A model generated the notes under the pieces. It had not been told where the DNA came from. It did not search any database and saw nothing but the letters and a program-made list of their open reading frames with translations. A DNA stretch of 64,000 bases, taken from NCBI GenBank assembly GCA_963827275.1, contig CAWHAA010000010.1, positions 432,189 through 496,188 on the forward strand, given 5' to 3'. The translations under genes were made by a program, and so were the position numbers. The stretch's first letter is position 1, and every line of letters starts with the position of its first letter. Source of the stretch: an uncultured Spirochaetota bacterium. Its GTDB lineage: Bacteria; Spirochaetota; UBA4802; UBA5550. Positions 1 to 64,000 of this stretch are shown here, piece after piece.

Positions 1-913
1 CGACGTAGAGCGCGATCTCCCCGCCGAACAGCTGCCGGGAAAAGCCGTAGCCCAGGCATACCACCACGAGGATGACCGCTTCGCCCATGAGGATCCGCCG
101 CTCGCCGAGCCGGTCGATGGCCCTTCCCAGCAATGGATTGAAAAATATGCCAGCGACGCCGCCGATGGTAAGGAGCGTGGCGATCATCTCCGTCTTCTGG
201 TTGAATATCTTTATAAGCACCCAGGGCGCGAAGGTGAGAAAAATCTGCTTTCTTGTCCCGAACAGGATGTTGAGCCAGTAAAAAAGGCCGTATTCCTTCC
301 TCAGGGTAAAGCTGGCCCTGACGGGGCGGGCCTTCCCCGGCTTCATCATGAACAGCAGCAGCGCCGCGCCGAAATAGCCCGCCGCGGCCAACAGGAACGA
401 GAGGGTAAAATCGAAGCTGAAATACGCGAACCCGATGAAAATGACGAAGCTCCCGCTGATCGCGGCTATGTTCATGGCGCCGGTGAGCTGACCGAGCCGC
501 CTACCCGCCTTCCCTTCCCCGGCGAACTCCATGCCGAGGCTCTGGTTGAGCGGAAGATAGATGTGCTGGCCCATGCTGTATATCAGCAGCCAGGCGAGCA
601 TGATGGAGAAGGTCGGCGAGTACAGGCCGATGAGCGCAATGCCGATCGACGCGACGAGGTTGGCGAAGGCGGCGAGACGCCGCGAGCTCATGAAGAAAAA
701 GATGGCCGAGAAAAAAACGACAAGGAACCCCGGCACCTCCCTGGGCAGCTCGAGCATTCCCCGCTGGGAATCAGTGATGCTGAATACTTCATTGAGGTAG
801 TTGTTGAAGACGGAATTGATCGCGCTCTGGGAGAACCCGATGAGCACGATTGAAAGGATGAACAACTGGAAATCCCTGGGAAGGGCCCGAAACCGCTGAA
901 CGAGTCGTTTCAA
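1..913 (-). CDS. MFS transporter, runs off the window edge
   Basis: Not in the ORF track. Manual translation from TTG at 913 (GGAG upstream): MKRLVQRFRALPRDFQLFILSIVLIGFSQSAINSVFNNYLNE...LELPREVPGFL; multi-TM, with a ...AIDRLGERRI MFS-type loop. Confidence 0.8.
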   Translation of the reverse strand, partial: MKRLVQRFRALPRDFQLFILSIVLIGFSQSAINSVFNNYLNEVFSITDSQRGMLELPREVPGFLVVFFSAIFFFMSSRRLAAFANLVASIGIALIGLYSPTFSIMLAWLLIYSMGQHIYLPLNQSLGMEFAGEGKAGRRLGQLTGAMNIAAISGSFVIFIGFAYFSFDFTLSFLLAAAGYFGAALLLFMMKPGKARPVRASFTLRKEYGLFYWLNILFGTRKQIFLTFAPWVLIKIFNQKTEMIATLLTIGGVAGIFFNPLLGRAIDRLGERRILMGEAVILVVVCLGYGFSRQLFGGEIALYV

Positions 914-994
914 ACAGTTACATCTCCGGCGACGGTATGATCGCTGATTTGATCCGCTCCCCGCTTACCGCGTCAAGGATTTTTCATGCCCGGG

Positions 995-1420
995 TCAGTG
1001 AAATATGGAATACGCGATCCGGCTCAGGCTCGCCAGCAGCGTGTAGGCCGAAAAATCTTTCACCTTATGGCTGCCCTCCTCGACCTGCCGGATATACTTG
1101 TGCATGTTCGCCAGCTCGTTTTTGTCGAGCCAGTACGAGCCGCACGAGGGACAGCGGTCCATGACGATGTCGGAATAGTCGAGGAAATTGATCTTCAGCA
1201 TTAGAACGCCGGCGCATTCCTGGCACTTAATCGGCCTGTAACGGTCGTCTTCCGGCAGGGTATTGTACGAGCAGAGCTCCACGTCGCCGCCGCTTTCTTT
1301 GAGAAGGTTGTTGAGCTGGTGGCGGTGGAGCCACATGCCGCCGCACTCCCTGCAGACCTGAATATCCTCCCCTTCCCTGTTTTCTTTGACCAGGCCTTTC
1401 CTGCATCGCGGGCATATCAT
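995..1420 (-). CDS. Double zf-TFIIB-type zinc-ribbon protein
   Basis: CPRC...CRECGGMWL and CQEC...CPSCGSYWLD; GGGAGG SD before ATG at 1420. Confidence 0.8.
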   Translation of the reverse strand: MICPRCRKGLVKENREGEDIQVCRECGGMWLHRHQLNNLLKESGGDVELCSYNTLPEDDRYRPIKCQECAGVLMLKINFLDYSDIVMDRCPSCGSYWLDKNELANMHKYIRQVEEGSHKVKDFSAYTLLASLSRIAYSIFH

Positions 1421-1671
1421 AGCGCACCTCCCTGATGATCGATACCCCTTCCGGGGGGGCAAGTCCGGGAGCGAACGCCGGTGCCGAAAGAACCCGCTCC
1501 CGCATGAAATATACTCCCTTTTATCACCCGGCGTCAAGCCGCCCGGTGCGGATAGGGCAATAAAAAATCAACTTAATCAATGAAACAGTTGTAATTATTT
1601 AGATGATTTTTTTCGACAATGTAACCGGAACCCGGGTTCCGGGCTCTGTTATTCTGTCATTCTATTAAAGC

Positions 1672-3039
1672 GTGCCGAAATTGAAAAGGACATCCGCGCA
1701 ACATCCATCACAAGGCCATATCGCGTCATTCTCGGACACGGCGCGGACGCTTATACGCGAAAAGTCGTCCGGCGTGCGCTCAAACGCCGCCAAGACCGCC
1801 AAGTACCTGTTCATGAAAGTGACCCGGAACTTTTTCTTCAAGCTGTTCTTCGCCGGCTTCCTGTTCCTCTCGGTTTTTTCAACGGCGGTCTACTATTTCG
1901 AAAGCAGGCACGTGTTCTACCGCGAGGAAGGCGGCGCCATGGTCGAAGACGAAGCGGCATCGAGCAATATCCGGTCCATGAAAGACGCGGTATGGTGGGC
2001 TTTCGTCACGTCAACCACGGTCGGATACGGGGACTATTACCCGAAATCGGCGGCGGGACGTCTCATGGGGATCCTGCTGATGTTCTTCGGGGTCTCACTG
2101 GTCGGGGTCATCACTGGTAATATCGCTTCGGCGCTGGTGGAGAAGCAACTCAAGGAGGGTCGGGGCTTGAAAGAACTAAAGCTTAAAAACCACTTTATAC
2201 TGTGCGGGTGGAAGCGCGACATGGCAGACGTCCTCTACCATATTATGGAAAAGAACAAGGAGTTCCTGCCCTCCGACTTCGTGCTGATCAACACCGCCGG
2301 TCCGGAGGAGATCGAAAACCTGAAATCCGACGGCAGGTTCGCGCAGATCAACTACATCCACGGCGACTACATCGACGAACGGGTGCTGAAGAGGGCCAGG
2401 CTGAAAGACGCGGCGCGGGTGATCGTGTTCGCCGACCGCATGGTGCAGGGATCGGTGCAGGAGGTCGATTCGCGCACCGTCATGTGCATCATCACCATCA
2501 AGTCGATGTCCAAGACCATATACACCTGCGCCGAAATCCTTGACGAGAAGTTTGAGCGCTATCTCCGCTTCTCCAACTGCGATGAAATCATACTCACAAC
2601 CGAATACAACCGCTCGCTCATCGCCAATGCGTCCGCGGGAAGCGGAATTTCCCACGTGATCAGCGAGCTCCTGAACGTAAACGCGGATGTATGCATCTCA
2701 ACACACGAGATCCCGGCGCGGTTCATCAACAAGACGTACGGGGAACTCTTCGATTTTTACCTGTCACGCGACCGGACGATACTCATCGGCATCATGGAGA
2801 ACACCGGCAACTTCTTCACGAGGAAAACCGAGGCCATCCGGGAAGCCCAGAAGACCCCGGACATCTCCAAGCTCGTTGACAACCTGAAGGACGTGAAGCA
2901 ACTTGTCGCCAACATGCCGATAATAAATCCGTCGTCGGACTACGTCGTCACCCACCACAGCAAGGCGATCGTCATTGAAGGGCGCGCGAGCAAGCCCATG
3001 ATACAATCAAGGAAAGTGAGCAGCCATGCCGTTGTTTAA
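1672..3039 (+). CDS. 2-TM potassium channel with RCK (TrkA-N) domain
   Basis: WWAFVTSTTVGYGD selectivity filter; HFILCGW Rossmann start; start may be ATG 1813. Confidence 0.9.
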   Translation: MPKLKRTSAQHPSQGHIASFSDTARTLIREKSSGVRSNAAKTAKYLFMKVTRNFFFKLFFAGFLFLSVFSTAVYYFESRHVFYREEGGAMVEDEAASSNIRSMKDAVWWAFVTSTTVGYGDYYPKSAAGRLMGILLMFFGVSLVGVITGNIASALVEKQLKEGRGLKELKLKNHFILCGWKRDMADVLYHIMEKNKEFLPSDFVLINTAGPEEIENLKSDGRFAQINYIHGDYIDERVLKRARLKDAARVIVFADRMVQGSVQEVDSRTVMCIITIKSMSKTIYTCAEILDEKFERYLRFSNCDEIILTTEYNRSLIANASAGSGISHVISELLNVNADVCISTHEIPARFINKTYGELFDFYLSRDRTILIGIMENTGNFFTRKTEAIREAQKTPDISKLVDNLKDVKQLVANMPIINPSSDYVVTHHSKAIVIEGRASKPMIQSRKVSSHAVV

Positions 3040-3562
3040 GCGAATAAAAAAAACCCAGGAACTGCCCGACTCCACGCTTGAAAAGCTGAAGGAGGTGTCG
3101 TTCTTTTCAATGTTCGCAAAAGACATTGATATGATAAAAAAAATCGCGGGGCTGTGCGCACGCAGGTCCTACCGGAAGGGGAAGAAGATAATCCGCGAAG
3201 GTGATTTCGGCGACGAGCTCTTCATCGTGCTGAACGGCCAGATCGATATCATAAAAAAAACATTGCAGGATGAACAGTACACCGTGACCACCATGAACGC
3301 CGGGAAAGGCGCCGTCTATGTGGGGGAGATCGCCCTCATCGACAACGACCGGCGGTCAGCCTCGGTGTTCGCGAACACCGACTGCGACTGCCTGGTCATA
3401 CGCCGCGACGATTTCATCAAGTTCGGCGACGAAAACCCGAAGGCCGGCCTGGCCATCACGCGCGTCATCGCCCGGCGGCTCTGCGGCAACCTCCGTAAAT
3501 CCAACACCGATATCATTACGCTTTTTTCCGCGCTGGTGGAGGAGATCTCTTCTACCAGGTAG
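3026..3562 (+). CDS. Stand-alone cyclic-nucleotide-binding domain protein
   Basis: IIREGDFGDELFIV...GEIALIDNDRRSASV; no HTH; overlaps channel stop. Confidence 0.88.
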   Translation: MPLFKRIKKTQELPDSTLEKLKEVSFFSMFAKDIDMIKKIAGLCARRSYRKGKKIIREGDFGDELFIVLNGQIDIIKKTLQDEQYTVTTMNAGKGAVYVGEIALIDNDRRSASVFANTDCDCLVIRRDDFIKFGDENPKAGLAITRVIARRLCGNLRKSNTDIITLFSALVEEISSTR

Positions 3563-3580
3563 CCGGAGGGCGGCGCGCAG

Positions 3581-4885
3581 CTACTCCTGCAGCGAGTTTC
3601 CCGTTATCGCGGCATAGGCCGCCAGCACCGATTCATTCCCTATGTCACCGCCCGCCCCGGGCGCGGCGACGGAATCCCCCACCAGGAACAGGTTTTTAAC
3701 GCCGGGGACTAATGTCCCGGGCCGGTTATCGGCCGTCTGCGTGGTGTTCACCTGCGCCCCGTCCACCATCTTCAGGCTCGACTCCCGCATCCAGAGAACA
3801 TGCTGCTCGATGTCCGGGAAATACTTTTTGATGGCCGTCCAGAGCTCGTCCTTGCGCTGTATCCGGAGGGCGCCGTCGCGCACGTCTTCCATCGTCACCG
3901 GGTAGAGCATCGTCAGCACCTGCCCCCCTTCGGGCGCGAGCCCGTCGGCGAGGTTCGAGGTAAGCATGCCGTAGGTCATCGGGCTATAGGTGTAGAGGAG
4001 CCCGTCGTAGTCTGCGATCCGCCTGTCAAGCGCGATGTCGAAAAAAATCCCGGACGTCGGCACCAGCTGCTTGCACATCTTGACGTAGGTCGGGCTGAAG
4101 GAGGCCTCCGGCAGGATGGAAAAAAGCTCCTGTACCGGCAGGTTGATCACGACCCGGTCCGCGGCGACGCGCCTGCCCCCCGCAACAACCCCGACCGCCT
4201 TTCCGTTCTGTATGATGACCGATTCGACCGGGACGCCGCAGCGGATGGAGCCGGCGGTCTCTATCTCGCCGACGACGGCGGCATGCACGGGCTTCCAGCC
4301 CGTTGCCGGATATTCGGCCGAGTGGCCGGTGACGAACACCTTTTTCAGGTTCCTGAACATCTCACCCGCCGACGTTTTTTCGAAATAGGGGCATACCATG
4401 ACCGAGGCGCTCAGGAGCTCCAGGTATCTGCGCATGCCGCCGGTGATATTGTTCCTGATCATCCAGTCGCGCAGCGATACGTCCATCAACCCCTCATCGA
4501 GCGCCCCTTTTTTTATCCTGAGGAGCAGGCCGAAAAGCCTGAGCTTCTCATACAGCGTGAACATCGTGGTCGTAATGATCCCCAGCGGGCTCGTGGGGAA
4601 GAGGACCCTTCGCCCGTTTTTATCTATGAGGTACGACGCGCCGAGCTTCCTGAACGACACCTCCGCGCCGATCCGCTTCATGATCTTCGCGAGCGCGCTC
4701 TCGGGGCCGAACCTGGTCAGGTGCACCCCGTAATCCATTACGTAGCCCCCGCGCTCGTACAGGAACGCCCTCCCCCCCGGCACCCTGTTTTTCTCGAATA
4801 CCGTCACGGTCTCGCCATCATGGGCAAGCAGCGCTCCGAGGAGCAGCCCGTTGATGCCCGCACCCACTATGATTGTCCTGCCCAT
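3581..4885 (-). CDS. FAD-dependent oxidoreductase, phytoene desaturase-like
   Basis: GAGING dinucleotide motif, EK...PGGR, C-terminal NLFLVGDS. Confidence 0.82.
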   Translation of the reverse strand: MGRTIIVGAGINGLLLGALLAHDGETVTVFEKNRVPGGRAFLYERGGYVMDYGVHLTRFGPESALAKIMKRIGAEVSFRKLGASYLIDKNGRRVLFPTSPLGIITTTMFTLYEKLRLFGLLLRIKKGALDEGLMDVSLRDWMIRNNITGGMRRYLELLSASVMVCPYFEKTSAGEMFRNLKKVFVTGHSAEYPATGWKPVHAAVVGEIETAGSIRCGVPVESVIIQNGKAVGVVAGGRRVAADRVVINLPVQELFSILPEASFSPTYVKMCKQLVPTSGIFFDIALDRRIADYDGLLYTYSPMTYGMLTSNLADGLAPEGGQVLTMLYPVTMEDVRDGALRIQRKDELWTAIKKYFPDIEQHVLWMRESSLKMVDGAQVNTTQTADNRPGTLVPGVKNLFLVGDSVAAPGAGGDIGNESVLAAYAAITGNSLQE

Positions 4886-4906
4886 CAGGCACCTCCTTCC
4901 CCGCCG

Positions 4907-6493
4907 CTAGATGGCATATGCGCCGCCCCCGTCCCGTTTTTCGCCCGGTTTCAGCTCCGCCGCGCTGTACCTGACCGCCCCGCCCGAAACGACAAGGAGC
5001 GGCGACCGCACTGCGCCGATATCAGCGAGCGGATTGCCGCTCAGGACCGCGAGGTCCGCGCGCATCCCCTTCTGTAACGCGCCGATGGCGTCGGACAGGC
5101 CGAGAATGCCCGCGTTGTTGATGGTCGCGAAGCGGAGGATCTCGTCGTTCCTGAAGCCCGCCCGCGCCATCATTGCCATTTCGCGCACGAGGGACCCGTG
5201 GTAATGGAACGGCACGCCCGAATCCGTGCCGCAGCCGATCCGCACGCCCGCGTTCCTCATCCTGCGCAGGTTCGCCGCGCCGTGTACGAGGACGCCGAAG
5301 CATACCTCCGGGTCGGACATGAACTTACCCTGTTTCGGCATCTCGGCGCACCCCGGGTCCCGGAACCAGACCTTGGTTTCAAGGTTCAGAGCATGCAGGT
5401 CCGGATCGTAGCCGGCGGGAGCGCCCTCCGCCAGGTACTCGTCGCGCAGCGCGAGCTCTTTCTGAATAGAGGGGGTTGAATATTCGCGGGGGAGCACATC
5501 ATAGCGCTCCCTGAACGAGACCATCTGCCCGATCAACAGGGTCGGCACGATCGACACCTTTTTCCTGACCATGGTCATTATTTCCGCGTCGCTGACGGCC
5601 GCGTCGCTCGTGATATGCTCCATCGAATGCACCGGATAGTTCAGCGCCCGCTTCAGCCCGAAGTGCATAAGGCTGTGCACGGCCACGGGCAGGCCGTTCG
5701 ACTCAGCGAAATCAAAGATCGCCGCGAGGTCGTCATCGCTGTATTCGGGTATTTTTCCCCTGCCGCATATCAGCGAGCGGTCGTCCATGGTCAGCTTGAT
5801 GAACGAGGCGCCGTTCTCAACGTTCCGCCTCATCGTCTCCATCAGCTCTTTGCGGTTCCGGTAATAGGAATAAATTCTGCCGGTGATCGACTCGGTAATG
5901 GGCGCGAAGGCCGACAGCTCCGTCGGCTTGATGTCGGGGTGCCCCCCGTCTATGTTGGTGAAGGCGTTGCAGTACACCACCCCGGGTCCCGTCAGAGAGC
6001 CGCTTGCATAGTCTGATAGTAACGAGTGCATTAATTTCGGGAAGCACCCCATGTCGCGCACGGTGGTGACACCCGCGTTCACCTGCATCATGCCGTTCCG
6101 CTTGATCTGGTCCAGGTACTTCGTGGCATGCACTGTTTTAAAATAGCCGCACGACTGCAGCGTCAGGTGGCAGTGCGCGTCGATGAGGCCGGGGATCACA
6201 TGGCGCCCCCCCAGATTTATCGAGGTATGGACCCGGTCATCGCCGGGACGGTACGGCTCAATCGAACGAATCAGCCCCATCTCGAGGGTGATGGTCCTGT
6301 CGGGGAGGACGCGGCCGGCCGCGACATCGACCACGCTGCAGCGCGTGAGGAGCAGGGGCCTGGCGTAGTCGATCGCCGGCAGCCTGACTGCCGGTGAAGC
6401 AGCGCACCCGGAAACCGCCACACCGGCAAGTGAGGCCGCGGCAATCGCCGCTGACGACGTCTTCAGAAATTCACGCCTCGTGTACGGTTTCAT
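4907..6493 (-). CDS. Tat-exported amidohydrolase family protein
   Basis: TRREFLK twin-arginine signal; PGLIDAHCH; GTDSG; ADLAVL. Confidence 0.87.
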   Translation of the reverse strand: MKPYTRREFLKTSSAAIAAASLAGVAVSGCAASPAVRLPAIDYARPLLLTRCSVVDVAAGRVLPDRTITLEMGLIRSIEPYRPGDDRVHTSINLGGRHVIPGLIDAHCHLTLQSCGYFKTVHATKYLDQIKRNGMMQVNAGVTTVRDMGCFPKLMHSLLSDYASGSLTGPGVVYCNAFTNIDGGHPDIKPTELSAFAPITESITGRIYSYYRNRKELMETMRRNVENGASFIKLTMDDRSLICGRGKIPEYSDDDLAAIFDFAESNGLPVAVHSLMHFGLKRALNYPVHSMEHITSDAAVSDAEIMTMVRKKVSIVPTLLIGQMVSFRERYDVLPREYSTPSIQKELALRDEYLAEGAPAGYDPDLHALNLETKVWFRDPGCAEMPKQGKFMSDPEVCFGVLVHGAANLRRMRNAGVRIGCGTDSGVPFHYHGSLVREMAMMARAGFRNDEILRFATINNAGILGLSDAIGALQKGMRADLAVLSGNPLADIGAVRSPLLVVSGGAVRYSAAELKPGEKRDGGGAYAI

Positions 6494-6568
6494 GTCACTA
6501 AAGATCTCCATGTCTTGAATACCATGCCCGCCCGACGGACGGCGGACGTCTCCGGGGCACAACCGCGA

Positions 6569-7018
6569 TCAGGCCCGTTCATCCCTCACCTTTCGGTACA
6601 GGACGAGGATCAGCACGCCCAGGGGAAAATCCGAAAAAGGTATCAGGAGGTTTGCCAGCGTGTTCCAGCCGTTTTCGGGCCACAGGAACCCCGCGATGAA
6701 AAAGCCGGCCCCGAACAGCGATGAGGTGAACTTTGCCGCCGCCAGCGGCACCGCCATGCGGTAGTTGGCCCTCACGTCACTGTATATGAGGAGGGACAGG
6801 ACGATGATAGTGACCATCATCGAAACCGCGAGGGACACCCAGAATTTACCGGAATCGGCGGCGGGCGGCAGCGAGGGGAAAAGCGACGCCGACACGGCAT
6901 TCATCGCGGCAAGCATCGGTCCCGGCACGATGATGAACACCAGCACCGCTGCAATGAACACGAGCGCATAGACCAGGCCCGTGTATTTCAATATTCTTTC
7001 TTTTTGTGTCAGTTCCAT
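6569..7018 (-). CDS. Hypothetical 4-TM membrane protein
   Basis: Four hydrophobic segments; AAGGA before ATG 7018. Confidence 0.65.
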   Translation of the reverse strand: MELTQKERILKYTGLVYALVFIAAVLVFIIVPGPMLAAMNAVSASLFPSLPPAADSGKFWVSLAVSMMVTIIVLSLLIYSDVRANYRMAVPLAAAKFTSSLFGAGFFIAGFLWPENGWNTLANLLIPFSDFPLGVLILVLYRKVRDERA

Positions 7019-7268
7019 ATCCTTCTCTCCCGTTGATGCCAGTGGGATGCATTCATCAACCATACAATAAACCATTTGTCAACAAACAAATTCTCACCCT
7101 CGCCGTACCCGCCGGGAGCGTGATGCATGCCGCGTTACGCACCGGGGACACGCCCGGGAGAAAAAGATGTTGTAGCATTTGAGCGCACCGGGATAATTGG
7201 CAGGTGACAGGCGTCCTTCCCATCCCCCGGACGGACGCGGCGCACCATGAACAGAGGCCATCACCGAA

Positions 7269-7958
7269 ATGAAGCAAAAAAAGATAATGATTATAGCCGA
7301 TTCCGTATCCATGCCGCGGCCCGGCATACGGTACGAGGACACCTGGATATACCTCCTGAAAAAAGAATTCCCGCAGTATGATATTATGGACCGGACCGCC
7401 CGGGGAAGCACGTCCACGCGCCTCGTGACCGAAGGCGGCGGAGGCCTGGATCTCCTGGAAAGCTACATGCCGGACATCGTGATACTCCAGCAGGGCATGG
7501 TGGAATGCGTGCCGCGGCTCTTTGACAAAAGAAGCGCCGAATTCTATCTCGTGAGCAGGGTGATGCCGCCGCGGATCCGGCAGCGCTACATCGAATACGT
7601 GAAGAGGAACCGGGTGCGGAATCCGGAAGTCACGGAGGTTTCCCCGGAGCAGTTCAGGTCCAATATCACTAACTTTTTCACCCGCGCCGGGGCGATATCC
7701 GCCCGGTGCATTGTAATCCCCATCCTGCCCCCGACCGACCTGCACATGCGGAAAAGTCCCCACATAGCGCGCAACGTGGAACGCTATAACGCGATCTACC
7801 GTGAAACCGCGGAATTGTTCCCGGGCGTTACGATAGTCGACCCCTTCAGGAACAAAATCGACATAAACGAACTGTCCGTCGACGAAACGCACATCAACCC
7901 CAGGGGCCTGCGGATGATCTTCGACGGGCTCCTGCCCCTCCTCCGTTCCCTGCCATAA
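7269..7958 (+). CDS. SGNH/GDSL hydrolase
   Basis: IIADSVS block I; DETHIN (DxxH) block V. Confidence 0.8.
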   Translation: MKQKKIMIIADSVSMPRPGIRYEDTWIYLLKKEFPQYDIMDRTARGSTSTRLVTEGGGGLDLLESYMPDIVILQQGMVECVPRLFDKRSAEFYLVSRVMPPRIRQRYIEYVKRNRVRNPEVTEVSPEQFRSNITNFFTRAGAISARCIVIPILPPTDLHMRKSPHIARNVERYNAIYRETAELFPGVTIVDPFRNKIDINELSVDETHINPRGLRMIFDGLLPLLRSLP

Positions 7959-8083
7959 TTTCTTCGATTTTAAATCAGTAAATAAATTATTGATTTACTT
8001 TTATACTCGCAGTGTGTAAATTGACTCCAGTATTGCGGCCCCGCATGCGAGCGCTGCAAACAATATGGAGATCCGGGGACACC

Positions 8084-8872
8084 ATGAATCTCAGGAACAA
8101 GATCATCATCATCATCTCGCTCTGTCTCACCCTCTCGGTCGGAGCGGTCGTTATCATCAACAGGATATTCGACAAAACGGAGGAACAGCTCCTCCGCAAG
8201 TGCCAGATCGAGGCGCTCTTCGGCGCGAAGGTGATGAGCACAATGATGGAGATGCTGATCCATACCAACCAGCTCACCTATGAGCAGATCATGGACACCA
8301 ATTACGTCGAGATCCCGGGCACGGACCCGAAAAAATACACCACGCAATACGACGCGGTGTTCGACAAGACCATACAGAAAATCCAGGACGAGTTCCTCAA
8401 CGACGAGGATGTCGTGTTCGCCATCCTGTTCGACCGCAACGGCTACGTGCCGACGCATAACTCGAAGTATTCCCGGCCTCTGGGGAAGGACAGGAATATC
8501 AACCTGAATTACAGCCGTTCGAAAAGAAATTACGCGAATACGCCCGAAATTAAAGAAGTGCTGAAATACCGGGGCAACGGGACGGTCAAGTACCTCTACA
8601 CCCGCGACACCGGTGAGCCGATATGGAACATAGGGGCGCCGGTGCGGCTCCGCGGCGAGATCTGGGGCGCGTTCCTGATAGGCATATCCCCGCACCGGAT
8701 GGACATCATCAACAACCAGATGGTCATCATCACGGTCACCATCATGATCATCATTTTAAGCTTTACGCTTCTGATCCTGCTGGCGGTGATCCCGCAGAAA
8801 TACCTGCTGGCGCCGGTCAAATCGGAAGAGTCCCCGGGTACGGAACCCCCGCCCCCGCCTGACGCCCGGTAG
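8084..8872 (+). CDS. Chemoreceptor-type extracytoplasmic sensor domain between two TMs, no signalling domain
   Basis: IPGTDPKKYTTQYD...DRNGYVPTHN...YTRDTGE motif known from MCP sensor domains; short Pro-rich tail. Confidence 0.7.
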   Translation: MNLRNKIIIIISLCLTLSVGAVVIINRIFDKTEEQLLRKCQIEALFGAKVMSTMMEMLIHTNQLTYEQIMDTNYVEIPGTDPKKYTTQYDAVFDKTIQKIQDEFLNDEDVVFAILFDRNGYVPTHNSKYSRPLGKDRNINLNYSRSKRNYANTPEIKEVLKYRGNGTVKYLYTRDTGEPIWNIGAPVRLRGEIWGAFLIGISPHRMDIINNQMVIITVTIMIIILSFTLLILLAVIPQKYLLAPVKSEESPGTEPPPPPDAR

Positions 8873-8892
8873 GCGCGGACGCCTGACGCGGA

Positions 8893-9405
8893 TCAATCCA
8901 TCACCCTGAATACCTCCTCAAATGAATCCAGGACCCCGGCGTCAAAGAGGCCGAGCTTGGTGATGCCCGCATGGGTAAAGATGGCGAAGGTGCCCTTCGA
9001 CCGGGCGCAGAGCGTCCCGGCGTCGTCGTAGAGCATCCCTTCCAGGATCACCTCCCGCTCGCTGGTTTTCTCTATCACCCGCGCCTCGGCCACTATCGGC
9101 CGCTCCGTCCAGACCGGCCTGAGGAACTCCACGGTCATCGATTTTGTAAGGATATACCGGCGCAGGAGGCATATCGACGCCCAGCTCATGGCCTCGTCCA
9201 TCACCGTCGAGACGACCCCGCCATGGACGATATCATTCCACCCGCACAGGTGAGCGGGGACCGAAAGGCGCGAGAACACCGCCGAGCCGTCGGTATAAAA
9301 TTCCATTTTGAGGCCGTATGGATTCGCCGGTCCGCACCCGAAACAGGGATTGTTCTCGCGGTTCGGCAATTTTCTCATCTGTTCAATGCTCTTCATCGTA
9401 ATCAT
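8893..9405 (-). CDS. PaaI/hotdog-fold thioesterase
   Basis: CFGCG.NPYGL; HGGVVSTVMDEAM; start approximate. Confidence 0.87.
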   Translation of the reverse strand: MITMKSIEQMRKLPNRENNPCFGCGPANPYGLKMEFYTDGSAVFSRLSVPAHLCGWNDIVHGGVVSTVMDEAMSWASICLLRRYILTKSMTVEFLRPVWTERPIVAEARVIEKTSEREVILEGMLYDDAGTLCARSKGTFAIFTHAGITKLGLFDAGVLDSFEEVFRVMD

Positions 9406-9591
9406 GACACTACCCTTTTTGTATAGAACATGCATGTCCCGCTATTTTTTTAAAGGAGCATGCCGCGTCAAGGAACATTTTGATAAAACCGCCGGCCGCG
9501 ACATCGCATCGTATGAGCGATTTATTTGTTTGACATTTTTTTATACTGCGGGGACAAGATAGATAATAACAATCTTCCAAGGAGTCGCGCC

Positions 9592-10356
9592 ATGAGCACC
9601 ATCACCTATGGACTTGAAGGAAAAGTAGCCGTCGTTACCGGCGGCAGCCGCGGCATCGGGCTCGAGATAGCGAAAAAGCTCCTCGAGGAAAAGGCGCGGG
9701 TCGTGATATGCGGCAGGAAGCAGGAAAACCTGGATGCGGCAGCCGCGTCCCTGGGAAATCACGGCAACCTCATGACGGTCGCCGCCCACATCGCCAGGGA
9801 GGAGGACGTGGACGCCCTCTTCGACCGGGTGATGGAACGATGCGGCGGCCTTGACATCCTGATCAACAATGTCGGCATGAACCTGATGACGCCCTCCACG
9901 GCCGACGCCACGGCCGCCCAGTGGCAGAAGATCATCGAGACCAACCTGACGGGCACCTTTCTCTGCTCAAGGAAAGCGGCATCCATCATGAAGAAAGAGA
10001 AACGGGGGGCCATCGTGAACGTATCGTCGATAGCGGGACGGAAGGCCTCCCCCGGCATGGGGATCTACGGCATCGCCAAGGCGGGCGTGGAAATGATGAC
10101 CAGGGTGATGGCCGCCGAGCTCGCCTCCTTCAATATCCGGGTCAACGCGGTCGCTCCCGCGATGGTGCGCACGGAATTCAGCAAGCCATTCTGGTCGAAC
10201 AAGGACATCGCCGACCATGTCGTGCGGGGAATTCCGCTCGGGAGGATCGCCGAGCCGCTCGACGTGGTGCACCCCGTGCTCTTCCTCGCCTCGGACGCCT
10301 CCGGTTATATCACCGGCCAGACGCTGGTGGTGGACGGCGGCGCAACCGCCGTGTGA
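9592..10356 (+). CDS. SDR oxidoreductase
   Basis: TGGSRGIG, NNVG, YGIAK (YxxxK); AAGGAG SD. Confidence 0.92.
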   Translation: MSTITYGLEGKVAVVTGGSRGIGLEIAKKLLEEKARVVICGRKQENLDAAAASLGNHGNLMTVAAHIAREEDVDALFDRVMERCGGLDILINNVGMNLMTPSTADATAAQWQKIIETNLTGTFLCSRKAASIMKKEKRGAIVNVSSIAGRKASPGMGIYGIAKAGVEMMTRVMAAELASFNIRVNAVAPAMVRTEFSKPFWSNKDIADHVVRGIPLGRIAEPLDVVHPVLFLASDASGYITGQTLVVDGGATAV

Positions 10357-10424
10357 CGCAAAGACAGCGACGGCCGGGAGATCTTCCGGCCGTCGCGCGT
10401 ATTCCGTGGTATTTGTGCCCCGCT

Positions 10425-11456
10425 CTATTTCTTCTTGTGAAGATCCTCGAGCCTTGTCTGGATGGAATAATAGGCTTTTTTCGCCTCTTCCCTGACGCTC
10501 TTGTTGAGGTCTTCCTTGGCCTTTTCCAGGGGCTTGAGGCACAATGGGTCAAGGATGTGCTCCAGCGCCTTGACCGCCTCAAGGCGTATGTCATAGTACG
10601 GGTCGTTGATCATGCGGGCCAGGGTGTTGATCGACCCCTTGTCCCTCATCGATCCGAGGGCCTTGACCGCCTCAAACCGTACGTTTTTATATTCGTCGCT
10701 GGTTGCCTTGTGCACGAGAGGCAGCGCGTCCGCGAACCGGTGCTTCCCGATATAGACGAGCGCGTCCACCTTTGACGCGACGCCTTCGTTCATCCGCTTG
10801 ACCATCATCATCAGCGGGGCGTCATTCAGGGCCTTTTTGGCCTTGTCGCTGCCCAACCCCTCGATGATCTCCCTCGCCGCGCGCCGTATCTCAAGCTTGT
10901 TGTCGGTGAGGGAGCCGATGAGGAGGTCAACCGCCTCGTCGGTCTGGATATTGCCCAGCGCCTTGACCGCTTCAAGCCTGATCTGGTGGCGCATATCGTG
11001 CAGCTTTTCCTCGAGGTGTATGATCGACGTGTGGTCGCGCAGCGTCCCCAGCGTCCGGATGGCCTCCAGCTGCACCATCCCCTTCTTGTCGTTAAGGGCA
11101 AGGGCTATGATGGCCGACGAGTCAGGGTCGGTTTTTCCCCGCGATGCCAGGATCCGGAGGGCATCGATCTTATCGTTCTGCGAGCCATCAACCATGATCG
11201 CCCGGAGGTCGTCCAGTATGCCCTCATCCCCGACTTCGGCAAGCTTCAGTATGGCGGTATTTCTGATCCGAACGTCCTTGTCGTTCTTCATGTTGCGAAG
11301 GGCGGAGACAATGTCGCTGTTTTTCTGCTCTTGGTTTAAAAGGGCTATGAACGCCTTCATCCGTATTTCAGGATTTCTGTTGGTGGTCGCTTTGATAAGG
11401 CCGGGGATGTTATTTTCACTTATTAGCTTATCAATATTGGGTTTAAATATCGACAT
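10425..11456 (-). CDS. HEAT-repeat protein
   Basis: Repeated (V/I)RLEAVKALG units. Confidence 0.87.
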   Translation of the reverse strand: MSIFKPNIDKLISENNIPGLIKATTNRNPEIRMKAFIALLNQEQKNSDIVSALRNMKNDKDVRIRNTAILKLAEVGDEGILDDLRAIMVDGSQNDKIDALRILASRGKTDPDSSAIIALALNDKKGMVQLEAIRTLGTLRDHTSIIHLEEKLHDMRHQIRLEAVKALGNIQTDEAVDLLIGSLTDNKLEIRRAAREIIEGLGSDKAKKALNDAPLMMMVKRMNEGVASKVDALVYIGKHRFADALPLVHKATSDEYKNVRFEAVKALGSMRDKGSINTLARMINDPYYDIRLEAVKALEHILDPLCLKPLEKAKEDLNKSVREEAKKAYYSIQTRLEDLHKKK

Positions 11457-11955
11457 CGTGTATACCATGCCTTATTTTTTTTATTATGGCCAAATTATCA
11501 TTTACGCCTTAAATGTCAATATAAAACAAAAAAATCGAGAAAGAATGCCATGAAACCATAGATTTCCGTGATGGTTTAATAACCGGAATTTGTGATGCGT
11601 CCCTGTCGGGGCTGACACGGGGACCGGCATACCGCCATCTGGTGATGAAACTTTCCGGGACGGCCTGCTCCAGCCAATACCTCCCTGTCATCATCACGCT
11701 GATGATTATAAAGCACCCCCGCACTGATAATATAGTACCGGGACAGCGGGACGGCCAGCCGGGACAGAAAAAAACAGTTATAAAAAAGTCACCCGGGGTG
11801 TGATACGTACAATGGCGCGTCGACAGGCGGTCGGATAAAATAGTTGTGCGAATAAAATTATTATAGACAATGCGAAGATTATATGCCTCAATTGCATGAA
11901 ATGTACCGGTATCGCCAACGGTTTGGGATGCCGCACCAACTAAACAGAGTTAATT

Positions 11956-12714
11956 ATGAGCCTTCGTAGAAAAATCATACTGGCGATCACATTCAGCCTG
12001 TTCTCCTGCCTGGGATCTTACCTGATCATCACCAAGATCTTCAGCAATCTCGAAAACCAGCTCTATGAAAAGTGCCGTATCGAGGCGATGACGGGCGCCA
12101 GGGCCATGAGCGAGATGATGTATCTCATGATAAACCGGAACATGCTCACCAGAGGGGAAGTTTTTGACACGAACTATATAGAGATCCCCGGCACAAACCC
12201 GAAGAAATACCGCACCCGATACAACGCGGTCTTTGACAAATGGATACAGGATGTCCAGGACCAGTTCCTTTACGATACCGAAGTTGAATTCGCGATCCTG
12301 ATGGACAAAAACGGGTATGTGCCGATCCACAACAGGAAATACTCGCAGCCCCAGACCGGCAACTACGCGCGGGACGTCATCTACAGCAGGTCAAAGCGTA
12401 ATTTCTATTCCTACGAGGGCATTAAAAAGATCCTTGAATATAACGGCGACAGCGCCCACCGGGAACGCTACAACAGGGACACGGGCGAGGTGCTCTGGAA
12501 TATCGGCGCGCCGGTACGGCTCTTCGGGGAACAGTGGGGATCGTTTATCATCGGGGTCAACCTGGTCAAGATAGACATGATCAAGAACCAGATGCTGCTG
12601 CTCATTATCATCACCATGTCCATCATCCTGGTGCTCACCAATCTCGTTATCCTGATGATGATACCGAAGAAATACACCGCGGACACGGATGACGAAGAAA
12701 AACTTATTCAATAG
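11956..12714 (+). CDS. Second sensor-only chemoreceptor-like membrane protein, paralog of 8084-8872
   Basis: Colinear motifs IPGTNPKKY, DKNGYVPIHN, RDTGE.LWNIGAPVRL. Confidence 0.72.
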   Translation: MSLRRKIILAITFSLFSCLGSYLIITKIFSNLENQLYEKCRIEAMTGARAMSEMMYLMINRNMLTRGEVFDTNYIEIPGTNPKKYRTRYNAVFDKWIQDVQDQFLYDTEVEFAILMDKNGYVPIHNRKYSQPQTGNYARDVIYSRSKRNFYSYEGIKKILEYNGDSAHRERYNRDTGEVLWNIGAPVRLFGEQWGSFIIGVNLVKIDMIKNQMLLLIIITMSIILVLTNLVILMMIPKKYTADTDDEEKLIQ

Positions 12715-12760
12715 GCAGGATAACGGGAAAATCACTCTCCGCCGCGCACGCTGAAAACAC

Positions 12761-12789
12761 CAGAACACCCGCTCGTCGCGGGTGTTCTG
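12761..12789. terminator. Hairpin between convergent genes
   Basis: CAGAACACCCGC-tcgtc-GCGGGTGTTCTG, 12-bp perfect stem; no clear U tract. Confidence 0.5.
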
Positions 12790-12830
12790 ATATACTGCTG
12801 CAGTACAATTAACGCGTTACAGTACGGTTT

Positions 12831-13106
12831 TCATTTCGTCCGGTTGGGGTTCATCTCATTCTGCATAAAATAATCGACCGGCCGCATACCGTACACCTTC
12901 TGGAAATCATCCTTGTAGGGGCAGAGATTGCAACCGATTTTTTCAATAACGTTGGTGAGCTTCAGCAGCTGCATTGACGTATCCTTGTCAAGAGCGCTCC
13001 TCCCTCCTCCGCCAAGACCGGTCTCCAGGTACTTCCTCAGCTTCTGAAGCACGCATGCCTTGCATTTTTCGGCATGTTCCCTTACATTTTTAGTGATTAA
13101 CGCCAT
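12831..13106 (-). CDS. Small hypothetical protein with two CxxC motifs
   Basis: CKAC and CNLC; GGAGG SD. Confidence 0.7.
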   Translation of the reverse strand: MALITKNVREHAEKCKACVLQKLRKYLETGLGGGGRSALDKDTSMQLLKLTNVIEKIGCNLCPYKDDFQKVYGMRPVDYFMQNEMNPNRTK

Positions 13107-13273
13107 TGTAGCTTCCTCCCCTTCAATTTACTTAGCGTATATTAATTCGGTTACCATGATAACCGTTTGATACATAATAAAATGAATCTGCATAATTTTC
13201 CACTAATATTTTTTCATTAAAATCATGCCACTATTGATCGGCGATCAATAGTGAACAATTCAGGACAATATGT

Positions 13274-13720
13274 TTAAAGAAAAAAGCGTATTAATTTCGC
13301 GATAAAATACGCGCCGGTAAACAGGAACAACGGTATTGAGGCAAAAAATACCGCCACCTCGCTCGATTTTACCACGCCGGGGTTGAGGACTTTTTTACCG
13401 AAAAAATTATAATGATAATACTCCGGCATTTTTGACCGCTGGTATATCCTCAGCGCGATCATCATCTGGCTTATGAACATGAGCACCATGATGAAGCCGT
13501 TCAGCAGCCACATCATAATCGGGAACTTGATTCTCTGGATCTGGTCCGGCTTGTACAACGCCACGAAGATCAGCGCGCCTGACAGGATGACGTTCGTTAT
13601 CGTCGTGAGAATATATTTCTGCAGCAGTTCCTGATTTCTGGTTTGAATGTACCTGGTCAGGTATAACAGATGGACCGCAAGAGAAAGAAACAGGACCAGA
13701 AATAAAATGATAATAATCAC
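13274..13720 (-). CDS. Hypothetical 4-TM membrane protein
   Basis: Hydrophobic ORF, GTG start with GGAG upstream. Confidence 0.7.
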   Translation of the reverse strand: MIIIILFLVLFLSLAVHLLYLTRYIQTRNQELLQKYILTTITNVILSGALIFVALYKPDQIQRIKFPIMMWLLNGFIMVLMFISQMMIALRIYQRSKMPEYYHYNFFGKKVLNPGVVKSSEVAVFFASIPLFLFTGAYFIAKLIRFFL

Positions 13721-14028
13721 TCACACGACTCCCGGTAAAGGTGATGCTCTGTAATTTTTGATATATAGATACAGGTCTTCCCTTTGCAAAATTCAAGACA
13801 CTACCGCTGGTTTTGGAAAAAAGACTACGAACGACAGAAATTTCATGCCATGAACGACATTTAAAGAAGATAGCCGCATTACACGTGTTTCAAACTCATG
13901 ATCGCTTATAGCCGGGAAAGTAATGAAAAAAAGACCCCCTGCGAACGCGTACAATTATAAAACACTACTCGTAAAAAAAGTCAAGTGCAAAGATGAATTT
14001 TTTTTATTATTTGGGCCGGTCGGGTGTT

Positions 14029-14073
14029 AAAAAGAGTTCCTCCCTGGAGGAATTATTCACTCCTCCAGGGAGG
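14029..14073 (-). terminator. Rho-independent terminator
   Basis: CCTCCCTGGAGGA/TCCTCCAGGGAGG 13-bp stem followed by AACTCTTTTT on the minus strand. Confidence 0.75.
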
Positions 14074-14495
14074 GGAAAAGGATATGGAGGGTTTAAATCG
14101 GTTATCAACCGTTAAACTGCAACATTAGTTTTGGACCCGCTCCCGTGAGACCGCGGTCTGTTCATGCAATCGCCGCTTTCTCAGGAAGGTCATACTCATG
14201 GCGCCGAGAAGCATGACGCCAATGGTCCCAATCGTTATACCGCTTCGCCCCTTTCGGAGGTCACCGCACTGGTAACATCTTCCTGGTCGGTAGTGACCCG
14301 TATGAGCGCATGATTGAGCGGATTGTTCAACTCATCATATACCCGGTTATAGAACCCCGCATTATGGAGCGTCGTGTACCTGAATTCTCCCGCTGCAAAA
14401 GCTCCATGTGTGCCGGCTGCGATGACAAGGGCGAACAGTAATGAGAAACTCTTACTATCTTTCCTGTATAAGACTAAATTTTAAGAACGTATACA
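14029..14495 (-). ncRNA. Candidate ncRNA of about 465 nt, or a frameshifted small membrane-protein gene
   Basis: Lies between a sigma70-like promoter and a terminator; several stems, some with G-U pairs on this strand; no intact ORF. Confidence 0.4.
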
Positions 14496-14501
14496 ATCAT
14501 T

Positions 14502-14530
14502 ATAATACAAATGGAAGCATAAAAAGTCAA
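14502..14530 (-). promoter_or_regulatory. sigma70-like promoter
   Basis: TTGACT-N17-TATTAT. Confidence 0.65.
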
Positions 14531-14762
14531 TTAAAAATCCCATCCAGATGGGCTCAAATTTGATTTTTTTTAATTTTTTGATTCTATCCCTTTTCATAAA
14601 ACCAGGCATATTTTAAGCCTCTATTTCGATAAAAAACTGCATACATGCCAATGAAAGGATGGACTATTTAAAATTATATTGACTCCATGAAAAATCTATA
14701 CGAGTGGTGATTCTGTTCTTTAATGAAATAAATGACGATCTTTTCCGGTGTGTTATTGTCTA

Positions 14763-15365
14763 ATGACCGATGATACCAAAACAACAGCCAGATCGAATCA
14801 GGAAGATGAGATCTTGATACGGGACTTTCTGTCGGATAACGTCAGGGCCTTCGACCGGCTCGTCGTTAAATACCAGGGCCTTGTTTTCAACCTCTGCTTC
14901 AGGATTGTCGGGGATTACGATGACGCAAGCGACTGCGCCCAGGAGACCTTCATAAAAGTGCATAACAACCTGAAAAACTTCGGGTTCCGGTCCAGCTTCA
15001 CCACCTGGCTCTACCGGATCGCCATCAATACGTGCCGCAACACGCTCTCTTCCTCCGGCAGCCGCGCCAGGAAAGCCATGGTGCGCATAGACAGGCCCGG
15101 GGAGGCCGGCGCAGACCCCATCGAGATACACGACTGCTCGTTCGACCCCGGCGCGCTGTTTGAAAAGAACGAAAAGGCGCGGTTGATACACCGGGCCATC
15201 GACGCGCTCCCTGACGATCTGAAAATCCTCGTTGTCCTGAGGGACCTTGAAGGAAACTCCTACGAGGAGATATCGGGCATAACCGGCGTGAACCTGGGAA
15301 CGGTGAAATCACGCCTCGCGCGGGCGCGGCACCTCCTGAGAGAATCATTGCGGGAGGCCCTGTAG
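14763..15365 (+). CDS. ECF sigma-70 factor
   Basis: DCAQETF, FTTWLYRIAIN, SYEEIS...GTVKSRLARAR. Confidence 0.93.
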   Translation: MTDDTKTTARSNQEDEILIRDFLSDNVRAFDRLVVKYQGLVFNLCFRIVGDYDDASDCAQETFIKVHNNLKNFGFRSSFTTWLYRIAINTCRNTLSSSGSRARKAMVRIDRPGEAGADPIEIHDCSFDPGALFEKNEKARLIHRAIDALPDDLKILVVLRDLEGNSYEEISGITGVNLGTVKSRLARARHLLRESLREAL

Positions 15366-16370
15366 ATGAACTGCGAACAGGTCAAAATGATCCTGGCCGA
15401 CTACCGCGACGGCACAATCACCGAAAGCGAGCGGGCGATGGTGGACGCCCACCTGAAGGTCTGCGATGACTGCAGGGAAGAGCTCCGGTTCCTGAAAAAA
15501 TACAAAACCGCGATCAGACGGTACCCTGCCCTCCAGGCGCCTGACGGCCTTCTTGAGGAAGTACACCGAGGGATTGAGAGTCAAAAACGGGGCGGGATCG
15601 TGCGGGCACTGTTTTTCCCGCTCCGCGTCAAGGTCCCCCTTGAAGCGGCCGCGCTGCTGGCGCTGGCCCTGACAGGGGTGCTCGTATTCAAGCCGTACAA
15701 GACATCGATGCTCGATTATAGCGCCGAGCATCAGACCGCCGTTACCCGACAGAGCGCGCCTTCCGGTGCGGACGCAGCGCGCGCCGCCGCGACGAACCAA
15801 CGCCGGACCGCGAAAATCGACGGGACGGCCCGGGATAAAAAGCGGGAGGCGCCCGCGGCCCCGGAGCGGGAAGGGATATCGGTGACCGCCACCTCGCGGC
15901 AGGACGCGCCGCTGACCGAAAAATCGGCTGACGCGCGGGAAGTTGAGGAGATCACCATCTCGATGCGGATGAAAGCCGCTCCGGCCGAAGAACCGGCCCC
16001 CGGGGATTCCGTCAGGCAGGAGGAATCCGAATCGACCGCCGGCGTCCTGACCGGGGACGCCCGGAAGACATTGCGGTCAAACGCCATGACGGGAACGCCA
16101 CGGGCCATGAAGGCCGGGCCGGCCGGCCGTGATACAAAAACGACGGAAACCATTGACGGCCTTGCCAGGTCCCTCGGCGGTAAAATAATACAAGAAGAGA
16201 CAGACGATGAAACGGGCGGCGTCAGGTCCGTTGTGGTAGAGCTCCCTGCGGGGAACTACAATCAATTCATCGGCGGGATGAGGGCCCGGTGGACCATCCT
16301 CGGACAGACCCCGGCGGCGCCGCCCGCCGGCACCGGCACCGTCCGCATCACCATGCATGTCCGTGATTGA
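15366..16370 (+). CDS. Zn-binding (zf-HC2/ZAS) anti-sigma factor
   Basis: HLKVCDDC, one TM, directly follows the sigma stop codon. Confidence 0.85.
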   Translation: MNCEQVKMILADYRDGTITESERAMVDAHLKVCDDCREELRFLKKYKTAIRRYPALQAPDGLLEEVHRGIESQKRGGIVRALFFPLRVKVPLEAAALLALALTGVLVFKPYKTSMLDYSAEHQTAVTRQSAPSGADAARAAATNQRRTAKIDGTARDKKREAPAAPEREGISVTATSRQDAPLTEKSADAREVEEITISMRMKAAPAEEPAPGDSVRQEESESTAGVLTGDARKTLRSNAMTGTPRAMKAGPAGRDTKTTETIDGLARSLGGKIIQEETDDETGGVRSVVVELPAGNYNQFIGGMRARWTILGQTPAAPPAGTGTVRITMHVRD

Positions 16371-16371
16371 T

Positions 16372-16818
16372 TTACCCGCGCGCCAGCCGGTCGAGAATAA
16401 GGCCGAAAAATCCGTCACTGACTGATTCGTACCGCCACCCCAGGTGCACATGGCACGAGGCGCACACGACGTAGCACCAGGCGTAGCCGGGAAACCACGT
16501 GTATTCCCCGGTGAACCCGCCGACCGCCAGGCATCCCCCCGCGCCGGAAAAACAGCCGACATGGAACACCACGCCCCCGGGGTTTTTACAGATATGGTCA
16601 TGCGAGCCGTTCACGACGATGCTGTCCGCATCCGAGGTCACCTGGTTGCCGCATACCGCGCAGTGAAGCCGGTGTTCTTCTTCGCCGGCGGCATTGCGCT
16701 CCGATTCCTCGCGGCCGATACCGGCATTGGACCTCGCGTCAGTGCGCTGGAGCAGGCATGCCGGTGCGGCCGCGCCGCCGCCCGTTCCCGGGCATTCCCT
16801 CTCATGGACGTCTTCCAT
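16372..16818 (-). CDS. Cereblon (CULT domain) family protein
   Basis: CAVC...NPGG...TWFPGYAW...CASCHVHLGWRY; start uncertain. Confidence 0.9.
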   Translation of the reverse strand: MEDVHERECPGTGGGAAAPACLLQRTDARSNAGIGREESERNAAGEEEHRLHCAVCGNQVTSDADSIVVNGSHDHICKNPGGVVFHVGCFSGAGGCLAVGGFTGEYTWFPGYAWCYVVCASCHVHLGWRYESVSDGFFGLILDRLARG

Positions 16819-16871
16819 GAGGAAAATATAGCCATCCCGCGGCGATTTGTCAATTCCCCTGAAGAAGTCTC

Positions 16872-16900
16872 TTGACACGGCCATCATCAATTTCTATACT
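16872..16900 (+). promoter_or_regulatory. sigma70-like promoter of glycosylation module 1
   Basis: TTGACA-N17-TATACT. Confidence 0.7.
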
Positions 16901-16948
16901 CAACCGCAGCAGACGCGATAGAACACAAACCAGAAGAAGGACGCCCCG

Positions 16949-18652
16949 ATGAAACAGAACAGCACCACCGCACGCGCGGCCATCACCGCGCTGATACTGC
17001 TCGCGGGCATCGGCTACGGCGTTTTTTATTTCAACTATTTCGAAACGCCCTCCGGCGATTATATCGGCAACATACGGGGCCCGGTGCTGCAGTACATGGG
17101 GGGCGATTTCCCGGGAACGAACTTCAAGTTCCTCCCCTTCTTCCCGCTGCTGCTCTCGGTGCTGACACGGGTGAACCCCTTCCCGGCGGAGGACCCGGTC
17201 TACCTGACCGCGATGATCCTCAACATGGCGCTGCTGCTCCCCTATCTTGTCCTCGCGTTCCTTGTCTATCGGAGGTTCCTCGCGGAAAAGGCAGCGATGG
17301 CGGCGCTCATCATCCTCGGGACGAACATCTATACCGTGTACATGGCGGTCAACGCCGAGCTCGAGATGACGCTGACGACGATGATACTCCTGTCGCTCTA
17401 CCTTGCGCTGCGGGACTCAAAGCTGTCCTACGCGACGGCGTTTTTCACCGCCTTCACCAAGTGGGACTCGGTCTTCATCGTCCCGGCGGTCATGTTCAGG
17501 GACTTTTTCTATCGCAACAAAAAGCCGCTCTCCCTTGTTCTCGGGACCCTGGCCGCGGCCGGGGTTGCGACATGGCTGGCGCTCAGCTTTATGGCCACGA
17601 AGAGCCACCCCTACGTCGCTGAAATCGCGCACCGGGGCCCCAACGTCTACCGGTATATCCTCGACTGTTTCCTGGTCGCCGGCAGCTTCATCCAATGGAT
17701 GGCCGGCCACGCGTGGTACATGCAAAACACCGCCCTGAAGCTGTCCATGCTGGCGTTCCTGGCCATACCCGCCGCGGCCGTCATTATCGGGATCCCGTGG
17801 GGCATGGTGCTTGTCTGGAAAAAACAGCGCAGGGAATTCGCGCCGGTCTTCATGTTCTTCGCGGGGTTCCTCCTCATCCACCTGGTGTACCAGAACACCA
17901 AGGACCGCTACGTCATGCCGATCCTCTGGATACTGACGCTCTTCCTCGTCACCGGCGTCACCGGCGGGCTGTGGCCGCGGCTCTCCGCGGCATGGGACCG
18001 CATGAAGCCGAAAACGCGCGTCGCTGCGGCCGCCCTTCTCGGCGCCGCGGCGGCCGCGCTGTATGCCGCGACCCTGGCGGCCATCGCGATCGACGATACC
18101 CCCGCGCATGTCGCGTTCGCCCTTGCCTTCACCGCGCTGATGGCCGCGGTCGTGACATGCGGGAGCGGCAGGCAGAAGACCGCTTCCGCCGCGTTCATGG
18201 CGCTGGCGTGCGGCGTGCTCATCAACCTGTCGGTATATTACGGCGTGCGCGCCCTGGACCATCACGGTCTCTCACGGGTGGAATTCAAGCAGGCGGCGCT
18301 CTGGTTCAGGGAGAACGCCGGCCCGCGGGACAGAATGCTCATCTCGGAAACCAACGTTCCGATGTACTACTCAGGCTTCGGCCCCGAACGCTTTGCCGTC
18401 TCCTTTTTTATCAACGGGAAGACCGTCGAGGAACTGGTCCCCGAGCTCAGGGCCATGAAGGTCACCCACGTCTTTGTTGACGACTTCTACATACGGCGCC
18501 TGCCGATCAGGGACCCGAACGCCATAGACCGGAGGGCCTGGGTCTTCAGGGAGATCCGGGACCGCGGCGCACAGAGCGGCCATTTCACGCTGATCAGGAC
18601 CTTTCACACGAAGGGCGGCATTACGAGCTACCTGTACCGGTTCGTTCCGTGA
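16949..18652 (+). CDS. Polytopic membrane protein, probable GT-C (ArnT/PMT-like) glycosyltransferase
   Basis: About 13 TMs, acidic first loop, RYVMP motif, soluble C-terminal domain; gene context. Confidence 0.6.
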   Translation: MKQNSTTARAAITALILLAGIGYGVFYFNYFETPSGDYIGNIRGPVLQYMGGDFPGTNFKFLPFFPLLLSVLTRVNPFPAEDPVYLTAMILNMALLLPYLVLAFLVYRRFLAEKAAMAALIILGTNIYTVYMAVNAELEMTLTTMILLSLYLALRDSKLSYATAFFTAFTKWDSVFIVPAVMFRDFFYRNKKPLSLVLGTLAAAGVATWLALSFMATKSHPYVAEIAHRGPNVYRYILDCFLVAGSFIQWMAGHAWYMQNTALKLSMLAFLAIPAAAVIIGIPWGMVLVWKKQRREFAPVFMFFAGFLLIHLVYQNTKDRYVMPILWILTLFLVTGVTGGLWPRLSAAWDRMKPKTRVAAAALLGAAAAALYAATLAAIAIDDTPAHVAFALAFTALMAAVVTCGSGRQKTASAAFMALACGVLINLSVYYGVRALDHHGLSRVEFKQAALWFRENAGPRDRMLISETNVPMYYSGFGPERFAVSFFINGKTVEELVPELRAMKVTHVFVDDFYIRRLPIRDPNAIDRRAWVFREIRDRGAQSGHFTLIRTFHTKGGITSYLYRFVP

Positions 18653-18778
18653 TGCGTCCGCAAGAAATAATCAATCCGTAGCTGAAATTAACTTGAACAA
18701 TTCCGCCCGCTGCCGGATAATACCCGATACGCGGCAATCCGCGCACCGATGCCGCGGCCGCGGTCCAGAGGTAAGAAG

Positions 18779-19744
18779 ATGAAGCTGATCATTCAGATCC
18801 CCTGTTACAACGAAGAAAAGACGCTCCCCGTGGCGCTCCGCGAGCTCCCGCGGAAGCTCCCCGGCGTTGATACGGTGGAGTGGCTCATCATCGACGACGG
18901 CAGCCATGACAACACGGTCGAGGTCGCAAAAAAGCACGGCGTGGACCACGTCGTCCGCTTCAAGAAAAACCGGGGCCTCGCCGAGGGGTTCAAGGCGGGC
19001 ATCGACGCCTGTGTCGCGCTGGGCGCAGATATCATCGTCAACACCGACGCGGACAACCAGTACCATGCGGGCGATATCCCGAAGCTGATACAGCCGATCC
19101 TGGACGGCAAGGCGGACATCGTGATCGGCGCCCGCCCCATCTCCCAGATCAAGCATTTTTCCATCGTCAAGAAACTGCTGCAGAAGCTCGGCAGCTACGT
19201 GGTGCGGCGCCTGAGCGCCACGGACATCCCGGACGCGCCAAGCGGCTTCCGGGCCTTCAGCAGGGACGCCGCTCTGAAGCTCAACGTGTTCAACAGGTAC
19301 ACCTACACCCTGGAAACCATCATTCAGGCGGGGCGGAAGAACATGGCCATCACGTGGGTGCCGGTACGGGTCAACGAAGACCTGCGGCCGTCGCGGCTGG
19401 TGAAGAGCATCCCGAGCTACATCAAGCGGTCCATCATCACCATTTTCAGAATATTCGTCGTGTATGAGCCGTTCAGCTTCTTCATACGGATAGGGGGGTT
19501 CCTTTTTGCGATCGGCACGATCATCTGCGCCAGGTTCCTCTATTTTTATTTCACCGGGTTAGGCAGCGGCCACATACAGTCCCTCATCCTCGCCAGCATA
19601 CTCATGCTGATGGGGTTCATGTCGATCCTGGCGGCATTCATCGTCGACCTGATGGCGGTCAACCGCATCCTCATGGAGGACATCCAGTACAGGATCAGGA
19701 AGTCCGGCATCCAGGAACACGGCCGCGGCGCCGGGCGAAAATAG
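18779..19744 (+). CDS. GT2 polyprenol-phosphate glycosyltransferase (DPM1/GtrB-like)
   Basis: IPCYNEE, DDGSHD, DAD.QY, two C-terminal TMs. Confidence 0.9.
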   Translation: MKLIIQIPCYNEEKTLPVALRELPRKLPGVDTVEWLIIDDGSHDNTVEVAKKHGVDHVVRFKKNRGLAEGFKAGIDACVALGADIIVNTDADNQYHAGDIPKLIQPILDGKADIVIGARPISQIKHFSIVKKLLQKLGSYVVRRLSATDIPDAPSGFRAFSRDAALKLNVFNRYTYTLETIIQAGRKNMAITWVPVRVNEDLRPSRLVKSIPSYIKRSIITIFRIFVVYEPFSFFIRIGGFLFAIGTIICARFLYFYFTGLGSGHIQSLILASILMLMGFMSILAAFIVDLMAVNRILMEDIQYRIRKSGIQEHGRGAGRK

Positions 19745-19747
19745 CCG

Positions 19748-20776
19748 ATGGCCGGCCCCGGTATCCAGCCGCCCCCGCAGAGCGCGGAAGCCGTCCTCAC
19801 CGAGCGGAAGAGGCGCATCTTCAGCGTAAAGACCCTGGTCCTGCTCGCGCTTTCGATCGCCATCGCCTACTTCCTGGCCGGCAAGCTTGACCTCGGCAGG
19901 TCCTTCGACATCATCCGGAACGCGAACGTGTGGCTGATAGCCGCGTCGTGCGCCGTCTATTTCTTGTCGAACTTCTTCAAGATGCTCCGGTTCCGCGTGA
20001 TGCTGTCCGGCTCCGGCATCCCCCTCTTCGCCCTCTACTCGATCACCAGCTATCACAATTTCTTCAATCAGATCATGCCCGCCCGCACCGGCGAGCTTAC
20101 CTTCGTCTACTATCTCAAGAAAATCGGGAACGTTGACATATCGAAGGGCCTTCACATACTCGTCGTGACCAGGATCTTCGACTTCATCGTCATATCCGCG
20201 TTCTTCATCTGCTCGCTGGTGCTCTTCTTCGGGGCGAAGACATCGATAGCGCTCGTGGTCCTCGGCGTGATATTTTTTATCGTCTCTATCGTCACCCTGT
20301 TCAACCTGAAATGGCTGGTGATATGGTCCGGGAAGCTGTTCCACATAACGACCGCGCGCTTCAAGCTCCAGGATACGCCGTTCGTCGCGAAGGTCCTGGG
20401 GAAAATCGATATCGTGGTTGAGGAGTTTTCCTCGTTTAAAGCCGGCCGGCTCGCGCCGATGCTGGCACTGACCAGCATGCTCACCTGGGGGGCGCTCTAT
20501 TTCCTCTTTTTCCTGACGATACGCTCCTTCGGGATCGATATCGGCTTCATCCAGTCGGTGGCCGGCTCCACCGGCGGCGTCCTGACCAATGTGCTGCCGA
20601 TCAACAGCTTCGGGAGCTTCGGCACGCTCGAAGCGGGATGGACCGGCGGCTTCCTCCTGGTGGGGATGAACGAGCACGACGCCATCTTCACCGGGTTCGG
20701 CTACCACGCGATCAGCTTTTTCGCGAGCGCGCTCATCGCGCTTGTGTGCTTCATCGTAACGAAGATACGGAAATAA
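19748..20776 (+). CDS. LPG-synthase TM region / flippase-like protein (UPF0104)
   Basis: NQIMPARTGE, RIFD, GSFGTLEAG. Confidence 0.85.
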   Translation: MAGPGIQPPPQSAEAVLTERKRRIFSVKTLVLLALSIAIAYFLAGKLDLGRSFDIIRNANVWLIAASCAVYFLSNFFKMLRFRVMLSGSGIPLFALYSITSYHNFFNQIMPARTGELTFVYYLKKIGNVDISKGLHILVVTRIFDFIVISAFFICSLVLFFGAKTSIALVVLGVIFFIVSIVTLFNLKWLVIWSGKLFHITTARFKLQDTPFVAKVLGKIDIVVEEFSSFKAGRLAPMLALTSMLTWGALYFLFFLTIRSFGIDIGFIQSVAGSTGGVLTNVLPINSFGSFGTLEAGWTGGFLLVGMNEHDAIFTGFGYHAISFFASALIALVCFIVTKIRK

Positions 20777-20778
20777 CG

Positions 20779-20880
20779 GCCCCTGTCCGGCGCTTTTTCT
20801 GCTGAAGGAGGCTTGTTTTTAGAGGGGGTAATTGCTGATAAAACGCATTCAGCCACATAGGCCGCAACCTGTGAGGATGC
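20779..20880. repeat. Cassette-flanking repeat, copy 1
   Basis: GCCCCTGTCC..GCTTTTTCTGCTG...GATAAAACGCATTCAGCC.CATAGGCCGCAACCT, shared with 21738 and 22356. Confidence 0.88.
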
Positions 20881-20898
20881 AGATTATTATTGAGTTAA

Positions 20899-21630
20899 TC
20901 AGGAATTTTCCGGAGATTGTCCGCCATCAAACCGATACAGTATTGAAAAATCGGCAAATCTGTCAAAACCATGCCCATACATGATATAATTTTTCTGGAA
21001 AAGCCCTCCCAACCTAAACGCAATACCGCCCAAGGACGCATTATATTTTAATCCTCCGCTTATGGACAGGATGACATTTTTTGCGGTTATAATATTGATC
21101 CCGAGTACAAGTCCGAGGTGCAAAGACCCCATATTGTATTTCGCAACATTATACCATGTTTTCAATATATATACCATCAATGGTTCTGCGGCCACAAAAG
21201 CTGTATTGCCATAATGCGCATCGCATATATTATATCGTGTTTTGCCGAAGATGTAATGCACTCCTATCTGTGGTCCCAGCCAAAGGTTCATATAATTCTT
21301 TTTTAACAATGAAAAACAGAATGTATTATCAAAATTGAAGCGTGAGAGCTTTTGAGTATAGCCTGCATTAATTGCATAATAATCCAGAGAGAGATTAAAG
21401 CGATGGATATAGTTTTTATAAGGTGTCTGGTAATCCAAAACCAGACCACCGCCGGCATTCAACATGTATGCGTAATCTTTATCATGCGATTCCCTGTGAA
21501 ACGGGTTTTCTCCATACCAGATCATTTCTCCGCTGCCCGCAGTCATTGATACCCCGATATCAAGAGCCTGCGCGGGTCCGCTTGACACAGCCGCTATTAT
21601 TAATAATACAACAAAACATGTCTGTTTCAT
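20899..21630 (-). CDS. AT-rich secreted protein, possibly outer-membrane beta-barrel
   Basis: Signal peptide (AQA), alternating aromatic/Gly strands, lower GC than flanks. Confidence 0.65.
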   Translation of the reverse strand: MKQTCFVVLLIIAAVSSGPAQALDIGVSMTAGSGEMIWYGENPFHRESHDKDYAYMLNAGGGLVLDYQTPYKNYIHRFNLSLDYYAINAGYTQKLSRFNFDNTFCFSLLKKNYMNLWLGPQIGVHYIFGKTRYNICDAHYGNTAFVAAEPLMVYILKTWYNVAKYNMGSLHLGLVLGINIITAKNVILSISGGLKYNASLGGIAFRLGGLFQKNYIMYGHGFDRFADFSILYRFDGGQSPENS

Positions 21631-21737
21631 AATACCCCCCCCCCGAGGATTTAATTGATACAGAATAACAAAACATTGGTTGAAAATTCAGTAAATCATA
21701 ATTTCGCTAAAACCGAGAAATGTCAATAAAATTTATA

Positions 21738-21858
21738 GCCCCTGTCCCGCGCTTTTTCTGCTGGAGGGTGCTTAATTTGAGAGGGGGTCGGCTTCAGATA
21801 AAACGCATTCAGCCGCATAGGCCGCAACCTATGAGTCTGCTTTTTCCTGTGTATTAAA
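21738..21858. repeat. Cassette-flanking repeat, copy 2
   Basis: Ungapped match to copy 1 over about 100 bp; CATAGG-ccgcaa-CCTATG hairpin. Confidence 0.88.
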
Positions 21859-21886
21859 AATTCTGATTTTTCGAGGTTCCCTAATA

Positions 21887-22252
21887 TTAGATAAGCCAGG
21901 ATATTGCTTCTTCTTTATCCTGAAATAACGATAATAAAAGGTTCTGATTGACGCATACGGTTTCAAAGAATCTATAGTGTTCCCAGTGTTCTGGTTTAAT
22001 TATGAGTGCTATTTTATAATTCAATCTTGTTACACTTTCTTTTAATTCTTCAGGCCGCTCATAAATGTCCACTACACTTCCGATCACTTTTTCTAAATTA
22101 CGATGATCAATTAAAACCTTCTTGAAATTATTGGCTTCCGCTTCGTTAATGACAGCTTTCGCCATTTTTAATGAGCTATCTTTGTCAGCAATGCCCCTTG
22201 AAATAACTTCGATGTATTCATGCTCATCATTGATTATAATATCCCACTCCAT
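21887..22252 (-). CDS. AT-rich STAS/SpoIIAA-like small protein
   Basis: KVLIDHR...KIALI...FFETV...LFQDKEEAISWL pattern. Confidence 0.65.
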   Translation of the reverse strand: MEWDIIINDEHEYIEVISRGIADKDSSLKMAKAVINEAEANNFKKVLIDHRNLEKVIGSVVDIYERPEELKESVTRLNYKIALIIKPEHWEHYRFFETVCVNQNLLLSLFQDKEEAISWLI

Positions 22253-22355
22253 AAGCTTCCCCTATATTTCTAAAAATAACTAAATTTCAAGGCCTCTGTC
22301 CAGAACTTTTTGTGTCGAAAATATAAGGCTGATCTCTCATGGTAGCTACCGATAC

Positions 22356-22448
22356 CATTCAGCCGCATAGGCCGCAACCTATGAGTATGCTTTTTCCTAT
22401 GTATTAAAGTAAGTCTGATCACCCCAGCCACCTGCGGGAGACAGGGGG
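22356..22448. repeat. Cassette-flanking repeat, partial copy 3, plus inverted GACAGGGG end
   Basis: CATTCAGCCGCATAGGCCGCAACCTATGAGT.TGCTTTTTCCT.TGTATTAAA, then CCTGCGGGAGACAGGGGG at 22431-22448. Confidence 0.8.
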
Positions 22449-22537
22449 TTTTTGACACCGGGGTTCATTCCTTCATATATTTTTTTCCTTGACGGGCGTG
22501 TCCGCAGCCCGACAATAGCGGAAATCAGAGTAAAACC

Positions 22538-23722
22538 ATGGGAATGAGCGTAGAAAACCTTTCAATCGTAGCGATGCGGGCGCTGCAGCGCAACAAGATG
22601 AGGACCCTCCTCACCTGCCTCGGCATATTCATCGGCGTGCTGTCCGTCATCGCCCTCACCGGCGTCAGCAACAGCCTCCGGGTCGCGGTGCGGGAGAAGA
22701 TCCAGAGCTTCGGCACCACCGCGATCATGATGATGTCCGTCAAGAAGCCGTTCACCGACAGCGACCTGAAAGACATCCGACGCTCCGTCCCCGAGGTCGA
22801 ATACATCACGCCGATGAACTCCTGGGAGTTCCCGGTCAAATACAAGAACAAGAACCTGAACCGCAAGGTGTACGGCGTCAGCAACGAATACTTCAGCATG
22901 GGCAACTGGGAGTTTGAAAGCGGCGGATGCTTCACCAATGACGAACTCAACGCCCGCGACAAGGTCGTCGTCATCGGGAGCAGCATCAAGAAGCATTTTT
23001 TCGAGGGCGAGGACCCCATCGGCAAGGTCATCCTCATAAACCGCATCCCCTTCAGGGTCATCGGCTCGCTCCAGGAAAAGGGGATGTCGCTCGGGGGCGC
23101 CGACTTCGACGATTTCATCGCGGGCCCCTACACCACCATGGCGTCGAAGCTGTTCGGCACGAACAATTTCTTCATCATCAACATATCCGCATATTCCGAG
23201 GACCAGGTCGACGACGCGAAGAACAACCTCCTGGACATGCTGCAAAAAAAATACAACCTCAGCGCCGAGCAGCTGCAGGACTACCGGATCAACTCCTTCA
23301 AGGAAGCCATACAGAAAACCGAGGAGATCAGCGGGCTCCTCTCCCTCGCCATGGTGGTCATCGCCTTCATATCGCTGGTGGTGGGAGGGATCGGCATCAT
23401 GAACATCATGCTCGCGTCAGTGAGCGAGCGGACCCACGAGATCGGCATCCGCATGGCGATCGGGGCGAAAACGAACGACATACTCAGGCAGTTCCTCATC
23501 GAGGCGATCATCGTCAGCTCCATGGGCGGCATCTCCGGGATAATAATGGGGGTCGTGCTTTACTTCTTCTACACCCTGGCGATGGGCCAGCCCTTCATCC
23601 TTTCGATGGTGTCGATCGTGGCGTCGTTCGCCTTCTCCGCGCTGGTCGGCGTCGCGTTCGGATATTACCCCGCGAGAAAGGCGTCCCGCCTCAATCCCAT
23701 CGACGCGCTCAGGTACGAATAG
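22538..23722 (+). CDS. MacB/FtsX-family ABC transporter permease
   Basis: GGIGIMNIMLASVSERTHEIGIRMAIGA...PARKASRLNPIDALRYE. Confidence 0.93.
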   Translation: MGMSVENLSIVAMRALQRNKMRTLLTCLGIFIGVLSVIALTGVSNSLRVAVREKIQSFGTTAIMMMSVKKPFTDSDLKDIRRSVPEVEYITPMNSWEFPVKYKNKNLNRKVYGVSNEYFSMGNWEFESGGCFTNDELNARDKVVVIGSSIKKHFFEGEDPIGKVILINRIPFRVIGSLQEKGMSLGGADFDDFIAGPYTTMASKLFGTNNFFIINISAYSEDQVDDAKNNLLDMLQKKYNLSAEQLQDYRINSFKEAIQKTEEISGLLSLAMVVIAFISLVVGGIGIMNIMLASVSERTHEIGIRMAIGAKTNDILRQFLIEAIIVSSMGGISGIIMGVVLYFFYTLAMGQPFILSMVSIVASFAFSALVGVAFGYYPARKASRLNPIDALRYE

Positions 23723-23808
23723 CCGCGCGCCCTGTTGCATTAATGATACAACTGTATTCTTTTATCACTCGCGGTTGTGTCCCGCCGGAAAAAATCAGCA
23801 CTTAATCC

Positions 23809-23837
23809 TTGACATAGAAATTTTATAGTTTTAATCT
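23809..23837 (+). promoter_or_regulatory. sigma70-like promoter of glycosylation module 2
   Basis: TTGACA-N17-TAATCT. Confidence 0.55.
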
Positions 23838-23987
23838 GACGGCGCATGAGGGGCTCCATGTGGAAAAAATTTTCCTGTTTCCACCCGTCATCCGCTGCAC
23901 GGCGCCATGGTTACGCTATGAAGGAGCTACGCTGAAAAACCATTGCCGTGCCCGGTAATAATTAATGTTCAACGGACTGCGCCAATT

Positions 23988-25187
23988 ATGAAAAAAGTGA
24001 AAAAGATCAGGGTCGCGCTCTTCACTGACGTGTTGAAGGAAAATTATGACGGCGTCACCTACACGCTCTACAATATCATCGAGAGGATCCCGAAAGACCG
24101 GTTCGAATTCATTTTCATCACGCCCTTCCCCCCGTCGGAGAACGTCAGGCTTCCGTTCCCGGTCATTGTATGCCGGTCCTTCAAACTGCCCCTCTATGCC
24201 GAATACCTGGTCGGGTTCCCCTACTTCGACAAAAACCTTGAAAAGGCGCTCGCCGACTTCAAGCCCGACCTCGTCCATTTCGCCTCGCCGTCATTTCTCG
24301 GCCGCTACGCGCTGCGGTACGCGCAGAAGCACGGCATCCCGGTGACCAGCACGTACCATACCCACTTTCCCATGTATGTCGATTATTACTTCAAATATCT
24401 CCCATTCCTGAAATTCCTCAAGTATCTGGTGCCGGTCATTCTCCGCTTTTATTACAACAACTGCGAAATCGTATACGTGCCGACCAGACCCGTTCTCGAG
24501 GACCTCGCCGCGGTGGGCATAGAGCGCAGGCGGATGATGATATGGGCCCGCGGCATCGACACTGAAAATTTCAATCCCCGCAAGCGCGACAACGTCTTCA
24601 TCGACGGCCTGTGCGGCAAGGGAACGATACGGATCCTCTTCGTCAGCAGGCTCTTCTGGATCAAGGAGATCACGACGATCGTGAGGATATATAAAAAGCT
24701 CCGGGCGAGCCTCCCCGAGGCAAAAATAGTGATCACCGGCGACGGCCCGCAGCGCCGGTACATGGAAAAGAAGATGCCCGACGCGGTCTTCACCGGCAAG
24801 CTGCTCAACAACGAGCTGTCAAGAATATACGCTTCCTGCGACATCTTCCTCTTCCCGTCAATAACCGAGACCTTCGGCAACGTGAACCTGGAAGCGATGG
24901 CCTCCGGGCTGCCGGTCGTGGCGGCGGCGAAGGGCGGTCAGTGCGGCATCGTGGAGGAAGGCGTCACCGGCTACCTCGTCGAGCCGAAAAACACCGACGC
25001 CTTCTGCGAAAAAATCGAATACCTGGCCAGGAACCCCGAAGCGAGAAAACAGATGGGGAAAAAGGCGGTCGCGTACGCCCGCACCCAGAAGTGGGACATC
25101 CTGTGCGACGCGATGTTCGCGTCATACGAAAAGGCCGTCGCGGCCAACATCGCCCGGAGCGGGGGGCCGAATGAAGCTGCCGTCTGA
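23988..25187 (+). CDS. GT4 glycosyltransferase, glycolipid synthase-like
   Basis: STYHTHF, ETFGNVNLEAMASGLPVV. Confidence 0.9.
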   Translation: MKKVKKIRVALFTDVLKENYDGVTYTLYNIIERIPKDRFEFIFITPFPPSENVRLPFPVIVCRSFKLPLYAEYLVGFPYFDKNLEKALADFKPDLVHFASPSFLGRYALRYAQKHGIPVTSTYHTHFPMYVDYYFKYLPFLKFLKYLVPVILRFYYNNCEIVYVPTRPVLEDLAAVGIERRRMMIWARGIDTENFNPRKRDNVFIDGLCGKGTIRILFVSRLFWIKEITTIVRIYKKLRASLPEAKIVITGDGPQRRYMEKKMPDAVFTGKLLNNELSRIYASCDIFLFPSITETFGNVNLEAMASGLPVVAAAKGGQCGIVEEGVTGYLVEPKNTDAFCEKIEYLARNPEARKQMGKKAVAYARTQKWDILCDAMFASYEKAVAANIARSGGPNEAAV

Positions 25188-26244
25188 CCTTGAAGGCGCC
25201 CCGGCCCCGAAACGGAGCACGGTCCACTATCTCGTACGGGGGGCGGGCCTCCTCCTCGGGATTTTTCTCATCTACTGGTTCGCGTCCCAATCGCCCCTGA
25301 CGGGAATATGGGAACAGCTGAAACGCTTCAACGTGAAATTCCTGTTCCTTGTCGCGGTGACCTTCGTCGCGTACATGATGGTCACCGTCGCATGGAGGCT
25401 CTCCTTCTACCGGTTCCCGGGCCATCTCTCCACGATGCTGCTCTTCCTCATGCGGCAGACCGGGGAAAGCCTGGCGCAGATCAACCCGACCAACGTCATT
25501 GCCGGCGACGCGCTCAAGGCGGTGCTCCTGAAAAGGAAGAACGTCCCCTACAAGGACAGCATCGTTTCCCTCACCATCTCGCGCTTCCTGGTCATGCTCT
25601 CCGCGCTGGCCATCATCATGATCGGGGCGTACCTGTTTTTCGACCTGCTCAAGCTGAAGGCGAACGCCGCGTCGCTGGCGGCCGTCATCGCCATCCTCTT
25701 CGCGCTCCTGGTCTTCCTCATCTACCGCCTCGGCACCGGGAAGGGGATACTCGCGCCCGCGGTGGGGGCGCTGAAGCTCATTGAAAAGCGCTTCCCCGGC
25801 TCGGAGCGCATTGTGAGATCGATGGAAAAGCTGAAAGAGGTCGATGCCGAGCTGATCGATTTTTACAAAACGAAAAAAATAAATTTCATCGCGGCATTCC
25901 TGCTCTCGTTCTGCCACTGGCTCATGGGGGCCATGGAATTTTACGTGATCCTCTATTTTCTCGGGCTCGAGGCGTCGTTCCTTTCATGCATCGCCATTGA
26001 GGTCGGGGTGATGGTCTTCAAGGGTCTGGGGGCCTTCGTGCCGGGCCAGATCGGCATCGAGGAATACGCCAGCAAGATGATGCTGGAATTCGTGAACGTG
26101 CCCGGCGCGGGCGTATGGATCACCGTCTCGATCCTGCGCCGCGCGCGCCAGCTCTTCTGGATCGGGGTGGGATTTATCGCGTTTCTACTCATTGTGCGGA
26201 AAACCGGGAGACCTGACGATGGAAATACTGTTCATAACGCATAA
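25171..26244 (+). CDS. LPG-synthase TM region / flippase-like protein
   Basis: NVIAGDALK, VPGQIGIEE, multi-TM. Confidence 0.82.
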   Translation: MKLPSDLEGAPAPKRSTVHYLVRGAGLLLGIFLIYWFASQSPLTGIWEQLKRFNVKFLFLVAVTFVAYMMVTVAWRLSFYRFPGHLSTMLLFLMRQTGESLAQINPTNVIAGDALKAVLLKRKNVPYKDSIVSLTISRFLVMLSALAIIMIGAYLFFDLLKLKANAASLAAVIAILFALLVFLIYRLGTGKGILAPAVGALKLIEKRFPGSERIVRSMEKLKEVDAELIDFYKTKKINFIAAFLLSFCHWLMGAMEFYVILYFLGLEASFLSCIAIEVGVMVFKGLGAFVPGQIGIEEYASKMMLEFVNVPGAGVWITVSILRRARQLFWIGVGFIAFLLIVRKTGRPDDGNTVHNA

Positions 26245-27484
26245 GTACCCGCCTTCGGTCGGCGGGATGGAAAAGCAGAGCTACGAGCTGATCAACGGCG
26301 TCGCGCGCTCGTACAAGGTGCACACGCTCATTTACGACAACAAGTCGAGCAGGGTCAAGTTCCTCCTCACCGTGCCCCTGAAGGTGAAAAGGATACTCAG
26401 GGAGAACCCGAACATATCGATCATCCACCTCAACGACGGGCTTATGGGCTTCTGCGGCACATGGATCAAGCGGATCACCTCGGTGCCGGTCCTGATGACG
26501 CTGCACGGGCTCGACATCGTCATGCCCAGCCAGCTCTACCAGCGGCACATGGTCGACCGGTTCAGGAAGCTGGACGGCGTCATCGCGGTAAGCCAGGCGA
26601 CGGCGCAGGAGTGCATCGCGCGCGGGTTCGACCGCGACAGGGTCTACGTGGTGCGCAACGGGGTCGACACCGAGATGTCCCTCATCAGCCGGAAGGCGGG
26701 GTTCCGGAAGACGCTCGAGGGCAAGCTCGGGATACCGCTCGAGGACAAGAAGGTGCTGGTCTCCATAGGCCGCAGCGTACGGCGCAAGGGGTTCTCCTGG
26801 TTCATGACCAGGGTGCTGCCCCATCTCGACGAGAACATCATCTACCTCATCGTGGGGCCCACCGACCCGAACATCCGCAGGATCAATTTCATCCTGAAAC
26901 TGCTCCCGACGCGCCTGGCGCACCTCATCGTGCTGGGCCTGGGCCTGGGCCTCGACGAGATTGACGTGCACGAGGCCCTGCGGAGACCGGAGATCAAGGA
27001 CCGCGCCTTTTACCTCGGCAAGCAGCCCTTCGAGGACATGGTCCAGATCCTTAAATACGCCGACATGTTCGTGATGCCGAACATCAAGGTCCATGGCGAC
27101 GCGGAGGGCTTCGGGCTCGTCGCGCTCGAGGCGTCGGTGAACGGCACCCCGGTGCTCGCCTCCGCCATGGAGGGGATCACCTGCGCGGTCATCGATGGAA
27201 AAAACGGCTTTCTGGTGCCGCCGGAGAACGACAGCGAGTGGGTGAACAGGATCCACGCGCTGACTTCAGACATCACCCACCTCAGGGAGTTCGGCGAGCA
27301 GGCGAAACAGTTCACCATCACCAATTTCGCATGGAAAAAGATGGTGGACGGCTATATCACGGTATTCAAAAAATACGATTACCTGCACGCGATGCGGCGG
27401 GCGAATGCCTCCCCGCCGGGCGCGGGTCATTCCGGGGACGCGGGCAATCCGTCCCGGCGGGAATACCTGAAAAAAGATGCGTGA
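26219..27484 (+). CDS. GT4 glycosyltransferase
   Basis: YPPSVGGME, EGFGLVALEA. Confidence 0.9.
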   Translation: MEILFITHKYPPSVGGMEKQSYELINGVARSYKVHTLIYDNKSSRVKFLLTVPLKVKRILRENPNISIIHLNDGLMGFCGTWIKRITSVPVLMTLHGLDIVMPSQLYQRHMVDRFRKLDGVIAVSQATAQECIARGFDRDRVYVVRNGVDTEMSLISRKAGFRKTLEGKLGIPLEDKKVLVSIGRSVRRKGFSWFMTRVLPHLDENIIYLIVGPTDPNIRRINFILKLLPTRLAHLIVLGLGLGLDEIDVHEALRRPEIKDRAFYLGKQPFEDMVQILKYADMFVMPNIKVHGDAEGFGLVALEASVNGTPVLASAMEGITCAVIDGKNGFLVPPENDSEWVNRIHALTSDITHLREFGEQAKQFTITNFAWKKMVDGYITVFKKYDYLHAMRRANASPPGAGHSGDAGNPSRREYLKKDA

Positions 27485-27493
27485 GAGACCGCC

Positions 27494-29437
27494 ATGCTGC
27501 GTACCCTGAACAGACTGGCCGAAGGCCGCCGGTTTTACGCCGCCGTTTTTCTCTTCATACTCCTCTTCACGGGAATGAGGCTGGCGCACATCAACGCGGA
27601 CGCCCCGCAGGACCTCACCACCTCCGCGGCCTCGTACACGGACGAGGGCTTCAAGACCTACGACGCGCGCAACCACGCCCTTTACGGCAGCTGGAAATGG
27701 ACCCCTGAAGACGAGTACGAGGGCTGGCTCGCGAAAAGCCCGCTGACGGCGCTGCCCTACGCGCTCATCTTCAGCCACTTCGGCGCGTCCTACGCCTCGG
27801 TCCGCGCGCTCTCCGTCGCCTACGCCGCCGGCACGATGCTGCTGCTGGTTATTTTCCTGTTGAGGAACTACGGGCGCCTCACCGCGCTCGTCGGCCTGGC
27901 GCTCTTCGGCACGAATTACTTCACGGCGATGTTCAACCGGCTCGGCATGTACGAGTCGCACCTGATATTCTATATCATGGTCTTCATCCTCGGCGCATCC
28001 GAGGCGTCCAGGCCCTACCGCGCCCGGCGCGGCAGCGAGGGAGAACGGGCGTACGCGATCAAACGCGCGGCCTGCCGGGCGCTCTTCGTGGCCGTCGCCC
28101 TCGCCGGGTTCGCCGGCGGGTTCTTCATCAAGAGGAACCTGCTCATCATCATCCCCGCCCTCGCGCCCGCGGCGCTGCTCTTCCTGTGCGCCCGCCTCGG
28201 GATGCGGGAGCGCCGCATGAACCTGGCCTTCGTTCTTTTCATCGCGCTCTTCGGGGCCGTCTACCTCGTGTTCGCGCAGATGGATGAGTTCAAGATCAAG
28301 CTGGCGTTCATGCTGATGTCGGTCAGCGTCTTCGGCCAGCCCCTGGGCGCCCTGCTCCCCTTCACGGCCTTTGACCCGCTGCAGAGCGTGGTGCTGAAAA
28401 GCCTTTTCATGGAATTCGTGTTCCTCCATCCCTTCACCTTTTTCGCGGGGATGCTCCTCGCCCTCTCCACCATCTACAACTATATCTACACGGCCCGGCG
28501 GAATACGGCCGACCTGTTCCTGGCAAGCTGGCTCCTCTTCGGGCTCATCTTCACGAGCGTGATGTACTACAGCCCGTCGCGGTACTATCTCATCTCGATC
28601 ATTCCCCTGATCATCCTGGCCGCGCGCTTCATCGCCGGCTTCAGCGAGTTCGATTTCGCGTCGTTTGTCGCGGCGAAAAAACGCTTCCCCCACAACATCA
28701 TATTCTGGGTGTTCATCCTGTTCGGCCTGCTCTATACGGGCATCGTGCTCGTCGAGCAGGCGACGCCCGCCATGCTGAGGAACTACCTGGTGGACCGCCT
28801 GTATCCGGCGTACATGAAGGGGGAGTACGGGGAAGCGGCGGCGATCATCGCCGCGGTCGGGGCACTCTGCCTGGCATGCGTCATCGCGACGGTCATGTAC
28901 CGGAAGCGCCTGGCGGGCCTGCTGCATGACCCGAGGCTGCCGTCGATCCTCCTGTCGGTGGTCCTCGCCCTGCAGGTCTTCCAGTACGGGCGGTGGTTCC
29001 TGTTCCACGAACACAACCTGTACAACGCGTCGCGCGAGCTGGGGCGCGAACTGCCCCCGGACGCGATCATCGCCGGGAGCTGGTCCGCCGGACTGACGCT
29101 TGAGAACGACAGGAGGGCGATCATTTTACAGTCCCTGATCCCCTACAACCACAACCTCGTGAAAAAAATCATACACGATATAGACATTCCGGTCACCGGG
29201 AGAAAGGGCAGCGCAGTGGAGACCGGGTACCGCTCCGGCATCCCCCTCTACATGGCGGTGTGCCGTAACGTCATTTTTGAAAAGACCATAACCGGGGTCT
29301 ACCGGGAGCATTTTACGCCCGGCAACCTCGTCAAGACCGTGCGGCTCGGCTACTTCCAGGTTGAAATCTTCAGGATGAACAAGAAAAGGCGGGAAGTAAA
29401 AGATGCGGTCAACGCGCTTTTCAGACGTTTTCTTTAA
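27494..29437 (+). CDS. Probable GT-C (ArnT/PMT-like) glycosyltransferase
   Basis: TDEG in first loop, many TMs, SRYYL motif. Confidence 0.7.
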   Translation: MLRTLNRLAEGRRFYAAVFLFILLFTGMRLAHINADAPQDLTTSAASYTDEGFKTYDARNHALYGSWKWTPEDEYEGWLAKSPLTALPYALIFSHFGASYASVRALSVAYAAGTMLLLVIFLLRNYGRLTALVGLALFGTNYFTAMFNRLGMYESHLIFYIMVFILGASEASRPYRARRGSEGERAYAIKRAACRALFVAVALAGFAGGFFIKRNLLIIIPALAPAALLFLCARLGMRERRMNLAFVLFIALFGAVYLVFAQMDEFKIKLAFMLMSVSVFGQPLGALLPFTAFDPLQSVVLKSLFMEFVFLHPFTFFAGMLLALSTIYNYIYTARRNTADLFLASWLLFGLIFTSVMYYSPSRYYLISIIPLIILAARFIAGFSEFDFASFVAAKKRFPHNIIFWVFILFGLLYTGIVLVEQATPAMLRNYLVDRLYPAYMKGEYGEAAAIIAAVGALCLACVIATVMYRKRLAGLLHDPRLPSILLSVVLALQVFQYGRWFLFHEHNLYNASRELGRELPPDAIIAGSWSAGLTLENDRRAIILQSLIPYNHNLVKKIIHDIDIPVTGRKGSAVETGYRSGIPLYMAVCRNVIFEKTITGVYREHFTPGNLVKTVRLGYFQVEIFRMNKKRREVKDAVNALFRRFL

Positions 29438-30753
29438 CAGCACCTTCTCCCTTCTTCTGTCCGGGGCGGCGCTGCTGGCGTCCGGTTCGCCCGTGCGGGC
29501 CGCCGATGACCAGGCCGTTGTCGGCGTGCTCCGTCCCGTGACAAACGCCGCGCTGTACAATACCGCCGCAGCCCTCCAGCGGGGCATCATTGACTCGGCG
29601 CGCGCCGGTTCCCTCTTCGCCGTGCCGCCGGTGAACCCCGGACCGCTCTGGTACGCGTACGGGCAGGAAAGCGATATCACGCCGCGGAATCTCGAGCGCT
29701 ACGAGGAGATCTGCGCCACTCTCGGGTGCAGCCACCTGCTGATGGGGAAATTATACGCACGGTAAAAAAGAAATTCTGGCCGAGATCAGGCTCTACTCGT
29801 CCCGGGAAAAAAGGCTCCTCCGCGTCCCTGGCGACACGATCGCGCCCGGCGCGGTGAATAAACCGGCAGAGCGGATCGCGCGGCGGGTGTCGCTCTATCT
29901 CCTCGGCCGGCTCCCGGCGGTCAACGAGCTCAGGGTCTCGAAAGGCTCCTCGCCGGCCGACGTCACCCTCTCCTGGAAATGCCCCGGGAGCGACAACAAC
30001 TTCATCATCTCCCGGTCGCCGTTCGAGACCGGCCCGTACGCGAAGATCGGCGAGACGCGCTCAACGCGCTTTATCGACACCACCGCCGAGCAGGGGATGA
30101 AATACTGGTACTCGGTTTCGGTCGCGCGCGGCGGCCTGGAGGGCATACCGGCATCGGGCAGCGGGTACCGGAAGCCGCCCGCGCCGCAGGGGCTTACCGT
30201 GAGCGGGATGATGGACGGCCGCACCAGGCCCTGGCCGGAACCGGGTTCCCGCGAAGAACGGGAGAGGGAACGGCTCCATCTCCAGCTCTTCGAGAAATAT
30301 TACGAGAGCCCCTTCATGGTCGCGTTCATCATAATGGTCGGGAAGATGTACATCAACAGCGGCGAGCTGATCGCGTTCCGCGATTTCACCTCGTACGCCT
30401 GGGAGCCGGGCGAGCGGGTGGTCTATCTCATGAAGCCGGGCATGCCCCGCATCAGGTTCCACTCCCGGAGGTTCTTCCGCTTCGCGCGCGACATGCACGA
30501 CCTCCATATACCCTTCGAGGAGCTCATGCCCCGCGTCATCGGCAACGCGATCCTCTTCTGCGTCCGGGTCGATGATCAGGAGACCCGGCTGGCGGACGGC
30601 AGGACGCGGTACGTTCCCGTCCTGGAAGGGGTGGGACTCTCCACGGAGTACCACCGCGATTACGTGAAATGGCGGAGCAACACCGTCGTGTTCGGCACCA
30701 GCACCGACGCGCTGTACAAGCGGATCCTCGAGGCCCAGCGCAGGGGCTACTGA
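29403..30753 (+). CDS. Secreted protein with FN3-like domain, frameshifted near 29760-29850
   Basis: Signal peptide in 29403 ORF; VTLSW...FIDTTAEQGMKYWYSV in 29854 ORF; coding-like linker. Confidence 0.6.
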
Positions 30754-30778
30754 CCCCGGCCGCGCGCCGGGGCGCGCC

Positions 30779-31504
30779 TCACTTCTTCCAGACCTTCTTG
30801 ATGAACGCGGTGAACCCGCGCTGCTCGTGCTCGAGCGAACCCTCGAGGGTCGCGCGGTTCCGGAACTCGATCAGGTTCTTCATGGTCTGCAGCATGTCCG
30901 GGTTCAGCGCGGCCACCTGAAGCCGGCCACCTCCTTGGCCCGCGGCACCAGGCTGTCCGCCGGCGACGACCTCGTTTACCAGCCCGGCCCGCAGCGCCTC
31001 CTCCGCCGATGATGAACTGGCAGGTGTAGCGACATCTGCTTCGCCATCCGCTGGCCCACCGCCTCCTGGAGGAGCTGGCTCATGCCCCACCCGGGGTGAA
31101 TCCCCATCTTTACGTGCGTGTCGGCGAACGACGCCTGCTCCGAGGCGATGAGGAAATCGCAGTTCAGGGCGAGTTCGAACCCGCCGGTCATCGCCGGGCC
31201 GTTGACCGCGCCGATGATCGGCTTCGCGCAGGCGGCCGAACACCTCCGATCAGGCCCCGGCCGTCGCCGCGCGGGTCGATCAGGTTATCGGTCGCGATCG
31301 CCTTCAGGTCCAGGCCGGAGCAGAACGCCGTGCCCGCCCCGGTGATCACCGCCGCCCGGATGTCCCCGCCTGACGCGACCGTCGTCGAGGCAGTCGTACA
31401 GGTTCTCCAGCAGGTCCTGGTTCAGCGCGTTGCGCCGCTCCGGGCCGGTTCAGGGTGATGAGCGCGACGCCGCCGGTTTTCTCAAAAATAACGGTCTTTT
31501 CCAT
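30779..31504 (-). CDS. Enoyl-CoA hydratase/isomerase, several frameshifts
   Basis: Pieces ALITLNRP, AFCSGLDL, GGFELALNCDF, GIHPGWG in different frames. Confidence 0.8.
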
Positions 31505-31524
31505 AATTATGCCCTCTTTCTATT

Positions 31525-32918
31525 ATTATTTCGATGAAATACCCGTCCTTGACCCCCAGGCCGACGACGCTGCCCCTTCTTTATCACGAAGTCGTAGATC
31601 TCCCCCTTCTCGGTCTGGCCCGGATATATATAGACAAAGGTATGGAGCGAGGTCGGCACGAGGCCGAGCGCGCGCCGGTGTACGACTTGGCCGCCACCAG
31701 GTACCCGCCGGGGTGCAGCTCGATGTCGACGAAGCGGCCGCCTGCCGGGTTGGTGTACTGGCGGTAGCGCCCCACGAAGAGCCCGAGCTGCTTCGCGCCC
31801 GGCCTGTCCGCCTCGAAGGTGACGGGATCGAAACCGTCCGTCATCAGGGCCGCGCAGAACCGCACCAGGCGGCTCTTCAGCCGGTAGTAGTACCCGTAAT
31901 ACTCCTCGCGGTCGTATACCGGCGGGTTGCTGATGAAGACGTAGCCGCTGTTGTGCCGCGGGAACAGCTGCATGAAGCCGCCCGCCCCGGGCATGTGGGC
32001 GGCGTGGTGCATGGAATAGACGCTCCTGCCGACGGACCAGATCCGAAAGCAGAGCCCGCGGTACTCCTTCCTGCGCGACGGGGGGCTTTCGATGGTCTCA
32101 TTGACGATCCTGTCGAACATGCGCTTCGATATGAGCCGCCTCCCCCCGTACCTGCCCCCGTGCAGGAACATGATCATGTATTTCACGAGGTCGTTCAGCG
32201 AGCACTCGATCCCGGCCGCGCCGCGCGTGTACGAAGGCGCCCTGGAATCTTTCATCTCCAGCGGCGACCAGGATGTTCCGGGTCACGTACTCGCCCAGGG
32301 GCAGGCCTGACGCTTCGAACACGATGAAGCCCAGGAGGTTGTAGCCCTGGTTGCAGTAGTTGAACCGGAACCCGGCCGGATATTTCTGCTCGGGCACGAT
32401 GAAGGGATAATTGCTCCGTTCCTGCTTCGGGTCGGGTCCTCGATGAGGCCCGAGGTATGGGTAAGGAGGTGCCAGACGGTGATCCGGTCCGAATTGAGCC
32501 CGGGCGCCTCGAACGGTACCCCCAGGTGCGTGCTGATGGGATCGTCAAGGGAGAGGATCCCGCGGTCGGCAAGCTGGAGGATTGCCAGGGCGGTGAAGGT
32601 CTTCGTGAGCGACGCGGCCTGGAAGAGGGTCGAGGGAGTGCAGTTCACCGTCTCGATCGCCACGGGCCTGCCGTTCCATACCACCGCGGCCGCTGCGGAC
32701 GGCACCACCGGGCCGCCGGTGTTCGCCCGCATCCACGAGGAGAGGGCCCTCTTTTCAGCGTTGATTTTTTCGTCGCTGACCCTCTTCTCCTGCGCGGCCT
32801 TTATCTCCGCACTCCGGGCCGGGGGCCTCTCCTTCTTCTTTGTATCCTCCCAGAACCAGCCCGTGGACAGGAGCAGGGCCATGCAGATCAAGATCGGGAC
32901 AACGAGGGGATGCGACAT
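31525..32918 (-). CDS. Serine hydrolase (beta-lactamase/PBP family), frameshifted
   Basis: ASLTK (SxxK), LLTHTSG and YCN spread over three ORFs; 3' end approximate. Confidence 0.78.
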
Positions 32919-33007
32919 ATATCGGCCTGCGGTACACATACCAGAGTAGAGCGTCGGGAGATCAATCTGTCAAATACAAACGGAAAAAAAATACCGTCGG
33001 TGCGCGG

Positions 33008-34351
33008 CTATTCCCGCACCGCTTCGTAATAGCCGTGACGGAGCGCGAGGCCGACCACCCGGCGGTCCTTCCACACGAAGTTGTGAAGCATCCGCCCGCT
33101 GTCGATCAGGAAGCGGTTCGAGGTGAAGGTGCGGAGGGGCATCCGGCCGCCAAAGCCGTCGCTGAAGAGCGTGCCGCCCCGATACGACACATGCACCGTC
33201 TGCCCGGTGATGACGTTCCGGTAGCGCCCGTCGTACTGCCTGAGCTCTTCCGGGGTCAGTGACGGCCAGGCCGTGCAGAGGGTCTCGTCGCCGGAAATCT
33301 TCCGCACCAGCGAGCGGAGCATGGCGGTGAGGCCCTGGCGCCACGACATGAAGGAGTCGCCCAGGTGCGCCGGCGGATTGCAGAGATATATGAAGGCGAT
33401 TTTTTTCGACGGGAAGACCTGCAGGCCTGACGCCTGGCTGAACCACCGCCCCGCCTTGTAGTAGCTGTCGATGTCGCCGCCCACGGTGATGACCTCCCAG
33501 CTCAGGGAGTAATAGTAATCGACCTTCGTGCGCGGGAGCTCCACCGGCCTGGTCAGCATCTGCGCGAAGCTCTCCCCGTTGAGGATCCTCCTGCCGCGGA
33601 AGGTGCCGCCGTTGATCAGCATCGCCGCGTAGTTCGCCAGGTCCCGTATCGTGGTGACGATGCCGCCGGTCCCGTTCGAGAACTCGGCGGTGCTGTCGCG
33701 CATCTCCAGCGGCCGGAGGACCATCTCCATCATGCCCTCGGCATACGACCTGCCGGTCGCCGCTTCGATGACATGCATCATGAGCTCGTATCCCTCGTTC
33801 GAGTAGGAATAACAGTAGCCGGCGGGGTGGACCTGCCGCGGCACGGAGATCGTTTTTCCGCCGACAGCATACTTTTCATAGATGGACCCGGACGAAGGGA
33901 TGCCGGAGGTGTGCGAAAGCAGGTGCCTGACGGTGACGGGGGCGGAGCGCAGCTCGCGCCGCTCGATCACCACGCCGGGCAGGTACCTCGACACCGGCTC
34001 GTCCAGCGACAGTATCTTTTCCTCGTGGAGACGGAGGGCCAGCACCGCGGTGAAGGTCTTGGAGAGCGAGGCGATGCCGAACCGCGTGTCGCAGTCGGCC
34101 CTGACCCCGTGATGGTACACGAGCCGGTCGCCCTGGACAACCCCCGCCGCCGCTGACGGGACGATGCCGGCCGGGACGTTGCCGTCCAGCCATGACGCGA
34201 ACTGGCCGCCGTATTTTTCAACGCGCGCCTCCATGCCCGGGTCGATGACCGCCCGCGGCCCGGTTGACCGCGACCCGGTGGCCTGGCCGGCGAAAATGAT
34301 TACGCCGAGCGCCGCAGCCGCCGCCGATAACAGGTAGAACCTTCTATGCAT
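33008..34351 (-). CDS. Serine hydrolase (beta-lactamase/PBP family)
   Basis: SLSK, LLSHTSG, YSN; signal peptide. Confidence 0.88.
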   Translation of the reverse strand: MHRRFYLLSAAAAALGVIIFAGQATGSRSTGPRAVIDPGMEARVEKYGGQFASWLDGNVPAGIVPSAAAGVVQGDRLVYHHGVRADCDTRFGIASLSKTFTAVLALRLHEEKILSLDEPVSRYLPGVVIERRELRSAPVTVRHLLSHTSGIPSSGSIYEKYAVGGKTISVPRQVHPAGYCYSYSNEGYELMMHVIEAATGRSYAEGMMEMVLRPLEMRDSTAEFSNGTGGIVTTIRDLANYAAMLINGGTFRGRRILNGESFAQMLTRPVELPRTKVDYYYSLSWEVITVGGDIDSYYKAGRWFSQASGLQVFPSKKIAFIYLCNPPAHLGDSFMSWRQGLTAMLRSLVRKISGDETLCTAWPSLTPEELRQYDGRYRNVITGQTVHVSYRGGTLFSDGFGGRMPLRTFTSNRFLIDSGRMLHNFVWKDRRVVGLALRHGYYEAVRE

Positions 34352-34747
34352 TCCGCATCCCGAAAAGAGTTATATTTCTTATGAAACGAAAGAGATTGTT
34401 ATCTATATGCGCCTGCGGGGCCGTTATTTGCCTCGCAGACTGAAATTTTCATAGATAGTACAACAGTGTCAATACTGTCAAGTTAAAAATGCGATCCGCC
34501 CGGGGGCCCTTCGCTCCCGCATTATACTAATTATATCGGCCCGTGAGCGACAGGACACAACTATCTGAGCAGAAAACCATTGCCGCCATCATTTCACGCT
34601 CCCCTGTCCCCTGCCTCGCGCCCCATTTAAGGGACACAAGGGCGAAAAAATTATTGACCGATGCTCCTTGACTTTCCATAACTACAGGAGTACTTTTATA
34701 TATCTCATTCCGTTCCCCGGGAGCGGCGGGGAAACAGGAAGCGCGCC

Positions 34748-35911
34748 ATGACAGAAGACAAATATGAACTAATCATCAACCACAGCCTCGACCGCGGGTT
34801 CGAGCGGATCAGCCTTGACAAGAGAGACTACCTGAAAGAGCTGTCCTACCTCTTGAAAGAACCGCACAAGGTGTTCCTCGGGCTGGGAGACTTCCTGGAA
34901 ATAGGCGACTACAACACCCTGATCGACAACATCTTCTTCGACACCGAGGGCATCAAGATAGAGAACATCCTTGACGACAACAACCGCCGGCTCTCCACCG
35001 GGGGCGACGTCCCCTTCTCCTTCTTCAAGCTGGCGGTCTACTTCCCGGACTTTTTACTGAAAGACGTGCCCACCTCCTGCATCTCGGTCATCGGCGAGAA
35101 GTCGCGGCTCTTCCCCGGCGCGGAGACCTTCATCAGGTTCATCAAGTCATACGAGCCGGTCGTGCTCACCGCGATGCCCTTCGAGATCGCCATTGAGCTT
35201 ATCAAGCGCGTGGGACTGGACGAAAACAACCTCGTGTGCACCGATTACAAGAAAAAATCAGACCCGGTCAAGAAGGAGGTCTACGCGGGCGACATCAACC
35301 GGTTCCTCTCCGGCGACCGGAAGAGCCTCGTCATAGAGAAGTACATGCACGAGAACGACCTCAAGGAGAACGATGTCGTGTACATCGGCAGGGGCGAAGC
35401 GGGGGTCAAGACGTTCTCCTCCGTAAACTCGGTCGCCTTCAACCCGTTCGACAACATCATCCAGCAGTCGAAGATCACCCTGTACGGCTCGTCGCTGATA
35501 TCGCTGCTGGCCCTCTTCAACTTCGACGGCAGGCTGGACGAGCTGCTCCTGTCCGAGAAATTCGAGGAGTTCATGCCGTCCCTGGTCGTCTATTCCTCGG
35601 TGAAGGAAAAATCACCCGAGCTGGTAAACATCGAGATACAGCACCGCAACATGCAGAGCAACATCATCGGCCAGCGCATCGAGCATTCGGGCGAGAGCTA
35701 CAAGTCGGTCGAACGCGAGATCGAGGTCGTCTTCGCCGGGTCGTCCATCAACATCAACCAGGTGAAACAGCTCGTCACCGAGCGGATGGAGGAGTACCGC
35801 CGCAACCCCGCCGAGCTGGTGAAAAAAATTTACGAGATAGCGAAAGTACGCTACAAGAACTTCTGCACCGCGGGCGCCCCCCCGCAGCAGGCCCCGCATG
35901 TCGTTCTGTGA
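34748..35911 (+). CDS. Uncharacterised protein, HAD-like fold suspected
   Basis: LFPGAETFI and VVYIGRG resemble HAD motifs; strong codon bias; upstream TTGACT-N17-TACTTT at 34668-34696. Confidence 0.55.
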   Translation: MTEDKYELIINHSLDRGFERISLDKRDYLKELSYLLKEPHKVFLGLGDFLEIGDYNTLIDNIFFDTEGIKIENILDDNNRRLSTGGDVPFSFFKLAVYFPDFLLKDVPTSCISVIGEKSRLFPGAETFIRFIKSYEPVVLTAMPFEIAIELIKRVGLDENNLVCTDYKKKSDPVKKEVYAGDINRFLSGDRKSLVIEKYMHENDLKENDVVYIGRGEAGVKTFSSVNSVAFNPFDNIIQQSKITLYGSSLISLLALFNFDGRLDELLLSEKFEEFMPSLVVYSSVKEKSPELVNIEIQHRNMQSNIIGQRIEHSGESYKSVEREIEVVFAGSSININQVKQLVTERMEEYRRNPAELVKKIYEIAKVRYKNFCTAGAPPQQAPHVVL

Positions 35912-36128
35912 AACCTGCCCCATCGAAGAGAAGCTGATGCAGTGCTGCGGCAGGCTGCCCATGACCGGGGAGCGCGCCGGGCTCGCGCTCGAATCGGGCG
36001 CCGTCGTTAACGCCTGCCCGCACCTCGGCGCAGGCGGGCGCTGCACCATCTATGACGCCAGGCCGCAGGGATGCAGGGAGTTTTTCTGCGACGCGTTCAT
36101 GACTGACGTCAGGGCGTTTGTACGCTAG
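35898..36128 (+). CDS. YkgJ-type Cys-cluster (Zn/Fe-chelating) protein
   Basis: CETC..CC...CPHL...CTIYDARPQGCREFFC. Confidence 0.8.
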   Translation: MSFCETCPIEEKLMQCCGRLPMTGERAGLALESGAVVNACPHLGAGGRCTIYDARPQGCREFFCDAFMTDVRAFVR

Positions 36129-36185
36129 ACCACCCAGTCCGCAGGAATCCATCAACTACCCCCTGGCAAACGGAAATTGCGCACA

Positions 36186-36669
36186 TGATCATGTCAACTC
36201 CCCCCTGTCCCCCGTAGGGGGCACGTAGGATTTTACTTTCTCTGTTAATTCTTTCTTGATCTTAACAACGACTGAATCAATGTCTTTCATAACTTGATCA
36301 TTAACAAATCGCAATGTCGTGATCCCGAGACTCTTCATGAAATCGTCACGGTATTCATCACAGTCTTTTCTTTCTCTATGGATGTCTCCGTCCAATTCAA
36401 TTGCCAGAAATCTTTCATCACAGTAAAAATCAAGAATATAGCGATATATTGGATGCTGGGATCTGAACCTGTATCCCTCAAGCTATTTATTCTTCAACCT
36501 CTGCCATAATAACTGTTCACTGACAGTTAAATTATTTCGCATATTTCTTGACAGTTGAATAATATAATCCGGTGTTTTAACGCCGTTATTCATTTGCCTT
36601 TACATCCAGCCCCTTGATTCGTGCCCCCTACGGGCGCCGTGCTGAGCTTGTCGAAGCGGGACAGGGGGG
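36186..36669 (-). mobile_element. DUF559 gene bracketed by hairpin inverted repeats, candidate mobile element
   Basis: Left CCCCCCTGTCCCCCGTAGGGGGCACG; right CGTGCCCCCTACGGG[insert]GGACAGGGGGG; AT-rich interior. Confidence 0.7.
36189..36593 (-). pseudogene. DUF559 (Vsr-like PD-(D/E)xK) endonuclease with in-frame TAG at codon 37
   Basis: MNNGVKTPDYIIQLSRNMRNNLTVSEQLLWQRLKNK*LEGYRFRSQHPIYRYILDFYC...LAIELDGDIH...RDDFMKSLGITTLRF; TAG at 36485-36483. Confidence 0.88.
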
Positions 36670-36676
36670 TCGTGAG

Positions 36677-37925
36677 TTATTTGTGTCTCCCTATCACTTC
36701 CCGGTATTTCGCGAACACCTTCCGGTCGGAAAGTATGCCCTCGTGGTCCACGTCAAACGGGAATGTTTCCCGCGCGCCGCTGTAGGCGCGCTCGTCAAGG
36801 GCCCGGCCCTTTGCGACGCCGTCGGCCGTCCCGTAAAAGAGGTAGTAGCGCAGGCCGTCCGGCAGCTTCGCCCGCAGCGCCCGGTCTATGAAGGCGCTGG
36901 CCGACGTGACGTCGTACCAGACCGGGAGCTTCTTCGACGGGAAACGGAAGGCGTTGTCGGCGGACTCGAAGCCGCCCCACGGCGAGGCGAGGGTCACATA
37001 GACCGTCACGTTGATGCCAGCCCTCTTCAGGTCATACCGGGTAAGCATGTCCCTGGTGATAAGGCCGCCCATGCTGTGAGCGGTGATGCAGATGGCGGAA
37101 AAGCCGAATTTTTTCCTGAGGTCTTTCAACGCCTCGAACAGGAGCCGCGAGGCAAGGCCGAGCCGGATGCCCGAAGGGTAGTAAAAGAACCAGGGCTGGT
37201 AGCGCTTCGCGTCCAGCCTGAACAGGAAATAGGCCCAGTTCTGCGGGCTGCCCTGCGCGCCGTGGACAAAGAGCACCGGCACCCTGCCCGGGTCGTAGTC
37301 CCGGTGCAAGGAAGATGTTCGCGCCGAAGGCCTTCATGAAGGCAGAGGGCGACCACCAGCCGATCTCGGCGTTCCCGGCGCAGAACCGCTCGTCGTATAA
37401 ACGGGCCACCGTGCCGTTGGCCGCCAGGCGGGGAGCCGATGCGGGATCATCCTTCAGACGGAACGGGCGGGGAACGGCCCCTGCCGCGGCCCGCCCCGCT
37501 CCCTCGGCAATCAGGACATCGGTTTTCACCTCATCAACCCCCACCTGAATAACGCCCGGTCCGCCCCCCGCGCCGGCGCCGCGATAGGCGCCGGAGACCC
37601 CGGTCTCGTCAAAGACGCCATCGCCGTCAGCATCGCGGACGGAATAGAGGCGGTATGCCCCGGCGGCGAGATAGAGGCTGAAGGGCCCGGGGCGCTCCAG
37701 TATGACATGGTCCTCCGCGGGCGCGGCCGCGCCGTCCGCGCGGCAGGCCAGCACCAGTACCGGGCCGCCCTCCGCGCCGGAGACCCGCCCCAGTATCACG
37801 GATGAATTGTATTCCCGGGCCCGTCCCTTCTGCACATCGTCCCGCGTGCCGATGGAGAGATACCCGCACGCGCCGATCGACACGATGCAGAGAAGCGCAA
37901 GCGCCGTTCCTGCGGTTTTTCCCAC
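36677..37925 (-). CDS. Alpha/beta-hydrolase lipoprotein, frameshift near 37310
   Basis: IGAC lipobox-like; VLFVHG and AHSMGG. Confidence 0.78.
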
Positions 37926-37926
37926 G

Positions 37927-39000
37927 CTACTTCCCCGTCCCTGTTTTTTTCGCGATGAGGGCGGCGATCTCATCGAACCTGTTTTCCCGCGCGATCATTT
38001 CAGCGGTCTTCCCCTCGCTGTTCCTGATGGATATGTCAGCGCCGTGCTCCAGGAGCCAGGATACGGTATCATGATAGCCGTAGTAGGCCGCCGTCATGAG
38101 GGCGGTCATGCCGCTCCCGTCCTTCCGGTCGGGGTCCGCGCCCCCGCCCACCAGCACCGGCACCTGGTCCAGCCAGCGGTTGTATATGGCGAAATGAAGC
38201 GGCGTCCCGCCGTCGGGCCCGCGCGCATTGAGGTCCGCGCCCCTCCTGATGAGCGCGGGGAGAAGGACGTTCAGCCCCAGGGAGAGCGCGAGGACCGCCG
38301 CCGGCCGCCCCTCCCGGTCCTTCGCGTCCGGGCCGGCGCCGTGGGAAAGGAGGAGCTCCGCCATGTCGGCATACCGGCTCTCCATGGCGACGATAAGGGG
38401 CGCCGTTGCCCCGGCATCGGGATCGGCGCCCTTCTTCAGCAGCAGCGCGGCAAGGTCGAATTGGCGGTATTCAAGCGCCGCGACCAGGGGGGTCTTCCCC
38501 TGGCTGTTCCGCGCATTGACGTCGGCGCCGGACCCGATAAGGACCGCGGCGATGTCGCCGTATCCCCGGCAGACCGCCTTCATGAGGGCGGTGTCCCCCG
38601 CGCTGTCCGCGCCTGCGGTCCTGGCGCCGATGTCCATCAGGTAGCGCGCGGTCCCGGGCCGGCCGCTGTCAAGGGCGATCATGAAGGCGCTCCTGCCGTC
38701 CTGGTCTGTCGCGTTGATGTCCGCCCCCTTTGATACCAGATATTCAACCAGGCCGTCATGACCGCTGCGCGCGGCATACATGCACGCTGTCCATCCGTAG
38801 GCGTCCCGTCCGTTTGCCGCGGCGAGCCGCTCCTCGACGCAGCGCATGGCCGCGATCAGGTCGCCCCGCTCAGCGGCGCTGTTAAGGTATCCCTGGGGGT
38901 CGTGGTATGAACGGGAGAGGTCCGTATTGACCGTGCGGAGCTTCGGGGCCGAGCAGGCACAGGCGAGCGCAATGAGCGCGATTGAACATAGTGCCTTCAT
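37927..39000 (-). CDS. Ankyrin-repeat lipoprotein
   Basis: LACAC lipobox-like; repeated G.TAL..A...GADxN. Confidence 0.92.
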   Translation of the reverse strand: MKALCSIALIALACACSAPKLRTVNTDLSRSYHDPQGYLNSAAERGDLIAAMRCVEERLAAANGRDAYGWTACMYAARSGHDGLVEYLVSKGADINATDQDGRSAFMIALDSGRPGTARYLMDIGARTAGADSAGDTALMKAVCRGYGDIAAVLIGSGADVNARNSQGKTPLVAALEYRQFDLAALLLKKGADPDAGATAPLIVAMESRYADMAELLLSHGAGPDAKDREGRPAAVLALSLGLNVLLPALIRRGADLNARGPDGGTPLHFAIYNRWLDQVPVLVGGGADPDRKDGSGMTALMTAAYYGYHDTVSWLLEHGADISIRNSEGKTAEMIARENRFDEIAALIAKKTGTGK

Positions 39001-39004
39001 GATG

Positions 39005-39167
39005 ATGTCACCCCCCCTCTCCCCCGGGAACGCATACGCTTGATCATGTCAACTCCCCCCTGCCCCCCGGGAACGCATACGCTTGATCATGTCAACTCCC
39101 CCCTGCCCCCCAGGGAACGCATACGCTTGATCATGTCAACTCCCCCCTGCCCCCCGGAGGGGGCACG
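39005..39167. repeat. Tandem array of left-end units (41-44 bp, 3 copies plus terminal IR)
   Basis: ATGTCAACTCCCCCCTGCCCCCCGGGAACGCATACGCTTGATC starting at 39005, 39046, 39089, 39133. Confidence 0.92.
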
Positions 39168-39245
39168 TGCGATCATGCTTATACTAACAACTCTTTTGTC
39201 CCTTGCCAGTTGAACAACATAATCAGGCGTTTTAATACCTTTATG
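39130..39245 (-). pseudogene. Internally deleted DUF559 remnant
   Basis: KGIKTPDYVVQLAR joined to KEL...HVPPPGGRGELT*, matching both ends of 36189-36593. Confidence 0.8.
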
Positions 39246-39262
39246 CTTAGTACCTGATAACA

Positions 39263-39450
39263 AGCCCCCTCAACCGTGCCCCCTGCGGGGGACAGGGGGG
39301 GAATTCAGCCCCCTCAACCGTGCCCCCTGCGGGGGACAGGGGGGGAATTCAGCCCCCTCAACCGTGCCCCCTGCGGGGGACAGGGGGGAATTCAGTCCCC
39401 TCATTCGTGCCCTCTGCGGGGCAAAGCACTGAGCCTGTCGAAGCGGACAG
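39263..39450. repeat. Tandem array of right-end units (43-44 bp x4)
   Basis: AGCCCCCTCAACCGTGCCCCCTGCGGGGGACAGGGGGGGAATTC at 39263, 39307, 39351; degenerate at 39394. Confidence 0.92.
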
Positions 39451-39461
39451 AAGAGTTTACG

Positions 39462-40436
39462 CTACAGGCTGATCATCTCTATAAACACCGCCACCGCGAG
39501 CAGGAGGTCGGTACCGAGGACCGTCACCACGTTCATACCCAGGGCGGGCGGGAGCTTCTTCATATCATCATAATATTTCAGCGTGGTCATCCCCGCCTTC
39601 ACGGCGAGCGGGAGCGTCAGGAACCCCAGGAGCAGCCACCACGATGAATAGCCGAGCAGGGGCACGATCAATATGGAGAGGTAGGTCGCGGCCAGGCCCG
39701 CGACGTAGAGATACGATGCCTTTTTCCGGCCAAGCCAGATCACCAGGTGAAAGCGCCCGCCGCCCGTGTCAGCCTCCACGTCGGGGAACTCGTTCAGGTA
39801 GAGGAGGAGCGCCGTCAGGATGCCCGGCGGGACGGAGATGAGCACCACGTTTGCCGGGAACAGCCCGCACGCCGCGTCGCCGGGAGCGGCGACCATCGCG
39901 ATGTAGGTCCCGATCACCACGAGGGACCCGAGGCTCAGGCCCGCGAAGAACTCGCCCAGCAGGACCTTCGCGAAATGGGTGGTGTAAAAAACGATCGATA
40001 TGCCGCCGATCAGCATGATGATCCCGATCATCCAGTGCGACAGTATAAAAAAATACAATCCGATGATGAAGGCCCAGGATATCGTCAGCCACGCGGCCGT
40101 GCTCACCGCTATCGGCGTGGTCACGCCCGACTGGATCAGGCCCGTGCCGCCGCTGAAGGGCGTGCGCTTCGTGTGATTATCGATCCCGGTCCGGGAATCG
40201 GAATACTCGTTGAAGAGGTTCACCGACGCGTGGGCGATCACCACGCCCAGCATCACAAGGATTGCATCGATAACGCTGAAGCCCTTCACGACGAGACCGA
40301 AAACATTTCCTTCAGCGATCTGCCTGAAATGCAGGCCCGCAAGGGCGAGCCCCAGCAGGACAAGAAACACCGCAAGCAGAAGAAAATTGCTCCGCACCTG
40401 GCCGGCCCAGGCCTTGACAACTTCACGTTTTAGCAT
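39462..40436 (-). CDS. UbiA-family prenyltransferase, MenA-like
   Basis: NLFNEYSD...GID, NEFPDVEAD. Confidence 0.85.
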   Translation of the reverse strand: MLKREVVKAWAGQVRSNFLLLAVFLVLLGLALAGLHFRQIAEGNVFGLVVKGFSVIDAILVMLGVVIAHASVNLFNEYSDSRTGIDNHTKRTPFSGGTGLIQSGVTTPIAVSTAAWLTISWAFIIGLYFFILSHWMIGIIMLIGGISIVFYTTHFAKVLLGEFFAGLSLGSLVVIGTYIAMVAAPGDAACGLFPANVVLISVPPGILTALLLYLNEFPDVEADTGGGRFHLVIWLGRKKASYLYVAGLAATYLSILIVPLLGYSSWWLLLGFLTLPLAVKAGMTTLKYYDDMKKLPPALGMNVVTVLGTDLLLAVAVFIEMISL

Positions 40437-40461
40437 AGAGAACTCCGAATGAATTATTCTC

Positions 40462-40531
40462 TCCCCTGTCCCCGTAGGGGGCACGGAGGAATTCAGCACC
40501 TTGATTCGTGCCCCCTGCGGGGGACAGGGGA
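40462..40531. repeat. Gene-less inverted pair of the DUF559-flanking repeat (mini-MITE)
   Basis: TCCCCTGTCCCCGTAGGGGGCACG-21 nt-CGTGCCCCCTGCGGGGGACAGGGGA. Confidence 0.88.
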
Positions 40532-40537
40532 ATTCAG

Positions 40538-40677
40538 CCCCTCACCCGCGCTCCGCGCACCCTCTCCCATTAAACCCGGAAAAAAGGAGAGGGTTTCTGA
40601 GGTAAAATATTTATTCCTTTGTATCCCCCTCTCCTTTCTTCATTTTTTAACGGGAGAGGGGGACCAAGGGGGTAAGG
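40538..40677. repeat. CCCTCTCC/GGAGAGGG double-hairpin REP-like element
   Basis: Two CCCTCTCC...GGAGAGGG stems. Confidence 0.7.
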
Positions 40678-40685
40678 TGCCTGTA

Positions 40686-41447
40686 TCAATCTTTCTTCTT
40701 CTTCATAAACATTTCAATCAAATCAATCGGGATCGGGAAGAGCGTGGTGGAATTCTTCTCCGCCGATATCTCGCGCAGGGTCTGGAGATAGCGCAGCTGC
40801 AGTGACATCGGGTGCTCTTCCATGAGCGCTGCCGCATCCACCATCTTCTGGGCCGCCTGGAACTCTCCCTCGGCGCCGATGACCTTGGACCGGCGCTCCC
40901 GCTCCGCTTCCGCCTGCTTCGCGATCGCCCGCTGCATCTCCTGGGGAAGGTCCACGTTCTTCACGTCAACGTTGGAGACCTTGATGCCCCACGGCTCGGT
41001 ATGGGTGTCCAGCACCTTCTGGAGCTCGGCGTTGATCCGGTCCCGCGCCGACAGGAGGTCGTCCAGCTCCACCTGCCCGAGGATGCTCCGCAGCGTCGTC
41101 TGCGACATCTGCGACGTGGCGTACATGTAATCGTCCACCTCGGTGATGGCGCGGTTCGGCTCGATGACCCTGAAATAGACGACCGCGTTGACCTTCACCG
41201 ACACGTTGTCCTTGGTGATGATGTCCTGGGGCGGCACTTCCATGGCCACGAGCCGCAGGTTCACCCGCACCCACCGGTCGATCACGGGGATGATGATGAT
41301 AATGCCGGGGCCCTTGGCGCTCTTGAGGAGCCTCCCCAGCCTGAACACGACCGCGCGCTCATATTCCTTCACGATCTTGATGGATGAGATGAGTATGAAT
41401 AGACCGATAATGATAATGCTCATGACGAGACTTGATCCGAACAGCAT
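40686..41447 (-). CDS. SPFH/stomatin (slipin) protein
   Basis: [28 protein letters not shown]. Confidence 0.93.
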
Positions 41448-41477
41448 GTGAGACCTCCTTTTTTATATGCGCGCCTG

Positions 41478-42785
41478 TCAGGCGCGCTTTTTGACCTTCA
41501 GCACCATTCCTTCCACTTCCATCACGACGACCGTGTCGTCCTTCGCCAGCGCGTCGCCGCTCACCGCGTCCCATATCTCGCCGTACACGCGGACCGTTCC
41601 CCTGCCCTGTTCATCGAAATCGGACAGGGCGGTCCCCATCATGCCGACAAGGCCCTCGCGGCCCGTGGTCACCTGCGACCGGTGGACGCGGAGCACCGCG
41701 CGCACCACGATAAAGAAGAACGCCAGGAGCACCAGGGCCATCGCTATGATTGTCGACATCGGTATTGAACCTCCGGGGAGGGGGGAATCAAACAGTATCA
41801 TGGACCCGAACACGAAGGAGGCGATGCCGCCCGCCGTGAGGAGCCCGTAGCTCGCTATCTTCAGCTCGAGAATGAAGAGCACGATCGCCAGAATGATCAG
41901 GAAAATCCCGGCGATATTGACCGGGAGGATGCGGACCGCGAGGAAAAAAAGGAAGAGCGACGCCGCGCCGAGGACGCCCGGCACGATGAGCCCGGGGCTC
42001 TTGACCTCGATGCCGATGCCCGCCACCGCCAGCACCAGGAGGATGAGCACCATCTGCGGGTCGGCGAAAAAGTTGACGAACCGCTGCTTCCAGTCCATCG
42101 GGTATTCCACCGCCGCCCACGGGCCGGTCCTGAGCGTCACCGTCTTCCCGTTCATGGCCACGCGCCGGCCGTCGAGCTTCTTCATGAGGTCCGGCATGTC
42201 CTCCGCGATAAAATCGATCACGTTCTCGCGCTGCGCCTCCAGGTAGGTGCTCGACACCGCGTTCTTCACGGCCCGCTCGGCCCAGGCGACGTTCCTGTTC
42301 CGCTTCTGCGCGAGGCTCTTCGCGTACGCGACCATGTCGTTCAGCACCTTCTTTCGCCATCACGTCGGCGGGGTCGCCGTCCTTCTCGCGCGGGATGAAA
42401 TCGAGCATGGGGCTCACCGGGTGCATGGCGCCGATCTCGGTGCCCGGCGCCATCACCGCCACGTGGGCGGCGAGCATGATGTACCCGCCGGCGGAGGCCG
42501 CCTGCGCCCCCTTCGGGTAGGTGAAGGCCACGACCGGCGCGTCGGAGGACATGATGGCCTTGATGATCTCGCGCATGGAATCGACCAGCCCGCCCGGCGT
42601 GTCGATCAGGAGCACGATGCAGCGCGCGCCGTCCGCGTTCGCCTTTTTTATGGAGGCCGCGAGGTACTCCGACACGATGGGGTTCACGCTCCCTTCCAGC
42701 TTCAACAGCGCATAGCGCTCCTTCGCGAGAAGGGGCGCGGAAAGGAGAGCAACGGCGATGACGATAGAAGTATTATACGTTTCAT
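41478..42785 (-). CDS. nfeD: NfeD membrane serine protease, frameshifts near 42765 and 42350
   Basis: IDTPGG, AASAG, C-terminal OB domain (GEIWDA); upstream of SPFH gene. Confidence 0.87.
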
Positions 42786-42827
42786 AATAATTACCTTCTT
42801 TGAAATCGACCGACTTCAGAGTTATAG

Positions 42828-42853
42828 CCCCCCGTCCCCCGTCGGGGGCACGT
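42828..42853. repeat. Solo copy of the DUF559-flanking repeat
   Basis: CCCCCCGTCCCCCGTCGGGGGCACGT. Confidence 0.75.
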
Positions 42854-42913
42854 ACTATTTCGCTGTACTGCAGATAACGATAATCTCGGTGCATGCACAA
42901 ATTCAATCCATAT

Positions 42914-44397
42914 CTACCCGCTCCATTTCATGGAATCGGGTCTGCAGGACAATGATACTACAAGGCCCCAGGGCCGCACGGCTGACGGCGCCCCCGCCAG
43001 CGCGTCCATCATCGACCGCGCCTTTTCATAGATGCCGTCGAACCCGCCGTTTGACATTATCAGTATGATGTTCTCTTCGTCAAGGGAGATGTTATTTTCG
43101 ATGAACCCGAGCATCTCGTCGGCTCCCGGGAACAGGTGCGCGTCCCGGTTGAAGGCCCGTATGTCGTCAAGGAGCCTGGCCGGATCGAGCCTGCTGCCGC
43201 CCGGGACGGCAGAGCCCTCGTAGGGGGTCCGTATGAGGACGATGTCCGCCGGCTCGAACGAGCGCGGCAGCACGTCCTGGAACACGTTCCGCCGCGACGT
43301 GGCCGAGCGCGGCTCGTACAGCGCCCAGAGGCGCGCGCCGGGATAGCGGTCCCGCATGGTCCCGAGCACGTAGCGCACCGCGGTGGGATGGTGCGCGAAA
43401 TCCTCGTATATTTTGACATTGTTGCGATCGTAGATGAGCTCCTGCCTGCGCTTCACGCCGAGGAACGAGGCCATCCCCTTCGCGATGCCGGCCTCCGGCG
43501 CGCCCAGGAGCCGCGCCATGGCGGCCGCGGCAAGGACGTTCTCGTAGTTGAAGCCGCCGAAGAGCCGGGTCTTCAGGGAAAAGCCCCCCTGCGGGGAGGC
43601 GATATCCAGGGAGGAGAAATCACCCTCGTAGCCGCGGAACGAGTAGCTGAAATCGGCCGCCCCGCTCCCGTAGGAAAAACGCCGGGAATAGGATTTCGCC
43701 ACGATCTCATGGAGGTTCGTCGTAGTCGGCCGAATAGAGGAGCGTGCCGTCCGAGGGGACCATGTTCACGAGCCTCCTGAACCAGAGCTCGATCTCGGCC
43801 AGGTCGCGGTAGATGTCCGCGTGGTCGAACTCGAGGGAGGTGAGCAGCAGGTGCGCCGGCCGGTAAAAAACGAACTTCGGCACCTTCTCGAAAAAGGCGG
43901 AATCGTACTCATCCGCCTCTATGACGAAATACCGCCCCGTGCCGAGCCGGTAGCTGGCATCGTAATTCCTGGCGACGCCGCCCACGAAAAAGGAGGGCGA
44001 CATGCCCCGATTCCTCGAGGAGGTGCGCCAGCAGCGCCGTCGTGGTGCTCTTGCCGTGCGTGCCGGCGACCGCGACCACCTCTTTATCATGGAGGAAGAA
44101 GGCGTAGAGCGCCTGCGCCATCGACATATAGGGGAGCCGGGCGTTCAGCACGTGCTCCACCTCCGGGTTTCCCCTGCTGATGGCGTTCCCGACAATGACC
44201 AGGTCGGGGGAATCGATAGTGTCCGCGCTGAACCCCGTGCAGAGCCGCACGCCGCTCTTCCGGAGGACATCGCTCATCGGCGGATACATGTTCTGGTCGG
44301 AACCGGACACGGCGTACCCCCGCTCATGGAACATCGACGCGAGCGTGCCCATGGCGACGCCGCAGATGCCGATCATGTGGATCTTTTTCACCTTCAC
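42914..44397 (-). CDS. mpl: Murein peptide ligase (Mpl/MurC family), frameshifted
   Basis: IGICGVAMG, AGTHGKSTTT, EADEYDSAFFEK, EDFAHHPTA, MSNGGF over three ORFs. Confidence 0.85.
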
Positions 44398-44702
44398 TCG
44401 GCGCAGTAGCTCTCCTGTAGTATCTCGACCCGTACCAGCTCACGCCGGCCGTCCCTGACGACATAGGAGGCCTCGACCTTCTGGCATATCGCGACAGCGC
44501 CCCGGTCGGCCTCCCTGCCGTTGACCAGCACCTTTGACTCCCCGGTCCAGTAGAGGGTGTACTCCTTCGCTTTTTTCTTTATCTCGATCGACGTATCCGA
44601 CGCGCTGATGACCAGTCCGGCCACGGTCGAGGTCCCGGCCGCATACGCACCGACGATTCCCATCATAATAACGAGAAGACCCGCGCATATCACCTTTTTC
44701 AT
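44394..44702 (-). CDS. Small secreted protein
   Basis: Signal peptide MKKVIC...AYA; overlaps mpl start. Confidence 0.7.
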   Translation of the reverse strand: MKKVICAGLLVIMMGIVGAYAAGTSTVAGLVISASDTSIEIKKKAKEYTLYWTGESKVLVNGREADRGAVAICQKVEASYVVRDGRRELVRVEILQESYCAE

Positions 44703-44956
44703 TTTTCTCTACCCCCATGGATATGATAGAACCTTCGATAAAACAAAACTAATATACCGGCATAAATATTTCAAATAATTAATAAGAATAGACAGGGATG
44801 CAACAGCATGGGACCCGCACGTACAGAGCAGAGAATTCCCCGATAAAAAACAGGATACGGCTTAAACGCCCCATCCGCGGCGGGATTCGCTTAATTAATT
44901 GACAAAATACGGTCAACCGGGTATATTTGACGTAATAAAACAGTTCCATGCAGGCC

Positions 44957-45493
44957 ATGAAAAAGAAAATAACCTTCCACCGCTCCCTGTGCGCAATCGC
45001 CGTCATGGTGTTATGCATATCCCGTCTGGCCGCAGCTCCGGCGTACGAATGGGGGACCCCGCTCGACCAGCTGAAAAAATCGCTCCCCTCGGACAAGGAA
45101 GCGACGCAATTTACGCCAAAGGAAAAGCCGAAATACAAGAACAAGCTCCTGAGCTACATCACCGCGATCGACGGCAACCTGGTTGAAAAGATCATCATCG
45201 TGCGCCTGAAAGCCCGGCCCGTGGTCGATTACCTCTTCGTCAACAACAAGCTCTATACCATCATGGAAAACTGGGGCAAGGTGGACGAAAAGACCGCGAA
45301 GGAGATCGAGGCCAACCTGAACGGCCTGTACGGCCAGCCCCTGGTGCAGCAGGACAAGAACTTCTACATCTATTCATACAATACCGACAAGACCAAGGTG
45401 CTCTGCTATTTAATGAAGAACACCGACGGCACCTCCACCTGCAAGGTGTACTATTACACCAGGAAGCTCTTCAGGATGCTGATTACCGAGTAA
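44957..45493 (+). CDS. Secreted hypothetical protein
   Basis: Signal peptide; upstream TTGACA-N17-TATATT at 44899-44927. Confidence 0.75.
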   Translation: MKKKITFHRSLCAIAVMVLCISRLAAAPAYEWGTPLDQLKKSLPSDKEATQFTPKEKPKYKNKLLSYITAIDGNLVEKIIIVRLKARPVVDYLFVNNKLYTIMENWGKVDEKTAKEIEANLNGLYGQPLVQQDKNFYIYSYNTDKTKVLCYLMKNTDGTSTCKVYYYTRKLFRMLITE

Positions 45494-45518
45494 TACCCTG
45501 ACCCGGTTGCGGGTCGTG

Positions 45519-45886
45519 CAATTCATGGCGAGGGGAAGATGGCTCCTCGCCCTCTTCCCCTCGCGCTCCCCATCACCCACGGCCGCTCAAACGCCGCGGC
45601 GGGCTCGGGCATAACTCGGCCGAACCCGCTTCGCGGGATTCGGCCTCATACAACATGCCCGATTGGTTTGTCCGCCTGCGGCGGACGTTCGTATGGCTTT
45701 TGTGTGTTATAAATTATCCCCGGAAATCGTGTTGAGCAACCTAAAACCTTTCGCTCGGCGTCCCGTTCCGGGTCAGCCTCGCACCAATGATTTCATGTAT
45801 GACGCCGCACAGGATGTGCGGCGATGCGAGTGTGGCCCAGGATGTGCCCGACATGGATGTCGCAATGCCGGCTTCGCCATGAATTG
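45519..45886. mobile_element. MITE-like element with 13-bp perfect TIRs
   Basis: CAATTCATGGCGA ... TCGCCATGAATTG; no credible ORF; partial second copy at 47187. Confidence 0.75.
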
Positions 45887-45910
45887 TCGCTCCGGAGCAT
45901 ACCATGGGAA

Positions 45911-45950
45911 TAAAAAAGGGGGGCCTTCACGGAAAGGCTCCCCTTTTATT
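45911..45950 (-). terminator. Terminator after tRNA-Val
   Basis: GGGGAGCCTT...AAGGCCCCCC followed by TTTTTT. Confidence 0.75.
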
Positions 45951-45951
45951 G

Positions 45952-46024
45952 TGGGCGCTACTGGACTTGAACCAGTGACCCTCTGCTTGTAAGGCAGATG
46001 CTCTTCCAGCTGAGCTAAGCGCCC
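45952..46024 (-). tRNA. tRNA-Val(TAC)
   Basis: GGGCGCT acceptor stem, TCTGC-CTTACAA-GCAGA anticodon arm, TTCAAGT T-loop; CCA not encoded. Confidence 0.97.
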
Positions 46025-46026
46025 TG

Positions 46027-46299
46027 TTATTGTATCTTCGTCTCGGTGATCTTGCTTGCGCGGAACGCGATGGTGGTCTTGGCCGGAACGTCTATGTCCT
46101 TGCCCGCGATGGGCGAAAATACCTTTCTCGCTTTCTTGTCGGCCCGGTAAAAGGTGCCGAATCCCCGGATCTCGACCCTGTCTCCCTTCAGCGCGCTCTC
46201 TTTGACTTTTTCAATGAAATTATCGACGATATAGAGGACCTCTTTTTTCCGGAGTCCGCTCTGGAGGGTCAGGCGGTCCACTATTTCGGATTTCGTCAT
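46027..46299 (-). CDS. HU/IHF family DNA-binding protein
   Basis: MTKSEIV...VEIRGFGTF. Confidence 0.92.
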   Translation of the reverse strand: MTKSEIVDRLTLQSGLRKKEVLYIVDNFIEKVKESALKGDRVEIRGFGTFYRADKKARKVFSPIAGKDIDVPAKTTIAFRASKITETKIQ

Positions 46300-46310
46300 G
46301 CCGGGCGCTC

Positions 46311-46592
46311 TTACGCTTTGGCTTTCATCGCCGCGTTGACCCGCTTGGCCACCCGTGATTTTTTCCGCGCGGCGGTCTTCCTGTGCACCACGCCGGCGCC
46401 GGCGGCCTTGTCGATGGTCTTGACGAATTTGATGAACATCTTGTTCAGGGCCTCGGGGCTCTCCTTGCCGGCCGCGACCGCCTTTTCAACCTTCTTGGCG
46501 GTGGTGCGGATGGACGATTTGACCCCGACGTTGCGCTCACGCCGTTTCTCGTTCTGCTTGTTTCTCTTGATTTGTGACCGTATGTTTGCCAA
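46311..46592 (-). CDS. rpsT: 30S ribosomal protein S20
   Basis: MANIRSQIKRNKQNEKRR...HRKTAARKKSR. Confidence 0.97.
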   Translation of the reverse strand: MANIRSQIKRNKQNEKRRERNVGVKSSIRTTAKKVEKAVAAGKESPEALNKMFIKFVKTIDKAAGAGVVHRKTAARKKSRVAKRVNAAMKAKA

Positions 46593-46835
46593 TTGTTAAG
46601 TCCTTGTTTTAATGAATTTCTTCCGGCGTCCCGCCCGGCGGTGAGGGTTGACCGCCGGAATACGCGCCGGTTTCTAAAATATATACAATTAATATATATT
46701 GGATGGCAAATATGCGGTGGTGCATGGAAACTGTCAAGAATATTACAGAATTATTAATATCCTGTGGATATTAATTGACTCTCCCCACTCCGTGGGGCGG
46801 GGCGGCTGTCCGGGGATGCAAGATCAGTCAGTTAT

Positions 46836-47159
46836 TTAATATCCTATCTTTTTTCTGGGTTTTTCTTCTTCTATAATAAAACTCCTCAAAGCATCAAAAA
46901 TAGCCCTGAACTGCCGATCATACCTGTTTTCCATATCATCAATTTTATTTTTTAGCTCGTCATATGTTATCATCATCTGTCGCAACTTTGTAAAGGTACG
47001 CATTATTTGAATATTGACGTTAATTGCACGATCACTATTAAGAACACTGGATAGCATCAATATCCCATGCTCGGTGAATGCCATGGGAGCGTACCTGGAT
47101 CCACCCCGATTTGAGATCACAATTTGTGATCTCAAGTTTTGAAATTCTTCAAGGGTCAA
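46836..47159 (-). pseudogene. 5'-truncated ORF6N-domain protein
   Basis: LTLEEFQNLRSQIV...PMAFTEHGILMLSSVLNSDRAINVNIQIMRTF...KKIGY; usual N-terminal part absent. Confidence 0.8.
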
Positions 47160-47186
47160 CAGGTGTGGCCGGGAGTCCGGCCCGGA

Positions 47187-47370
47187 AATTCATGGCGAGG
47201 GGAAGAGGGCTCCTCGCCCTCTTCCCCTCGTGCTCCCCATCACCCCCGGTCCCTCATGCGCCGGGACGGGCTTCGGGCGTAACTCGTCGATTCGGCTTTG
47301 CCGAAATCGACTTCGAACAGACGCCCGATTGGTTTGTCCGCCTGCGGCGGACGTTTTTAGAGCTGGATGT
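47187..47370. repeat. Partial second copy of the 45519 MITE
   Basis: AATTCATGGCGAGGGGAAGA...GCCCGATTGGTTTGTCCGCCTGCGGCGGACGTT. Confidence 0.9.
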
Positions 47371-47473
47371 GTCACAGCAAACCTTGTTCTATTAGTAGTA
47401 GTCATGGAACTTATACCATATTTTTGCTTTTTTCCGGCTACAACAACCGGGATATGGAGCTAAAAGATATCTC

Positions 47474-47528
47474 AATATGGATTACATCAAAGAGATCGTT
47501 TTTGAGTCAGCATACTATTTCGTCAGTT
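47474..47528 (+). repeat. 55-bp direct repeat, left of the Nmad cassette
   Basis: 46/55 identical to 50978-51032; first 20 bp exact. Confidence 0.85.
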
Positions 47529-47618
47529 CGAGGAAAAGAGTGAAGGATGATTGACTTTATCATGGAGCCAGTTGAAGGCGGCGGTGCGGCAGCGGGTGTC
47601 CTGAATATTATTCATTAT

Positions 47619-48125
47619 CTATAATTTAGATCCAATCACTTTCAGCGATTCAGTAAAAAATTTATTTTGCTGTCCTGTAGATGGGAAGGGAATAACTATC
47701 CCGTTATTTAGCACATTAAAACCCTTACTTAACAACCTTTTCTCAAGCAAACGACATATATTTGCCTTTACAAGCATTATCTTCAACTGTTTGGGATCGC
47801 CAAGCTTTTTTAGATCAGCAACAAGATTCTCAAAATTCTCCAGAATCTTATCTTCTCGCTCTTTATCATTAAGCTTGTTGACTGGTTCATATGTTGCATC
47901 AACTATAAAATAACCGGAATCGGCAAAATAAGTTAGACCCTCTCGTTTACTCCGAAGATTGAAATTAAACAATTTCATCATTGCCTTAAATAACGGTTCA
48001 TTAACGCTTCCTTCTTCATCGTAGAAATATTTACCTGATTCTGGCGGAGATTCAAGAATAAAAATCATTTTTAATTTTTTCGGGCGATATTTGTTTCTAA
48101 GACGGTAATAGTATTGTTTATTCAT
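47619..48125 (-). CDS. Uracil-DNA-glycosylase-like protein
   Basis: IFILESPP..GKYFY and IPFPS resemble UDG-superfamily motifs. Confidence 0.55.
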   Translation of the reverse strand: MNKQYYYRLRNKYRPKKLKMIFILESPPESGKYFYDEEGSVNEPLFKAMMKLFNFNLRSKREGLTYFADSGYFIVDATYEPVNKLNDKEREDKILENFENLVADLKKLGDPKQLKIMLVKANICRLLEKRLLSKGFNVLNNGIVIPFPSTGQQNKFFTESLKVIGSKL

Positions 48126-48151
48126 TCTTGTGCAAGCTATTTACAATGATG

Positions 48152-48949
48152 TTATTGCATTAAAAGGTTTTGCACCCATTCAATTATCTTTTCGTTACAT
48201 TCGATTACAAATTCCTGCCCTTTCTTTGCCGAATCAAAATAATTATTCTTAAACGACTTTTTTGAATGATAAGATATTCTTACATCTTGAAAAATATCCG
48301 GCAAATCCCAATGGCTCTTTGTCTCACCTTCTTTGGTCAATATCAAGCGTTTATTATATTTCAAGCACCCGGATCCCGCCATGGGATCATCCAGACTCAA
48401 TACCTCAGATGCTTCATAGATGCAATTGTTCTTATCAATTGAATATTTATTGGCATGAGGATGATACATTGCCGAAGGAGGTATATCCGAGCAAGAGGAA
48501 TAGATATGACCTATTTGCATATAGGCATATACAATGTGTAAATCAGGCGCATTTTTTACATAACGTAAACTTTGATTTACAATTTCAGTCTCTTTAAACC
48601 ATCCGAAAAATAAAAATATATCCCCTTCTTGTACATTTTCATTTCTTAAATGTCCTTGTGCGCTTCCCATTTGGCCAAACAATGCCTTCCAGTACCCTTC
48701 CCTTTTTATTGCATCATGCCTGATGTCGGGATCAAGATGACATGTATGGCTGCTTTTAATTTTGGTATTTGGTTTTAGATCTTTAATTATCTCATAATAT
48801 GACTTATCTTGGTATGATAAATCTGAATACTTGATATACTCATTCTTGGAAGGTATGGGGAGTGATAGTAAGGTGCCATCAGGAAGTATGGGGCTTGGCT
48901 GACCGCCATAGCTTGAATCAAAACCTTTACGACTCAATATAACTTTCAT
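48152..48949 (-). CDS. Nucleotide modification associated domain 3 (Nmad3) protein
   Basis: ILSRKGFDSSYGG.PSPILPDG.LLSLPIP, HLDPD, GDIFLFFGWF, GQEFV. Confidence 0.85.
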   Translation of the reverse strand: MKVILSRKGFDSSYGGQPSPILPDGTLLSLPIPSKNEYIKYSDLSYQDKSYYEIIKDLKPNTKIKSSHTCHLDPDIRHDAIKREGYWKALFGQMGSAQGHLRNENVQEGDIFLFFGWFKETEIVNQSLRYVKNAPDLHIVYAYMQIGHIYSSCSDIPPSAMYHPHANKYSIDKNNCIYEASEVLSLDDPMAGSGCLKYNKRLILTKEGETKSHWDLPDIFQDVRISYHSKKSFKNNYFDSAKKGQEFVIECNEKIIEWVQNLLMQ

Positions 48950-49130
48950 CGCTTTTCCAGCTCAAATCATCTTTAAACCACGAATGAGGATGATTATATA
49001 GTCCCGGTTTATATTTTAATTCAATAAATGAAATAAATTTTTTTGTCGTTTCAGGATTATGAGTTCTTACTCCGTGACTGGATTGGCCCTTCGGAACTTC
49101 CGGCCTTACATTCTCGGGTATAACAAGAGG
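48927..49130 (-). pseudogene. Nmad2 C-terminal fragment
   Basis: Open frame PLVIPENVRPEVPKGQSSHG...PHSW...YIES* from the IS end, overlapping the Nmad3 start. Confidence 0.7.
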
Positions 49131-50351
49131 TGTTTAGTGATAGTATTCGCCTGACACATTCCTCTGAAAGACTTGATTTTCAGGCTACGCTATCCATCTC
49201 CATTGGTTCATTTTCTAACGGCCTTATACCTTCGACAAATGCCTGATATGGAGTCCGGCCATTCATATTGCGGCCTTGGTGGGACCTCTCATTGTTGTAA
49301 TGCTCAAGGTACTTGTCAAAGTCATTTTGCATTTCCTGAACCGACTCATAGAATTTAGTCCTACCAGCAATTCGGAAATGCTCATCAAGAAATGTTCGAT
49401 GCAGACGCTCAACATATCCATTACTCTGAGGCCTGCGGACCTTCGTTGTCCGATGCTCAATTTCTTCAAGCTGAAGAAACAGTTCAAACGGATGCTTATC
49501 AGGACGACCGCAGTATTCACGGCCATTGTCCGTCAGCACTGTTTCAACCTTAACATTGTGCTCTTCAAAGAACGGCAGCACATCATTGTTAAGCGTCTGA
49601 ACCGCAGTCACCGGAACCTTGGTCGTGTACATCCGTCCCCATGCATACCGGCTGTGGCAATCGATCACTGACTGGAGGTACACCCTGCCGATTCCCTTGA
49701 GCGTACCCACTAAAAACGTGTCCATTGCCACCAAATGGCCCGTAAAATCAGCCTGAATATGTCGTTCCCGGTATTCAGGGCTGAATTTCTCCAGAAGCCG
49801 AACCTGCTCTTCTGTGAGCTCAATCTGGCGTTTCCCGGTGATGCTCCTCAAGCCTCATTAAGCCTTTGGTGCCTGGTCTCAAGTTTGTTTCTTAACCATA
49901 CTCCTCGGACACCTCCGGAACTCACATTGACACCCTGCAAATTCAACTGCTGGGCTACGCTGAGGCATCCCTTCGTTGGATGCTTTAATGAATACTCCAG
50001 GATAGCTTTCTCAACATCCTCAGATACTCTATTCGGATGTGGACCTTTTGCCCCCGGTATTTTGTCTAAAAGTCCCTCTGCACCGTATGTCTGGAAATTC
50101 CTTCGGATCTCATAGAACTGCTGCCGGGAATATCCCATGATCAAACAGGCTTTGCTGACATTATCAAGTTCCTGGGCCAGCTCCAATAAATTTAGCTTTC
50201 TTCTGGCTGCCTTCTGTGTTACATTGGCATTGGTGGTCATTTGTTTCCTCCTGATATAAAGTTTTTGTGGTAAAAATCATTATATCTTTCAGAGGAACTT
50301 TGACCACCTTTATTTTTTAGGTGACTGTCAGGTGAATACCGTCACTGTACA
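49131..50351 (-). mobile_element. IS481-family element
   Basis: 26-bp imperfect TIRs TGTTTAGTGATAGTATTCGCCTGACA / TGTACAGTGACGGTATTCACCTGACA; no TSD seen. Confidence 0.9.
49180..50240 (-). CDS. IS481 transposase, split near 49850
   Basis: N-terminal HTH; MDTF, LTDNGREY, NGYVER (DDE). Confidence 0.88.
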
Positions 50352-50794
50352 TAATAATATCGATTGGAAATTAATACATATTTCCCGTTTACATCTTTTT
50401 CGTGATTCTCGGCAGTATGATAAAGATTTGGCAGCTGTTTGAAATCATTGGCGTTAGCCGGATGTTGAACAATAGGAATATATATATTATCTCCTATTCT
50501 CTTAAGAATATCATTCGAATCTTTCTGAGGTTTTCTATTTTTATATTCTGAATTTCGCCAATATTCTTCAAATGAGATTTTATTTGTAACCTGCATAAGA
50601 TAAACGAGCTTTTCTTGTCCTATTATATCATTATTCAATATTCCTGATGTGAATCCAGCTATCCAATCACCGATTTTTTTACATTCTCTTATTTTTGGCT
50701 TACATGTCGCCAATGTCATGAATCCGCCGAAGGGATTGGGTGCGAATCCGGCATCATGTGTCATCTTGTATGAAAATAATCTAATTTCGTCCAT
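50352..50794 (-). pseudogene. Nmad2 protein, N-terminal part, interrupted by IS481
   Basis: LFSYKMTHDAGFAPNPFGGFMTLATCKPKIR...GDWIAG...GDNIY. Confidence 0.85.
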
Positions 50795-50977
50795 AATAAA
50801 AACCGGAGGATAATGCATCAGGCATTACCACTACTCCTCCTCAATCTCACACGATTCCGATATTTCATCCAAATATTCCGGCTTTAGATACTTAATAAGT
50901 GATTTTGTTCTTTGAATTTCGTCTTTCAAAAATTTTATTTTTCAAGTGACTATCGGGCGGTTACGGTCACTATTTAT

Positions 50978-51032
50978 AATATGGATTACATCAAAGATAT
51001 TATTTTAGAATCAACACAATATTTCGTTAGTT
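50978..51032 (+). repeat. 55-bp direct repeat, right of the Nmad cassette
   Basis: Matches 47474-47528. Confidence 0.85.
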
Positions 51033-51112
51033 AGAGTGATCCCACCCCTTAAATTTGTACCACGAGATAGTTTAGTTTTAACCGATAAATAATCAAGACT
51101 AATGAGGTTAAA

Positions 51113-52251
51113 ATGAAAAAACGATTCTCAGAAGAGCAGATTGTCAGAATCATTGGGGAACATAAGGCGGGAAAAAAGGTAAAGGATATCGCCCGAGAAC
51201 ACGGCATTAGTGAGAACTCCTTTTATATCTGGAAACGCAAATATGGAGATATGAGCTCTCAGGAAATTGTTCGATTGCGACTACTTGAAGATGAAAATAC
51301 ACGATTAAAGAAACTGGTTGCCGATTTATCCCTGGATAACATGGCACAGAAGGAGATCATAAAAAAGTTCTGCGACCCGGAGTGAAGAGAGAGGCAGTAA
51401 GCTATCTGGTGAGTAGCTTCGGGTTTTCGATACGACGATCATGTAAGGTTTCCTGTATGGCTCGTTCTACATTCTCATACAGTCCGCAGCCAAATGATGA
51501 CGCACGAATCATTGGAGAGATAGATTCGATCCTTTCAAAAAATTCAAAATATGGCTGCGGAATGATACAGCTCAAGCTGCGGCAAAAAGGGATTCTGATT
51601 AATCATAAGCGTACAGAAAGGATATATAAAGAGCATGGGCTGCAATTACGAGCGCGGAAACGTCGGAAAAAGATAGCTTCATTAGAACGATCACCCGTTG
51701 AATTGCCGAATGAACCTGGCGTCATATGGGCTTTAGATTTCATTCATGACTCGGTGGGCTTTAAAAAGAATCTCAAAATACTGACAGCCATTGACCCTGT
51801 AACGAATCATTCGCCACTTATTCATACTGGATTTTCAATAACGGGTAAGGATGTTTCTGAACTACTTGAAAGAGCATGTGAATCCTTTGGGTATCCAGAA
51901 TTTATACAATGTGACAATGGGCCTGAATTTAGAAGCCAGGAACTCGACCGTTGGTGCTATGAAAAGGGGATTAAAATAATTTTCACAAGGCCCGGCAAGC
52001 CATCAGATAATTGCCATATAGAAAGTTTTAATGGAACATTTCGGAATGAATGTCTCAATGCTCATTATTTTAAAAAACTGAGTACAGCCAGAGAGATTAT
52101 TCATGAATGGTGGAGAGAATATAACGAGGAGAGACCTCAAAAGAGATTAAAAGGGATGACGCCCAAACAATATTATGATATGTTAGTGATCGAGAAAACT
52201 AAACTTGAAACTGGTCGAATTGTGGGGTCAAACAATATTATGATATGTTAG
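51113..52251 (+). CDS. IS3 transposase OrfA/OrfB with programmed -1 frameshift
   Basis: OrfA HTH; A_AAA_AAG at 51361-51367; OrfB WALDF, CDNGPEF, IESFNG. Confidence 0.92.
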
Positions 52252-52293
52252 TGATCGAGAAAACTAAACTTGAAACTGGTCGAATTGTGGGGT
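52164..52293 (+). repeat. Exact 65-bp tandem duplication in the IS3 right end
   Basis: 52164-52228 identical to 52229-52293. Confidence 0.9.
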
Positions 52294-52325
52294 AGGATCA
52301 AGAGTATTGAAAAAGCGAATATTAC

Positions 52326-53648
52326 GAGACTGTCAGATATTTTGTGTAAATAGCCGTTGATCACAGCGGAACCCTGTCACCAAAAAATACGGCAAACTGG
52401 TTCATTGCAGCTCCCCACTCCCTGATTGGCATAGTCCATTTCTTTTCGGCCCTCGTCAATGCCAAATATAGGATTTTATAAATTGCTTCGTCCGTTGGGA
52501 ACGCAGACCTTTTCTGAGTGACCTTCCTAAGACTTGAATTAAGTGATTCAATGGCATTGGTCGTATATATTGCCCTGCGGATATCGTCCGGATACGCAAA
52601 AAATTCATTGAGGTTTTCCCAATTAGCACGCCATGATTTTGAGATCATCGGATATCTGGCATCCCATTTTTTACCGAATTGATCAAGCGCATCCTGCCCC
52701 GCCTTTTCAGACGGCGCGGAATATATGCTTTTCAGATCCGCACAGATCTGCTTACGCTCTTTCCATGATACATATTTTGTGGAATTTCGTATCATATGCA
52801 CAATGCACAGTTGAATTCTGGTCTGCGGGAATACTGTATTGACTGCATCAGGAAACCCCTTGAGCCCATCCATGCAGGCAATGAAAATATCTTCAACGCC
52901 GCGATTTTTAAGTTCATTGACGACCTGGAGCCAGAATTTTGCACCCTCAGACTCGGCCATCCATAACCCCAGGACCTCTTTTTTCCCTGTTATATTGATC
53001 CCTATGACGGTGTAGACCGATTTATTGGCGACTTTCCCATCAGTTCGACCTTTTACCACAATCGCGTCAAGATATACAATAGGATATACCGGATCAAGAG
53101 GACGTGACTGCCATTCGAGAACATCTTTGATTATCTCGTTTGTGACCGTACTGATCAATTCAGGGGAAACCTCTACGCCATAGATATCTTCAAGATGACC
53201 CTGGATATCCCTTGTCGTCATTCCCAATGCGTACATCGATATGATTTTCTCATCGAACAGATCGAATCGTTTCTGATGCTTTTTGATAATCCGGGGTTCA
53301 AATTCGGCGTTGCGGTCTCGAGGAACTTCAATTTCAACTTCGCCGTTGTTTGTTAATACTTTCTTTGAACTTTTACCGTTACGGACATTACCGGGTTTGT
53401 CAGCCGATCTTTCGTTTTTCTCATAACCAAGATGATCGGTCATTTCGGCATTCATCGCCGTTTCAATGATTTTCTTGGTTAACTGCTGAATAAGACCGTT
53501 CTTCCCGGTAACCTGTTCGGGGGTCAGTTTCTTGAAATCTACGTCTTTGAGTAATTCCTTGATAATTTCATCTTTGTCCATAGCCATATCATGCTCCTTG
53601 TATATTAAATATTGATATAGCTATTTACACAAATCTTTTTACAGTCTC
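52326..53648 (-). mobile_element. IS256-family element
   Basis: 29-bp TIRs GAGACTGT...TTTGTGTAAATAGC; no TSD. Confidence 0.92.
52361..53587 (-). CDS. IS256 (Mutator) transposase
   Basis: VPRDRNAEFEP, YLDAI, DGLKGF, QLCIVH, TTNAIES. Confidence 0.95.
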   Translation of the reverse strand: MAMDKDEIIKELLKDVDFKKLTPEQVTGKNGLIQQLTKKIIETAMNAEMTDHLGYEKNERSADKPGNVRNGKSSKKVLTNNGEVEIEVPRDRNAEFEPRIIKKHQKRFDLFDEKIISMYALGMTTRDIQGHLEDIYGVEVSPELISTVTNEIIKDVLEWQSRPLDPVYPIVYLDAIVVKGRTDGKVANKSVYTVIGINITGKKEVLGLWMAESEGAKFWLQVVNELKNRGVEDIFIACMDGLKGFPDAVNTVFPQTRIQLCIVHMIRNSTKYVSWKERKQICADLKSIYSAPSEKAGQDALDQFGKKWDARYPMISKSWRANWENLNEFFAYPDDIRRAIYTTNAIESLNSSLRKVTQKRSAFPTDEAIYKILYLALTRAEKKWTMPIREWGAAMNQFAVFFGDRVPL

Positions 53649-54073
53649 TATGTGACCGACACCACAAGCATTGACGCATCCTATTATTACCAGCATAGCT
53701 TCTTTGGATATCCGGAAGACCGATATGATCTTCATCGGCAGGATCGGAAGCGTACTCCGACGTCTGGGACTATGTATCGATTTACGGGGGGATTAACCTC
53801 GGCTTCGACTCTGACAAGTACCTGATTGCAGGAGGAGACCTGGGGATAACATTTAATATTTTTGGCTACGTGACGCTTTCCGTTACATATATGCCGGGAT
53901 ATTACAAATTTACCAGGACGTATAGTTCCCTTGACCGGTTCATTGGATCATATGTCTACTATTTTATGGATAGTAGCCTGGTAAGCTCCGACAATCCGTA
54001 TTTCCAATCGTCCCAGGCAGGAAAATCATTCATGAATCACAGTGTCAGTTTCATCATTGCATATAAATACTGA
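53649..54073 (+). pseudogene. 3' fragment of an outer-membrane beta-barrel-like gene
   Basis: Coding-like from the IS end; ends HSVSFIIAYKY with terminal aromatic; internal frameshifts. Confidence 0.5.
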
Positions 54074-54112
54074 CCCCTCGACCCGACACCCGGACCCGTG
54101 CCTGCCGGCCGT

Positions 54113-55265
54113 TTACCTTCCCCTTCTCATCTGCTGGTTCATATTGGTCCTTGAGTTCCTGCGCATTTCATTCATCTGAATCTTGTTCTCTTCCATTCTC
54201 AGGCGCATGCGCTCCCTGTCCAGGTCCTCACGGGCATTTCGTTTCTCGGTCCTGTCATCCCTGAAATGTTCGCCCGTGGCGCGATGGTTTCCCCCGACGA
54301 CATCGCCGCTGCCGAGCTCCTTCCTCGCCCTGACCTTGCCGTCAACCGGGATTCCACGTATGTCCGGAAGAAGGAGGTGCGCATACCGGCCGCCGCGCAA
54401 TCCTTCCGCGTCGTCGAATAGCTTCAGGTCATCAGTTGAAGCGGGAATTTCCTAATTGAATCAGATATGACACACTTGCGGCCCGCCCTCACCTCACGGC
54501 TTTCCCCGGTTTTTCCAAGAATGACACGTATCGCTCCCTCTTTCAGCGGTACGAGCGTCGCGCCGCCCCCGGCCTGGAGCAGGAATTCCGTTCCCAGGGG
54601 CACTATTCGCGCATCGGGGGTCCGGTACTGATATGAGACGGATGTCGTTCCGGCAGGTATGGCTGAAATAAGCATGCCGTCACTGAGGGAAAACCCGAGC
54701 TTAATATTCGAACTTTTGTCAATGAGCAGGGAGTCAGGGATGCATTCGTTTTCCCTATAAGGGTAATGTGTGTCATTGTGCCGGGAACGAGACGCGCTGC
54801 CGCACCGTCTGCCACCACAATCCTGCTTGCGTCATATACCGCTTCGCGCTGCATCATCGTATTCCCGTTCACCGCAACACCGGGACCGAGCGGGAGCAAC
54901 ACCATTGAGGCGCGTGTTGGCCCCTGCGGACCCTTGATCACGATCGCCACGATCACCACTATCATCGCGGCGGCTGCAAGGGCCGATGCGACCGTCAGTC
55001 TTTGCCGGCTTCCGGACAGGGAACGCATGCCGTCAGCCGCATCTCCGCTGCGTATTTCCCTCCATGAATGCAGGATCCTCTCCCATACCTCTCTACCCGG
55101 CTCAATTGACCCATGGCGGGGAGCCATAATCTTTACCATTCGCTCATACCGTGCGCGGCATGAAGCACATTCCTGGATATGTTTTTTTACCCGTTCGACA
55201 ACCCGTTGGCCCGCGGTATCCGCGATATATGAAGAAAGATTTTTATTTGTCACATGTATCTTCAC
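54113..55265 (-). CDS. Anti-sigma factor (zf-HC2 plus FecR-like domain), frameshifted
   Basis: HIQECASC, one TM, LGTEF...EGAIRV; follows ECF sigma. Confidence 0.65.
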
Positions 55266-55285
55266 GGTACACCAACCCTACTCAT

Positions 55286-55843
55286 TTATATAACGATTTT
55301 TATCAGGATTAAGGCCATAAAAAACAGAAATAAAAGCTTAAAACCCGATTTTTCGAGTGAATCCGCCAGGTATTCAATCATGGCACGCATCTTTCTTTTT
55401 ACTGTCCGCTCCGATATCCCCAGATTTTTAGCAATCTCTTCATATGGAAGAGAAAGCTCATTCCTCATTAGATATACCGATCTCGAAACAGGATCTTTTT
55501 CATCAACCAGCCTGTCGACATATTGTCTCAATTCCTTATACTCAACACCTTCCTGATCGTCACGAGCACCGGCATATTCGATATTTTCCTCAAGCCGTGA
55601 TTCCTGCTTTTTACGGTTTTTTCGCGAATCGTCGATGCAGAGATTTCGCGCGGTTTTATAGAGAAAAGCACGGATGTTCCTTTCATCGAGAGAATAGTCC
55701 CGGGAATACTTAATTAGCTTCACAAACGCGTCATGGAGGATATCCTCGGCCGTCTCTCTGACCCGGACAAAACCGTATATATACGAGAAGAGCTCCCTCG
55801 CATATTTCTCGTAGATGTCTTTTAATAAACGTTCGTCAGTCAT
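55286..55843 (-). CDS. ECF sigma-70 factor
   Basis: AEDILHDAF, FLYKTARN, YEEIAKNLGISERTVKR. Confidence 0.92.
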   Translation of the reverse strand: MTDERLLKDIYEKYARELFSYIYGFVRVRETAEDILHDAFVKLIKYSRDYSLDERNIRAFLYKTARNLCIDDSRKNRKKQESRLEENIEYAGARDDQEGVEYKELRQYVDRLVDEKDPVSRSVYLMRNELSLPYEEIAKNLGISERTVKRKMRAMIEYLADSLEKSGFKLLFLFFMALILIKIVI

Positions 55844-55871
55844 ATCCGTGTCACAGATTGGACGTCACACG

Positions 55872-56234
55872 CTATTTCACCAGTATCATCTTCAGGGAGA
55901 CGACAAGCAGCACTAGGCCGAACATCCTCTCGAGAACAATATCGGATACATGGTGTGCCAGTTTGGCGCCGAACAAACATCCCGCCAGGAACCCGACGCA
56001 TATGAACAGGGCCGCCGTGAGGTCAACATGTCCCTGCCGGTAATAGGTCCATGCCGCGAGAATTCCTATCGGCGGGACCATCAGGGCCAGGGTGGTCCCC
56101 TGTGCCTGGTGCTGGGAAAACCCGAAAATAAATATCAGAGCGGGAATGATTATGATACCGCCGCCGATGCCGATCAATCCGCTCAGCATTCCCGCCACGA
56201 GGCCAAGGAGAATAAATAACGCTATAGTTGTCAT
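55872..56234 (-). CDS. Half-size TauE/SafE (TSUP) permease
   Basis: GLIGIGGGIIIIPAL, QHQAQGTTL. Confidence 0.87.
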   Translation of the reverse strand: MTTIALFILLGLVAGMLSGLIGIGGGIIIIPALIFIFGFSQHQAQGTTLALMVPPIGILAAWTYYRQGHVDLTAALFICVGFLAGCLFGAKLAHHVSDIVLERMFGLVLLVVSLKMILVK

Positions 56235-56489
56235 AAAACTGCAACCTGCCTGTCATGAAAATGTCTAATAGGTAAATCTTGGTTATGATGATAAAACAAT
56301 GAATGAAATAATATATAGTAGCGGGCAGGCATGTAAAAATTGCAACGAAATTAATCCGGCTGATTGCATTATTGGCTTGATTATTTTATTCCTGTTGGTA
56401 ATCTTCTCAAGAATGATTAAAACATATAGATCAAAAAAGACCCGTTGATCAATAGTTCTGAAGGTGTTCAATAAGGGAGGTTGATCACA

Positions 56490-56990
56490 ATGAAATCGCT
56501 CCATACAACAAGCCGTTTCGCCCCGTCATTTGCACTGCTTTTATTGCTGCTCATACCTATCAGCACCAGCAACATCAATCAGCTTTACGGAGGCGCCATG
56601 GAAGACAAGATCGCGATCAAGGGATACGATACGGTCGCCTACTTCAGGAGTGGAAGGCCCGTTAAAGGGAGCAGTGCCTATACTTTGATTGCTGGCATGA
56701 CATGACCTGGCATTTTTCAACAAAGGAAAACAGGGACCTGTTCGCGGCTTCTCCCGGGCTGTATGCGCCGCAGTACGACGGTATTGCGCCGGGCGATGGC
56801 GGAATCCCGCAAGTCCGTCACCGATCCCAGGTATGGAAAATCATGGACGGGAAGGCTTTATCGTAACTGCAGCAGGCGGCGTTGAAAAATGGAGCAAAGA
56901 CATACCGGGGAATATCAGGAAGGCTGACGAAAACTGGAAAACGGCTTTCCGGCAAAAAATGATACTGCCGCGATTTATAATGCAGGAATC
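56490..56990 (+). CDS. YHS-domain secreted protein, several frameshifts
   Basis: AIKGYDTVAYF, WHFSTKENRDLF, YAPQYDG, IRKADENW across frames; end approximate. Confidence 0.75.
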
Positions 56991-57041
56991 ACCATATCCC
57001 GGCAGCTTGTTTTTTTCGGCAAATTGCCGGATGATATAGTA

Positions 57042-57305
57042 TTATCCGCGCTTCTCAGTTTTTCGAAGAGCCAAAATGAAGTGACGGTCAATTTCTTCAG
57101 TAAGCCTGATGATGCTTCCGAATTCGGTTGCGATATCATTGAAGCCCGATTCAATTGCCTGAGCATGCCATTTCTTTAAATCCGCTGCGTGATCCTGGTT
57201 ATGCTTTTTAAGATATGTCACAAGCGTCCTGAGATGCTCTGGATCAAGTGCCGCATCATCATGGGAATGGTCATGACCATGATGATGCCCGTTCTCTTCC
57301 TTCAT
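57042..57305 (-). CDS. His-rich putative metal-binding protein
   Basis: HHHGHDHSH and HNQDHA motif. Confidence 0.7.
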   Translation of the reverse strand: MKEENGHHHGHDHSHDDAALDPEHLRTLVTYLKKHNQDHAADLKKWHAQAIESGFNDIATEFGSIIRLTEEIDRHFILALRKTEKRG

Positions 57306-57432
57306 TTTTTCCTCCCGCGTCCCCGCAGTTCAAATAATAATCGATTACGTCAGTCTGTCGAGCACAACCCCGCCTCTTCATCCGACCTGACATCGTCGCG
57401 AATGATTCAATTTCATAATTTGCGCACTATCA

Positions 57433-57624
57433 TCAATTTTTACTCTTCAAAATAACCCGGTTGTTCATAAAATCAATTTGTTCAATTACCGCTTTTACAA
57501 CCTTTCTTTCCCCGAAGAGAGCCGATAAAACTATCGTATCATTTTCAATTTTCAGCGATGCGGTATCAGTGAAAATCTTTTCTTCGCCAGAATTTCCGTT
57601 TATCCACACTGTCGGCATGCACAT
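57433..57624 (-). CDS. cooT: CooT-family nickel-binding protein
   Basis: MC start, LFGE.K, IDF; 63 aa. Confidence 0.75.
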   Translation of the reverse strand: MCMPTVWINGNSGEEKIFTDTASLKIENDTIVLSALFGERKVVKAVIEQIDFMNNRVILKSKN

Positions 57625-57680
57625 GCTGAAACCTCCGGTTACTCCACATGTATTCCGTAATCGGAACAGGGCACTTTGCT

Positions 57681-58345
57681 TTATCGCCGCGCGACATAGA
57701 GGATCTGCAGCGGGTCTTCGATCATGGAGACCTTAAAACCGTGTTCCCTGAGAAAAACGCCGACGATGTCGAAATGGTTCCGCCGTCATGATGCCTGCCA
57801 TCGGAGGCGTGTACGCGCGCGATCAGATCGAAGCCCCGCGGGTTGAAATCCGATATAATGATCTGCCTTGCCGCGACCCGTATCATTTCCCTGATCACCT
57901 TAAAAGGATATACAAGATGATGGAAAGTAAATGCCGAAACCGCAGCATCGAAATAGCTGTCAGGGAAAGACATACTTCCGGCATCGCCGGCAAAAAATGC
58001 AATTTTCTCAAGCGTACCATTATAGGCAGCGTTGAGTTTCGCGATGCGCTGTCCCGCTTCGTCCGTATCGATCGAAACGACCCGGTCAAAATTGCGGGCC
58101 AGCATTGTCGTCAAATATCCATACCCCGTGCCGATCTCGATGATAGCCCGGTTTTCCCTGTCCAGCTGCCGGACCAGGCGTTCCCGCAGGTATTCCTGAT
58201 CGATCCCGAATTCTTTATACCAGGCCGATCTCTCGAGGTACCTGTCATGGTTTTCCGTAATTTCTTTCTCGGTGAATGGTTCTTCCACAATAACCCTTGA
58301 TTCCCCTTGTAACGATGGGTTTTTCTTCATCTTAATGGTTTCCAT
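57681..58345 (-). CDS. Class I SAM methyltransferase, C-terminal frameshift
   Basis: EIGTGYG, FPDSYFD, TFHH. Confidence 0.82.
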
Positions 58346-58361
58346 CTTGAATCCTCTCGTA

Positions 58362-59210
58362 TTATTTCCAGACGGCGATTTTTTGTCCCATCTTTATCTT
58401 ACGGCCCGGCGATTCAACTGTAAAACGAACCATCCCTTTCCCGAAGAGGACTATGACGGTTGAGCCCAGGTTGAATACGCCGATCTCATCGCCGCGCCGC
58501 ACGGTCTTCTCAGCAGCCGCGGGATACAGTAGCTCCCTCGGTGAATGCGAAAAAGATATCGAGGCCATTGCGTCATACGACAGGCTTATGGCGCCCACGT
58601 TGGCGGCCCCTACCTTGCAGACCGCGGCCATGCCCCGATTCGTTCGTATATACGTGATAACCCGCTCGTTTCCGGTGTAGAGGCCCGGCACTGTCCGAGC
58701 TACCGATTCGCGCACGCCCAGGAGCCTGCCGGGAACATGCATATACCCGGCAATGGTACCGTCAACCGGGGAATGTATGCGATGGTAATCGCCCGGCGAA
58801 AGATAGATGGTGATGAAGTTGCCGCTAATGAACGCACCGGCTGCTTCGGACGGGATGAGGTCGCGCACGGAATACTCGATTCCTTTTGCCTGCACCATGG
58901 TATTCTGGTCAAGCCGTCCCAACCGGTCTATCCGGCCGTCGACGGGAGACACCACGGCCCTGCGGTCCGCGTCTATAGTTCTTGCTCCCGCCTTGAGTCT
59001 TCTTGTGAAAAACTCGTTGAACGTCCTGAAGCCTTCAGGGGGGACGGCCATCTCTCCCTGGTTGACACCGTAGCGTAAAGAATAAAAATTCGCCGCGCGC
59101 CGGAGAAGCCATTGAGGAAAATGTACGCGAGAAATCATCCCGATAATTCTTGACACCATCTTTAATGGTATGAGAGGATACAATCGTACCGTTATCACTT
59201 TATCCATCAT
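58362..59210 (-). CDS. psd: Phosphatidylserine decarboxylase proenzyme
   Basis: FFTRRLK, SPVDG, YLSPGDYHRIHSP, LGST cleavage motif. Confidence 0.92.
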   Translation of the reverse strand: MMDKVITVRLYPLIPLKMVSRIIGMISRVHFPQWLLRRAANFYSLRYGVNQGEMAVPPEGFRTFNEFFTRRLKAGARTIDADRRAVVSPVDGRIDRLGRLDQNTMVQAKGIEYSVRDLIPSEAAGAFISGNFITIYLSPGDYHRIHSPVDGTIAGYMHVPGRLLGVRESVARTVPGLYTGNERVITYIRTNRGMAAVCKVGAANVGAISLSYDAMASISFSHSPRELLYPAAAEKTVRRGDEIGVFNLGSTVIVLFGKGMVRFTVESPGRKIKMGQKIAVWK

Positions 59211-59262
59211 CTGCCCTCATCAAATTTTCATGTGACACAACATCGGACAGGTCAATGCATCT

Positions 59263-59796
59263 TCATGAAATGATTTTGATGTAGACATCAAATCCTTCAT
59301 CCTTCACATCATCGCTGTAACCGGCGACCCTGTATACCGCGCCGTCTTCGGTGCCCGAAGGTATGCCGACGATCACCGTACTGTGGCCGGTTGATGTTTC
59401 GATGATAAAGCTCTTCTCGGTCCCGACGCGGGCCTCTTCCCGGGAAAGCTCTACCACGCAGTAAGAATTGAAGGCCCTCCTGCGGCCCCTGCCGCGCCTT
59501 CCGCAACACCCGCCGCCCCCGCAGCCGGCAAAGGGGGAATTCCATGAAGTTGCGGAAAAATCAGCTGAATACCGCCCGCCTGAGACGCGGGACAGGTCGT
59601 AGTCGCTTCTTTTCGATGGGTCCGCGAGCACGTCATAGGCAGAAGCAATTTCCTTGAACATACGTTCCGCCTCAGGATTACCGGGGTTTTTATCAGGATG
59701 ATATTTCAGGGCGAGGTTTCGGAAGGCCTTTTTTATCTCGTTCTCGGAAGCTCCCGTTTCAATACCCAGTATGGCATAATAATTGTAGGTATCCAT
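59263..59796 (-). CDS. DnaJ-domain protein
   Basis: YHPDKN J-domain; GCGGGGCCG linker. Confidence 0.88.
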
Positions 59797-59887
59797 TGTT
59801 TTCCTTATTACGACCGCCCATTCCTGATTTCCGAATATTCATTCAGATATACTATACCAAAGAATAATATCAGAAGAGGGAGTGTAA

Positions 59888-60121
59888 TTACTTTCTTTGC
59901 ATCGTTTTACCGCACTTGGGGCATTTCTGCTGCATGCAGGGGATACCCTGCTGATGTGGTGCTGTTGTGCCGCACGAGGGGCATACACACTCGCCGCCGG
60001 TTCCTGATCCTCTGCCACCGGGACCCATGCCACGTCCTCCGCCACCTTGCCCGCGTCCGATACCGCGGCCACTGCCGCTTCCGGATCCGCCGCCTTTTCC
60101 CTGACCTCCGCGCATAACCAT
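59888..60121 (-). CDS. Gly-rich small zinc-finger protein
   Basis: CVCPSCG...H..G.PC...CPKCG; GGAGG SD. Confidence 0.8.
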   Translation of the reverse strand: MVMRGGQGKGGGSGSGSGRGIGRGQGGGGRGMGPGGRGSGTGGECVCPSCGTTAPHQQGIPCMQQKCPKCGKTMQRK

Positions 60122-60144
60122 ACCTCCTTTTGGATGTAAACCTT

Positions 60145-60612
60145 CTATTTCATCGATATAGCTTCAAGAGGGCAAATTTCTACGCATACGCCACATCCTG
60201 TGCAGAGGTTTTCGTCAATCTCGGCAACTTCGCCCACCGTTATGGCTCCGGCCCCGCATTGCGCTTCGCAGGCCCCACAGCCGCTGCATATATTCCTGTC
60301 AACCTGTGCTTTCAATTTTTCTGCTCCTTTTCGTATAAATCTTTCCTGCATGCTCGCTATCTTTTTTACCGGTTCTTCCAGGTCCCACCTTTGTTCACCA
60401 TCTGCCGGGATAAGGTTTGAAAAAGATCTTTGCCGTTCGTTCAAACTGTTATTATCATGCCGTGAAATGAAAGCATCACATATCGCTGGAAGCATTGAGG
60501 CAAACAATGTTGTTAAAACCGGATGTCCCAACGACCTTCGGGACTGCATGGTAGCATTACCCATGCGGCCCCTGCCGCGCATCCTTCTCCCGAATCCTCT
60601 TCCACGGCGCAT
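60145..60612 (-). CDS. 2x[4Fe-4S] ferredoxin-domain protein
   Basis: CSGCGACEAQC and CTGCGVCVEICP. Confidence 0.85.
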   Translation of the reverse strand: MRRGRGFGRRMRGRGRMGNATMQSRRSLGHPVLTTLFASMLPAICDAFISRHDNNSLNERQRSFSNLIPADGEQRWDLEEPVKKIASMQERFIRKGAEKLKAQVDRNICSGCGACEAQCGAGAITVGEVAEIDENLCTGCGVCVEICPLEAISMK

Positions 60613-60775
60613 GACATCAACCCTTCATGCCGGAATGATCCGTTTTTGTTATACTTACGGCTAGTATCATGATTCACCATTCCCCTGACGGTATCGCCAT
60701 TCGCTTCGCTATGAGTGAAAATTCATGCCGCCAGCAACATAATAGTACCATTCTGATTGCCGGCGGCATTGTACA

Positions 60776-61171
60776 TTACGCGTTCTGATCCCTCTTTTTA
60801 GATACCAGTTCTTCCATTTCCTTTATGCGGCCGTTAAGAACGTCCATCTGTTTACGGAAGAATTCAGACTGGGCCTTGAGCGCCTCCACTTCGCGCTCCG
60901 GCGTGAACTGGCCCTGGTTTACTGATCCTTCAGGTTCATAGCCGGCAGGAAACGCGGGATACCCGCGCGCCCAGAATGGCAGCCCGGTGGCGTAAAACAT
61001 ATTGCGCCAGCCCCGGCCGCCGCCGCCAAAACAGCGGCCGCCGCCGAAACCTCTGCCGTGGCCCATACCCGCGTTCTTATATCCGGGAATACCGGAACCC
61101 GAGCAATACCCCGCGCCCCTTCCCGTCATTGGCCCGTTACCGAGCGGACCTGTTCTATCTCCTCGTGGCAT
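60776..61171 (-). CDS. DUF5320 family protein
   Basis: MPRGDRTGP.G.GPMTGRGAGYC, C-terminal coiled coil. Confidence 0.87.
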   Translation of the reverse strand: MPRGDRTGPLGNGPMTGRGAGYCSGSGIPGYKNAGMGHGRGFGGGRCFGGGGRGWRNMFYATGLPFWARGYPAFPAGYEPEGSVNQGQFTPEREVEALKAQSEFFRKQMDVLNGRIKEMEELVSKKRDQNA

Positions 61172-61192
61172 ATCATACCTCCTTTTTATTTA

Positions 61193-61215
61193 ATAATGAA
61201 AACCATTTTCATTAT
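61193..61215. promoter_or_regulatory. Fur-like box
   Basis: ATAATGAAAA-CCA-TTTTCATTAT inverted repeat upstream of DUF5320. Confidence 0.75.
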
Positions 61216-61230
61216 AATACGCAAAAAAAA

Positions 61231-61708
61231 TTACCCTTCGCTTGCATTGCTTCGCAAAATCCATAAAAGCTGATCGCATGATCAGTTATGTCAAAATTAT
61301 ACTTTTTCGACAGCCTGTTCTGTGTTTTCCCGATCAATTCAAGCTCGTCATCAAGGAACTCTGTATAATCAATGATCGCCTTGCACCTGCAGGCATATCA
61401 GGTGATGATGGTGCTTCTTCCCGTCGGGATTGTTCACCAGCTCGTACCGGGCCTTGCCGTCGCCGAAATCGAACTTCTGAACGATACCCATCTGCGTCAG
61501 CATGTCCAAGGGTACGGTACACCGTGGTTAGGCCGATTGATGGGATTCATCTCATGCGCCTTTATGTACACATCGGTCGCGCTCACGTGATCGTCAGTTT
61601 CATGAAGTATGTCTATTACTACTTCCGCGCGGCGCCGTTACGACGCGCCCCGATGTCATGAAACCGGTCCTGCCACCATGCCCCTCTTCCGTGTCCTTTG
61701 CCTCTCAC
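61231..61708 (-). CDS. Fur-family regulator, several frameshifts; missed by the ORF track
   Basis: Reassembled IGLTTVYRTL...FDFGDGKARYEL...HHHHLIC..C...FYGFC. Confidence 0.85.
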
Positions 61709-61726
61709 GCTTTCCTCACTTTATTA

Positions 61727-61751
61727 ATTGAAAATGATTTTCATTATCAAT
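61727..61751. promoter_or_regulatory. Overlapping Fur-like boxes upstream of the Fur gene
   Basis: ATTGAAAATGATTTTCATTATCAAT. Confidence 0.72.
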
Positions 61752-62145
61752 ATAATAACCTTCACGCTTTCCGTCAACTATTTAATGCGTTATTGAGTAA
61801 AATAATTCATCAACGACTCGTCATCCCGCCTCGGCGGGGGGAAAATGCCATATAATTTCGATAACACCCTTCTTCTATGAGAGCTTTCGTGCTCAGGATA
61901 TTGCCAAGGGGTGCAACAATTGCCGAATATTGTCAATGAAGAATTATCAAAATTAACCGGGTTCGGTTTTGTAATAAATCCTTTATTCGCGTATTGCTAC
62001 ATCATTAATATTAAAACGGCCATACCCGCTCATGTCGTCTACTGGCGAGTGAAGGCCCCCCAAGCCTTCTCCGACGGGCCCTTCATGGACTGGACCGGAG
62101 GCCTGATCATCTTTCCCGCGGATGGCAGGGATATGAGCGAGTCGA

Positions 62146-62343
62146 TTATTTAAAGCTGATCGGTCTTGTACCCCCTTCCCGGGGCATTGAATCGAAACAT
62201 GTCGGCTGCGGATTAGTCCATTTGCCGTCGGAAGAAATCTGCCATTTTGTATAATAATCCATCGGCGAAGCGGTTTTATCTATGCGGTAACCCTCGGGAT
62301 GGAAACCTTTATTAATTTCAGAAGCGCTATAAGTTTTTTCCAT
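62146..62343 (-). CDS. Small hypothetical protein
   Basis: GAGGAG SD; 65 aa. Confidence 0.55.
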   Translation of the reverse strand: MEKTYSASEINKGFHPEGYRIDKTASPMDYYTKWQISSDGKWTNPQPTCFDSMPREGGTRPISFK

Positions 62344-62495
62344 GATCTCAACTCCTCAACTATAAAAATATTCGCATCTGGCTTTACAGAAGCAAACATC
62401 CGATTCAGCAGAGGTCCCCTGGGACACAATAGTGCCTAAACCGGGCCTCTTGAAATACAACACGAAAAAGCGGGGGATTGACCCCATAAATTTGC

Positions 62496-62943
62496 TTAGT
62501 TATATTTTAAACGGGTGTCTTTATCAGACATTGTCGGTGCAATAAGATTCTTCCAATTCTTGGCCTTCCCATGTGCCAAGAGATGAATGCATAATAAAAT
62601 ATTTTTCCGGTATTGGGTGTGTGCCTACAATGACGTTAACCCCGTTTTGTTTTTCAAAAAATGCTTTAAATGTATCGATGTAAGGGCACGGAGGATATCC
62701 AACGACCATCCCGGTAGCTAAATGAATGGTTTCCGCGCCGTTTTTCACCATTTCCTCACCTGTATATTCTATATTACCGCCGGGACAGCCATCGCACGTT
62801 GTAAAACCGACAAGCTCAATTTCTTTATTCGCGTAGATGCTGAATGCCCCTTCTTTATTTTTCATTGAGCGAAGACATTTACCTCCCGCACAGCGGCGAT
62901 AGCGGTCACAGATAATTATACCTATCTTTATTGTTGGGCTCAT
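62496..62943 (-). CDS. CGGC-domain protein, probable late frameshift
   Basis: IIICDRYRRCAGGKC, TCDGCPG, VGTH. Confidence 0.85.
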
Positions 62944-63022
62944 TTCAACTCCTTTAAATTTTTTTCAGATAGAACGGGCGGTTTTCCTGGCCGTTCGGCA
63001 TAAAATACCTTCGACAAGGGTA

Positions 63023-63757
63023 TTAAATCACTATATCCTTTTTCATCGTAAGCCTTTTCACGCCCTTTATCTGTCTGAAATTGGCGCCCTGGCTCACGCA
63101 TTTTAATGCAAGTTCGGGGTCTGCTACTCTTGTTCCGGAAACTGCATCAATACCATAATCGAACAGAACCGCCGACAAAGGGACTGAATCACCTAAGATG
63201 ATCTTGTATGACTCAGGGGAGCATAAATCAAGCAGGTGGTCCAGAGTATGGTTTGTTATGGAAGTCCCGGTTATGGCTACAACATCGGCCCGGGGAATAT
63301 ATTCCCCTGCTTCCGCGTCTGTGACATCCCCCTCACGCGGATTTTTTTCAATGACCCAGACCTCCCTGCAAAACTCGCGGAGCCGGGGAATGAAGGGGAA
63401 GTGGCCCACGATAGCCACGTTTTTATCTCTTCCTTTCTCCAGGATCAGCTCCGACGCGTTAAGCTCAAGACACCTGCCTTCATCAAGCTCGATAAGCGAA
63501 TTGATTGCCGCCATGCCAATCGCGGCCTCAAGGATCGCTTCGGAATAGGACAGATTTGCAAGGTCCCTGGCGGTTTTATCCATTAAATAGCCGGGTTCCC
63601 TCACCATAGGGGGGTCCTGCCGCAGCGCGTCCCGCGGGAGTGTAGCTGCGAGTCCGCAGTAACGGGTCAAAACACCCGTGTGGAACACTCCCTGCCGGAT
63701 ATCCCGCACGGGAGCATCAAAGTTCAGCGTTGAAAGCAAATCATCAAGTATTTTCAT
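63023..63757 (-). CDS. DUF364 Rossmann-like protein
   Basis: AIGMAAINS, VAIVGHFP, ITGTSITNHTL. Confidence 0.85.
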   Translation of the reverse strand: MKILDDLLSTLNFDAPVRDIRQGVFHTGVLTRYCGLAATLPRDALRQDPPMVREPGYLMDKTARDLANLSYSEAILEAAIGMAAINSLIELDEGRCLELNASELILEKGRDKNVAIVGHFPFIPRLREFCREVWVIEKNPREGDVTDAEAGEYIPRADVVAITGTSITNHTLDHLLDLCSPESYKIILGDSVPLSAVLFDYGIDAVSGTRVADPELALKCVSQGANFRQIKGVKRLTMKKDIVI

Positions 63758-63839
63758 ATGTCCTTCAGAGTACCAACGAGTATCCGTCAAGAGAAACCAC
63801 GCCCGCACAATGGAAATTGTCTTGACAACCGGCATTGTT

Positions 63840-63858
63840 ATTGAAAATAGTTTTCACT
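63840..63858. promoter_or_regulatory. Fur-like box
   Basis: ATTGAAAATAGTTTTCACT upstream of DUF364. Confidence 0.6.
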
Positions 63859-64000
63859 GTCAATAAAGATTTACAACGGCATTATCATATATGTCGATTG
63901 CTGGCCTTCTGATAAGATAAACAGGGGGTTTCAAGGTCAAAACAATAAGAATTTTTCACCATTTATAATATTAATAGTATATTGGTTAATAAACTATGAA

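Follow-up and report, generated by a model that had tools for sequence, protein, structure and literature searches.

The three repeats found in the window, the whole 64,000-nucleotide stretch of DNA that was analysed, belong to a family of units that is physically tied to an IS91-family transposase gene. We propose, at a probability of about 0.55, that they are diverged solo copies of the ~127-bp right end of an IS91-family element, and that the block they form with two genes was assembled and moved by transposase acting in trans. This block, 1.68 kb long and set between two conserved host genes, is an insertion relative to related genomes; the composition of both its genes is foreign, and their distribution is patchy.

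A block of units and foreign genes between two host genes

Both host genes lie on the plus strand. The upstream one is of the LPG_synthase_TM family (19748..20776; Pfam PF03706, E 3.8e-33); its orthologues in congeneric genomes share 70-84% nucleotide identity, and the island starts 2 nt past its TAA stop codon. The downstream gene, placed by Pfam and by alignment of the intergenic region, encodes a MacB_PCD and FtsX permease (22538..23722), and the TTTTTTTCCTTGAC of its promoter region (22484-22497) is common to the relatives. The search for empty sites was answered by nine congeneric genomes, in which the flanking genes are direct neighbours, 24-315 bp apart and free of units. No unit was detected at any of the 12 orthologous loci scanned (L008-L018 and L019, the last being a longer stretch of the G009 locus of L008), and the island junctions display no target-site duplication. 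Three other unit-cargo-unit loci of the genome were checked in the same way. Those at C2:310.6-312.1k and C5:144.6-148.4k are clearly insertions compared with relatives; at C7:223.1-224.4k the relatives have the same flanks around a similarly long piece of unrelated DNA. At the C2 locus, genome G009 carries an oppositely oriented unit at the same intergenic site.

As the original prediction had it, the array runs unit-gene-unit-gene-unit. Its three units lie co-oriented on the plus strand, and the two open reading frames between them, co-oriented and AT-rich as claimed, on the minus strand, in spacers with a GC content of 0.39 (gene 1) and 0.33 (gene 2) versus 0.56 for the genome. Unit u1 (20779..20898) matches the full family model R1 at 111.9 bits and is also detected by nhmmer (93.2 bits); its left junction was compared with relatives. 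It lacks the usual AAATTT(T/C)AAG lead and, on its 3' side, directly adjoins the gene-1 stop codon. Unit u2 (21729..21858) is the best family-model match of the three (R1, 128.6 bits). Unit u3 (22282..22408; R1, 82.0 bits) had been described as a partial repeat, but it matches model positions 1-139 and is full length; its 5' half represents another subtype, one that relatives commonly carry. The predicted unit start was recovered in all three units, as GCCCCTGTCC at 20779 and 21738 and as GCCTCTGTCC at 22292, and the announced CATAGG-CCGCAA-CCTATG hairpin is present in u2 and u3 but imperfect in u1 (CATAGG...CCTGTG). The species recurs in 20 public runs from 12 studies. Contigs of four runs from four studies carry the island, and no empty-site allele or circle junction was found in them; loose contig ends fall at 21728/21729 (u2) and at 22282 and 22404-22408 (u3).

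The inverted CCTGCGGGAGACAGGGGG said to close the array is likewise present (22431-22448). It belongs to a minus-strand fragment (22421..22455) that, when read by eye against the consensus, resembles the first hairpin of a unit and is followed by a T run on the plus strand. A weak hairpin is predicted for the fragment, it was detected neither by nhmmer nor by R1, and its sequence may be that of an inverted unit cut short or that of an old terminator. In total 47 nt, including the fragment, separate u3 from host DNA, and our best explanation does not account for them.

Gene 1 (20899..21630, minus strand) encodes a 243-aa protein resembling outer-membrane beta-barrels: its N terminus is signal-peptide-like, it matches Pfam OMP_b-brl_2 weakly (E 0.005, under the cut-off), and its atlas feature matches reach 0.97 to OMP beta-barrel clusters. 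A promoter scan located a promoter-like TTGACA-17-AATTAT for this gene at 21726-21698. Copies of gene 1 occur at other loci, with 89% nucleotide identity in G009 and 76% in G012, where no unit was found in the 3.5 kb read around the homologue. The end points of the gene-1 segment are equal in G009 and in the window genome (G000), yet its stop codon is joined to a unit's 5' end in G009 and to a unit's 3' end in G000; a single rolling-circle capture cannot yield both arrangements. Gene 2 (21887..22252, minus strand; 121 aa) is SpoIIAA-like as judged from language-model features only; it has no Pfam or NCBIfam family, and its atlas score is 0.94 to a cluster in which 23% of the members carry PF11964. 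Of 401 genomes of the phylum, five (G000 is one of them) have homologues, with at best 42% identity; those in the four other genomes are distant, have no unit nearby and are uninformative.

The other arrays of the genome resemble this one in that different, unrelated and mostly complete genes stand between the unit copies. A single called open reading frame of at least 60 aa fills most of the spacer in 10 of the 30 spacers examined; relative to the unit, six of these ten genes have the same and four the opposite orientation, the latter being that of both window genes. Four relatives have the methyltransferase cargo of another array at 88-91% identity, and no unit was found in the stretches examined around those copies. 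In G015 and G012 a shared GTTA-rich motif flanks a cargo gene of an array other than that in the window. The cargo borders in two arrays of identical units revealed no conserved tetranucleotide.

Anatomy and spread of the unit family

A genome-wide search returned 68 unit matches with nhmmer and 67 with R1, and different genes do sit between copies across the genome, as had been expected. Most family members lie in co-oriented clusters at spacings of 0.4-6 kb, units of 66-100% identity are spread across nine contigs, and inverted and tail-to-tail pairs are also present. Across the genus, most genomes searched carry 17-90 copies of the 127-nt form, two carry 4-6 and one carries none. The "solo copy" assigned to position 42828 of the window is not a unit, as neither nhmmer nor R1 (at E<=1) matches it; its sequence resembles the hairpin repeat flanking a DUF559 gene at 36198-36228.

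Half-by-half comparison identifies u2 as a mosaic of a u1-like 5' half and a u3-like 3' half: its first 65 nt are 74% identical to u1 and 53% to u3, and its last 60 nt are 86% identical to u3. Immediately before the first hairpin, (T/C)AAG is found in 33 of 40 full-length units; at this place u1 has AACG and u2 has ATAG. Because column-pair scans of MAFFT alignments were swamped by pairings between T and G runs and by shifted registers, we relied on stem finding in each sequence, on zone-wise folding and on a hand-set structure. In the hand-set structure of the 5' hairpin, 73.5% of the cells are paired, compared with 28-47% when the structure is slid, and 11 of 21 pairs show compensatory changes; zone-wise folding against shuffles yields a mean z of -1.7 for this hairpin. 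For the second and third hairpins, shuffled sequences fold equally well (mean z 0.08 and -0.27), although stem finding per sequence detects compensatory variants of them in some copies. RNAalifold, applied to 43 unique units on each strand and under both RNA and DNA parameters, did not return a consensus structure. Folded singly, u1 and u2 are not unusually stable (z 0.7 to -0.1) and u3 reaches about -1.9. An Rfam search of 20000-23000 produced no match at E<=1. A MITE of a DDE transposon was rejected as an identity for the unit, since its two ends differ and the junctions show no duplication.

The array had been called an integron-like platform for gene capture, lacking both attC boxes and an adjacent integrase. 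Its appearance as a capture platform stands, and so do the two absences; the likeness to integrons does not extend to the sequence. A cassette array of integrons that has no integrase is termed a CALIN, and the block might be an unusual attC cluster served by a tyrosine recombinase, with an integrase-like gene on another contig, C5, as a candidate. The alternation of repeats and single complete genes, including the 10 of 30 spacers filled by one frame, is as this interpretation would have it, as are the AT-rich cargo, the GTTA-rich motif seen in G015 and G012, and the integrase-like gene itself. This gene (C5:39.5-40.4k) gives the best match to TIGR02249 in the genome, at 127 bits; no gene exceeds the cut-off of 265, and only generic tyrosine recombinases were found. 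The nearest unit on C5 lies at 144.6k, which leaves the gene without any unit within 100 kb. Moreover, RYYYAAC and GTTRRRY boxes (R'' and R') near the ends are found in none of the three window units and in none of 40 full-length genomic units on either strand, the two unit ends do not pair with each other, the cargo genes are in mixed orientation, and the enzyme to which the unit is tied is an HUH transposase. We regard the attC interpretation as largely refuted and very improbable.

Linkage to an IS91-family transposase gene and the origin of the arrays

An intact IS91-family transposase gene for 410 aa is located outside the window on contig C8 (C8:83349-82117). The protein scores 154 bits against NF033538 (cut-off 125), contains Zn_Tnp_IS91 (PF14319) and Y2_Tnp (PF04986), and carries the motifs NPHVH (HVH) and RYYGIY (YYGIY), which we take to be the HUH and two-tyrosine motifs. 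A unit follows 130 nt downstream of this gene, and the gene is followed by five copies in all that are identical over 127 nt, with unrelated DNA between them. A co-oriented unit lies 136-501 bp from each of the three Y2_Tnp loci of the genome. The original prediction had named a DUF559 system as one that might serve the array; only one of the nine DUF559 loci has a unit within 5 kb. A likeness to the DUF559-flanking repeat had suggested a mobile element that centres on genes for DUF559, a Vsr-like endonuclease, and has the units as its ends or targets. The likeness is confined to CCCCTGTCC and to a CTTCGACA(A/G)GCTCAG(C/G)AC motif in or beside some units; the latter forms a 23-nt insert in three units, stands beside the 5' end of several others and recurs in the DUF559 flank at 36640-36660. 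The repeat flanking the DUF559 gene is a different, shorter hairpin element, and the DUF559 flanks in the window yield no R1 match. Owing to the missing linkage this explanation is largely refuted, and we give it hardly any weight.

The association with transposase genes extends to other genomes. We collected 21 related transposase loci from Spirochaetota MAGs, 18 of them with enough downstream DNA, and in 15 of these 18 a co-oriented unit begins 122-175 nt past the transposase gene; in L088 it begins at 503 nt, and L083 and L086 have none. Additional downstream units occur at seven of the MAG loci, while upstream co-oriented units were observed only at L098, whose transposase match is a fragment. 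Among 31 genomes, unit and Y2_Tnp are both present in 15 and both absent in 11; three have the unit only and two the transposase only. One genome, G010, which is 99% complete, has 17 units and no Y2_Tnp match. The window units share 55-73% identity with the three transposase-linked units, and the resident enzymes may consequently fail to recognize them.

The same proximity would arise if the unit were an independent repeat that serves IS91-family elements as a specific landing pad, leaving the gene always just upstream, with the arrays built in some other way. Solo copies are indeed sharply bordered on their 5' side at AAATTT(T/C)AAG, and the transposase-adjacent copy has the same border towards the IS interior; the three genomes with units and no Y2_Tnp match fit as well, and (T/C)AAG at the unit start resembles the CAAG target reported for IS801 (PMC3189936). 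However, some array copies retain ~100 nt of additional IS interior on their 5' side and have the 3' border in common, as truncated right ends would, and several IS 3' remnants that differ in length are contiguous with a unit. The arrays extend downstream only, apart from L098, and the origin end of IS91 and ISCR1 has been placed within 80-230 bp after the gene (PMC13181058, PMC6218425), which is the position of the unit. A landing pad is improbable in our judgement.

A serious rival, even if an unlikely one, is homologous recombination between dispersed units. Each unit, a miniature copy, would have been inserted earlier on its own and would then act mainly as portable homology, with the arrays built by RecA-type excision, integration and exchange in place of capture by a transposase. 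The mosaic u2 is what exchange between units would give; the copies of 66-100% identity across nine contigs, the inverted and tail-to-tail pairs, the attachment of the gene-1 segment to different unit ends in G000 and G009, and the oppositely oriented unit of G009 at the C2 site all agree with it. In addition, the IS801 study attributes most genomic IS801 fragments to reorganisations and sees the element mainly as a supplier of recombination homology (PMC3189936). On the other hand, the five copies identical over 127 nt behind the intact transposase gene, with their sharp borders, point to a replicative process, and the outer borders of the island fall at the 5' end of a unit, not inside one. 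Exchange between direct repeats alone cannot bring a first unit and foreign DNA to an empty intergenic site, and units of 55-75% identity are poor substrates for it.

We favour transposase-in-trans rolling-circle mobilization as the route by which the cargo may have come to lie between units. By analogy with IS91, IS801 and ISCR1, the 3' border of the unit would be the origin-type end (oriIS), and the 5' part, a hairpin followed by the (T/C)AAG tetranucleotide, would signal an internal stop. After nicking the 3' border, the transposase would peel off one strand leftwards and halt at the first stop signal it obeys. Halting at the unit's own 5' hairpin would release a free 127-nt mini-element; reading through it would carry the DNA to the left along, and the two genes of the block would be passengers with no part in the mechanism. 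With the u1 5' hairpin at one end and the u3 3' border at the other, the island is bounded like such an element, and a single read-through product could explain its arrival. The CTTG or GTTC target expected of an IS91-type origin end is absent beside the 3' border of the unit, where the flanking DNA is just A-rich, and the target of this family may differ.

More speculatively, and with a good deal of doubt, the 127-nt units might act as both docking point and handle of a gene-cassette system that is run by a single-strand-nicking HUH transposase and not by an integrase. Whole genes with their own promoters would be added, removed and passed between species of the genus, and arrays devoid of a transposase would be live stores for any resident enzyme copy to service.

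IS91 and ISCR elements are blamed for the movement of resistance and virulence genes, and how they pick up neighbouring DNA is still debated. The genus offers many natural examples, namely detached end-pieces, often with whole foreign genes between them, and its sister species provide the empty sites to compare them with. Should the transposase indeed service detached ends, the arrays would constitute an integron-like gene store with a different chemistry, and natural variation could reveal how capture works. If recombination between copies is responsible instead, the arrays illustrate the remodelling of accessory genomes by miniature transposon ends. During annotation, arrays of this kind can be misread as clusters of integron attC sites.

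Comparison with known systems

IS91 itself is one close parallel of the proposed model. As described in PMC13181058, IS91 has two unlike ends. Its origin end lies within the last ~80 bp and has subterminal palindromes; a tetranucleotide together with the final 82 bp is sufficient for its function. At the opposite end a terminal hairpin accompanies the cleavage site, and 1-10% of events fail to terminate, which mobilizes neighbouring DNA. The unit differs from IS91 in that it has no adjacent CTTG or GTTC and no orf121, and it seems to merge a stop-type hairpin and an origin-type end within 127 nt.

Short right-end pieces are also known from IS801, which, according to PMC3189936, produces miniatures of 229-679 nt that start at a tetranucleotide of the GAAC or CAAG type and are moved by transposase in trans; the element can also mobilize DNA upstream of it. 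Whereas those miniatures are reported there as single insertions, the family analysed here has one preferred 127-nt form in many copies, which are lined up in co-oriented arrays and interspersed with whole foreign genes, and its right end lacks an adjacent GAAC-type target.

ISCR1 and other ISCR elements share the HUH rolling-circle transposase, an oriIS downstream (3') of the transposase gene, and variable, often foreign genes on the oriIS side (PMC6218425). The C8 transposase, in contrast, is of the plain IS91 family, with 154 bits for NF033538 and 32 bits for the ISCR clade Ia model against a cut-off of 925. ISCR elements have one oriIS each; here, detached oriIS-like pieces occur in rows, and the window array is without any transposase.

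With CALINs, finally, the arrays have in common the repeat-gene layout, the mostly single foreign genes, either promoter-bearing or promoterless, and the absence of a recombinase nearby. They are set apart by units without attC boxes (0/40) and with unpaired ends, by the mixed orientation of their genes, and by the association with an HUH transposase in place of a tyrosine recombinase.

Layout of the array and its insertion site

The array extends over 20779-22455 and comprises three co-oriented plus-strand repeat units, u1 (20779-20898), u2 (21729-21858) and u3 (22282-22408), with one complete minus-strand gene in each of the two spacers. Spacer GC is 39% and 33%, compared with 56% for the genome. 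Coordinates and GC values agree with the repeat-gene-repeat-gene-repeat layout of AT-rich, co-oriented genes put forward in the original prediction. Further elements of that prediction are also present: its CATAGG-CCGCAA-CCTATG hairpin, its GCCCCTGTCC start and, in inverted form at 22431-22448, the CCTGCGGGAGACAGGGGG that closes the array. The third repeat, however, is not partial as had been thought: u3 matches R1, our covariance model of the unit, over model positions 1-139 with 82 bits, and its 5' half belongs to a different subtype. A weak R1 match on the minus strand at 62373-62498 (15.8 bits, E 0.025) is possibly a decayed unit.

Gene 1 (20899-21630, minus strand) encodes 243 aa with a signal-peptide-like start; its match to OMP_b-brl_2 is weak and below the Pfam cut-off, and its neighbours in the protein atlas carry outer-membrane beta-barrel names. 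Gene 2 (21887-22252, minus strand; 121 aa) has no family match in either Pfam or NCBIfam, and language-model features place it next to a SpoIIAA-like cluster, which may serve as a lead only.

The island is flanked on the left by the gene for an LPG_synthase_TM protein and on the right by that for a MacB-type permease (Pfam). In nine congeneric genomes these two genes are adjacent, 24-315 bp apart by alignment ends, the DNA between them consists of a terminator-like hairpin and a conserved TTTTTTTCCTTGAC promoter region, and no unit was found in the orthologous loci scanned. The left border of the island lies 2 nt past the TAA stop codon, exactly at GCCCCTGTCC of u1, and host DNA restarts at about 22456. 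Judged by this alignment with relatives, the block in the window is an insertion. The closest relative (G009; C118, L019) carries a different, unit-free insert of 2.2 kb at exactly the same intergenic site, which seems to be a hot spot. Of three further unit-cargo-unit loci, compared with five relatives, two are clear insertions; at the third, the same flanks enclose a similar length of unrelated DNA in the relatives. G009 has an oppositely oriented unit at the same intergenic site of the C2 locus. These intergenic sites are therefore repeatedly hit. The relatives' intergenic regions at the empty sites (G005, G015, G012 and G003; L014, L073-L075) also contain GC-rich palindromes, CCCCCTCTCC...GGAGAGGGGG, which look like a separate REP-like family of the genus.

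DNA near-identical to the window locus occurs in 20 public runs from 12 studies. Contigs from four runs of four studies bridge every island junction; an island-skipping joint, that is, an empty-site allele, was not found among them, but contigs drop rare variants, so that such an allele may still exist. Loose ends of other contigs at 21728/21729, 22282 and 22404-22408 are consistent with the unit borders.

The unit family, its cargo and candidate partners

The 4.13-Mb genome contains 68 unit copies by an iterated nhmmer profile, of which 49 are close to full length, and 67 by the covariance model, which derives from 35 copies. Most are held in small clusters, often co-oriented and spaced by 0.4-6 kb. 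Among 30 spacers between adjacent units, 10 are mostly occupied by a single called ORF of at least 60 aa, oriented with the unit in six cases and against it in four. Cargo differs between unit copies, a point raised in the original prediction: of nine single-spacer genes scanned with Pfam, seven fall into unrelated families (TPR protein, PF00144 serine hydrolase, FecR, FGE-sulfatase, C_GCAxxG_C_C, HTH_3 regulator and SAM methyltransferase) and two have none.

The first ~45 nt of the unit, beginning at T(T/C)AAGCC, form an imperfect hairpin, for which per-sequence stem finding reveals compensatory variants such as TTAAGCC/GGCTTAA versus TCAAGCC/GGCTTGA. The hand-set structure pairs 73.5% of alignment cells, compared with 28-47% when the partners are slid, and its covariation score, which relatedness can inflate, is matched by 0 of 500 shuffles. 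This first-hairpin zone is more stable than shuffles (mean z -1.7). The second and third hairpins, the CATAGG stem included, differ between subtypes and as a group do not exceed shuffles in stability. The tetranucleotide (T/C)AAG directly precedes the first hairpin in 33 of 40 units, and A-rich DNA follows the 3' border. No Rfam family matches the unit.

The proposed integron-like site does not hold. The boxes RYYYAAC and GTTRRRY near the ends, whose absence had already been remarked on, are lacking on either strand in all 40 full-length genomic units and in all three window units, the two unit ends do not pair, and every genomic match to the integron-integrase model stays below cut-off; the best candidate lies at 39.5-40.4 kb of contig C5, on which the closest unit is at 144.6 kb. 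Service by the DUF559 system is also at odds with the data: of nine DUF559 loci, only one has a unit within 5 kb. The supposed solo copy at 42828 falls outside the unit family by both nhmmer and R1 and resembles the short hairpin repeat flanking DUF559. That gene (36246-36560, minus strand) contains one in-frame TAG and is flanked by inverted copies of the hairpin repeat CCCCCCTGTCCCCCGTAGGGGGCACG (36198-36668), with another copy at 42828-42852. Three IS91-type units contain the complement of GCTGAGCTTGTCGAAG, a sequence of the gene's right flank, as a 23-nt insert, and in several others it adjoins the 5' end. The motif CCCCCTGTCC is found at 39290-39387 and 40462-40531, with three minus-strand occurrences spaced by 44 nt and an inverted pair separated by 60 nt; these copies may be a palindromic or tandem repeat belonging to the small hairpin family at the DUF559 flanks.

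Association with an IS91-family transposase

At all three Y2_Tnp loci in the genome, the domain and a co-oriented unit lie 136-501 bp apart. The intact transposase (C8:83349-82117; 410 aa) scores 154 bits with the NCBIfam IS91 model (cut-off 125), combines Zn_Tnp_IS91 and Y2_Tnp domains and contains NPHVH and RYYGIY, which we take to be the HUH and two-tyrosine motifs. A unit begins 130 nt downstream of its stop codon, and behind that unit follow four more copies identical over 127 nt with unrelated DNA between them. The alignable span of two IS copies runs from a GC-rich hairpin ~70 nt before the start codon to the unit, and this left-end hairpin contains CCGGAGGGGGC, the same 11 nt found in the first hairpin of the unit. 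Several 3' IS remnants of differing lengths run contiguously into a unit, and some array copies have ~100 nt of additional IS interior on their 5' side with an unchanged 3' border. That the unit is a landing pad of the IS rather than its end is very improbable.

Among 21 related loci in MAGs of Spirochaetota, 18 offer sufficient downstream DNA. A co-oriented unit lies 122-175 nt past the gene in 15 of these 18 and at 503 nt in one, and is absent in two. Seven of the MAG loci have extra downstream units; co-oriented units upstream occur only at L098, whose transposase match is fragmentary. Of 31 genomes surveyed from the order, 18 have the unit and 17 have Y2_Tnp (both 15, unit alone 3, transposase alone 2, neither 11), counts that come from kin genomes and are descriptive, not a test. 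Window units share 55-73% identity with the three transposase-linked units, which are 66-72% identical among themselves. A single wastewater-metagenome contig from one run (99% identical over 365 nt, depth ~5) switches at 20664 from the LPG_synthase_TM gene to the opening 30 nt of a unit of the kind located behind the intact transposase, a weak hint of a polymorphic unit insertion.

Several observations suit another explanation, namely that detached ends serve mainly as portable homology and that arrays are shuffled by homologous recombination; we regard this as possible but rather unlikely. The three unit-only genomes have no Y2_Tnp match, u2 is a mosaic of two unit subtypes, no CTTG/GTTC-type target was found beside the unit, and no nick, circle or recent event was observed. 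An 832-bp gene-1 segment recurs in G009 with 89% identity and identical end points. There, the gene 1 stop codon abuts the 5' end of a unit, whereas in the window it abuts the 3' end of u1; because the stop codon meets opposite unit ends, both junctions cannot stem from one capture route. A study of IS801 arrived at this homology-and-recombination reading for most genomic fragments (PMC3189936). Cargo genes have other modes of transfer as well: the SAM methyltransferase between two units of the C7 array (G000:C7:223332-224297; L067 2823-3687) is 88-91% identical at other loci in G015, G012, G014 and G009, compared with 69-82% for flanking core genes, and the sequence retrieved around these four copies yielded no unit. 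Those in G015 and G012 are bordered by a common GTTA-rich motif, GTTAATTC.GC..CGTTAGCCGTCAGC, that may belong to another cassette system.

Proposed mechanism and related elements

On balance, we consider the unit an IS91-type miniature and the island to have been moved or built by a trans-acting transposase, with a probability of roughly 55%. In IS91-family elements the origin end is placed within the last ~80-230 bp past the transposase gene, and the other end is a hairpin beside the cleavage tetranucleotide; in 1-10% of events termination does not take place, and neighbouring DNA is then carried along (PMC13181058). The 127-nt unit would be a preferred miniature that combines an origin-type 3' end with an internal stop-type hairpin and (T/C)AAG. 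The island has the polarity of such an element, from the u1 hairpin on the left to the u3 3' border on the right, and a transposase acting in trans from another contig could move it as a single read-through product. Alternatively, the same transposase might attach modules of cargo plus unit to a unit already resident. This mechanism does not account for the 47 nt that separate u3 from host DNA and that include a T run and an inverted piece of the first hairpin.

We found no open-access description of rows of detached IS91-type ends with whole genes between them, though one may still exist. The literature on IS91, ISCR and IS801 already describes right-end miniatures, one-ended transposition and an oriIS side with variable DNA (PMC13181058, PMC6218425 and PMC3189936). 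IS801 right-end miniatures measure 229-679 nt, have a tetranucleotide at their start and account for 26% of IS801 transposition events, and IS801 can also carry off 290-1431 nt of upstream DNA (PMC3189936); the oriIS side of ISCR1 holds variable foreign genes (PMC6218425). Beside these elements, the window offers a transposase-less array of diverged units with single complete cargo genes, for which sister species provide clean empty sites.

Follow-up and report, generated by a model that had tools for sequence, protein, structure and literature searches.

Two modules, a disrupted Nmad2-Nmad3 pair and a gene with a predicted UDG fold, probably stacked in an IS-rich islet of a Spirochaetota genome

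Organization of the locus

The window (the whole stretch of 64,000 nucleotides analysed here, from an uncultured Spirochaetota bacterium) contains three co-oriented genes on the minus strand, in the order Nmad2, Nmad3 and a third, 168-aa gene of an unnamed family, hereafter G3. Nmad3 (48152..48949, 265 aa) and G3 (47619..48125) are intact, and G3 starts 26 bp past the Nmad3 stop; Nmad2 is broken into a 5' part (50342..50818, likely start ATG at 50794) and a 3' remnant (48927..49130). The coordinates given for the three genes in the original prediction hold, its end coordinate being the ATG at 50794. It had also described the genes as AT-rich and situated in an IS-rich island about 1.6 kb from a tRNA, and this agrees with what we observe: the GC content is 0.333 in G3, 0.357 in Nmad3 and 0.333 in the N-terminal part of Nmad2 vs 0.58 at window positions 1-44000, and the distance from G3 to the tRNA-Val (TAC) gene (45951..46024, minus strand), situated at the edge of the low-GC islet, is 1,595 bp. 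The absence of a modifying enzyme from the cassette had been stated as well, and profile searches of its proteins yielded none.

The islet is dense with insertion sequences. An element assigned to the IS481 family splits Nmad2, an IS3-family element (orfA/orfB 51113..52251, left end 51037) lies directly beyond it, with metagenome contigs of the public runs X1, X2 and X3 ending loosely at 51037, and an IS256-family transposase (52361..53587) comes next. The segment between the tRNA and the cassette holds a truncated ORF6N / PADLOC PDC-S05 gene fragment (46836..47159, minus strand), which matches positions 48-86 of 86 in PF10543 and positions 61-174 of 177 in PDC-S05 (E 1.7e-28). An Rfam search of 44000-56000 produced nothing besides the tRNA. 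The original prediction had named PADLOC as a check of the defence assignment; in PADLOC-DB v2.0.0, which dates from 2023 and is older than Brig1-3 and DS-4 (see below), no family matched the Nmad2 pieces, Nmad3, G3 or the G3 paralogue at E<=0.01.

A direct repeat of about 60 bp (left copy 47474..47535, right copy 50978..51036, both on the plus strand, the latter ending at the left end of the IS3-family element) has just two copies in the 4.13-Mb genome, and these bracket exactly Nmad2, Nmad3 and G3; thus, the trio may have moved, or been fixed, together. The bracketing repeats and the tight co-oriented spacing would suit a true three-gene defence system, in which the Nmad pair would read or strip a hypermodification and G3 would then excise the base, the system being inactivated here by the insertion. 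We consider this unlikely in view of the distribution of the genes in other genomes, described below. A promoter and terminator scan of 47300-51150, a weak test, yielded no more sites than chance would produce and did not reveal a terminator on the minus strand.

The Nmad2-Nmad3 pair

The 5' part of Nmad2 matches positions 3-143 of 200 in PF18753 with E 1e-46 and 159.5 bits (gathering cut-off 26.1 bits), ends with ...VLISNRYYY and then continues into the IS481-family element. The 3' remnant (PLVIPENVRPE..., minus strand, open frame 48927..49133) has no Pfam match on its own; in alignments it corresponds to the last 60 residues of the intact relatives of Nmad2. The identification of Nmad2 hence stands, but not as an intact gene. 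Similarly, the overlap of the Nmad2 stop with the Nmad3 start, claimed originally, is real and amounts to 23 nt (TAA 48927-48929, ATG 48947-48949), but the stop belongs to the remnant, Nmad2 no longer being one gene.

The inserted element (49131..50351, minus strand, 1,221 bp) carries 26-nt imperfect inverted repeats (49131-49156 and 50326-50351), and metagenome contigs that break off precisely at 49131 and 50351 confirm where it ends. It is present in a single copy in the genome, with no visible target-site duplication. Its transposase occupies two separate frames (49848..50240 and 49180..49854), which match positions 2-111 (65.8 bits) and 111-284 (180.3 bits) of NF033577, each half scoring below the cut-off of 224 bits; related copies are one letter shorter near 49828 and near 49860. 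Alignment with intact relatives shows a loss of about 13 nt of Nmad2 where the element joins it, and simply excising the element would therefore not restore the reading frame. Nmad2 has become a pseudogene in this genome and is a member of its family by descent.

Nmad3 matches positions 1-246 of 247 in PF18754 with E 2.5e-72 and 243.9 bits (gathering cut-off 27 bits), in agreement with its original assignment. Its fold is predicted to be a PUA-like beta-barrel of the EVE/YTH/ASCH type with insertions, and the predicted structure resembles PUA-like modified-base readers, examples of which, attached to restriction enzymes, are the McrB N-domain, VcaM4I and EVE/ASCH/YTH domains. The Nmad domains were reportedly named by Iyer et al. 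(NAR, 2013). In the alignment of the Nmad2 and Nmad3 profiles the segments 'VLISxxFYYFG' and 'GDIFLFFGWF' align locally. Homology of the two families was considered, and the hhalign probability of 1.1% allows no such claim.

The broken Nmad2, the split transposase with its shorter relatives, the truncated PDC-S05 gene and the abundance of IS elements might suggest that the whole islet is dead cargo, with Nmad3 and G3 no longer expressed or functional either. We regard this as highly improbable, since both genes retain full-length frames with all family-invariant residues, invariance being defined by construction of the alignment.

The genome contains one Nmad2 and one Nmad3. Above the Pfam cut-off, Nmad3 was found in 2 of the 401 genomes of the phylum, own genome counted, and in none of the 14 further genomes available for the genus; this rarity argues for the foreign origin of Nmad3. 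A tblastn search of 50,697 phage records gave no match to it. Plasmid matches comprised six records with 34-40% identity; two of the plasmid contexts were HNH and dcm nearby in one case, and ArdC with a metallophosphoesterase in the other, with no annotated glycosylase near Nmad3 in either.

In 23 of the 75 Nmad3 loci with at least 650 bp of upstream DNA, Nmad2 ends at most 120 bp from the Nmad3 start, and one locus (L075) encodes a single 522-aa Nmad2-Nmad3 fusion protein. Thus, the conserved unit is the Nmad2-Nmad3 pair. A DUF1643 protein, of a family that may be UDG-like, lies downstream of Nmad3 in one locus (L153); it was rejected as a relative of G3 (hhalign probability 0.2%), and a phmmer search with it against PDB found nothing.

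Fold and motifs of the third gene

The original prediction called the third gene UDG-like, and the predicted fold supports this. The AF2 model of G3 (pLDDT 93.6) is an alpha/beta fold with a four-stranded parallel sheet that superposes on solved UDGs along most of its length. In the Foldseek search the top matches listed are UDG-superfamily chains throughout, bar an esterase and an SRP54, and in an ESM Atlas cluster matched at a score of 0.93, 24% of members are PF03167. At the level of sequence, none of the family-library models scanned recognizes G3, PF03167 gives no match up to E 10, and neither phmmer nor the family profile found a UDG chain among PDB sequences. As it has no match to PDB chains or Pfam UDG models, G3 is probably not a close relative of the Brig glycosylases. 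Its sequence identity to Family 2 UDG (E. coli MUG, human TDG) and SMUG1 is 10-13%.

Four motifs are invariant in the family: E25-S-P-P, T78-Y-x-P-x-N83, K120-x-N-x-C124 and F147-P-S-x-G-x-Q153. They follow the beta-strands of the model (20-24, 72-76, 115-118 and the 136-137 bridge), at positions which we take to be those of the catalytic and base-reading loops in UDG structures. The first motif differs from the G-I-N-P-G of Family 2 UDG and SMUG1.

Distribution and neighbourhood of G3

We recovered 66 G3 loci from 185,579 species genomes using two peptide patterns; the distribution of the family is patchy. A tblastn search with G3 against 50,697 phage records found no match. The GC content of G3 minus that of its flanks has a median of -0.11, with 35 of 46 loci falling under -0.05; for GC3 the median difference is -0.117, with 26/47 loci under -0.10. 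G3 is a solitary gene, and in most loci it is compositionally foreign and AT-rich relative to its flanks. The genome itself carries a second copy (G000:C5, 68% identity), flanked by a Dcm/REase/Vsr system on one side and a fragmented RT_UG5-nitrilase DRT on the other and lacking an adjacent Nmad gene, and both copies lie in AT-rich islands holding defence genes or their remnants.

Elsewhere the immediate neighbours of G3 are mostly housekeeping genes (Rnf, methylmalonyl-CoA mutase, CTP synthase, AMP-binding ligases, RelA/SpoT). In six related alphaproteobacterial loci an AMP-binding (ligase) sequence lies directly upstream, as a full gene in L035, L038, L039, L041 and L064, and as a 77-aa C-terminal fragment in L059. 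An immediate neighbour matching PADLOC was present in only 8/66 loci, and hence a defence role of G3 is not backed by its neighbourhood. All this would fit G3 being an ordinary repair glycosylase (uracil/mismatch, MUG/TDG-like), a chance neighbour of a functionally unrelated Nmad pair that acts, for example, on modified nucleotides or RNA. Its best structural matches are repair enzymes, and a G:T/U glycosylase would make sense beside the Dcm-Vsr system adjoining the paralogue. Still, we consider an ordinary repair role improbable, as it would sit poorly with the foreign composition of G3 in most loci, with the two AT-rich islands of this genome, which hold defence genes or remnants of them, and with the patchiness of the family.

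Conservation of the trio

The original prediction had counted a lack of conservation of the trio among the findings that would speak against it, and this is what we observe. We found Nmad2 or Nmad3 at 0/66 G3 loci (tblastn) and G3 at 0/93 Nmad3 loci (HMM), and the genes downstream of most Nmad2-Nmad3 pairs are unrelated; the claim of a single system is thus not upheld.

The public metagenome runs point the same way. In X2, record 16 (4,405 letters) contains G3 with 24 differences in 413 letters (about 94% identity), and the likeness stops at 48126, the base before the ATG of G3, being followed by about 3.96 kb unlike the window at the likeness used; the left flank of G3 is common to X1 and X2. 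The nearest G3 relative in the public runs is thus without Nmad3 upstream, at the likeness used, this evidence consisting only of the X2 contig that runs on unlike the window. No public run contains over a tenth of the words that were sampled, and the four runs compared have no cover over parts of Nmad3 and Nmad2 (48144-49011 and 50376-50871), which is not evidence of absence. The unlike upstream sequence in X2, the low GC and GC3 relative to the flanks and the paralogue without Nmad genes argue for a separate history of G3. The first and the last of these, together with the counts above, also speak against the three-gene system. A further observation would favour that system: for an Nmad3 homologue (P0122, 78% identity) and for a G3 homologue (P0023, 64%) the longest contig is given as 45,652 bp in both cases, and this shared value could be a second instance of Nmad3-G3 linkage.

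Comparison with known systems

Brig1, a stand-alone glycosylase of the UDG superfamily, is reportedly anti-phage in experiment. The same has been shown experimentally for Brig2 and Brig3, according to the available parts of the respective preprints (10.1101/2025.10.29.685425; 10.64898/2026.02.25.707755), the former also describing Brig2 homologues as AT-rich relative to their surroundings (10.1101/2025.10.29.685425). G3 resembles Brig1 and Brig2, as far as these accounts go, in being solitary, UDG-folded by prediction, strongly diverged in sequence, horizontally disseminated and richer in AT than the surroundings. Unlike them, it has mostly housekeeping immediate neighbours; the kinship considered here is one of predicted fold.

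The Brig3-BapA operon, in the part of the preprint available, provides an example of cooperation between a UDG-superfamily glycosylase and an ASCH-like enzyme: BapA, an ASCH-like protein with a beta-barrel, is able to remove modifications from phage DNA, and it acts for Brig3, the base modification being handled first and the exposed base then excised (10.64898/2026.02.25.707755). As in that operon, which acts on a flipped modified base, a UDG-superfamily gene here stands beside a predicted beta-barrel of the ASCH-like type, the genes being tightly packed within a defence island. Unlike in that operon, as described there, the gene order is reversed and two Nmad genes take the place of one BapA; moreover, the pairing of the glycosylase-fold and Nmad genes is not conserved (0/66, 0/93). 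BapA (GenBank PX942695) is likened to Nmad3 or Nmad2 here by its described properties, and the available part of the preprint leaves the family of BapA unstated (10.64898/2026.02.25.707755), which counts against the three-gene system. A partnership of this kind between the Nmad pair and G3 is possible but unsupported. Doubtful is the bolder proposal that G3 founds a new family of solitary, horizontally mobile antiviral DNA glycosylases in the UDG superfamily and that Nmad3, with Nmad2, is a BapA-like enzyme reading or stripping base hypermodifications of phages, the two having newly joined here to unmask and then excise bases before the insertion killed the arrangement.

An Nmad2 protein also occurs in DS-4 of DefensePredictor, a five-gene E. 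coli cluster experimentally validated as defensive (PMC13092281, Table S8). In the parts of the source available, DS-4 has thymidylate-synthase-like, dNMP-kinase, 5-hmdU-kinase and NDT/TIR-like genes, none of which is present in the window, and lacks Nmad3; neither 'Nmad3' nor 'PF18754' appears anywhere in the supplements that were searched (PMC13092281). Figure 6F of that source places NMAD and UDG among the predicted systems, and in the tables available the examples of Nmad2 and of UDG come from different assemblies (PMC13092281). The modified-base theme of the original prediction is plausible given the PUA-like model of Nmad3, Brig1-3 and DS-4; its extension to the three genes as one system is not supported.

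Discussion

We favour, with a modest degree of confidence, the reading that the locus is a decayed islet, full of IS elements, in which two modules of independent mobility, each predicted to act on modified bases, are stacked. The first would be the translationally coupled Nmad2-Nmad3 pair, with Nmad2 destroyed by the IS481-family insertion, and the second the solitary G3 with its predicted UDG fold. Rather than a conserved system of three genes, the trio probably represents a neighbourhood of recent origin that has since been disabled.

Several observations speak against the stacking of two modules: the co-orientation, the 26-bp gap, the equally low GC and the lack of a terminator-like site between the genes in the weak test applied, the repeat pair that brackets exactly the trio, the precedent of a glycosylase cooperating with an ASCH-like protein in the available account of Brig3-BapA, and the possible linkage of P0122 and P0023. 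The rarity of PADLOC-matching neighbours (8/66) also counts against a defence aim of G3.

In the reading of two stacked modules, Nmad3 would bind a flipped modified base in its PUA-like pocket and read or process it, Nmad2 presumably being its obligate partner in this subfamily, while G3, judging by the predicted fold and the motif positions, may excise the base as a monofunctional glycosylase. Any hand-over between the modules would be local, recent and now disabled.

Both Nmad families are widespread, Nmad3 alone having over 5,000 homologues, yet no biochemistry for either was found in print, the literature search having returned only the DefensePredictor supplement. The predicted PUA-like fold of Nmad3 and the BapA precedent suggest a concrete hypothesis, namely that flipped modified bases are read or processed. 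The value of this particular locus is lower, as the three genes are not conserved as a system and the leading one, Nmad2, is inactivated. G3, being AT-rich relative to its flanks, found twice in AT-rich islands and matched by no library model, is a cheap, testable candidate, and may represent a further stand-alone defence glycosylase or a new repair family of UDGs.

Organization and state of the three genes

The genes originally predicted to form an operon are real and lie where they were placed. They are, as proposed, co-oriented (all on the minus strand) and AT-rich, with a GC content of 33-36% vs. 58% for window positions 1-44000. Nmad3 (265 aa, 48152..48949) matches PF18754 over the full length (E 2.5e-72), and the third gene, hereinafter G3 (168 aa, 47619..48125), is located 26 bp beyond it. 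The expected tRNA at about 1.6 kb was confirmed to be a tRNA-Val, 1,595 bp from G3, and we found no modifying enzyme in the cassette, again as predicted, or in its surroundings, which also yielded no integrase.

The first gene, Nmad2, is present but dead. Its 5' part is covered by an ORF at 50342..50818 (minus strand; PF18753, E 1e-46, profile positions 3-143 of 200 only), where, according to the alignment with relatives, the ATG at 50794, that is, the predicted end of the operon, yields the same N-terminus as in the relatives (MDEIRLFSYKMTHD). The 3' part (minus-strand frame 48927..49133, PLVIPENVRPE...) is alignable with the C-terminal region of intact Nmad2 proteins, and its stop overlaps the Nmad3 start by 23 nt. 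The two parts are split by a 1,221-bp IS element (49131..50351) with 26-nt imperfect inverted repeats, single-copy in the 4.13-Mb assembly. The ends of the element are fixed by related copies on contigs of four public sequencing runs, since the loose ends of these contigs coincide precisely with positions 49131 and 50351. At the junction, the window has YYY / IS / PLVIP where the relatives have YYYFGxxP; hence about 13 nt of Nmad2 are missing, and removal of the element would leave a frameshift. No target-site duplication was seen at this junction. Thus, Nmad2 here is a pseudogene, more than merely an interrupted gene.

The match between the transposase of the element and the IS481-family model is split into two segments in different frames, both on the minus strand (49848..50240, model positions 2-111; 49180..49854, positions 111-284). 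Related copies from at least three public runs are one letter shorter near 49828 and near 49860 (window 49827-49862). As these two absences would bring both frames into register, the window's copy appears to be frameshifted rather than to use programmed frameshifting.

On one side of the cassette, we observed another decayed defence-candidate gene of the islet, truncated (46836-47159, minus strand) and matching the PADLOC candidate PDC-S05 (positions 61-174 of 177) and Pfam ORF6N; on the other side, an IS3-family element starts at 51037, followed by an IS256-family transposase. Just outside the three genes there are two copies of an approximately 60-bp direct repeat (47474-47535 and 50978-51036, plus strand, about 80% identical) that has no further copies in the genome. 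Each of the two opens a short frame beginning with MDYIKEI/MDYIKDI, with several differences at third codon positions, and they may represent either scars left by recombination or the 5' ends of gene paralogues. Further away, a Mur-ligase gene (42914-44397, minus strand) is found as two ORFs with a gap between them, one with the N-terminal domain and the start of the middle domain (43909..44397), the other with the C-terminal domain (42914..43702); a frameshift, a misassembly or a break in the gene might explain this.

Genomic neighbourhoods of Nmad3 and G3

We examined 94 Nmad3 loci: one from the window's phylum and one sub-threshold, 79 metagenomic (from the best 80 of 496 confirmed) and 13 on viral contigs, L117 and L152 being the same contig. 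An Nmad3 ORF was present in 93 of them, and none of these 93, with the metagenome part limited as stated, contained a G3-family ORF (HMM, E<=1e-3). Conversely, two peptide patterns run against 185,579 species genomes produced 66 G3 loci, and tblastn found neither Nmad2 nor Nmad3 within 6 kb of G3 in any of them. Hence the claim that the three genes form one conserved system is not supported: the trio occurs in 0/66 G3 loci and 0/93 examined Nmad3 loci.

The conserved unit is Nmad2 directly upstream of Nmad3. This arrangement was observed in 23 of the 75 examined loci with at least 650 bp of upstream DNA (metagenomes: the best 80 of 496), and in all ten closest relatives among the matches listed (L071-L081) besides L075, where a single 522-aa protein is an Nmad2-Nmad3 fusion. 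The genes downstream of Nmad3 vary among the examined loci. By our own count, restriction- or defence-type genes are immediate neighbours of Nmad3 in at least 15 examined loci (L072, L074, L086, L110, L111, L113, L115, L124, L125, L135, L136, L145, L154, L155, L156), and recombinases or transposases adjoin it in six more (L106, L117/L152, L127, L133, L147, L151).

In four loci without Nmad2 (L084, L085, L087, L100), Nmad3 is directly followed by an ORF of 110-112 aa that has no Pfam match, and in the last three an ORF of 411-460 aa comes next; judging by gene order, this is possibly another Nmad3-based module. On one viral contig, an Nmad2-Nmad3 pair is followed downstream, after 190 bp, by a gene for a DUF1643 protein, which may be UDG-like (L153:6002-6553); neither hhalign to G3 nor a PDB sequence search confirmed a link for this protein.

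The 123 immediate neighbours of G3 in the 66 loci are diverse and mostly housekeeping. Nine of them, in eight loci, match PADLOC models at E<=1e-10, and two of the nine, a methyltransferase and RelA/SpoT, look generic.

Predicted folds

G3 has no match in Pfam (even at E 10), NCBIfam, PADLOC or PDB sequences, and its family profile did not find UDG chains among the latter. The family (369 homologues at E<=0.001, no Pfam domain on any listed) is tight, with the mean column identity of 54% and invariant residues including E25, S26, P27, P28, Y33, F34, Y35, E43, Y79, N83, K120, N122, C124, F147, P148 and Q153. The AlphaFold model from the family alignment is confident (pLDDT 93.6, pTM 0.90), and the Foldseek matches listed for it are, with two exceptions, UDG-superfamily chains; the top one, SMUG1 (E 8.7e-4), is the only one to reach E<=0.001. 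PF03167 members also constitute 24% of one ESM Atlas cluster neighbouring G3. Thus, the "UDG-like" assignment holds at the level of the fold, not as sequence-level membership in the superfamily. In UDGs, the active-site loops follow the beta-strands; the invariant G3 motifs come after beta-strands of the model and would therefore sit where these loops do.

The Nmad3 model is also confident (pLDDT 90.7). Foldseek gave no match to it at E<=0.001, and the weak matches are mainly PUA-like proteins: THYN1 with 5mC DNA (6.6), the modification-dependent nuclease VcaM4I (6.6), YTH domains (about 6), the Z. mobilis ASCH protein 5GUQ (6.1) and McrB N-domains (6.0 and 5.2). Taken as models, both folds support the modified-base theme. 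In several loci (L117/L152, L122, L126, L129, L157, L158), Nmad3 proteins are 400-450 aa long due to an extension of approximately 130-190 residues with no Pfam match, C-terminal in all but L158, where it is N-terminal.

Indications of separate histories of the modules

Nmad3 exceeds the Pfam cut-off in two of 401 genomes from the phylum, the present genome included, and in none of 14 other genomes of the genus; the source genome has a single Nmad2 and a single Nmad3. G3 has a second paralogue in the same genome (170 aa, 68% identical; G000:C5:294009-294509, or L165:7010-7522, plus strand), in an island of 26-40% GC (L165:3288-10357). One side of it carries genes for a C5-cytosine methylase, an EcoRII-C-like nuclease, Vsr and a NOV_C-domain protein. 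The other carries an RT_UG5-nitrilase DRT fragmented into four ORFs of 130, 296, 132 and 340 aa (model positions 20-131, 134-402, 532-597 of the related RT_UG5_small model, and 622-898 of 907), and beyond it an IS3 copy resembling that of the window.

G3 was also found at about 94% identity in two bioreactor-metagenome runs, X1 and X2. A 4,405-letter X2 contig matches window positions 47714-48126 with 24 differences; the next approximately 3.96 kb of this contig, from 48126 (the base immediately preceding the G3 ATG), is unlike the window. On a second X2 contig, the 3' end of G3 is connected to the left flank of the window (47400-47484) through 647 different letters, where the window has 96; in both runs the similarity stops 11 bases into the left repeat copy (47484). 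Thus, the nearest known copy of G3 shares with the window the left flank and the gene, not the Nmad3 side, in a comparison at 90% likeness, a level that strongly diverged Nmad3 upstream could escape.

G3 is AT-rich relative to its flanks: the GC difference has a median of -0.11, with 35 of 46 loci under -0.05, and for GC3 relative to the neighbouring ORFs the median is -0.117 (26 of 47 loci under -0.10, 13 above -0.05). For Nmad3, the offset is small (median -0.014, n = 54).

One system or stacked modules

Our searches found no paper on the biochemistry of Nmad2 or Nmad3, the names yielding unrelated uses and the works cited here. The DefensePredictor study lists Nmad2 among predicted novel defence domains (PMC13092281), and Table S8 therein includes an Nmad2 protein in the validated E. 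coli system DS-4, together with thymidylate-synthase-like, dNMP kinase, 5-hmdU DNA kinase and NDT/TIR-like genes. According to a Marraffini-lab preprint (10.64898/2026.02.25.707755), Brig3 is a 5hmC glycosylase of the UDG superfamily, and the overlapping bapA encodes an ASCH-like hydrolase with two beta-barrels that strips glucose from glucosyl-5hmC in DNA, widening the Brig3 range. Getz et al. (10.1101/2025.10.29.685425) describe Brig2, a UDG-like enzyme acting on thymidine-modified phages, with homologues in AT-rich, mobile contexts; both preprints cite Brig1 (PMC11078745).

Given this precedent, the Nmad pair and G3 could be partners in the manner of Brig3 and BapA. The common orientation and 26-bp spacing, equal GC content and the repeat found only around these genes are consistent with a functional link, as is the longest contig, of 45,652 bp, being listed for both an Nmad3 homologue (P0122, 78%) and a G3 homologue (P0023, 64%). 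Given the lack of the trio in all other examined loci, we regard such a partnership as unlikely. A plain repair role of G3 appears equally improbable. As the best reading, we somewhat favour two modules stacked in a decaying islet, the Nmad2-Nmad3 pair and a solitary gene with the UDG fold. Of most use are two general leads: the hypothesis that Nmad3 is PUA-like, and the unnamed, compositionally foreign family of UDG-fold proteins to which G3 belongs.
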